This document shows positions 1-64,000 of a DNA stretch of 64,000 nt, piece by piece. The DNA is from Macrostomum lignano (taxonomy: Eukaryota). The notes under the pieces are model-generated. The model did no database searches, was not told the DNA's origin, and worked only from the letters and a program-made list of their open reading frames with translations. The position numbers and the translations under genes were made by a program. How positions within the stretch are numbered: the first letter of the stretch is position 1; the number at the start of each line of letters is the position of its first letter. Location of the stretch: positions 1 through 64,000 of the forward strand of contig NIVC01003877.1 of assembly GCA_002269645.1 (NCBI GenBank). The letters run 5' to 3'.

Positions 1-39
1 AAATAACACCGAATTTTTTTGAGTTTCCGGGTTTCAATT

Positions 40-130
40 TTAAGCAGTTGGTCAGCGTTCGTCTAGCACAGACGCTGGGGTCATGTGATGATGTGCCAGC
101 GGCCCAGGCTCGATTCCAAGTGCAGTCACA
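40..130 (+). mobile_element. 5' part of a tRNA-derived SINE, interrupted by the foldback element
   Basis: A-box-like GCAGTTGGTCAGCG and B-box-like GGCTCGATTCC are followed by AAGTGCAGTCA. The continuation (GGCTAAATTGGAATCTC...) resumes at ~1717, and the joined sequence is seen uninterrupted on the minus strand at ~4820-4970. Confidence 0.55.
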
Positions 131-1716
131 CAGTAGGAATGCCAAGCCATTTTTCCGCCCGTCGAACTACCAAGAGGGGAAAATTCCCCCCCCCCTGACA
201 ATTTTTTTTGCTGCGCCGGAACGGAGCAACGCAGGCACACGAATTTCAAGAACACGGGCTAACTTTTTGTTGCGCACCTTCTCAAACAAGAATCAAGTCG
301 CCAGCCCTTCGGACCGTCGAGATATTCGACGATTCTGCCAGAAGGTCGGATTTTTCCCATAAGTGCTATAGTGTATTCAGTACACCCCTGTGCGCCAATT
401 AGCACTGCGCCTCAGTGCAGCCTTGTCAAGTCTCCAAATTTCATCAGCACGTCGAACACATGTGTCTGCATCAGCTCTGACTTCGTTGGTTACTGGCCTT
501 CACCCAAGTGGAGCTTCTGGACCCTCAACAGCTGTGGCACCAGGTGACTATGGACACCCTGATGCGGATTTCTCTAGTTTCGCCGATCAAGCCTCGACAG
601 TGGGCAAGAATCAACCGCCAGACATTCTCAGCTAGTCTCTCAAGCATTCCGTCATCATCCCGACGCCGTCGGCACCTTCAACAGGTGGCACCGGGAGTAA
701 GGACACCTGAGCGTGATTTTTCATCATGCTCTTAACATTTCTGAAGCTCTCAAAATTTTTCAAGCACGGAAATTTCTATACTTAAGCTTGAACTTATGTT
801 GCTGTATATTTATATTATTATTACACATACTTTTATGCATACGAGCTACATACATATTTTATTCGAAAAGCTGTTTAGTTTATTCAACTATAATATTGAA
901 CCCAATTTTTATGCAGAAAGGGTTATGCTTTTAAGAAGCCAGTAAATTCAGTCGGTTTTTTCATTTTTAATGATTCAGAAATGTTAAGAGCATGATGAAA
1001 AATCACGCTCAGGTGTCCTTACTCCCCTGGTGCCACCTGTTGAAGGTGCCGACGGCGTCGGGGTGATGGCTGAATGCTTGACTGACTTGCTGAGGATGTT
1101 CAGTAGTTGAGGTTTGCCCATTATTGAAGCTTGATAAGAAAAACCTGACATATTTGCAACAGGGATGTCCATAGTCACCTGGTGTAATCTGTTGAAGGAG
1201 CCGACGGCGTCGGGATGATGACGGAATGCTTGACTGACTAGCTGAGAATGTCTGGCGGTTGATTCTTGCCCACTGTCGAGGCTTGATCGGCGAAACTAGA
1301 GAAATCCGCATCAGGGTGTCCATAGTCACCTGGTGCCACAGCTGTTGAGGGTCCAGAAGCTCCACTTGGGTGAAGGCTAGTGACCAACGAAGTCAGAACT
1401 GAGGCAGACACATGTGTTCGACGTGCTGATGAAATTTGGAGACTTGGCAAGGCTGCACTGAGGCGCAGTGCTAATTGGCGCACAGGGGTGTACTGAATAC
1501 ACTGGCGCTTATGGGAAAAATCCGACCTTCTGGCAGAATCGTCGAATATCTCGACAGTCCGAAGGGCTGGCGACTTGATTCTTGTTTGAGAAGGTGCGCA
1601 ACAAAAAGTTAGCCCGTGTTCTTGAAATTCGTGTGCCTGCGTTGCTCCGTTCCGGCGCAGCGAAAAAAATTGTCAGGGGGGGGGAATTTCGCCCCCCCCT
1701 CTTGGTAGTTCTACTG
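131..1716. mobile_element. Foldback-type non-autonomous DNA element with very long inverted arms
   Basis: Left arm 164-745 is the near-identical reverse complement of right arm 974-1711, around a 228-bp AT-rich spacer. Outer ends are CAGTAG(131)...CTACTG(1716). The right arm carries an extra ~150-bp diverged internal repeat unit. No clean TSD. Confidence 0.8.
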
Positions 1717-1815
1717 TTAATCCGGGGCTAAATTGGAATCTCGTCTTGGCTCTGCTCCTGCAACTACAGCCTTGAGACCCAACCCTGACGATAAATAAAG
1801 TGATCACCGCTGTGC
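1717..1815 (+). mobile_element. 3' continuation of the interrupted SINE
   Basis: GGCTAAATTGGAATCTCGTCTTGGCTCTGCTCCTGCAACTACAGCCTTGAGACCCAACCC...ACGATAAATAAA aligns to the reverse complement of ~4820-4942. Confidence 0.6.
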
Positions 1816-2807
1816 AAGTCAGGCATACATTTATAAAATTAGTAAAACAAACACTTTCTACTTTCAGTTAAGTAGCAAAGAATGCATAACGCTATTTTAT
1901 GGCTGAAATGACTGGTAAGTTTATCTATGGAAGCCAAGCTTGCAGGCGTAAACAACTTGCTAATTAGTTCAGCAATAATGTACTCGTACATTAGTGAGTC
2001 AGCTGAAATGTACATGGTTGGAATTTTAGGCGGTAATTCTGAGAAAGGCAATAAATTTGGGGCGGGGCGGGGTGGTGTGGAAAGGCGCCGTTAGAGGGTT
2101 AAAGCTGAGTGGTAAGAGCCAATAAATGAGCCTTGGCTTTAAAAGTACATTAAAATGCTTGATTAAAATTTACTACTGAACTGAAAATATGTCTTGTAAT
2201 GTAAGTGTTATGTCTTGTAATCCTGTGCTTTATGTTTGCGCTGCAATACGAGTAGCTTCGTGCCGACGACTTGCTTAGAGAGAAGACACACTCGGCGGAA
2301 GGCAATAAGGTCGCAGTCATAGACATAAATGAATAGGGCAATAACAGGGAAACGCTAATCCGCAAAGTACGGGTATGAGCTACAAGTATTAGGTGCATTT
2401 ACAATACACTTCAGTTTGTTTACACGCAAATGTGCTAAATGGCCCATCCGCATGTAGTTATTCCAATATCTGTGGTTTCGAGTGAATAAACACAATAAAT
2501 CCGTATACGAGTATTGAGATATTGGACTTTAGATTGTATTGCCAATAGTTTAGGAAGATATCAATGTAATATTCAAAAAATATAATCTAGCCAGCTAAAT
2601 TAATTTTCTTATCTTTATTAGCTGTTAGTAGATACGAACCAAGTCAAAAATGAGTAAAAATCACAAAACTATATTCTTCAGCGATCAACGCACTTATAAA
2701 AAATCAGACATTTTATGACTACAAAACACGCATAAAGATGGTCTACAAAGCTGGCATATATGGCTCATAACACACGCCTTTCAGTGAAACAGATTTGAAA
2801 TAGCTAC

Positions 2808-4009
2808 TCAATTTAAGTTAACAATACCGCCTGCATCCTCGAAGTTGTTGTGCACCCAAACAAGGTCATCTCCCTGATACCCTGTGTGGCTGATGTTGAT
2901 CAACTTCGTCAGATTGTTCATGCTCCTCGGGCTGTAGCGCCTCTCAGCGAAGAAGCTGATCATGAACTGGCGCTCCTCCTCGCTCATGTGCTTCCTCAGC
3001 CACTCCATGTGCACCACGGGAATCGTGAAGGTGTCGAAAAGCTTCTGCGCGCTCTTGAAGAACTCGCCTTCGCCTCCTTCGATGTCGACCTTCAACACGA
3101 CCAGCTTCGTGTCGATGAGCGGCACGATGGAGTCCGCGGTGGCCGACATCACCGGGATCGTGTCGACGACGGCCCTGCCGAACTTGGTGGCGCCGCCCAT
3201 ATTGCAGTCCTCCGGGAAGTTCAGGTACATGAGCGACACCTGCCTGCTGACGAAGTTCCACAGCAGCTGCAGCTTGTGAGGCGAATTGGCCGCCTCGGCT
3301 GACAGCTTGATTCGAATCAGGTTGCGGATGTTCGCGTCCAGCGCGATGACGGGCACTCCGAGATCGAGGACCGACAGGCTGAACACGCCGATGTTCGAGC
3401 CGACGTCCACGAAGGTGACGGGCGACTTGGCGGCCAGCTTGCGAATGATTCGCTGCATGGTGCGGACGTTCCGCTCTTCGAAGATGTGCGAGCCGTGAAT
3501 TGTAGCCGAGATGTAGTCGGTACTGGAGTAGACGAAGCTGGTGACGTTTTTCTGGGTGAGGGGGCTTCTGATGTATGTCTGAAGGCTTCCAGCTCTGACG
3601 CCTTCAATGAGCACCTGCGGCAGGTGCTGCTTGAGTCGGCACAGTGGAAACGCGCTGTCCACGATGGTGTAGGCGGCGACACCTTCGCAGATGCTCTCGC
3701 TGATGGACTTGTGCAGGAAGTTGACGCCGCGGAGCTCTCGATAGGCGTCACACATTTTTCTGGCAGCGGTCTGTGAATGACCGGCGGGATGCTCGATTGG
3801 TAGGATTTCTGCAGTGCCGGTTGGTTCAAGGCGTTGGCCTCAGATTCTGTCCTGCGATATTCGCGTACTGCACTCTGTGGTTTTGCTGCCACGGCTTTGT
3901 CTTGTGACGAACTGAGTCTGCTGCTGCGGCTTCTGTGATATATTTCACTCAGAATCCAGATAAACATCGCCATCAATAAAATGACAAGTGCAGTTTTCGA
4001 ACAATTCAT
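2808..4009 (-). CDS. FkbM-family (Methyltransf_21) SAM-dependent methyltransferase with N-terminal signal anchor, copy A; 1-nt frameshift near 3755 (sequencing error or pseudogene)
   Basis: Motifs FVDVGSNIGVFSL and LKVDIEGGE. The N-terminus MNCSKTALVILLMAMFIWILSEIY (ATG at 4009) lies in a different frame from ORF 2808-3755. The A-run has 5 A's here versus 6 (GAA AAA ATG) in the intact paralog. Confidence 0.8.
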
Positions 4010-4719
4010 TGTTCCTGCTCGTACCTGCAATGTAAGTGATTTTTTGATTTACTTTTTATTGGCATTTATATATTCAGATTGTGAACTGCATAAGCTAAGC
4101 GTCTTCTGACAGTTGGCTCATCGTCATGTGTATGCATGCAGGTGCAAATTGTTAATCGAACAGCTTACCTGATAAATGAACTGATAAATTCCGCTGTCTA
4201 TAATTTTGTTACTTAATCTCAGCATATGATTTACCTGCGTTGCCTGTTATATATGAGTTCTATAACTATGAAACTAAACTGTTTGCAATGGTTGCACAGC
4301 TGATGGTAGAATTAGCGAAAACTGAAGGCTCCAAGGCCACAAAACAAATACCGAGAACTTACTGTTTGTTTTGTCAATTCAAAGGGTCATCGACATTGAG
4401 CGAACGTCATTAAGTAAATCAAGCAGGTAAACACTCAATAAGCAGTGTTGTTTGCACTCGACCGGATTGCTTCTCAATAGACTTAGCTCTGAAGTCAATT
4501 GTGCTGCTCATCATTAACGTCAGCTTGGGTCAGCTTGGGTCAGCTTGGGTCCAGAAATTTTACCTTTCAAACGGCTGGTTTAAGTTGATCAACAAGAATA
4601 TATGGTTAGATGTTAAATGATTTAATTTTAGCTGCTAAAAATAGTTCAATTATTTACATTGATAATTAGAGGCCGGAGGCTGTGTGCACCCTGGCGCACT
4701 TTAAGCGACATTGTCACAC

Positions 4720-4970
4720 AACCGGCTAGAGGCATTGCTGCCCATTCCGCCGACTCCCCTGAGCAGGCACACAAGCGCGCGGATACGTACGCAGTCATAC
4801 GCGCAGGCACACACTCACACAGGAGTGTACAGCGGCCCTAAATTTATTTATCGTTAGGCATGTACACTTCACTGTGCCTTGGGGTTGGCCCTCAAGGCCG
4901 TTAATTGCACGAGCGGAGCCCAGCCGAGATTCCAATTTAGCCACAAATTAATTTGACTGCACTTGGAAAC
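4720..4970 (-). mobile_element. SINE body (same family as 40-130/1717-1815; 3' part also at ~7770-7890)
   Basis: Reverse-complement match to the interrupted SINE. The segment GCCCATTCCGC..CCCCTGAGCA..ACAAGCGCGC..TCATACGC..GTGTACA recurs at ~7780-7880. Confidence 0.55.
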
Positions 4971-5047
4971 AATGTTCGTACGGCAACAAATGGACAGTAG
5001 TGCTTGGGAAGTATTGGCCTAGTATTGAATGAGTTGTCCTGGATGCT

Positions 5048-5175
5048 CACCCAGTGATTCAGACACGGTAACGGTGGCGGTAAGGAGGCGGTAACGGAGG
5101 AGCAAATTATCGAGAAGATCAGCGCCAGTGCTTGGGTGAGCAACGTGGTAATCGCCCCCAAGATTCGCCTCACGG
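5048..5175 (+). mobile_element. Degenerate Ty3/gypsy reverse-transcriptase fragment
   Basis: Translates with breaks to HPVIQ...KEAVTEE...QIIEKISASAWVSNVVIAPK-IRL, matching the gypsy RT N-terminal pattern (GIIExVxxSxWVSxxVxxxKxxGxIRLCVD). Confidence 0.45.
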
Positions 5176-5227
5176 ATGTAAATCGCACGAACCCCCCCCC
5201 ACAACTGCATGGCCAATTCTCCTGAAC

Positions 5228-5294
5228 ACATGGAATCGAACCAGAGGCCGTGGGGCGTGAGTCAGACGCGTATACCACTGAGCTGCTCTGCACC
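5228..5294 (-). mobile_element. tRNA-derived SINE head (Pol III A/B boxes)
   Basis: Minus strand reads GGTGCAGAGCAGCTCAGTGGTATACGCG...GGTTCGATTCCA. The A and B boxes are clear but the anticodon stem does not pair, so this is not called a tRNA gene. Confidence 0.55.
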
Positions 5295-6094
5295 CGATCT
5301 TTGTATCGTGTTTCCTGAGGCTGTCTTCGGTTTTCTGAATGGTTGATACTTATAGTTCTCTAATTCCAGAGTAAAAATATTCTGTCCAGTGCAGTTTTTA
5401 CCTTGCTTAATTTACTCAATGATGTTTACTAAGTGACCCATTAGATCGACAGAGCAATGCGTCCAATACTGAATTTATTTGCTTTTAAGACTCTTCAAAT
5501 ACATTCTACAGCTTCGTGACTCCCGAGGCTTCGACTCTTCTTCCTCACTTTCTTCTCTTGTCTTTCTAGAGACCTCAGCAATAAGAGTTATTTAACACGG
5601 ACTGTAGGAGAGAGCGCTCAAATACACCGCAGGGAGACGTGCTCAGGGAGACGGGCCAATGATTCATAACGATAGACAACGGACCGTACTCGACAAAGTT
5701 TAACAGCTCGATTCCATAAACTACCGGTAGCTATAGGCAAAGTTTTGATTTAAGAAAGCGAAAAAATTGATTCCAATAAAGGTAAGCTGCTTGAGTACAG
5801 TACATGCACATGTGTTGATTTTTAACTTCCGCCCCTTGGTGCTTGGGTGCCGGTGCTGATGAGAAAAAGCACCTTTCTGCTGTTACTGTCTGTTTAGTGC
5901 ATTTTTACAGACAGACTTTGTAAGTGCTCCTTCGAACAGAATGCCTGCTTGCTTAGTTTGCAATCTAGAAGCTCAGATATTGAGATAGCTCGTATTGTGA
6001 GAATTTAGTGCTGAATTCTTTGGAGCACACCTGACGGCAGTCCGGTCGAAATGCAAATTAAAACTGAATAAAAAACACATAAATTGCAGGAACA

Positions 6095-7291
6095 ATGAAG
6101 TGGTCGAAAACTGCACTTGTTATTTTATTGACAGCTATATCCGTCTGGCTTGTGAGTGAAGTATACCACAGCAGCCGCAGCCTCAATCCGTCACAAGACA
6201 AAGCCGTGGCAGCAAAACCAAAGAGTGCAGTACGCGAATATCGCAGGACAGAATCTGAGTCCAACGCCTTGAACCAACCGGCACTGCAGAAATCCTACCA
6301 ATCGAGCATCCCGCCGGTCATTCACAGACCGCTGCCAGAAAAAATGTGTGACGCCTATCGAGAGCTCCGCAGCGTCAACTTCCTGCACAAGTCCATCAGC
6401 GAGAGCATCTGCGAAGGCGCCGCCGCCTACACCATCGTGGACAGCGCGTTTCCACTTTGTCGACTCAAGCAGCACCTGCCGCACGTGCTCATCGAAGGCG
6501 TCAGAGCTGGAAGCCTTCAGACATACATCAGAAGCCCCCTCACCCAGAGAAACGTTGTCAGTTTCGTGTACTCAAGTCCTGACCTGATCTCGACCTTAAT
6601 TCATGGCTCGCATGTCTTCGAGGAGCGGAACGTCCGCATCATGCAGCAAATCATTCGCAAGCTGGCCGCCAAGTCGCCCGTCACCTTCGTGGACGTCGGC
6701 TCGAACATCGGCGTGTTCAGCCTGCCGGTCCTCGATCTCGGAGTGCCCGTCATCGCGCTGGATGCGAACATCCGCAACCTGATTCGAATCAAGCTGTCAG
6801 CCGAGGCGGCCAATTCGCCTCACAAGCTGCAGCTGCTGTGGAACTTCGTCAGCAGGCAGGTGTCGCTCATGTACCTGAACTTCCCGAAGGACTGCAACAT
6901 GGGCGGCGCCACCAAGTTCGGCAGGGCCGTCGTCGACACGATCCCGGTGATGTCGGCCACCGCGGACTCCATCGTGCCGCTCATCGACACGAAGCTGGTC
7001 GTGTTGAAGGTCGACATCGAAGGAGGCGAAGGCGAGTTCTTCAAGAGCGCGCAGAAGCTGTTCGACAGCGTCACGATTCCCGTGGTGCACATGGAGTGGC
7101 TGAGGAAGCACATGAGCGAGGAGGAGCGCCAGTTCATGATCAGCTTCTTCGCTGAGAGGCGCTACAGCCCGAGGACTATGGTCCATCCGACCAGAGTTAT
7201 CGACATTAAGGATATAGGCTTTGAGGATTATAACCTTGTTTGGGTTCACAAGGATTTCACAGATGCAAGCTGGCTATTTGACTCAGATTGA
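6095..7291 (+). CDS. FkbM-family (Methyltransf_21) SAM-dependent methyltransferase, predicted type II membrane protein, copy B (398 aa, intronless)
   Basis: Intact ORF. A short basic N-terminus plus hydrophobic anchor (KTALVILLTAISVWLVSEVY) and a low-complexity stem precede the FkbM motifs DVGSNIG, ALDAN and KVDIEGGE. Confidence 0.9.
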   Translation: MKWSKTALVILLTAISVWLVSEVYHSSRSLNPSQDKAVAAKPKSAVREYRRTESESNALNQPALQKSYQSSIPPVIHRPLPEKMCDAYRELRSVNFLHKSISESICEGAAAYTIVDSAFPLCRLKQHLPHVLIEGVRAGSLQTYIRSPLTQRNVVSFVYSSPDLISTLIHGSHVFEERNVRIMQQIIRKLAAKSPVTFVDVGSNIGVFSLPVLDLGVPVIALDANIRNLIRIKLSAEAANSPHKLQLLWNFVSRQVSLMYLNFPKDCNMGGATKFGRAVVDTIPVMSATADSIVPLIDTKLVVLKVDIEGGEGEFFKSAQKLFDSVTIPVVHMEWLRKHMSEEERQFMISFFAERRYSPRTMVHPTRVIDIKDIGFEDYNLVWVHKDFTDASWLFDSD

Positions 7292-7912
7292 GCTGGTACA
7301 GAACTTAGCAAGTGTTAAAGGCAAACTGTGATTCACAATTCTAGATTTTGCTAGAAAAAGTTGCAGTGTGTATTGACCATCAATCTTTAACTTTTGATGA
7401 CTTAGTTGGTTGGTCGTTAGCTAATGTCGTTAGTTAATCTAATGTAAGCGTCTGCATAGATCTCAGTTATCGTCTGCTGTTGAAGTTTTCAAAATCAAAG
7501 GCAAGTTCTACAAACTGTGTAGTCTTCGCTTTCTTTAGCTAACAACTCGTTGGCTATGAAGTAAGATAGTTCCGAACCGAAGTGGCCATGTGAGTTGATC
7601 GAGTCTTTGTAAACTACTCTGTTTAACATTATCTGAAAAGATGCTATCCTTGATGGAAGCTGATAGATGAAGAAGTTACCTGCATGGCGGCCCGATTTTG
7701 GTGATGTTCTGTACCAATGGCAACCGCTGCTTCTGTTGAAATTTCCTGTACACCTGCTGCAAAGCTGTATTTACGACCTCGCCCATTCCGCTGACCCCTG
7801 AGCACATATATGTACATGTACAAGCGCGCCAATACTGTTCGCAAGCACGCACTCATACGCACGCTCAGACAGGGTGTACACAAGGACGACTTAAGTATAA
7901 GGACGGGAAGCC

Positions 7913-8375
7913 TCATTTCAGCACAGAAGTTGTTGTTGCTTTTGATAGGAGGCAGATCCAGTGTTCATCTTTTGAAATGTTGTGCCTTTCTTATTGCTCT
8001 ATTGATATTCATAAAGGTTTTCGTTCAAAGAATTAGGATTCTTTGTGAATTTTTTATTCAACGTACATTTGCACGTACATGTATCTTGTGCCTAAAAACC
8101 ATTAAAATGGCACGGCTCAGTTCTTTGGCTTTTTGAGTCTATTTCATCATTCTTAGCGGACTGTATAACAATTATCTGTAACAGAGATTATAAAATAGAT
8201 TCATAAAACGTACGTATATGTAGAATAAAAAAATTACATAGAATCCTAATTCTTTGCACGAAAAGCTTTACAAATATCGATAGAGCAATAAGAAGGGCAC
8301 AACATATCAAAAGATGAACACTGGATCTGCCTCCTATCAAAAGCAATAGCAATTTTTGTGCTAAAAAATGAGAAT
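7913..8375. mobile_element. MITE-like inverted repeat (~165-bp arms)
   Basis: 7913-8075 (CTCATTT..GCTTTTGATAGGAGGCAGATCCAGTGTTCATCTTTTGA..) is the reverse complement of ~8200-8375, with scattered mismatches. Confidence 0.75.
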
Positions 8376-8569
8376 TTCCTATCTCCGTAGTGTATTTTTT
8401 CGGGAAAACCTGCTTCTAAAATTTTCTAAGAAACGAGAACTCGTATTGCACTTGTGGTGAGTACACCTCTCCTAGCCAACTTTTAAAGGACGCGTGGTCC
8501 TCTCTCTCGTTTATTTCTTTCCTCGCGTGTACCGCCACACACACAAACACTCTATTACCGCAGCTATAA

Positions 8570-8712
8570 CGCTGGCACCAATTTTACAACTGGGTGAACT
8601 AAAGCAATGCAGAGTTAAGGATCTTCTTGCTCAAGGGCACGAATTTGTTCCAGTGGAATCGAGAATCGAACTTCCGACCTTTCAGTTGTGCGTCCGACGC
8701 TCTAACCACTTT
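8570..8712 (-). mobile_element. tRNA-derived SINE (second family)
   Basis: Minus strand reads AAGTGGTTAGAGCGTCGGAC...GGAAGTTCGATTC (A/B boxes), then GTGCCCTTGAGCAAG, a core motif common in invertebrate SINEs. Confidence 0.65.
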
Positions 8713-9346
8713 AAAGTGATTGCAGTAATGTTAAGCTACATAGTCCGGAAAGTCTGGATGCGTCAAATGCATCGCTCTATATGGCGCGGAGCGAGCGCGA
8801 GTGGGACAACTGAGTGAGTGAACGACGAATTCAGATTCGCACCTGGGCAGCCTAAATGGCCCTGCAAGTTGAGCAGCAGGACGTCCTGTAGAGGCTTGGG
8901 GGCAGCAGCTCTCGGCCTGGATCACGTGACCCTCCTGTTGAAGTCGCCACCTTGCAGCTGGGCCCTCTAGTACAGGCCGCCTCTGTCCCGACGCTCTCGT
9001 CAGCTTGAAAGGCGCGGTATGGAGCAGCCGGAGTGCGCCGAGCCCAGCTGCGACTCCACTGTCTTGGAGTTTATATCTTTAGAATGTATAAAGATGAATT
9101 TTAGTGTATAGAAGAAGATGATGATAATATCTTAAGTTTAAGATAGATTAAAAGATAGATTGGGTAATCCTAATTTCCAATTGTTAAATTATTTTGACAT
9201 CTAAATTTGTATAACTAAGTCAAATGAAATCCATCTTGTTTTCTTGGATAATATTCCTATAGCCAAAAAGTTAGAACAAAGGGCTATATTAAATTATTAT
9301 ATTAAATTAAATAATCTGATTTATTACAGCTACTGACTTTGAGACG

Positions 9347-9603
9347 ATGGCGTCTGCACAGAAGACAAACCGGATGGCTCGCCTCACCATGATGCAGCTA
9401 CTTCGTGATTCTGAAGGCCTGCAAGAGGCCACAGGGCAGGAGTCCATTGAGCACGTGGCGCCAGCTGAAGAAGATTCTGATGATGCTGATGACGATTGGC
9501 AAGAACGTGATTGGGAGCCAGGAAATTCCCAAAGCGTGTCTCCTCCTGAAAGTGATGATGACTCTGGGATCGAGGAAGAAGTGTCCCCCATAAGACCCAT
9601 CAG
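9347..9603 (+). other. Acidic ORF/exon of unknown origin, resembling the acidic N-terminus of piggyBac-type transposases
   Basis: MARLTMMQLLRDSE...EEDSDDADDDWQERDWEPGNSQSVSPPESDDDSGIEEE ends at a possible donor (CAG|GTGATA). No downstream catalytic exon was recognised. Confidence 0.3.
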
Positions 9604-10184
9604 GTGATATTATGGAACTGATTTTCGAGTTACTATTTTTCATGATCCATTTTTCCATCAACAAGAGGGCCATGGAGTTCTGTCTGGCAAATGTGGGCAA
9701 AGCGCGCGGATATACGGTGCCCTGTTCTGTACATAGCCTGTTGTGTGTAATCACAGTTGCACCGAAATTGATAAGCAATGGTATTTCTTTACGAGCCTAT
9801 TATTGTAATTGTCTTTTAAGTGTCGATTTGTTGCGTGAGCAGTCTGTTGGCGTTTGTGGATTCGCTGATCCTTTACATGTCCATTCAATTTTATACTCGT
9901 AAAGTATATTTTAGTTGATTTTTACATGCAACCTGAGCAAATTAATACAATACGTGTGAGTGTGAGTGTCAAATACATGTAAATTGCTCATATCTTGTTT
10001 CGTCACGGTCCTAGCAATTATACTTGCGGTCAATGATTTCCGCAAACTGTTGCCGTGCATGTTGCACACGCATATGAACTCTGTCTTGGACTTCTTGTCT
10101 TGCATTCGTTATTTTCCAATATGCACTTGTGGGTGCAATGATACTATTCAAATCGATTGTACATGTGTGTACATATACGTGTAA

Positions 10185-10351
10185 AGCAACATCGAATCGA
10201 CGTCGCAGAACGAAGGCGAAACGACGCAGCATCGACGTTGAAATGAAGGTGTACCACCCACCTCGAAACAACGTCGTTGCACCGCGACATTTGCATCCAT
10301 CGAATCGACATGGAAAACTGACGTCGTTTCGACAGCTTGCTTCCCAGTGGG
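10185..10351 (-). mobile_element. Probable end of a non-autonomous DNA transposon (CCCACTGGG terminus with ACGTCG/ATCGA subterminal repeats; EnSpm/CMC-like)
   Basis: Dense short ACGTCG/TCGA repeats end in TTCCCAGTGGG. Only one end is seen. Confidence 0.3.
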
Positions 10352-10589
10352 TCTCGGATGCTAGTTAGGCCGCCAGTCGAGTCCTCTGTTCGCCGCGTGA
10401 TTTTCTCTTCTACGTGGGGTGCACTAGAGGTATAGGTGAACCACGGGAACTGAGCGAGCTGTCAGGTCCCCTGGGGATGTCAGCCAGCACGGCGACCAAC
10501 TTGGTCTTAAGTGTGGACCACGAGGGCGCGACTCTAGAAGCCAATTGCTTAATTCCAGCCTGTCGATCTGGCGCTGTCACCTTCGGTTG

Positions 10590-10810
10590 ATGACATGAAT
10601 GCGAGGTCGCCAGCGTAGCCAAGCACGCTGAGGCGCTTCTCTTCGTAGTAGTGGTGCATGGCCAATGCATCGTCGTCAGCCGAGAGGAATGCGTTACAGA
10701 GCACTCAGTCCAGCCGCAGCACAAAGAAAAACAAATTGTGTCCTAAGTGTGTCTGTCTCTCAGCTGCCGAACACCAGACGAAGCCTTCCGCTGCTGTCAC
10801 AGCAGTAGTT
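10590..10810 (-). mobile_element. Degenerate RTE-family RT fragment (older copy of the intron-1 element)
   Basis: Minus strand GAGAAGCGCCTCAGCGTGCTTGGCTACGCTGGCGACCTCGC matches GAGAAGCGGCTCAGCGTGCTTGGCTACGCCGACGACCTCGC at ~16503-16543; YADD has decayed to YAGD. Confidence 0.7.
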
Positions 10811-11394
10811 CAATCTCGTGTCGCCCATTCCGCCACATGTAGGTCGCCATAGGTGATGTTAAACATTTAATGTCAATACATGTACTTACATGTACATATA
10901 CATGTACAGTATATGTAATGCATGTAAATAATAACTTATTAAATTCCGCTGTGTGTTAATAAAAATTGAGAGACTTTTATCCTTGATTGCGACCCGCGCG
11001 CATCACCCATTAGCAAGTACCATGTTTGCTTTCAAACTTGCATGTGCATGTACACGTAGTAAAACCACGGAATTAATTGCTATAATTTCTTGTCATTGAC
11101 AGTTAGCAATAAGTATGCTCGGCCTGGACTCTGGAGACAGCTAGGGTTTAACATAATTACTACGTCAAAGGGCATCCAACTAGCTAATGAAGCTCAAAGA
11201 CAGCCGCCGATCCTGGTTTCTCCTTTGGACAAAGAGAAACGGCGATATCCGATATATATCCGATATTATGATATCCGTTAGCACATTGTTTAGCAATTTG
11301 ACGATCATTATTCACATTTTTAATGCAGAACAATCCATTACTACAAACAATGCAAATTGTCTGTAGGATCGTCAAACAGAAAAACAATGCAAAG

Positions 11395-11489
11395 AATCAG
11401 CGGTCGCAGCACGTGACAACGATTTGTCTATGGCTCGCGCCTACCGGCGCTCGCCAGACAATCGTTGTCACGCACTGGGACCGCTGATT
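11395..11489. mobile_element. Short palindromic MITE-like hairpin
   Basis: AATCAGCGGTC..GTGACAACGATT(T)GTCT / AGACAATCGTTGTCACG..GACCGCTGATT arms surround a GC-rich loop. Confidence 0.65.
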
Positions 11490-12012
11490 ATTTATCCATT
11501 GAAGACAATTGCAGTATCCAATGGAGTCTTTAGTATAGCTGTTCAGAGCACGAAACTAGAAAACTTAGCATTTTTTGTACATTAGCAAGCAGTAGTGGCT
11601 TTAATTTTACTCAGAAAGATTGTTGATACTTGTTTAAAATTAAATTGTTTCTTCGTGTTTTTAAAATATTTTTTCCTCGAAACGTATTGAAAACAAAATT
11701 TTAAAAACACAATTTTTTAATTATAATAAATGTCACCATCGTTGATTGTCATGATAGCGAAGTAGCGGACCTTATGGTGTCATTTCTAGTTAATGGCGTC
11801 GTGTTTTTTATTTGGTTTTATCCTAATAGTCATGATAATATATGATAAATTAGTCAAGCTTTTTGTTTTTAATGCAAATTAACTCACTACTACTACTAGA
11901 AAGAAAGCTAGTTAGGCAAGTTAGCTAGGTACACTAGGTTTAATGTTTTATTTAGCACTAATACTGATCTTATCTTATGACTAGTCTAAATCTTTTGGTC
12001 TGTGGCTTTTAT

Positions 12013-12168
12013 CAGGGGCGGACCCAGGATTTTATCGAGGGGAGGCAAGCCTCATGTCTGGTCAGCCAGAGCTGCAACTAGGGTATCATGATATTAATAT
12101 AGCATGATACCAATACATCTGAGGATTTTTTAGCAGAGCTAATGGCCCCCCCCCTTAGTCCACCCCTG
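12013..12168. mobile_element. hAT-type MITE (156 bp)
   Basis: TIRs CAGGGGCGGAC / GTCCACCCCTG, with a perfect 8-bp TSD GCTTTTAT at 12005-12012 and 12169-12176. Confidence 0.9.
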
Positions 12169-15100
12169 GCTTTTATATAAAATCATTATTATGATAAAAG
12201 TGAAACACTAGCTGTATATATTTATACTAACTAAAGTAGGCCTTCTTAGCTTAGAAGCTTTGTCCTAAGATTTAAAAAATAACCAAAATATTCCCATATC
12301 TATAGGCGTATTATGCCACCTATCCTCCATAGTTCAGATTGTGGGCTTCTTCAAATTTATGTTGATAAAATACTTCTCATTTTCCAATTTTTCTGAAATT
12401 TTCACCAGACACTTGGTGGATGCCCAAAATGATAAAAAAGCAAAATATCACCAAAAAACCACATTCTGTGGTGATGCGACCTCAGTTTATTAATTGACTA
12501 TGGTGTCAATGAGAATTCGACAAAAATTGTTTCAATGAAATTTGTATTCAAAAATGAACATTTTTCAAAAAAAGTTAACTTGTTTTGTGAATATAAAATA
12601 AAAAAAATTACAAGTAATATTCATAATTTTTGGATTATAATGTATAGTGAATATAAATGAATACAAAATTTGATATTGAGTTTTGTTATCATGTCAAATA
12701 ATTGCCTCGTCACGGTTTCCTCTTTTTAAATTTGCCACATCTACCATGCACAATATTGTCTCCCGCATTCTAAATTGTTGCTACCTTTGCCACTGTAGTT
12801 GACATTAATACCTCTTGCCAAATGATTTAGTAATATAAGTAATTAATCATATTATAAATGTCTGTAATAATATTCAAGTTTGTATTGATAAAATCAACCT
12901 CCATGAAGAATCCCCTACCCAAAAATCCCTTATCCCATTTTATGCCTTAATAGTTGGTCATTGACCTTTTTTGTAAGGATTGATCCCTTTTTCCCTGAGT
13001 CTGGAATTTATCAACATCATCTTGAATAGGTCTCCATGCCTCTATTCAAGTTTATGTTGATAAAATCAATCCCCATGAAGAATCTCCCCACCCTAAAACC
13101 CCCCATTCCCCATGTCCCGGTGGTTGGTTTTAAGCGCCTACATATAGTTGGGTTGGAGCTACCAAAAAATAAAGCTCAAATTTGAAATCAGCACTATCAA
13201 AAACTCATATAGAGACAAAATTATGCTCCTATTAAAATTGCAACTAATTTACAACACAAACTTGAAGAAGTCCCAGATTGTATATTAATGTAGGCCTATG
13301 CCAGGTCCATGGGGAAAAAGTATGGTGAGTACATTTGTATGCTAGGAGTAAAAAATGTTTTAAACTTTGTATGCAAAAGTTGTATGCTTTTTTATTCTTG
13401 AATTTATTATTCATACCATAGTCCCAAAGATGTTCCATGCATACCACAAAACTTTTTGATTCTGTATGCTGCATGCCAAGATTATTTGGAAATCTCATAC
13501 ACATTGCATGCTATATACTAAGAGCCTTATCTGCATTGCGTGTCACATGCAAGGCATTGACAGGGGGGGGGTTGAAAGTAAAAATGCACTTGGCTTACAT
13601 AAATGCAGCAAAGCCTGTTTAAACAAATTAAATTCTTTCTTTTCCACAAATTGGATTACTTTTTCTGTCTTCTTTTTGCTGCAAAGTTACAAAAAATATA
13701 CAATATATTACAATTATTAAAAAATGTAAAATTAAAATATCAAAAAATTAAATTAAGACATTACAAATTACAAGTCTAGCCAAATCCAAACCTCTATTTT
13801 ATTTCCAAATCCATTTTGCTTGTGGCTGCATGCCAATTTTTTGCAGTTATTATTGTTACAGTGACCATATAAATAGTGAAATGATTATTTTTATGGTTAA
13901 CACAAAAAATCATCTAAATTTAGTAACAAACATGGAGTGCAAATTACAATTGGTTTTTTAATTTTAAAAGAATTATATGCTTTTAATACTATATAAGAGT
14001 GCGTGATAGGTCTCTTTCTCCTGTCCTTATAAATATCCTACCACTGGTAGCTATCTGTTACAGGCCTTATAGCTCTGTCTTTTTAAATCCTAACTGTTTC
14101 TTAGAATCTCATACATTTCTGGGTAGTATTCTTGGTAATGTTCTTGATAGCATTCTTAGTATATGTTCTGGTAGCATTCTTAGTATATGGCTCTGGTATA
14201 TACTATGGCCTGAGCAGGATAGTACTAGTAAATGAGTTAGTCCAATCAGGCATTACTGGGACTAGAAGGTCATAGCACTTTTCTTAGTATGTTTCTACAA
14301 ATTGTTTCCTAATTCCCTCTCTTTGCAAATTTCTTAGCACTGTTCTTAGCCTTTTTAAATGAATAAGTTGCTTAACTTGAAAGACTTTGAAAATTTATAG
14401 ATTGAACTGCTTTTATTGCTTGGAATAGTTGCTCACAGATATCAAGATAGTTAAGTTTACCTAGCTACAAAATTGCTCCTATTTATACCTCAAATTTCCC
14501 AATATGATTACAACAAAAAATATTTCCCCAATTTATTTTGTGCAGTAAAACAATATTTATATTTATAAATATTTATTTTGCATGAATTTAGTTTTGTAAG
14601 AAATCATACATTATTACTCGTATAGTATTTGAGCACTATTACAAGTGGTATTCATGCAAAGTAACAAACTTAAAAATTATACAATTACAATGTGCACTGA
14701 AAAATGATAATTATAAAAGAAGTATTTAAAATACTTCTTGCTAAAATATTTTTTGCCAAAAATTAAGAAAAATAAGTTTTTTATTTTTAGGGAAAAAGTA
14801 AAAAAATTATTATTATTCCTTTTTCCATGCATGTATTGATGGTATTGTATATAGCTTTGCATATACATTGCATTGTCTAATTGTACTACAAGTGTTATGG
14901 TAAAGTTTTACACTTTTGGGAAATATTTAGTGCTAAATTGGCTGTTTGGCACCTAGATTTCATTTTCAAGTACCAAAAGACTGGACTCATCAAAAAGTAA
15001 CTTCCATTACCCAAGTCTGGCATTTAAAAAAAAAAGAACCAGAAAAAGTGCCATTTTAGAAAAAAGTAACTTCTGGCATTAAAAGTGCCAGAACTTTGCC

Positions 15101-15416
15101 AAACACTGGATATATACTAGAAAATTCCAGTGAACACAGATCTAGCATACACAATTGGTGTACAAATTTGCATATAAAGAAGCCTTTCATTACCCCTTAG
15201 TATATAGCTTGGTATACAGAAATCATTGAGACAGTTGATCTTTAGTATAGTTTTTTACTACTAAGAGATTTCCTACACTAAGTTTCCCATATAGAATCTT
15301 GTGGGATGTCAAGAAAAGCCAAGCAAAAATGACTTAACAATAAAATTACAAAATAATGCATTGCATGTGGCCAAAGCAACAGCGACAGTTTCCAATCATC
15401 TGAGACACAGAGAGAA

Positions 15417-38787
<23,371 letters not shown>

Positions 38788-39274
38788 AATGTCCTTAAAA
38801 TATAGTTTAGCAGACAATGCTGCATGGAAAATGCTGTGTTCTTTCTTTTCGATAATTTCTTTGAGTTTTTTTCTGCTTTGTTTGCTTTTTCTAAACTGTT
38901 AATATAACTCAAGATTTTGCTTGCCATTCAACTGTAGCTTGTTATTAAGAGTTGATAAATTGGTTGTGTTGTTTATTCAGTATTGTTTCGGTGCAAGTTA
39001 GTCTTGGCCGTAATTTTTTTCAGCGAGTTGCGATAAATTTTCTTCCCGAACCTGACTCCATTTGCTTCATTAACGTTAATGTAAAGCTGTCTGTTTTATG
39101 AATACTAACTCTCGGGTTGAGTTGCACAAGATTTTATTCAATAAATCATATTGACGCGCTATGGCTATTTGTTAGCCTATAGCCCATTGATATAATTATT
39201 AATTATTTATTATCAATAAACACTAACTGACCATGTTTTGTATTCTTTATTTGTAATAACTGTCATCATACTCC

Positions 39275-40290
39275 ACTCACCCACCCACTCCCTGCCTTCC
39301 CTCACCCACCCCACTCCCTGCCTTCTCTCTCCCACCCCACTCCCTGCCCCTCCTCACCCACCCACTCCCTGCCTTCTCTCACCCACCCACTCCCTGCCTT
39401 CTCTCACCCACCCCACTCCCTGCTCTTCCTCACCTACCCACTCCTTGCCCCTCCTCACCCACCCACTCCCTGCCTTCTCTCACCCACCCACTCCCTGCCC
39501 CTCCTCACCCACCCACTCCCTGCCTTCCCTCACCCACCAACTCCCTGCCTTCTCTCACCCATCCCACTCCCTGCTCTTCCTCACCTACCCACTCCCTGCC
39601 TTCCCTCAGCCACCCCACTCCCTGCCTTCCCTCACCCACCCCACTCCCTGCCCCTCCTCACCCACCCACTCCCTGCCTTCCCTCACCCACCCCACTCCCT
39701 GCCCTTCCTCACCTACCCACTCCCTGCCTTCCCTCACCCACCCACTCCCTGCCTTCCCTCACCCACCAACTCCCTGCCTTCTCTCACCCATCCACTCCCT
39801 GCTCTTCCTCACCTACCACTCCCTGCCTTCCCTCAGCCACCCCACTCCCTGCCTTCCTCACCCACCCACTCCCTGCCCCTCCTCCCTGCCTTCCCTCCCT
39901 GCCTTCCTCACCTACCCACTCCCTGCCTTCCCTCACCACCCAACTCCCTGCCTTCCCTCACCCACCCACTCCTGCTTCCCTCACACCCACTCCCTGCCTT
40001 CCCTCACCCCCACTCCCTGCCTTCCTCACCTACCCACTCCCTGCCTTCCTCACCACCCACTCCCTGCCTTCCTCACCTACCCACTCCCTGCCTTCCCTCA
40101 CCCACCCACTCCCTGCCTTCCCTCACCCACCACTCCCTGCCTTCCCTCACCACCCACTCCCTGCCCTTCCTCACCCACCCACTCCCTGCCTTCCCTCACC
40201 CACCCACTCCCTGCCTTCCCTCACCCACCCCACTCCCTGCCCTTCCTCACCTACCCACTCCCTGCCTTCCCTCACCCACCCACTCCTGCC
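39275..40290. repeat. C-rich degenerate minisatellite (CACTCCCTGCCTTCCCTCACCCACC)n
   Basis: Tandem units are visible. Confidence 0.92.
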
Positions 40291-41227
40291 CTTCATTTGG
40301 TAAGCCTTTTTTTCACACTCATTCAACCCTCTGTAAAAAGAGCAGAAGCAAGTTCCAGCCCTACACAGTCTTCCAATGCAGCATTGTACTTTTCTGCGCG
40401 TGACTAAAGCAGTCCATCTATACAGTGCAGCCAGTACCTCCGGCTTGTAGTTTAGCCCAGAGGCTGAATATGGCAGGCCACCGGCACTGCCGGAAATGAA
40501 ACAGACCGAACTCGTGCTCAAGCATGCAAATTCTATTTCCCATCGCATGATTTTATTCATTGAATCCAAACAGAACTTATCAATTTTCTTGCAGTCAGTA
40601 GGTTACCTTGCGAAGCCATTAGCATCACAGAAGTTATGTACAGATGAATCAACTGAGAAATTATAGAAGCTATTTCATTTTTATCTTTTAAACACTTCTT
40701 TATAGTAATGTATAGATTGTCTTTATTTATTAAAAATGGCAAGACAAACACGGCACGACAAAAGGTATTTTAAATTGTTTTGCGGGGGTATGTGTTGCGT
40801 TTAGTAACCGTGAATAAATAGCGATTAGGGAGACCTGCTATGCAGTTGTGTAGGCGGGCGGGGCGAACCTGCCTAGCTTGGATGTCTAAATTAGTCGTCA
40901 GCACGGGATAATTACGAGCTAAATTGATGTTTTGTCAGTGAAAGAATTTTAAATTCCTTGCACGCAGAAGAACAGTCGAGGCTCAATGTATAGTTCAGGA
41001 TGTTTCTCGGCGACATGTCTGAAATAATTGAAATAGATGAAATGACAGAATATGATGTAGGGTAACAAGACAGGAATTAGATGCTTGTTTATATGAAATT
41101 TTCGAATTGCCTTTTTCTATTAGTAGTTTCTCTGAAAATGTTTTAAAAATCATTGACCCGAGTCCGCTAAGAACTTCATGGCAAGTACGCTCGTACATGC
41201 ATCTTCAAGGTATTAATAATTATCGAG

Positions 41228-41525
41228 TACACTCCCGGCTAAAACAGCCCCGCAGAACTCTATCCCACGTCAATGTACACTCTCCCGGCTAAACAGCCCC
41301 GCAGAACTCTATCCTCACCTCAATGTACACTCTCTCCGGCTAAAACAGCCCCGCAAACTCTATCCCCACCTCAATGTATACTCTCTCCCGGCTAAACAGC
41401 CCGCAGAACTCTATCCTCACCTCAATGTATACTCTCTCCGGCTAAACAGCCCGCAGAACTCTACCCCCACCTCAATGTACACTCTCTCCCGGCTAAACAG
41501 CCCCGCAGAACTCTAGCCCTCACCC
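41228..41525. repeat. ~55-bp tandem repeat, ~5 copies
   Basis: CCCGGCTAAACAGCCCCGCAGAACTCTATCCCCACCTCAATGTACACTCT units. Confidence 0.85.
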
Positions 41526-41656
41526 AAGTTCTCTACGCAACTTCCTACCGTATATGGCGGATACATTTTATCAAACGCATTCCGATCGAGTCTTCTAGAG
41601 AAGACGAAAGAGACAACTGCTGCTGCTGTTGTTTCTCATAAGTGCGAGCCGAGCCG

Positions 41657-44600
41657 CTAGAGAAAGTGGCTGCCCGAAGGGGCCAAGGCGGCTACAGCTG
41701 CACCTGGCTGTGGCTGCAGATTCAGCTCGCACAGTGATCTGCTCCGGAGTTGCTTTATTCTCAATTTCTGCTTCGAATTTTCGTTCTGATTTTGTAAATC
41801 CTGCATCGGAATCATTTCGTATTGGCAGCCAACATGTCTCTGTTGTTGCTGCTGCTGCAGCTGCATCTGACGCTGATGGTGGTGGAATGGACTGTGCTGT
41901 GGCAGCACCAGCTGCTGCTGTCGCCACTCCCTCCGCTGGCGCCTCCGTCGAAGCCATTTCGACAGGCAGTGGCAGCGCCTGTTCAGCAGTCTGCGACAGT
42001 GCTTGGTGAACATGCCTGCGGGTATGCGTTGCAAATGTTCTGCTGAGTGACTGTGTGATGAGTGACTGTTTGAGTGACTGTGTGCTGCTGAGTGACTGTG
42101 TGATGAGGAGTGGCTGTGTGTTGCTGGGTGACTGTGTGATGAGGAGTGGCTGTGTGTTGCTGGGTGACTGTGTGATGAGAGGTGGCTGTGTGTTGCTGAG
42201 TGACTGTGTGAAGGTACATTTCAAGGTACATTATGCCTGCACATACAGCTGCAGGATACACTGTACTCATGCAGGCACTCCTGTGCCTGTGCGCCAGCCG
42301 TCTCAAGCTCACCGTAAATAATGGGATTGGCGCAGGAATTGAAAAATGCGCAGGCCAGTCCCACATAGACCAGATCGGCGACTCCGTCCGTTCTGAAATT
42401 TGGTTAATTGATCTCTAATTAAATACCTTTAATTCAATCTCATCCCATCTCATCCCATCTCATCCCATCTCATCCCATCTCATCCCATCATTCAATCTCA
42501 GCCCATCTCATTCAATCTGATCCCATCTCATTCAATCTTATCCCATCTCATCCGATCTCAACCCATCTCATCCCATTTTATCATATCTCATCCCATCTCA
42601 TCCCATCTCATCCCATCTCATCCCATCTCATTCAATCTCATCCCATCTCATCCCATCTCATCCCATCTCATCCCATCTCAGCCCATCTCATCCCATCTTA
42701 TCATATCTCATCCCATCTCATCCCATCTCATCCCATCTCATTCAATCTCATCCTATCTCATCCGATCTTAGCCCATCTCATCCCATCTTATCATATCTCA
42801 TCCCATCTCAGCCCATCTCATCCCATCTTATCATATCTCATCCCATCTCATCCCATCTCATCCCATCTCATCCCATCTCATCCCATCTCATTCAATCTCA
42901 TCCCATCTCATCCCATCTCATTCAATCTTATCCCATCTCATCCGATCTCAGCCCATCTCATCCCATCTTATCATATCTCATCCCATCTCATCCCATCTCT
43001 TCCCATCTTATCATATCTCATCCCATCTCATCCCATCTCATCCCATCTCATTCAATCTCATCCCATCTCATCCCATCTCATCCCATCTCATTCAATCTTA
43101 TCCCATCTCATCCGATCTCAGCCCATCTCATCCCATCTTATCATATCTCATCCCATCTCATCCCATCTCATCCCATCTCATTCAATCTGATCCCATCTCA
43201 TTCAATCTGATCCCATCTCATTCAATCTCATCCCATCTCATCCCATCTCATCCCATCTCATTCCATCTCATCCCATCTCATTCAATCTGATCCCATCTCA
43301 TTCAATCTCATCCCATCTCATCCGATCTCAGCCCATCTCATCCCATCTCATTCAATCTCATCCCATCTCATTCAATCTGATCCCATCTCATTCAATCTCA
43401 TCCCATCTCATCCGATCTCAGCCCATCTCATCCCATCTTATCATATCTCATCCCATCTCATCCCATCTCATCCCATCTCATCCGATCTTAGCCCATCTCA
43501 TCCCATCTTATCATATCTCATCCCATCTCATCCCATCTCATCCCATCTCATTCAATCTGATCCCATCTCATTCAATCTCATCCCATCTCATCCCATCTCA
43601 TCCCATCTCATCCCATCTCATTCAATCTGATCCCATCTCATTCAATCTCATCCCATCTCATCCGATCTCAGCTCATCTCATCCCATCTCATTCAATCTCA
43701 TCCCATCTCATCCCATCTCATCCCATCTCATTAAATCTCAGCCCATCTCATTCAATCTGATCCCATCTCATTCAATCTTATCCCATCTCATCCGATCTCA
43801 GCCCATCTCATCCCATCTTATCATATCTCATCCCATCTCATCCCATCTCATTCAATCTCATCCCATCTCATCCGATCTTAGCCCATCTCATCCCATCTTA
43901 TCATATCTCATCCCATCTCATTCAATCTCATCCCATCTCATTCAATCTCATCCCATCTCATTCAATCTCAGCCCATCTCATTCAATCTCATCCCATCTCA
44001 TTCAATCTTATCCCATCTCATCCGAACTCATCCCATCTCATCATATCTCATGCCATCTCATTCAATCTCATCCCATCTCATCATATCTCATCCCATCTCA
44101 TTCAATCTCATCCCATCTCATCATATCTCATCCCATCTCAGCCCATCTCATCCCACCTCATCACACCTCATCTCAGCCCATCGCATTCAATCTTATGACA
44201 GCTCAGACTGCAGTCCCCGGTCTATCCCCAGCTCAGGCAGTCCCTCAGCCACCCAAGCCACGGCAGCTCACAGCAGCTCCTCATTCGAGGCGAACGAGTC
44301 CCACAGAGTGAGAGCCCAGTGCGGCGCCCAGCAGAGCAGAAAGCAGAGCACTGAAACGAATAGAGAAATTTTATTTGGATTGAGTCGGCTCTGACTCACT
44401 CCTGTTATTCAATAGTTACTGGATAAGTCTCACGGGCAACTGATGAAATACAATTAGGGGAACAATTGCTGATTGCAGTGACTATTTTTTACAGTGACTA
44501 TTGGGCACAATGGGTGCAGTTTTTGCCAGGGTTTTCTAAGCTTGCTGCAGAATGGCACGTTGGGATTAAACTGCTGGATTTGTTTCGCATTGAGGGCAGA

Positions 44601-47600
44601 TCGAGAGGAGAGGACAGGACAGAGAGGACAGGACAGAGAGGACAGGACAGAGAGGACAGGACAGAGAGGACAGGACAGAGAGGACAGGACAGAGAGGACA
44701 GGACAGAGAGGACAGGACAGAGAGGACAGGACAGAGAGGACAGGACAGAGAGGACAGGACAGAGAGGACAGGACAGAGAGGACAGGACAGAGAGGACAGG
44801 ACAGAGAGGACAGGACAGAGAGGACAGGACAGAGAGGACAGGACAGAGAGGACAGGACAGAGAGGACAGGACAGAGAGGACAGTAAAACAGCTCTTTAGT
44901 TTGCTTAGCGCGAGAGATCCAAAACTTGAGCTGTATAGCTCACGAGCCGATATTATATATTTGGTATAGTAAAACCGAACCTATGAAAAATTCATAGACT
45001 ATTAGACTCAACTACGTGAGTACATTGCACGACACGATTAAAAGCAAATGGGGGTTTAAGGAATGCAGCGAGTGTACTCAATGTAGACAGACAGGACAGA
45101 GAGGAGAGGACAGGACAGAGAGGACAGGCAGACTGGAGCAGACAGGAGCAGACAGGAGCAGACAGGAGCAGACAGGAGCAGACAGGAGCAGACAAGAGCA
45201 GACAGGAGCAGACAGGAGCAGACAGGAGCAGACAGGAGCAGACAAGAGCAGACAGGAGCAGACAGGAGCAGACAGGAGCAGACAGGAGCAGACAGGCGCA
45301 GACAGGAGCAGACAGGAGCAGACAGGAGCAGGCAGGAGCAGCTCACCAATTGCGGCCGTCAAGCGCAGGGCCAGCAGCCGAGCCCTTTCAATATTTCTGG
45401 TGTCGCTGCGCCTCAGCATGGGCAGCTTGGAGGAAGCGCACAAGCTGGCAGCCGCGGATTGCTGGTGTCTGCTGTAGTCTGCGGAGTCTGTCAGCGATGC
45501 TGAGTGCTGAGGGCAGATGCAGTTCTCTGTTGGGTTGAATGAGAGTGGAAGAAGTGGTTGCAGATTATTTAGGAGGCTAAGACTAAGTCCCATTATCACA
45601 CAGGTAATAAACTTCAATCCCCACCTTCAGACAGGTAATAAAACTTCAATCCCCACCTTCAGACAGGTAATAAAACTTCAATCCCCACCTTCAGACAGGT
45701 AATAAAACTTTAATCCCCACCTTCAGACAGGTAATAAAACTTCAATCCCCACCTTCAGACAGGTAATAAAACTTTAATCCCCACCTTCAGACAGGTGATA
45801 AAACTTCAATCCCCACCTTCAGACAGGTAATAAAACTTCAATCCCCACCTTCAGACAGGTAATAAAACTTTAACCCCCACCTTCAGACAGGTAATAAAAC
45901 TTTAATCCCCACCTTCAGACAGGTAATAAAACTTCAATCCCCACCTTCAGACAGGTAATAAACTTCAATCCCCACCTTCAGACAGGTAATAAAACTTCAA
46001 TCCCCACCTTCAGACAGGTAATAAAACTTCAATCCCCACCTTCAGACAGGTAATAAAACTTCAATCCCCACCTTCAGACAGGTAATAAAACTTCAATCCC
46101 CACCTTCAGACAGGTAATAAACTTCAATCCCCACCTTCAGACAGGTAATAAACCTTCAATCCCCACCTTCAGACGGGTAATAAAACTTCAATCCCTCACC
46201 ATCACACAGGTGATAAAAATCAGTATCAAAAGACAGCTTATCAAAAATGCCTCACCTCGATGCTCCCTTGTCCTGGAGGTGAGCACGCACACGATCCTAC
46301 CGTAGCAATAAGCGATGCACACCAGTGGGAAGGCGTACATCATGCCAAAGGCGAACAGGGCATAGCTGGCACGTTTAACCCGACCAGTAGAATCGGCACC
46401 GTGAGCAAACACCTGTACGCAGACTGCATTGTATTCCTTGAAGAAGTTGCTCTCCAACAGGTCAAAAACCACAGCCTGTGATAAGCAGAGACATTTAAAT
46501 GCGCTGTTTACTTCCCAATGACAGGATATAGGACAGGGGCAGAGAAAAGAAGACATGGGCAGAGAGGAGAGGACAGGGGCAGAGAGAAGAAGACAGGGGC
46601 AGAGAGGAGAGGACAGGGGCAGAGAGAAGAAGACAGGGGCAGATAGGAGAGGACAGGGGCAGAGAGAAGAGGACAGGGGCAGAGAGGAGAGGACAGGGTC
46701 AGAGAGGAGATGACAGGGGCAGAGAGGAGAGGACAGGGGCAGAGAGAAGAAGACAGGGGCAGAGAGGAGAGGACAGGGGCAGAGAGAAGAGGACAGGGGC
46801 AGAGAGGAGAGGACAGGGTCAGAGAGGAGATGACAGGGGCAGAGAGGAGAGGACAGGGGCAGAGAGGAGAGGACAGGGGCAGAGAGGAGAGGACAGGGGC
46901 AGAGAGGGGAGGACAGCGGCAGAGAGGAGAGGACAGGGGCAGAGAGGAGAGGACAGGGGCAGAGAGGAGAGGACAGGGGCAGAGAGGAGAGGACAGGGGC
47001 AGAGAGGAGAGGACAGGGGCAGAGAGGGGAGGACAGCGGCAGAGAGGAGAGGACAGGGGCAGAGAGGAGAGGACAGGGGCAGAGAGGAGAGGACAGGGGC
47101 AGAGAGGAGAGGACAGGGGCAGAGAGGGGAGGACAGCGGCAGAGAGGAGAGGACAGGGACTGGGTGGACTTGGCAGAATGGGCAGAATTGCGTCAGTGCT
47201 GGTGTGGGACGGTGCCCCACAGCCCTCCAAGGTGCCCCACAGCCCTCCAAGGTGCCCCACAGCCCTCCAAGGTGCCCCACAGCCCTCCAAGGTGCCCCAC
47301 AGCCCTCCAAGGTGCCCCACAGCCCTCCAAGGTGCCCCACAGCCCTCCAAGGTGCCCCACAGCCCTCCAAGGTGCCCCACAGCCCTCCTAAGAATATTTT
47401 TAATAAAATAACTGTCGCCTTGAATTCAATAAGGCTGAAGAATGCTTAAAGAAATTTTTAAGCTTCTGAAAAGGACAGGCAGCAAACTGGTCCTGTCTGC
47501 TGTTTGAATTGTATATGAGAAGAAACGATTGAGACGGAACTTGCCGAATAGCCAATGGAAAAGTACAACCCGACATTCGACAGCGAGAACGAGAAAAACA

Positions 47601-50600
47601 GGACGGAAAAAGTAATTATCTTTGGCTGTTCGTAATTTATGCCAATGCCAATGCCGAGTTGTGTTCAAAATTCAGAGTCAAAACATGCCAACACTGTAGC
47701 CCGGCTTGATAAAATTGCGGATTAATTCTACTTGGACAGAGGATGTTGACTTAGCTTATAGGGTGACAACTGTAGCTGAGGCAGGGAATGAAGTTTGAGA
47801 ATGCTGTCTCGGAGGCAGAGACGAAAATTTATGCGGCCAGATAATGGGGAGTTGAATACATGTATAGGCTTCTCAGTGTCTCCAGATATAAGCGCGAAAT
47901 ATGTGCATGTACTGTTATCTACGTCCCTACTATATGCATTTGTAGGTTGATGAAAAAGAGATCTAGAAAGGTATAAGCATATCGACAAGAATAGATTTCA
48001 AAAGCTTTTTAAGACATTGAAAGACTGCATATGCTGAGAAGGAGTACAGTCTATGGTCGGCAAGTCTGCCTCCTAGAATGTACATTGACTTTCTATCCCT
48101 CGCACCCGCTTTTGGTTGGTGAATGTGTACAGTCCATGGTCGGCTAGTCTGCCTCCTAGAATGTACATTGACTTTCTATCCCTCGCACCCGCTTTTGGTT
48201 TGTGAATGTGTACAGTCTATGGTCGGCAAGTCTGCCTCCTAGAATGTACATTGACTTTCTATCCCTCGCACCCGCTTTTGGTTTGTGAATGTGTACAGTC
48301 CATGGTCGGCAAGTCTGCTTCCTAGAATGTACATTGACTTTCTATCCCTCGCACCCGCTTTTGGTTTGTGAATGTGTACAGTTTATGATCGGCTAGTCTG
48401 CCTCCTAGAATGTACATTTAGTTTCTATCCCGGTCTCTCCTACTATATTATTAACCTTTTCTGCTTATATTTGTACTTTTAGAGCTAGTATTACTAGGGC
48501 GTGAGGCTTTCAGCTTTTGCCTTTTAGCAGCTAATAACGGTTAGTGATGGAACGAGTAATTAACACGAATCAGATCAAATTCTAGTTCAGGCTTGAGCCC
48601 CTATCAGATAGTCTAGTGTAGACAGTATTCCATCCCGAGTATCAATATTCCTATACTGATTATATCAGCCGGAGAACGCTCTGCTCTGCTGATATTACGC
48701 CTTGGAAATTTTTTGCTTGAGTGGAGCAAGAACTCTTTAGTATTAATAGTTTATTAAGGCCATTATTGATCAGTACATCTTAACTTAATCCCGTTGAAGA
48801 GCAAGTGCTGAGTGCAATAAACTTAGTTTTCAGTTTTTAATGCTTTTAGTTAGTGATAGTAGCAGAGCTGGAGTAGCCTGCGCAGCGTTGAAGCTGGTTA
48901 TCACTTTCCTAATCAGCTGCCCACTATTAGCACGGATGATTTGCTTGTGGTGTACTCCGTGACCCCGGATAACTCAGTTTCAACTCAGGAACTCACCTAT
49001 ATGAACTCACTTGATATATCTCATGAACTCACTAATGAACTCACTCATGATCTCACTCATGATCTCACTCATGATCTCACTCATGATCTTACTCATGATC
49101 TCACTCATGATCTTACTCATGATCTCACTCATGATCTTACTCATGATCTCACTCATGATCTCACTCATGATCTCACTCATGATCTCACTTATGATCTCAC
49201 TCATGATCTCACTCGATCATGATCTCACTCATGATCTCGCTCATAAGGGGGCAACCGACCGTGCCGCCAGTTTTTACAAGAGCACCGTGACCTTTTTAAT
49301 TGAGATTGCTCGCTAATTTTAGGGTTTTTAATAAGTCACTACAGTAAATTATTTTGCCTTATCTAATAATTGCTGCAATTAGGTGAGGTAATATGGTCAT
49401 TATTTACAAGAAAACCCGTGATATAATACACTTAATGACACTTTTACGGTGTCACGACCGCCTGCAGGAGGTAGCAAGCTATTGAAGAGATAATAAGCTA
49501 ATAGATGAATTTATAATCAGAATTTTTGTCCTATCGATTTACATGTATTTAGTAGCTAAAAACCATTCAGGGAAATCGTCAACATCGATCCGAGGTAAAT
49601 TCTCGATCATCTATCCAGACAAAAGCCTCGAAATTTAAACTAGCTGTAAAAACTAGAAAAAAAACACAAATTTTATCGCATTTTCAAAGCTTTTGAAAAA
49701 TATTGTTTCCAGGATATCGAATTTAACTTGTGCGTGCTAAGTGCTTTCTAAGAAAAACTGTTTGTCAACTTGGTTCAAACAGAAGATTTTAAAAATGATG
49801 GAAAGACTTTTTCTAACAAAACTATTTTTGCCCAGCGTTGAAACTCAGATAGCTCAACTATAGAAGGAATTTGTATGCAAATTGGCAAGATTGTAGTTTA
49901 AAATTTAATTAATTATTGTTAATATATTGTTCTCAAAATAGTCTAAATTAGAAATCAAATATATACTAAGTAAGTCTAATTAATAGTGTGTTGGCTTATT
50001 GTTTTTTTATTGTTTATTTATCAATGGTTTTAGAGTATAGTACAGCTATTTCTGAAGTTGGTGCTTCTTTTGGTGGCTATTTAAAGACGCAAAATTAGAG
50101 GGTTCATAACAATATTTTGAAAAAATATATTTTTTTCATCATAATATGCATGTACGAGTAGTATATCTTTGTTTCCAAACTGTGCTAGGCTGCTATAATA
50201 TTGCGGCGCAGTCAAACAAAGTTTTGTTTTAATTTAGTTCTCGAATTGCACGCACGCACAATTTTTTTAACCAGTCAAGCCAAACAAACGTGAGATGTAA
50301 TTATAAATTAAATAACCCTTGAAATACACGCAAAACGGAAACGAGGAACCCGCGGCTTTAGCGAAGAAATACGAGCGTAATATCCTTTCCATTTTATATC
50401 ATTTTCAATAATTTGATACGTTTGATAATTGCTTTCCGTTGAAGAAGGCCGAGACCTTGTTTGTTTTAAACACGCAGCTATAGACCTACGAGTACCTGGC
50501 TGAATCTGTATCTGAGATTATTAAAGCAGATTAGTGCACAGCAAATACAGTAAAAAACCAGTAAAACACTCCTCACGCTCACACTGCTCACAAACTTTCA

Positions 50601-53289
50601 GCTGACTGAAAACTCAAAGTTAGCAATCTGCATTACTTTTTTCATGCAAAGTGCTACTTTAAATGTATATTATTAAACTTCTTTTCAAGGCAGAAATGAC
50701 TAGGTGCGTGAAAACCAAGCATTTCACCCCTCACTGAAAGGGTGCGGACTCATTCGGTCATTCGACTTGACTTGCTCTGGCTGCCGATCTACCTGCCGAT
50801 CTATCTGCCGATCTACCTGCCGATCAATTTACAGATTTATCTACCGATCTATCTATTGATCTATCTGCCGATCTATCTGCCAATCTATCTACTGATCTGT
50901 CTACTGATCTATCTGCTGATCTATCTGCCGATCTATCTGCCGATCTATCTACTGATCTATCTGCCGATCTATCTACCAATAAATCCACCCTCAAAATTGC
51001 GTAACTCGGCTCGCTATCCAAATCAGAGTATCACCCAACAATTTGCACAGCTGTAAAAAATAAAAATCAAGCATGGACTTGAGCAGAGGTGAGCAGGCAT
51101 TTCTGAAGAGAAGACGAAAAATCAGCCCAGTGGATGCATATATGTATAGGCAGATACTCGACCTGCAGTCTGAAGCAGTGAGAGAGCAGGAAGGAAGTTG
51201 GGGGAATTATATACTTTCTGGGATGGGATTTTCGAATTCTATCGAATTCCCACGCTGTAGAGGCTGCTGCCGTCTGCACAGCTGATAGAAGCCAACGGAC
51301 TGTGAAAACCGACGGCAGCTGCAACGGATGTCTAATAGACCAGCTAACTAGGGAATTCCCGGCCGCCTAGCAACCCCATTCGAATGCGGCTCTCAGACTG
51401 AGACCTTGTGCTTGTGGAATAACCCACCACTTAATCCCGACAGCGATGCCAACCCTGCAGAAATTGCTGACTGCCTCTCTCTGCCTCTCTGCCTCCCCCT
51501 CTGCCTCTCTGCCTCCCCCTCTGCCTCTCTGCCTCCCCTCTGCCTCTCTGCCTCCCCCTCTGCCTCTCTGCCTCCCCTCTGCCTCTCTGCCTCCCCCTCT
51601 GCCTCCCTGCCCCCTCTGCCTCCCTGCCTTCCCCTCTGCCTCCCTGCCTTCCCCTCTGCCTTCCGCCTCCCCTCTGCCTCCCTGCCTTCCCCTCTGCCTC
51701 CCTGCCTCCCCTCTGCCTCTCTGCCCCCCTCTGTCTCCCCCTCTGCCTCTGCCTTCCTCTCTGCCTCTCTGCCCCCCTCTGTCTCCCCCTCTGCCTCTCT
51801 GCCTTCCTCTCTGCCTCCCCTCTGCCTCTCTGCCTCTCTGCCTCCCCTTCTGCCTCTCTGCCTCTCTGCCTCCCCTCTGCCTCTCTGCCCCCCTCTGTCT
51901 CCCCCTCTGCCTCTCTGCCTCCCCTCTGCCTCTCTGCCCCCCCTCTGTCTCCCCCTCTGCCTCTCTGCCCTCCCCTCTGTCTCTCTGCCTTCCCCTCTGC
52001 CTCCCTGCCTTCCCCTCTGCCTCCCTGCCTCCCCCTCTGCCTCCCTGCCTCCCCTCTGCCTCTCTGCCCCCCTCTGTCTCCCCCCTCTGCCTCTGCCTTC
52101 TCTCTGCCTCTCTGCCTGCCTCTCTGCCTCCCCTCTGCCTCTCTGCCTCTCTGCCTCCCCTTCTGCCTCTCTGCCTCTCTGCCTCTCTGCCTCCCCTCTG
52201 CCTCTCTGCCCCCCCTCTGTCTCCCCCTCTGCCTCTCTGCCTCCCCTCTGCCTCTCTGCCCCCCTCTGTCTCCCCCTCTGCCTCTCTGCCCTCCCCTCTG
52301 TCTCTCTGCCTTCCCCTCTGCCTCCCTGCCTTCCCCTCTGCCTCCCTGCCTCCCCCTCTGCCTCTCTGCCTCCCCCTCTGCCTCTCTGCCTCCCCTTCTG
52401 CCTCTCTGCCTCCCCTCTGCCTCTCTGCCTCCCCTTCTGCCTCCCTGCCTCCCCCTCTGCCTCCCTGCCTCCCCCTCTGCCTCTCTGCCTCCTCCTCTGC
52501 CTCCCTGCCTCCCGCTCTGCCTCTCTGCCTCCCCCTCTGCCTCTCTGCCTCCCCCTCTGCCTCCCCCTCTACCTCCCCCTGTGCCTCCCCTCTGTCATCT
52601 ATCAATATCCAAATATCCCAATCTTCCAGGTAAGTCCCCAGACAAGCCACATCTCGCAGACTCACCTGCGGCAGACTGCACAGCAGTGAGGCTCCGACCG
52701 AAACGGCCAGAAGCAGTCGCGCTCTCCGCCCAGCCGTCGTGATGCTCAAAGGCCTGCTCACAGCCAAATACCTGTCTATCGCTATCGAAGTTACAATAAA
52801 TGACGACAAATACAAGCCGAAAGCCGATATGACTCGATAGAATTTGCACAGCCATCTGCCTCCGTACCATGTGTGCGTGAGCATAGTAATTAGCTCAACT
52901 AGCGGAGTAATTAGTACGGCCAAATCAGCCAATGCCAGGTGCATGATAAAATAGTTCACTTTGCTCCATCGGCGCCGGTTTAGGTACAGGTTAATGGCCA
53001 CAATCAGATTACCAGCCAGAGAGAGTAGGACAATTAGCAACAGACAGGTGAAAGCTGCGGTTTTGAATGGCAGGTACTGAATGCGACAGCTCTGCGACTG
53101 GTTCACCTCAGGGACTGTGAATGACAACACTTGGCCGACTTGATCCGGGTGGAACTGGTAGTCCATGGTCAGGTTGTGGTGCAGAAAGTTGTCTGTCAGG
53201 TGAGTCCAGATGTCAAAACAGCGAGGCTGATTGGCGTCCTCCTGACGGCTGGGTCGGAGACTCGTCACCAGCGACAGACTGCCGGTCAT
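41657..53289 (-). CDS. Class A neuropeptide GPCR, GnRH/AKH/vasopressin receptor superfamily, 6 exons, ~504 aa
   Basis: Exons 53289-52666, 46475-46256, 45499-45347, 44350-44272, 42392-42313 and 42015-41657, with consistent phases. Motifs GN (TM1), [62 protein letters not shown] and [11 protein letters not shown]. Confidence 0.88.
42045..42210. repeat. ~36-bp tandem repeat in GPCR intron 5
   Basis: GTGACTGTGTGATGAGGAGTGGCTGTGTGTTGCTG units. Confidence 0.8.
42432..44180. repeat. 10-bp minisatellite (TCCCATCTCA)n with variant units
   Basis: A ~1.75-kb array filling GPCR intron 4. Confidence 0.97.
44608..45340. repeat. Purine-rich arrays: 15-bp (GAGAGGACAGGACA)-type at 44608-44882 and 10-bp (GACAGGAGCA)n at ~45090-45340
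   Basis: Directly visible. Confidence 0.92.
45598..46190. repeat. 32-bp minisatellite (AGACAGGTAATAAAACTTCAATCCCCACCTTC)n
   Basis: About 18 units filling GPCR intron 2. Confidence 0.95.
46530..47387. repeat. Two adjacent 20-bp arrays: (AGAGAGGAGAGGACAGGGGC)n and (GGTGCCCCACAGCCCTCCAA)n
   Basis: Directly visible. Confidence 0.93.
48042..48425. repeat. 83-bp tandem repeat, ~4.5 copies
   Basis: GTCTGCCTCCTAGAATGTACATTG recurs with an 83-bp period. Confidence 0.9.
49010..49240. repeat. 12-bp minisatellite (CTCACTCATGAT)n
   Basis: Directly visible. Confidence 0.92.
50780..50980. repeat. 12-bp (GATCTATCTGCC)n array
   Basis: Same family as 53308-53865. Confidence 0.88.
51470..52590. repeat. Pyrimidine-rich (CTCTGCCTCCCC)-type array in GPCR intron 1
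   Basis: Directly visible; it is the source of the spurious GR/AE-rich ORF extension. Confidence 0.92.
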
Positions 53290-53307
53290 GCTTGACTGCT
53301 CTGGCGG

Positions 53308-53865
53308 CCCGATCTATCTGCCGATCTATCTGCCGATCTATCTGCCGATCTATCTGCCGATCTATCTGCCGATCTATCTGCCGATCTATCTGCCGATCTA
53401 TCTGCCGATCTATCTGCCGATCTATCTGCCGATCTATCTGCCGATATATCTGCCGATCTATCTGCCGATCTATCTGCCGATCTATCTGCCGATCTATCTG
53501 CCGATCTATCTGCCGATCTATCTGCCGATCTATCTGCTGATCTATCTGCCGATCTATCTGCCGATCTATCTGCCGATCTATCTGCTGATCTATCTGCCGA
53601 TCTATCTGCCGATCTATCTGCCGATCTATCTATCTGTCGATCTATCTACTATAATCTATCTACCGATCTATCTGCCTATCTTTCTACTGATTTATCTACC
53701 GATCTATCTAGCGATCTATCTGCCGATATATCTGCCGATATATCTACTAATCTATCTACTGATCTATCAGTTGATCTATCAGTATCCGATCTATCTGCCG
53801 ATCTATCTACTGATCTATCTACTGATCTATCTACTGATCTATCTACTGATTTATCTGCCGATCCG
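53308..53865. repeat. 12-bp (GATCTATCTGCC)n array abutting the GPCR start codon
   Basis: The array ends ~20 bp from the ATG at 53289. Confidence 0.93.
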
Positions 53866-54439
53866 AGTTCAAAGCCGCAACAGGGCTTGCTTTTTTACGA
53901 TCATGAAAAAACCTCAAAACTCAAACAATGTATGTATGCCGCTGTCGGAGCGCCTGCAGTCAACAATGTAAAAGTTATTAGCTAAAAATAGCCAGATGAT
54001 CTGCTCAAAGACATGAAATGCTGGGCGCCTCTTCTCTCCCTGAAGACGGACAACCTGGCACGGCAGGGGGGCATGGGTGCGAATTTCAATCCTTTTCTGA
54101 AGTCGGAAGCCAAACTATTGATATTTTTAACTTGGCATTGACGAATATCAGACGGCCAAACTGACAAGCACAATGTGGCTGCATAGCTTTAATGTACTTT
54201 TGTACTTATGGATCATTTGATGGTACGGCATAATCTCTGATTGCGTGCAATTTTCTCTTGTTTGCAGTTTCATTTTCCTGTCGGGTATTCCCTATTTATA
54301 CAACTGCTTGAGTCTATAGTCGCCTGGACACTGAGCTAGAATGGAATCCTCTCCGCTCAGCATCCTGCATCACTTTGTTAGTCTGAGTGCCCTTCTGTGT
54401 GCACGATCGTGTTCTGTACTATTCATATTTATCCCAACT

Positions 54440-54800
54440 TCTCCACCCACTGCTCCTCCCCTTTCTCTCTCTCACTCTCTTCTCTACTTCTTAACTCTAC
54501 CATCTACCACTCCACTATCCCTCCCGTCTCCCCTCCCTCTCCTGTTCCTCACCCCTTTCCGTCTCTACTTCTCAACTCTACCCCCTAACTCTACCTCTCC
54601 ACTCTACCTCTCTCCATTCTACCCTCCACTCTACCCTCCATTCTATCTCCTGACTCTACCTCTCCCCTCTACCTCTCCCCTCTACCTCTCCCCTCTACCT
54701 CTCCCCTCTACCTCTACCCTAGATCTACCTCTCCATTCTTCCCTCTCCCCTCCTTCCAACTCTCCCCTCTCCCTCTCCATTCTCAACCGCTCCACTCTCA
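54440..54800. repeat. CT-rich low-complexity tract
   Basis: CTCTACCTCTCCC-like units. Confidence 0.75.
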
Positions 54801-55254
54801 CCTCTTTCTTCCCTTCTCTCCCTCGTGTTGCCCACCAGTTGTTTTGACTTGCACAATTAGGGATCAGCAAAGTGACACACACCGACTCATTAAAAACCGC
54901 TTCTAATGTGCTCCATATTGAACATGTAATACAATAATAGTACACACCGCATCGCTGCATCTGAGAACAGCTTAGCTAACAACTACTATGTATGCAAATG
55001 GCGCCCAACTCAAAGCCTGATTCAGCCGTTTCAGCAACTGCTGCCAGGGACTGATAAGTGGCTCTTTACTCCTCACTCTATGCTCACTGTATGCAGTATA
55101 GCTGCTCAACCCTAATTAGGCATTCCTAGTTAATTAAGCACTACTAATTGAAGGTAATTCCATCTATAAATATATATTTGATATATTTATCATACTGCTG
55201 CACTATGAATCACTATGGAATGACCTGGAGTGACAAATTATGGAGTGACAAAAC

Positions 55255-55585
55255 TATGCAGCAGGTCACACTGTGGAGTGACATATTCTGCAGCAGGTCA
55301 CACTGTGGAGTGACACACCCCCGCAGCAGGTCACACTATGGAGTGACACACCCCCGCAGCAGGTCACACTGTGGAGTGACACACCCCCGCAGCAGGTCAC
55401 ACTGTGGAGTGACACACCCCCGCAGCAGGTCACACTGTGGAGTGACACCCCCGCAGCAGGTCACACTATGGAGTGACACACCCCCGCAGCAGGTCACACT
55501 GTGGAGTGACATTCTGCAGCAGGTCACACTGTGGAGTGACATTCTACAGCAGGTCACACTGTGGAGTGACACACCCCCGCAGCAA
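55255..55585. repeat. 33-bp minisatellite (GCAGCAGGTCACACTGTGGAGTGACACACCCCC)n
   Basis: About 10 units, with an internal GTCAC/GTGAC inverted repeat. Confidence 0.9.
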
Positions 55586-56254
55586 AGAAGTATGTCAACA
55601 AGAACTGCATTGGCTTCTCCAACTGCATGCATTGCCTGTAAGGCCAGTAAGGCCTTTTAGTGCATCTTCTATGCATAATTATAAATTGTGCAACTCGCAA
55701 AAACTAATGAAATGCAATATCGCGTGTAGGTTTGGGGCTTCTCATCATTTGAGGACATGCAAATTTTAGTTGGCTTCATCGGATCGAAGACTTCACTTGA
55801 GCTGAAGGCAGGAAAGAGACTAAACAGCATAGCGAAACCTCGTGTGGGGAGCATTAATTTAAACTGACACTTTGTTATGAGGTCCAGTCTGTTTGTTTTG
55901 ATCTGGGCAAAACGTTTGATAGCGTTGATTAAATATGATTTCGGCCACTTTATTGAAGGGCAGACATTTCGGTTGAGGGGATGCCATTTCAGTTGAGGGG
56001 ATGCCATTTCTCGGTGTTTTCTCGGCCGGACAGTAAAGTCCATATAATGAATCAAATTTGGCTTTTACTCAATCAATAAGGTCAGACCTGGGAAGTGAAG
56101 AATAACGCACATAAACACGGATTAGGAACTTACGTAGATGCTGATAAGGCAGGTAGGTCTTCTCTCTGGCTAAAATTGTACCAACACTTGCGGTAGAGAG
56201 AGCCTGATAAAGCAGGATAGCCAGCAGGATCCTGTATCAGTTGACGCTTCCAAT

Positions 56255-56335
56255 TTAACTGATGCGATCTAAACTCTCATTGGCTGGGCGAGCCTCGTCC
56301 AATGAGCAGCCGCCGCCATGGGAAAGACGGGCAGG
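56255..56335. promoter_or_regulatory. Candidate promoter with two oppositely oriented CCAAT boxes
   Basis: CTCATTGG (56276) and CCAATGAG (56299). On the minus strand an Inr-like TCAGTT lies at ~56257-56262 and a donor TAC|GTAAGT at ~56130. On the plus strand GCCGCCGCCATGG has its ATG at 56318. Confidence 0.3.
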
Positions 56336-56479
56336 TGCTTCTGTACTATAATTCAGAGCGAGCCCGCGGGCTCCTCCTGTTTCGTGAAAATTGAAAATAC
56401 CAACTTGAATCACTTCGCAATTAAAATATACAGGGCAAACATTGTTTTATGAATTGCAAGAAAAGTACAAACGATTATC

Positions 56480-57312
56480 TCAAATAGTCAGCGACAATTC
56501 AGGTTGAATAATCTCAAATAGTCAGCGACAATTCAGGTTGAATAATCTCAAATAGTCAGCGACAATTCAGGTTGAATAATCTCAAATAGTCAGCGACAAT
56601 TCAGGTTGAATAATCTCAAATAGTCAGCGACAATTCAGGTTGAATAATCTCAAATAGTCAGCGACAATTCAGGTTGAATAATCTCAAATAGTCAGCGACA
56701 ATTCAGGTTGAATAATCTCAAATAGTCAGCGACAATTCAGGTTGAATAATCTCAAATAGTCAGTGACATTTCAGGTTGAATAATCTCAAATAGTCAGCGA
56801 CACTTCAGGTTGAATAATCTCAAATAGTCAGCGACAATTCAGGTTGAATAATCTCAAATAGTCAGCGACAATTCAGGTTGAATAATCTCAAATAGTCAGC
56901 GACAATTCAGGTTGAATAATCTCAAATAGTCAGCGACACTTCAGGTTGAATAATCTCAAATAGTCAGCGACACTTCAGGTTGAATAATCTCAAATAGTCA
57001 GCGACAATTCAGGTTGAATAATCTCAAATAGTCAGCGACAATTCAGGTTGAATAATCTCAAATAGTCAGCGACAATTCAGGTTGAATAATCTCAAATAGT
57101 CAGCGACACTTCAGGTTGAATAATCTCAAATAGTCAGTGACACTTCAGGTTGAATAATCTCAAATAGTCAGTGACACTTCAGGTTGAATAATCTCAAATA
57201 GTCAGCGACACTTCAGGTTGAATAATCTCAAATAGTCAGCGACACTTCAGGTTGAATAATCTCAAATAGTCAGCGACACTTCAGGTTGAATAATCTCAAA
57301 TAGTCAGCGATA
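56480..57312. repeat. 34-bp minisatellite (AATAATCTCAAATAGTCAGCGACAATTCAGGTTG)n, ~24 copies
   Basis: Near-perfect tandem units without spacers. Confidence 0.97.
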
Positions 57313-57604
57313 CTTAAGGCTATCTCATCTTTCCAATGCTGTCTGCTTTCCTGACTTGTCTTTTATTCCCATGCAAGTTCCCGCTAAATGCAAGCAGCTC
57401 AAGTTGCAGACGCAAGCACGAAAAGGTGCAGGTTTAAAAGCAGTTTGATTTTTTAATCAAAGAGCAGCCCCGCGTTCCAGTGGCTGCACGCTTCTTCCGC
57501 GCCTCTTCCAAGTAAAAGAAAATGAGTTCATAATTAAAAGATTTTCGGATCGCTGAGCTCTCTTTGATGCGCCCGACCTTTGCGTGGGACGAGTTTGCGA
57601 TGGA

Positions 57605-59775
57605 GACATGGGATGTTTATCCATAGGAATCGGGGATGCTTATCCATGGGAATCGGGGATGCTTATCTGTGGGAATTCGGGATGCTCATCCATGGGAATC
57701 GGGGATGCTTATCTGTGGGAATTCGGGATGCTCATCCATGGGTACATGGGATGCTTATCCATAGGGACATGGGATGCTTATCCATAGGGACATGGGATGC
57801 TCATCCATGGGTACATGGGATGCTTATCCATAGGGACATGGGATGCTCATCCATGGGTACATGGGATGCTTATCCATAGGGACATGGGATGCTTATCCAT
57901 GGGGATGTGGGATGCTTATCCATAGGGAAATGGGATGCTCATCCATGGGTACATGGGATGCTTATCCATAGGGACATGGGATGCTTATCCATAGGGACAT
58001 GGGATGCTTATCCATAGGGACATGGGATGCTTATCCATAGGGACATGGGATGCTTATCCATAGGGACATGGGATGCTTATCCATAGGGACATGGGATGCT
58101 TATCCATAGGGACATGGGTCGATGCTTATCCATAGGGACATGGGATGCTTATCCATGGGAATCGGGGATGCATATCTGTGGGAATTCGGGATGCTTATCC
58201 ATGGGAATAGGGGATGCTTATCTGTGGGAATCCCGCATATGGACTTTGTCCGCCGCGACCTTAACAACATCCACATGGACCTGGGCAATGTGGATAGTCG
58301 ACCTCCCGCCCTCAACATCAGGAGGGGCTTCAAGACCGCCATCCCTGGCCGAGACAACATTCCGCTGGATGTCGGTGTGAACCGGCGCAGCCAGGGCATT
58401 CACTGCTTCACCGACGGCTCGCTGTTCAACGGCCGCGCTGGAGCGGGTATTGCCATTTTCCACGAGGGTAAGATGCTTCTCCAGGAAAGTCTGCACCTCG
58501 GTGAGAACACCTCAGTTTTCCAAGCTGAAATTTGCGCCATCGAGCAGTGTGCCCAGCAACTGTTTCAGGCGAACATTAATAATTTTGACATTAATTTCTA
58601 CACTGATAGCCAAGCTGCTATTAAGGCCTTAACCACTGAGAATATCTCCGCTGCTACAGTATCTCAATGCCACCGCAGTGTGCAATCTCTCTCAGTCCTT
58701 AACAGGATTAGAATTATCTGGACACCTGGTCACAGCAACATCCTGGGCAACGAGCTCGCAGACTCTCTCGCCAAGGAGGGCAGCAACCCAGACGGCAACC
58801 ACCGTCTGATGAGGCTACCCACCCCCAGGTCGCAAGTCACCCGCCATATCAACAGGTGGCTCCATCAGCAGCACCAGCTCCACTGGAACAGCTGCACCGA
58901 GTACAGGCAGAGCCGCTCTGCCATGCCTAACCTGAACAGGAAAGTCTCTGATTATCTGATTTCGCTTAACAGAACCGACCTCAGGGAGATGTGCATGGTC
59001 CTAACCGGCCACGGATTCTTCCAGAGACATATATCGTTGCAAACCGGTTGCCCTCCCACCTGCCCCTTCTGTGGCATAGGAGAGGAGACCGCGGAGCATC
59101 ACGTCACCTTCTGCCCTTACTTCAACAAGGCGCGGCACAAATACCTCGGCCACCCCCAGCGGATGGACGAGCTGACCACCGCGGACAATATCCGAGACCT
59201 CCGCGCCTTCGTCCGGGACTCCGGCCGGATGAGGGTCGCCGATGCCTCCACTGCGGACCTGCCGACTACTGGCGGGGACTGGGCGCACCCCCAAGGCTAA
59301 TCCTTGTGCTCTTTTACCTTGGGGTTGCGATAGGGGCCTCGCGGCCTATTCGCGGCGCCTGCGCCCCCCGTCAGTAGTAAGTAAGTAAGTATCTGTGGGA
59401 ATTCGGGATGCTTATCCATGGGTACATGGGATGCTTATCCATGGGTACATGGGATGCGTGTCCATAGGGACATGGGATGCTTATCCATGGGGATATGGGA
59501 TGCTTATCCATAGGGACATGGGATGCTTATCCATGGGGATATGGGATGCTCATCCATGGGTACATGGGATGCTTATCCATAGGGACATGGGATGCTTATC
59601 CATAGGGACATGGGATGCTCATCCATGGGTACATGGGATGCTCATCCATGGGTACATGGGATGCTTATCCATAGGGACATGGGATGCTTATCCATAGGGA
59701 CAAGGGATGCTTATCCATAGGGACATGGGATGCTTATCCATAGGGACATGGGATGGGATGCTTATCCATGGGGAT
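57605..59775. repeat. 23-bp minisatellite (ATGGGATGCTTATCCATAGGGAC)n, split by a LINE insertion
   Basis: Units at ~57605-58231 and 59390-~59775. Confidence 0.95.
58232..59389 (+). mobile_element. 5'-truncated non-LTR retrotransposon 3' end with RNase H domain and Cys/His motif (I/R1-like group)
   Basis: Open frame with FTDGS...[10 protein letters not shown]...[12 protein letters not shown]...[20 protein letters not shown] (RNase H), LTGHG and [15 protein letters not shown]; (TAAG)n tail; 13-bp TSD TATCTGTGGGAAT at 58219-58231 and 59390-59402. Confidence 0.92.
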
Positions 59776-60484
59776 TTAGGATGCATTAAAAAATCAAAAC
59801 AGGAAGCGAGGATGCCTATCTGAGCTTAGAAAAGTAAAAACTTATAAAGTTGAGACAAATTTCAGAGCCATCCATCAGGCGAGCTGCTCTGAGGCTGGAA
59901 TGAGCAGCAGGTTAAGCTGCTCAGACAGGCACTCATAAATCAATCAATCACTAAGGCGCACAGCATACAGAACAAAAAGCTTAGGAAGTACTTTTTTCAT
60001 ATCGTACAATTCTTGAGTAAAAACATGGCTGTAGAGATCTTTCAAGTCTCTTGCATCTTGTGTCTGGTGTATTTAAAAGCAATCAATAAACTCCGAAAGC
60101 GACCGCAACAAGTATATAAAACTGAATGAATAAAAGTTTTCTTGGGAATTACTAGCGAATTATTGATTAATATCCAACAGTCGGTTTTTATTCTTTATAA
60201 TATGAAAAGTTTATTGATATAAAAATCAATAATTCCTGTATGTACAATTGTACACAGAAAAGTTTACCCGAGAGTACAAAATTTTTTTCAACAAGCAAGT
60301 TTTCGATTATAGGCTACGAAAGTATTTACTTAATTTGGGCGATCTACATAGCAGGGCATGTATGAGTACAAACAGACAACAAATTAATACTGAAATCACC
60401 AAAAACTTGCTGTGCAGATTAAATTTAAATGTCAGCAATAATTATTGTTTTTCCTTATTGTTTAATATGCGAATTAAGTGCTAA

Positions 60485-60820
60485 ATTACTGAAGTAGAAG
60501 AGTACTGAAGTAGAAGAGTACTAAAGTACTAGAGTACTAAAGTGCTAGAGTACTAAAGTGCTAGAGTACTAAAATGCTAGAGTACTAAAGTACTAGAGTA
60601 CTAAAGTACTAGAGTACTAAAGTACTAGAGTACTAAAGTACTAGAGTACTAAAGTACTAGAGTACTAAAGTAATAAAGTACCAAAGTGCTAGAGTACTAA
60701 AGTACTAGAGTACGAAAACACTAGAGTACTAAAGTACTAGGGTACTAAATAAAGTACTAGAGTACTAAAGTACTAGTACTAAAAATAGAATACTGAAGTA
60801 CTAGAACACTAAAGTACTAG
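60485..60820. repeat. 16-bp AGTACT-based minisatellite (AGTACTAGAGTACTAA)n
   Basis: Directly visible. Confidence 0.92.
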
Positions 60821-61242
60821 TTAGATCAGAAACTTTTAAGTAAAGTAGCTTGCACTGAAATGTAATCAGTAATATAAAAAGTAATATTTCGATTGTTTAT
60901 TACATTTTAATTACAATACAAAGCCAATAACGTATGTGAGAATTGAACACAACATTAAAAAAGTCATCAATTGTCCAAACCAGATAGAAACTTGGTTTAC
61001 TGAAGTTACAAAAGAGCTATACATAAGCAAACATTAATTGGCCTGGATATGAAATGGAAGAGGAGAAATCAATTCAGAAAGTGAGTCAGACAATTTTAGT
61101 GATGGGTCGAGAAAGCTTTTAACAAAGTTAATCTTATTTTAGGCAGTAGCGTGATCGCAAATTGTGGAGTATTTGCTGTAATTACAGGTAAAAATAAAAG
61201 TTCTATCAATCTATTTATTTCGGATTGGCGTCGAACTCGACT

Positions 61243-61341
61243 CTAATGGCCGCGTACTGACAGATAGATGATCAGGGCCAGGATTCCCGCCACAACAATG
61301 CCAACGATGATTAAAATGATGCACTTCTTGCGGGCCTTGCG
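61243..61341 (-). CDS. Terminal exon of a syntaxin-7/12-like Qa-SNARE (C-terminal membrane anchor); the rest of the gene lies beyond the window
   Basis: CTTCAG|RKARKKCIILIIVGIVVAGILALIIYLSVRGH*: a basic juxtamembrane run plus tail anchor resembling STX7/STX12 (RKSRKK.CI...LII). It is absent from the ORF track because it is short and has no start codon. Confidence 0.7.
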   Translation of the reverse strand, partial: RKARKKCIILIIVGIVVAGILALIIYLSVRGH

Positions 61342-61364
61342 CTGAAGTGTTTTTAGTGGGATTA

Positions 61365-63960
61365 TTATCCAATAGTGAGGGATATGGGATATCCAATAGT
61401 GAGAGATATGGGATTATCCAATAGTGAGAGATATGGGATTATCCAATAGTGAGGGACATGGGATTATCCAATAGTGATGGATATGTGATTATCCAATAGT
61501 GAGAGATATGGGATTATCCAATAGTGAGAGATATGGGATTATCCAATAGTGATGGATATGTGATTATCCAATAGTGAGAGATATGGGATTATCCAATAGT
61601 GAGAGATATGGGATTATCCAATAGTGAGGGATGTGGGATTATCCAATAGTGAGGGATGTGGGATTATCCAATAGTGATGGATATGTGATTATCCAATAGT
61701 GAGAGATATGGGATTATCCAATAGTGAGAGATATGGGATTATCCAATAGTGAGGGATATGGGATTATCCAATAGTGATGGATATGTGATTATCCAATAGT
61801 GAGAGATATGGGATTATCCAATAGTGAGGGATATGGGATTATCCAATAGTAAGGGATATGGGATTATCCAATAGTGAGGGATATGGGATTATCCAATAGT
61901 GAGGGATGTGGGATTATCCAATAGTGAGGGATGTGGGATTATCCAATAGTGAGGGATATGGGATTATCCAATAGTGAGGGATATGGTATTATCCAATAGT
62001 GAGAGATATGGGATTATCCAATAGTGAGGGATATGGTATTATCCAATAGTGAGAGATATGGGATTATCCAATAGTGAGAGTGCAGTGATCCGCTAGTTAA
62101 TGTTAGGCGTCGCACTTTGTCAGCAGTTGCCCTTGCCCTCGCCCTCGCCCTGGGTTGCTGTCTGCCGCTGATCAGCTTCCCGCCTCCCTTCTTTTGGCTG
62201 TCTGTTGCTACTCCCTTCCCTCCTTCTGCCCGTGTTGCCCTTCGTTTCTCAGCCCTCAGCTTCTCTGCTGTGGGCTGTCCTTGTTTCGTCAGTCTCTGTT
62301 TCCCTGTCATGTGAGCCAGTCACATGACAGGCCTTGTTTTCTTGGAGTCTTAAAGTGCAGTAAACATTTTTACTGCACTCGCTGGTCCTGTTTACCGGGA
62401 GAGTCACGTGCTTACGGCCCCCTCCCTTCTCTAAGGAGAGGAGTGATTCATGTTGCTAAAAATAGCAACTGAGTCACAGCCGCGTGCACTCTGCCTGAAG
62501 ACCCCAAGTAACGTCAGTTCTAAGAATAGAACGAGTCACGAGGTCTTGCGCGCATTGGGACTCTGCCGGAGGCTTTGAGTGACGTCAGTTCTAAAAATAG
62601 AACGAGTCACGAGATATTGTGCAATGGACCAGGGGTGAATCCCGCGCTATAAATAGGACCCCCTCCCCTTGTTTCCGTCAAGGAGTCTCTAGTTTCTAGT
62701 TCTTAGTTTCGAACTTCCGAGTCTAAGTTTGAGTCACCCGTTTTCTAAGTGCCTGCGTTCAGTGAGTTCTCTCCTATTGGTCTGACTGTGATCCCACTAA
62801 AGTCAACCCTTGCCTAAGAGAGACTAACACCGCTCTCCCTGCACTAACCAAGCCCGGCAGGTACTGCTAACGAGACGCCTGTTACATTGAGCTGCAAATC
62901 TGCTCCCGGTGCTGTGTTCGTTGACTTCGTTATTTCGTTCCGACGGGAAGCTCACCTCATCGAAGGCCGAGACCTGAAGGAACTGGTGGCAGCACTACCT
63001 ACGCTACTGAGAATTGAGAAGGCTTCCGAGTGAGAAGACGGAGAGCCCAAATCACTGTGCTAGACAGCAGGAGACGCACAAGTACTTCACTGGTGGCAGC
63101 GGTGGGATTCAAAGACCTACCCGGCCACTTCGAGACAACCCCGAGACAACTCTAAGTACTACAAGAGATATGGGATTATCCAATAGTAAGGGATATGGGA
63201 TTATCCAATAGTAAGGGATATGGGATTATCCAATAGTAAGGGATATGGGATTATCCAATAGTAAGGGATATGGGATTATCCAATAGTAAGGGATATGGGA
63301 TTATCCAATAGTGAGGGATATGGGATTATCCAATAGTAAGGGATATGGGATTATCCAATAGTGAAGGATATGGGATTATCCAATAGTGAGGGATGTGGGA
63401 TTACCCAATAGTGAGGGATGTGGGATTATCCAATAGTGAGGGATGTGGGATTATCCAATAGTGAGGGATATGGGATTATCCAATAGTGAGGGATGTGGGA
63501 TTATCCAATAGTGAGGGATGTGGGATTATCCAATAGTGAGGGATGTGGGATTACCCAATAGTGAGGGATGTGGGATTATCCAATAGTGAGGGATGTGGGA
63601 TTATCCAATAGTGAGGGATGTGGGATTATCCAATAGTGAGGGATGTGGGATTATCCAATAGTGAGGGATGTGGGATTATCCAATAGTGAGGGATATGGGA
63701 TTATCCAATAGTGAGAGATATGTGATTATCCAATAGTGAGGGATATGGGATTATCCAATAGTGAGAGATATGGGATTATCCAATAGTGATGGATATGGGA
63801 TTATCCAATAGTGAGGGATGTGGGATTATCCAATAGTGAGGGACATGGGATTATTAAATAGTGAGGGATATGTGATTATCCAATAGTGAGGGATATGGGA
63901 TTATCCAATAGTGAGGGATATGGAAATATCCAATAGTGAGGGACATGGGATTATCCAATA
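61365..63960. repeat. 25-bp minisatellite (GAGGGATATGGGATTATCCAATAGT)n, split by a solo LTR
   Basis: Units at ~61365-62080 and 63164-~63960. Confidence 0.96.
62081..63163 (+). mobile_element. Solo LTR (1083 bp), probably gypsy-type
   Basis: Begins TGCAGTG and ends TACTACA (TG...CA, imperfect terminal inverted repeat); 4-bp TSD AGAG at 62077-62080 and 63164-63167; TATAAATA at ~62649; no coding region. Confidence 0.85.
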
Positions 63961-64000
63961 CAGAAAGAACATGACGATAGAGACGAGAACAAAGGATGTT

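What the first reader, a model, noticed from the sequence alone, without database searches (positions are those of the whole stretch)
2808..7291. Membrane-anchored FkbM methyltransferases: candidate Golgi glycan O-methyltransferases
Seen: both paralogs have the type II architecture of Golgi glycan-modifying enzymes, namely a short basic tail, one hydrophobic anchor, a stem and a C-terminal FkbM SAM-dependent domain. Established: FkbM-family enzymes are O-methyltransferases best known from bacteria, and O-methylated hexoses occur on N-glycans of planarians, gastropods and nematodes. To my knowledge the animal enzymes responsible are largely unidentified. Inference: these genes could encode that luminal glycan-methylating activity.
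Basis: partly seen in the sequence, partly recalled or inferred. Interest (0 to 1): 0.7.

Follow-up and report, generated by a model that had tools for sequence, protein, structure and literature searches.

The report
Membrane-anchored FkbM methyltransferase gene pair, flatworm
Two head-to-head copies of a flatworm (Macrostomum-type) gene encode a membrane-anchored FkbM methyltransferase, one copy intact and one frameshifted as assembled; they are reasonable but unproven candidates for the still-unidentified animal enzymes that methylate sugars on glycoproteins.

Summary
Copy B (+, 6095-7291) is an intact single-exon 398-aa ORF. It has a 5-residue tail (MKWSK), a 16-residue hydrophobic anchor, a disordered stem and a well-folded FkbM-family SAM methyltransferase domain (Pfam PF05050; AlphaFold pLDDT 86.6; best fold matches are viral FkbM enzymes). 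Copy A (-, 2808-4009) has the same parts, but as assembled a 1-nt deletion in an A-run (A5 against A6) puts the anchor and the catalytic domain in different frames. Copy A still evolves under purifying selection, so the frameshift is either very recent or a homopolymer error.

The closest proteins are uncharacterised Macrostomum lignano paralogs, then bivalve proteins. About 84% of relatives with a complete N-terminus carry the same basic tail plus anchor, so a lumenal catalytic domain is a family-wide feature.

Nothing here addresses the substrate. There are no glycosylation genes nearby, no fusions to glycosyltransferases, and I found no Macrostomum glycome study. The papers I read confirm that animal glycan O-methyltransferases are still unidentified.

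Verdict: a solid anchored FkbM methyltransferase. The Golgi glycan O-methyltransferase reading is plausible, testable and unproven.

The parts
6095..7291 (+). Copy B: intact single-exon CDS, 398 aa plus stop
   Evidence: ORF list; Pfam PF05050 at 35.7 bits; AlphaFold model with pLDDT 86.6. GC is 0.556 and GC3 0.744 against 0.41-0.44 in the flanks.
6095..6109 (+). Copy B short cytosolic tail MKWSK (net charge +2)
   Evidence: Translation; flank-charge analysis.
6110..6157 (+). Copy B hydrophobic signal-anchor, residues 6-21 (TALVILLTAISVWLVS)
   Evidence: Kyte-Doolittle maximum 1.89 over 19 residues. It is a 16-residue uncharged run with mean hydropathy 2.28. The model places a helix at 3-29.
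6158..6346 (+). Copy B stem, residues 22-84: low complexity, variable between paralogs
   Evidence: pLDDT is below 50 for residues 32-55 and 60-71. The paralogs do not align in this region. dN/dS is about 0.94 for codons 1-83.
6347..7288 (+). Copy B globular domain, residues 85-398: a Cys-containing N-terminal subdomain (85-160) followed by the FkbM class I SAM methyltransferase core
   Evidence: pLDDT is mostly above 90. The best Foldseek matches in BFVD are FkbM methyltransferases, E 7.7e-13 and TMt 0.73-0.81. TIGR01444 covers residues 197-324.
6689..6712 (+). SAM-binding motif I, VDVGSNIG (residues 199-206)
   Evidence: D200, G202 and G206 are invariant and N204 is at least 90% conserved in the 40-sequence alignment A2. 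Positions were checked.
7007..7030 (+). Family signature K-x-D-x-E-G-x-E, here KVDIEGGE (residues 305-312)
   Evidence: K305 is invariant; D307, E309 and E312 are at least 90% conserved in A2. Positions were checked.
3756..4009 (-). Copy A tail (MNCSK), anchor and stem, in the frame that starts at ATG 4009
   Evidence: Alignment to copy B; hydropathy maximum 2.13; tblastn of copy B residues 1-84 hits 4009-3752 at 79% identity.
3755..3759 (-). A5 homopolymer (A6 in copy B at 6339-6344): the 1-nt deletion that separates the anchor frame from the catalytic frame
   Evidence: Pairwise alignment gap; sequence read directly.
2808..3755 (-). Copy A catalytic-domain ORF, 315 aa, starting at the Met equivalent to M84 of copy B, with every conserved motif residue retained
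   Evidence: Pfam PF05050 at 37.2 bits. None of the 56 amino-acid differences falls on a conserved column. Branch-specific changes are 8 synonymous and 7 non-synonymous.
4010..6094 (.). 2.1-kb unique spacer between the divergently oriented copies; it probably holds both promoters
   Evidence: There is no similarity between the copies beyond about 10 nt upstream of each ATG. GC is 0.435. No Rfam or tRNA hit.

Best explanation
The locus is a recent inverted (head-to-head) duplication of an intronless flatworm gene. It belongs to a multi-paralog Macrostomum family whose wider relatives include bivalve proteins.

Copy B most likely makes a single-pass type II membrane protein of the secretory pathway. 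It has five cytosolic residues, a short (about 16-17 residue) signal-anchor of Golgi-like length, a flexible stem, and a lumenal FkbM-family class I methyltransferase domain. That domain would use S-adenosylmethionine imported into the lumen.

The most probable acceptors are hydroxyl groups of sugars on glycoconjugates: N- or O-glycans, glycolipids or secreted polysaccharide.

Copy A is the same gene with a 1-nt homopolymer deletion between stem and catalytic domain. This is either a very young pseudogene or an assembly error.

Shown: the gene structure, the frameshift, family and fold membership, conservation of the SAM-binding and signature motifs, purifying selection, and family-wide conservation of the anchor. 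Inferred: membrane topology, Golgi residence, catalytic activity, O-methylation, and a glycan acceptor.
For: Family and fold:
- Pfam PF05050 above threshold for both copies.
- TIGR01444 at 37.5 bits, aligned to positions 1-132 of 143.
- The exhaustive HMMER search found 820 relatives with E <= 1e-3.
- Conserved columns are D200/G202/N204/G206 (motif I), N250, N268/G270, K305/D307/E309/E312 and M333/E334.
- The AlphaFold model has pLDDT 86.6 and pTM 0.80, with helix 3-29, disorder at 32-71 and a globular domain at 85-398.
- The best structural matches are FkbM methyltransferases of giant viruses and phages, E 7.7e-13 to 1e-10 and TMt up to 0.81. One of them sits inside a 1202-aa protein annotated as a capsular polysaccharide synthesis protein.

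Topology:
- Copy B has a basic tail and a 16-residue uncharged hydrophobic run.
- Of 116 relatives with a complete N-terminus, 98 carry such an anchor.
- Mean flank charge is +2.5 on the N-side against +0.8 on the C-side, with the N-side larger in 70 of 93.
- Four Cys (85, 106, 122, 267) are conserved in the Macrostomum paralogs.

Selection:
- Core dN/dS is 0.33.
- With an M. lignano paralog as outgroup, branch-specific changes are 8 synonymous/7 non-synonymous for copy A and 7/10 for copy B.

Host origin:
- The closest proteins are M. lignano proteins on contigs of 80-900 kb.
- The window also carries an RH1+WD40_2 gene, a kinase, a GPCR and retroelements.

Substrate plausibility:
- Named relatives outside Macrostomum are bivalves, and Mytilus edulis N-glycans are 4-O-methylated (PMC8699351).
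- The C. elegans glycan methyltransferases are unknown, while a putative SAM transporter mutant (samt-1) alters methylated glycans (PMC7614267, PMC6422873).
- FkbM genes have been linked to glycan methylation in Ostreococcus and in Geobacillus flagellin glycosylation islands.
- Two relatives also score above threshold on the Vibrio RfbT model.
Against: - There is no direct evidence for Golgi residence, activity or acceptor.
- The window contains no glycosylation genes.
- None of ten long relatives is fused to a glycosyltransferase domain.
- Copy B has no N-glycosylation sequon; copy A has three.
- The hydrophobic segment is short enough to be a cleaved signal peptide instead of an anchor.
- The founding FkbM enzyme methylates a macrolide, not a sugar, so the family does not dictate the acceptor.
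- TIGR01444 falls 0.2 bits below its curated cut-off.
- PDB matches are only generic class I methyltransferases.
- I found no Macrostomum glycome data, so it is unknown whether this animal has methylated glycans at all.
Confidence: 0.55

Rival explanations
1. The protein is a lumenal, anchored FkbM methyltransferase, but its acceptor is not a glycan. It could be a lipid, a secreted small molecule (natural-product-like, as for the founding enzyme FkbM) or a protein side chain in the secretory pathway.
For: The family is named after a macrolide O-methyltransferase. No glycosylation genes lie nearby and no relative is fused to a glycosyltransferase. The Macrostomum clade has its own Cys-containing N-terminal subdomain (residues 85-160) that most relatives lack; outside Macrostomum it aligns only in P0009, a metagenome protein. 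It could specify an unusual acceptor.
Against: The known lumenal SAM-dependent methylations in eukaryotes are overwhelmingly of carbohydrates (established knowledge; plant Golgi polysaccharide methylation, bioRxiv 10.1101/2021.07.06.451061). The named relatives come from molluscs (bivalves), a phylum in which methylated glycans are documented. Many paralogs and tandem multi-domain relatives fit the multiple position-specific methylations seen on glycans.
Confidence: 0.2
2. The N-terminal hydrophobic segment is a cleaved signal peptide, and the protein is secreted as a soluble enzyme or binding protein rather than retained as a type II Golgi protein.
For: The hydrophobic run is only 16 residues in copy B and 14-15 in M. 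lignano P0002 and P0003, which is within signal-peptide range. No topology or cleavage predictor was available.
Against: The family median is 17 residues, and 52 of 93 relatives have at least 17 uncharged residues preceded by a basic tail, which is typical of signal anchors. The model gives a continuous helix at 3-29. An extracellular SAM-dependent enzyme would lack its cofactor (inference). Golgi enzymes are often shed by stem cleavage, so secretion would not exclude a Golgi function.
Confidence: 0.1
3. The pair is decaying or non-catalytic: copy A is a pseudogene and copy B is a redundant paralog or pseudoenzyme with no methyltransferase activity.
For: Copy A is frameshifted as assembled. 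The Macrostomum genome carries many paralogs. Copy B's C-terminal 38 codons are highly diverged, with dS 0.90.
Against: All conserved SAM-motif and signature residues are intact in both copies. Both branches show a deficit of non-synonymous changes. Copy A's 315-codon catalytic ORF has no further lesion, so the frameshift is recent or artefactual.
Confidence: 0.05
4. The genes are bacterial contamination or a very recent horizontal transfer rather than genuine flatworm genes.
For: FkbM enzymes are best known from bacteria. The genes are intronless and richer in GC than their flanks.
Against: They are embedded between eukaryotic repeats and genes on the same contig. The M. lignano paralogs lie on contigs of 80-900 kb next to a TMEM106 gene. 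Other coding exons in the window are similarly GC-rich. The relatives carry eukaryote-style signal anchors.
Confidence: 0.02

Closest known systems
Macrostomum lignano hypothetical proteins BOX15_Mlig026243g2, Mlig019506g3, Mlig003310g1 and Mlig009692g2 (UniProt: 'Methyltransferase FkbM domain-containing protein')
   Same: They share 47-81% protein identity with copy B, and the core of the gene encoding Mlig026243g2 is 91% identical at the DNA level. They have the same tail-anchor-stem-domain layout and the same four Cys. The Mlig026243g2 gene is also a single exon.
   Different: They are not identical, and the exact copy B protein is absent from the collections. Tails, anchors and stems differ. 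All are uncharacterised.
FkbM of Streptomyces (31-O-methyltransferase of FK506/FK520), founder of Pfam PF05050 / TIGR01444
   Same: Same domain family by HMM, same SAM-dependent class I fold, and O-methylation chemistry.
   Different: FkbM is a soluble bacterial enzyme acting on a macrolide. The flatworm proteins add a signal anchor, a stem and a Cys-containing N-terminal subdomain. TIGR01444 scores 0.2 bits below its cut-off.
Bacterial sugar O-methyltransferases of the FkbM/RfbT group: rhizobial NoeI (2-O-methylation of Nod-factor fucose; my own knowledge that it is FkbM-family) and Vibrio cholerae RfbT (O-antigen methylation; Pfam PF05575)
   Same: These are FkbM-type domains that methylate a sugar hydroxyl on a glycoconjugate. 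Two relatives of the window protein (P0011, P0081) also exceed the PF05575 cut-off.
   Different: They are cytoplasmic bacterial enzymes. The window protein itself does not hit PF05575. The family assignment of NoeI was not tested here.
Giant-virus and phage FkbM methyltransferases; chlorovirus PBCV-1 A064R domain 3 (a validated N-glycan rhamnose 2-O-methyltransferase)
   Same: The viral FkbM proteins are the best structural matches, with TMt 0.73-0.81. A064R-D3 shows that a class I SAM methyltransferase can methylate N-glycan sugars (PMC9614988).
   Different: The viral enzymes are soluble or fused to glycosyltransferases and act in the cytoplasm. Sequence identity is 12-20%. I did not test whether A064R-D3 is itself FkbM-type.
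Plant Golgi type II polysaccharide O-methyltransferases (for example the glucuronoxylan methyltransferase DUF579 family and QUA2-like proteins), served by Golgi SAM transporters
   Same: They work the same way as proposed here: a short tail, a signal anchor, a stem and a lumenal SAM-dependent methyltransferase acting on carbohydrate. SAM must be imported into the Golgi (bioRxiv 10.1101/2021.07.06.451061; enzyme families from my own knowledge).
   Different: The methyltransferase families are unrelated, so this is an analogy of architecture only.

Membership tests
FkbM-family methyltransferase (Pfam PF05050 Methyltransf_21 / TIGR01444) | Score above the curated Pfam gathering threshold | tested here: met
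   35.7 bits (copy B) and 37.2 bits (copy A catalytic ORF) against a cut-off of 22.7. The best stretch covers model positions 71-172 of 173.
FkbM-family methyltransferase (Pfam PF05050 Methyltransf_21 / TIGR01444) | Score above the curated NCBIfam TIGR01444 cut-off | tested here: inconclusive
   37.5 bits against a cut-off of 37.7, E 2.9e-9, aligned over model positions 1-132 of 143.
FkbM-family methyltransferase (Pfam PF05050 Methyltransf_21 / TIGR01444) | Glycine-rich SAM-binding motif I (D-x-G-x-N-x-G) and the K-x-D-x-E-G-x-E signature | tested here: met
   VDVGSNIG at residues 199-206 and KVDIEGGE at 305-312. D200, G202, G206 and K305 are invariant; N204, D307, E309 and E312 are at least 90% conserved in 40 relatives. 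All are unchanged in copy A.
FkbM-family methyltransferase (Pfam PF05050 Methyltransf_21 / TIGR01444) | Class I (Rossmann-like) methyltransferase fold closest to FkbM proteins | tested here: met
   The model has pLDDT 86.6. The top BFVD matches are FkbM methyltransferases, E 7.7e-13 and TMt up to 0.81. PDB matches are generic class I methyltransferases.
FkbM-family methyltransferase (Pfam PF05050 Methyltransf_21 / TIGR01444) | SAM-dependent O-methyl transfer activity | not testable with these tools
   Needs an assay with recombinant protein.
Type II Golgi glycan-modifying enzyme (architectural class) | Short, net-positive cytosolic N-terminal tail followed by a single hydrophobic signal anchor | tested here: met
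   Copy B has MKWSK followed by 16 uncharged hydrophobic residues, with flank charge +2 against 0 and a model helix at 3-29. Of 116 relatives with a full N-terminus, 98 share this. In copy A the anchor is not in frame with the domain.
Type II Golgi glycan-modifying enzyme (architectural class) | Flexible stem between the anchor and a C-terminal globular catalytic domain | tested here: met
   pLDDT is below 50 for residues 32-55 and 60-71 and above 90 for most of 90-398. The stem is hypervariable between paralogs.
Type II Golgi glycan-modifying enzyme (architectural class) | Marks of a lumenal domain: conserved Cys pairs and N-glycosylation sequons | tested here: inconclusive
   Four Cys are conserved in the Macrostomum paralogs, but I could not check disulfide geometry. 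Copy B has no sequon; copy A has three.
Type II Golgi glycan-modifying enzyme (architectural class) | Golgi localisation and an uncleaved anchor | not testable with these tools
   No topology or signal-peptide predictor was available, and there are no localisation data.
Animal glycan O-methyltransferase (functional class; no member characterised in the papers I read) | Methylates sugar hydroxyls of N-/O-glycans | not testable with these tools
   The literature states that these enzymes are unidentified. No phrase search found a characterised animal enzyme.
Animal glycan O-methyltransferase (functional class; no member characterised in the papers I read) | Genomic or domain association with glycosylation machinery | tested here: not met
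   The neighbours are retroelements, an RH1/WD40_2 gene, a kinase and a GPCR. The M. lignano paralog's neighbour is TMEM106. The long relatives are tandem FkbM domains only.
Animal glycan O-methyltransferase (functional class; no member characterised in the papers I read) | Occurrence in taxa that make methylated glycans | tested here: inconclusive
   The named relatives are Macrostomum and bivalves. Mytilus has 4-O-methylated N-glycans and planarians have methylated N-glycans. I found no Macrostomum glycome, and most relatives carry no taxon label.

The most novel reading that the evidence does not exclude
The anchored FkbM family seen here is present in many paralogs in Macrostomum and in bivalves, sometimes as 2-5 tandem catalytic domains behind one anchor. 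It could be the long-sought set of animal Golgi glycan O-methyltransferases. Different paralogs or domains would supply the position- and residue-specific methylation (3-O/4-O-methyl Man, Gal, GlcNAc, Fuc) that characterises flatworm and mollusc glycans (and, if the family also occurs in nematodes, theirs) and that innate-immune lectins recognise.
Probability: 0.4. Interest if true: 0.75.

Novelty: new variant of a known kind. Interest (0 to 1): 0.5.

Why it matters
O-methylated sugars are a hallmark of flatworm, mollusc and nematode glycans. They block glycosidases and are targets of fungal and animal defence lectins. The papers I read still state that the responsible animal methyltransferases are unknown (PMC7614267, PMC6422873, PMC5936828).

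A conserved family of anchored, lumen-facing FkbM methyltransferases gives concrete candidates. Macrostomum lignano is a laboratory flatworm amenable to genetic manipulation (my own knowledge), so the question becomes directly testable.

If the idea fails, the family is still an uncharacterised lumenal methyltransferase class in animals. The genes themselves are ordinary members of an already catalogued domain family.

Tried and rejected
- **PDB sequence search, single sequence.** Only spurious hits such as acetolactate synthase, YfiR and MHC.
- **PDB sequence search, profile.** Only motif-I matches to generic methyltransferases, plus a weak hit to 2py6 (FkbM) at E 0.0045.
- **Foldseek against PDB.** Generic class I methyltransferases with TMq about 0.3, so no specific functional lead.
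- **Profile search of the word-indexed protein collection.** It returned only 7 proteins, so it gave no taxonomic breadth.
- **Exact look-up of the copy B protein.** Not on record, so the species and assembly could not be fixed beyond Macrostomum-like. blastn against the two M. lignano loci matched only the coding core at 91%.
- **Third cluster look-up.** No names were returned.
- **Fusion to glycosyltransferase domains in long relatives.** None found.
- **Rfam and ARAGORN on the spacer.** Nothing found.
- **Second hydrophobic peak at residues 195-212.** Rejected as a transmembrane segment, because the model shows it is strand 1, helix A and strand 2 of the Rossmann fold.
- **Contamination.** Rejected on genomic context.
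- **Programmed frameshifting at the A-run of copy A.** Considered, but nothing supports it, and copy B reads through the same site in frame.

Full report
**What is there.** The region holds two paralogous genes in divergent (head-to-head) orientation.
- Copy B is an uninterrupted 398-codon ORF on the + strand, 6095-7291.
- Copy A is on the - strand, with its ATG at 4009 and its stop at 2808.
- The inverted repeat is confined to the coding sequence plus about 10 nt upstream of each ATG: arms 2807-4018 and 6086-7292, 84-97% identical by segment.
- The 2.1-kb spacer and the 3' flanks are unrelated.
- tblastn finds no further copy in the window.

**The frameshift.**
- Copy A differs from copy B by a 6-nt insertion in the stem and by one missing A in a homopolymer: A5 at 3755-3759 against A6 at 6339-6344.
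- The deletion lies exactly between the stem and the catalytic domain.
- As assembled, the frame that starts at ATG 4009 encodes tail, anchor and stem and then 154 out-of-frame codons, stopping at 3317. The catalytic domain is a separate 315-codon ORF (2808-3755) that begins at the Met equivalent to M84.
- Copy A has no other lesion and keeps every conserved residue.
- With an M. lignano paralog as outgroup, copy A has 8 synonymous and 7 non-synonymous branch-specific changes in the core. Copy B has 7 and 10.
- Non-synonymous sites are about three times as numerous, so both branches are under purifying selection. The indel is therefore very recent or a homopolymer assembly error.

**Family and fold.**
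- Both copies match Pfam PF05050 (Methyltransf_21, FkbM domain) above the gathering score.
- NCBIfam TIGR01444 aligns over residues 197-324 at 37.5 bits, 0.2 bits under its cut-off.
- An exhaustive HMMER search of 1.84 billion representatives found 820 relatives at E <= 1e-3 and 172 at E <= 1e-10.
- In a 40-sequence alignment the invariant or nearly invariant columns are E176, D200/G202/N204/G206 (SAM motif I, VDVGSNIG), N250, N268/G270, K305/D307/E309/E312 (KVDIEGGE) and M333/E334.
- AlphaFold2 with that alignment gave a confident model: mean pLDDT 86.6, pTM 0.80. It has an N-terminal helix at 3-29, a disordered stretch at 32-71 and a compact alpha/beta domain at 85-398.
- Foldseek against predicted viral structures put FkbM methyltransferases of giant viruses and phages on top, with E 7.7e-13 to 1e-10 and TMt up to 0.81.
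- Against the PDB, only generic class I methyltransferases matched, with low TM-scores. Sequence searches of the PDB were uninformative.
- Membership of the FkbM family is therefore well supported. Nothing here specifies the acceptor.

**Architecture.**
- Copy B begins MKWSK, followed by TALVILLTAISVWLVS, a 16-residue uncharged run with mean hydropathy 2.28. The N-side flank charge is +2 and the C-side flank charge is 0.
- The second hydropathy peak (195-212) is the first strand-helix-strand of the Rossmann fold, not a membrane segment.
- The layout is a property of the family. Among hits with a recognisable motif I at least 90 residues from the N-terminus, 98 of 116 have an N-terminal hydrophobic anchor.
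- The median anchor starts at residue 10 and is 17 residues long. The mean flank charge is +2.5 on the N-side against +0.8 on the C-side.
- By the positive-inside rule this predicts N-in, C-out, which puts the catalytic domain in the lumen.
- Four cysteines (85, 106, 122, 267) are conserved among the Macrostomum paralogs. This fits an oxidising compartment but was not checked structurally.
- Copy B has no N-glycosylation sequon; copy A has three.
- A cleaved signal peptide rather than a stable anchor cannot be excluded with the tools at hand. Either way the domain is extracytosolic.

**Organism and relatives.**
- The closest proteins are uncharacterised Macrostomum lignano proteins at 43-81% identity. 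All have their own basic tail, anchor and variable stem.
- The gene for the closest complete one is also a single exon. Its core is 91% identical in DNA to both window copies.
- The exact copy B protein is not on record. The window is therefore Macrostomum-like DNA, either an unannotated paralog or a sister species.
- The next named relatives are bivalve proteins from Dreissena, Mytilus and Pinctada. Most other relatives come from unlabelled assemblies.
- Long relatives (up to 1456 aa) are 2-5 tandem FkbM domains, in several cases behind one N-terminal anchor, with no glycosyltransferase domain. Two of them also exceed the cut-off of the Vibrio RfbT O-antigen methyltransferase model.
- The rest of the window is ordinary flatworm genome: an RH1+WD40_2 (JIP3/4-like) multi-exon gene, a kinase, a rhodopsin-type GPCR, RT and RNase H retroelement ORFs and many microsatellites.
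- Contamination is excluded. So is any local clustering with glycosylation genes.

**Evolution of the pair.**
- Divergence is mosaic. Codons 84-360 have dS 0.093 and dN/dS 0.33, whereas the last 38 codons have dS 0.90.
- Copy A's C-terminal tail resembles that of M. lignano P0002, while copy B's does not.
- This suggests gene conversion of the core between paralogs, or a chimeric origin of one copy.

**Interpretation.**
- The best-supported mechanism is a single-pass, lumen-facing, SAM-dependent O-methyltransferase of the secretory pathway.
- A glycan acceptor is the most likely reading, but it rests on indirect arguments:
  - The known lumenal methylations in eukaryotes are of carbohydrates.
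  - FkbM-type enzymes methylate sugars in several bacterial systems, and FkbM genes have been proposed to do so in algae. A viral class I methyltransferase domain (A064R-D3, family not tested here) is a validated N-glycan methyltransferase.
  - The named relatives occur in flatworms and bivalves, and planarian and Mytilus N-glycans carry methyl groups.
  - The field states that the animal enzymes are unknown, although a putative SAM transporter (samt-1) is linked to methylated glycans in C. elegans.
- Against it:
  - There is no context or fusion evidence.
  - I found no Macrostomum glycome.
  - The founding FkbM enzyme acts on a macrolide.
- My estimates are about 0.85 for an anchored or secretory-pathway FkbM methyltransferase, about 0.55 for a glycoconjugate acceptor, and about 0.3 for N-glycan hexoses specifically.

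**Novelty.**
- The domain family is known, and the Macrostomum paralogs are already labelled as FkbM domain-containing proteins in public databases.
- In the literature I could search, no anchored animal member has been characterised.
- C. elegans glycobiologists already list Golgi-type candidate methyltransferases by the same architectural criteria.
- I therefore rate it a new variant of a known kind, with moderate interest. It is a concrete, testable candidate for an open question, not a demonstrated discovery.

Noticed in passing
window 3755-3759 (- strand) versus 6339-6344 (+ strand): Copy A has an A5 run where copy B has A6. This frameshifts copy A between stem and catalytic domain. The rest of copy A is intact and under purifying selection, so the indel is either a very young pseudogenisation or a homopolymer assembly error.
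   Followed up: yes
window 2808-2921 and 7175-7291 (the last 38 codons of each copy): Divergence between the copies is mosaic: dS is 0.09 in the core but 0.90 in the C-terminal tail. Copy A's tail resembles M. lignano P0002 and copy B's does not. This suggests gene conversion of the core or a chimeric copy.
   Followed up: partly
window 6080-6094 and 4010-4030: Similarity between the copies starts only about 10 nt upstream of each ATG, right at a TTGCAG acceptor-like sequence (copy A has a short duplication, GCAGGTACGAGCAGG). It could be a spliced-leader or 5'-UTR intron acceptor. I did not test this.
   Followed up: no
window 176-1695: A large foldback structure lies upstream of copy A's 3' end. 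It has inverted-repeat arms at 176-366/1505-1695 and 370-695/1178-1503 (96% complementary) and a 151-nt tandem pair at 1014-1316. It is probably a foldback or MITE-like repeat.
   Followed up: no
window about 5195-5290 (- strand): A tRNA-like fragment with box A/B-like sequences (…GCTCAGTGGTATA…GGTTCGATTCC…) sits in the spacer between the two genes. Neither ARAGORN nor Rfam calls it, so it is possibly a SINE or a tRNA pseudogene. A (TCAGCTTGGG)x3 microsatellite lies at about 4522-4551.
   Followed up: partly
window 15417-15947 and 34738-36192 (+): These are exons of a JIP3/4-like gene (RH1 domain, then WD40_2 domain) spread over more than 20 kb. A reverse-transcriptase ORF (16011-17279) lies between these two exons.
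   Followed up: partly
window 29678-31707 (-): Protein-kinase ORFs lie on the opposite strand, between the two JIP3/4-like exons (15417-15947 and 34738-36192). Only the 31072-31707 ORF hits Pkinase.
   Followed up: partly
window 51367-53289 (-): This is the first part of a rhodopsin-family GPCR (7tm_1, residues 93-214). It runs into a long GC-rich microsatellite that reads through as Arg/Gly/Glu repeats. The ORF is probably an exon plus repeat-rich intron rather than one protein.
   Followed up: partly
window 24245-24336 (-): ARAGORN calls a 92-nt tRNA-Thr(GGT). That is unusually long, so it may contain an intron or be a false call inside a repeat-rich stretch.
   Followed up: no
relatives P0007, P0011, P0012, P0081 (not in the window): Some relatives carry 2-5 tandem FkbM domains, and P0007, P0011 and P0012 have them behind a single N-terminal anchor (P0081 has none). 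This multi-catalytic layout would suit stepwise poly-methylation.
   Followed up: partly
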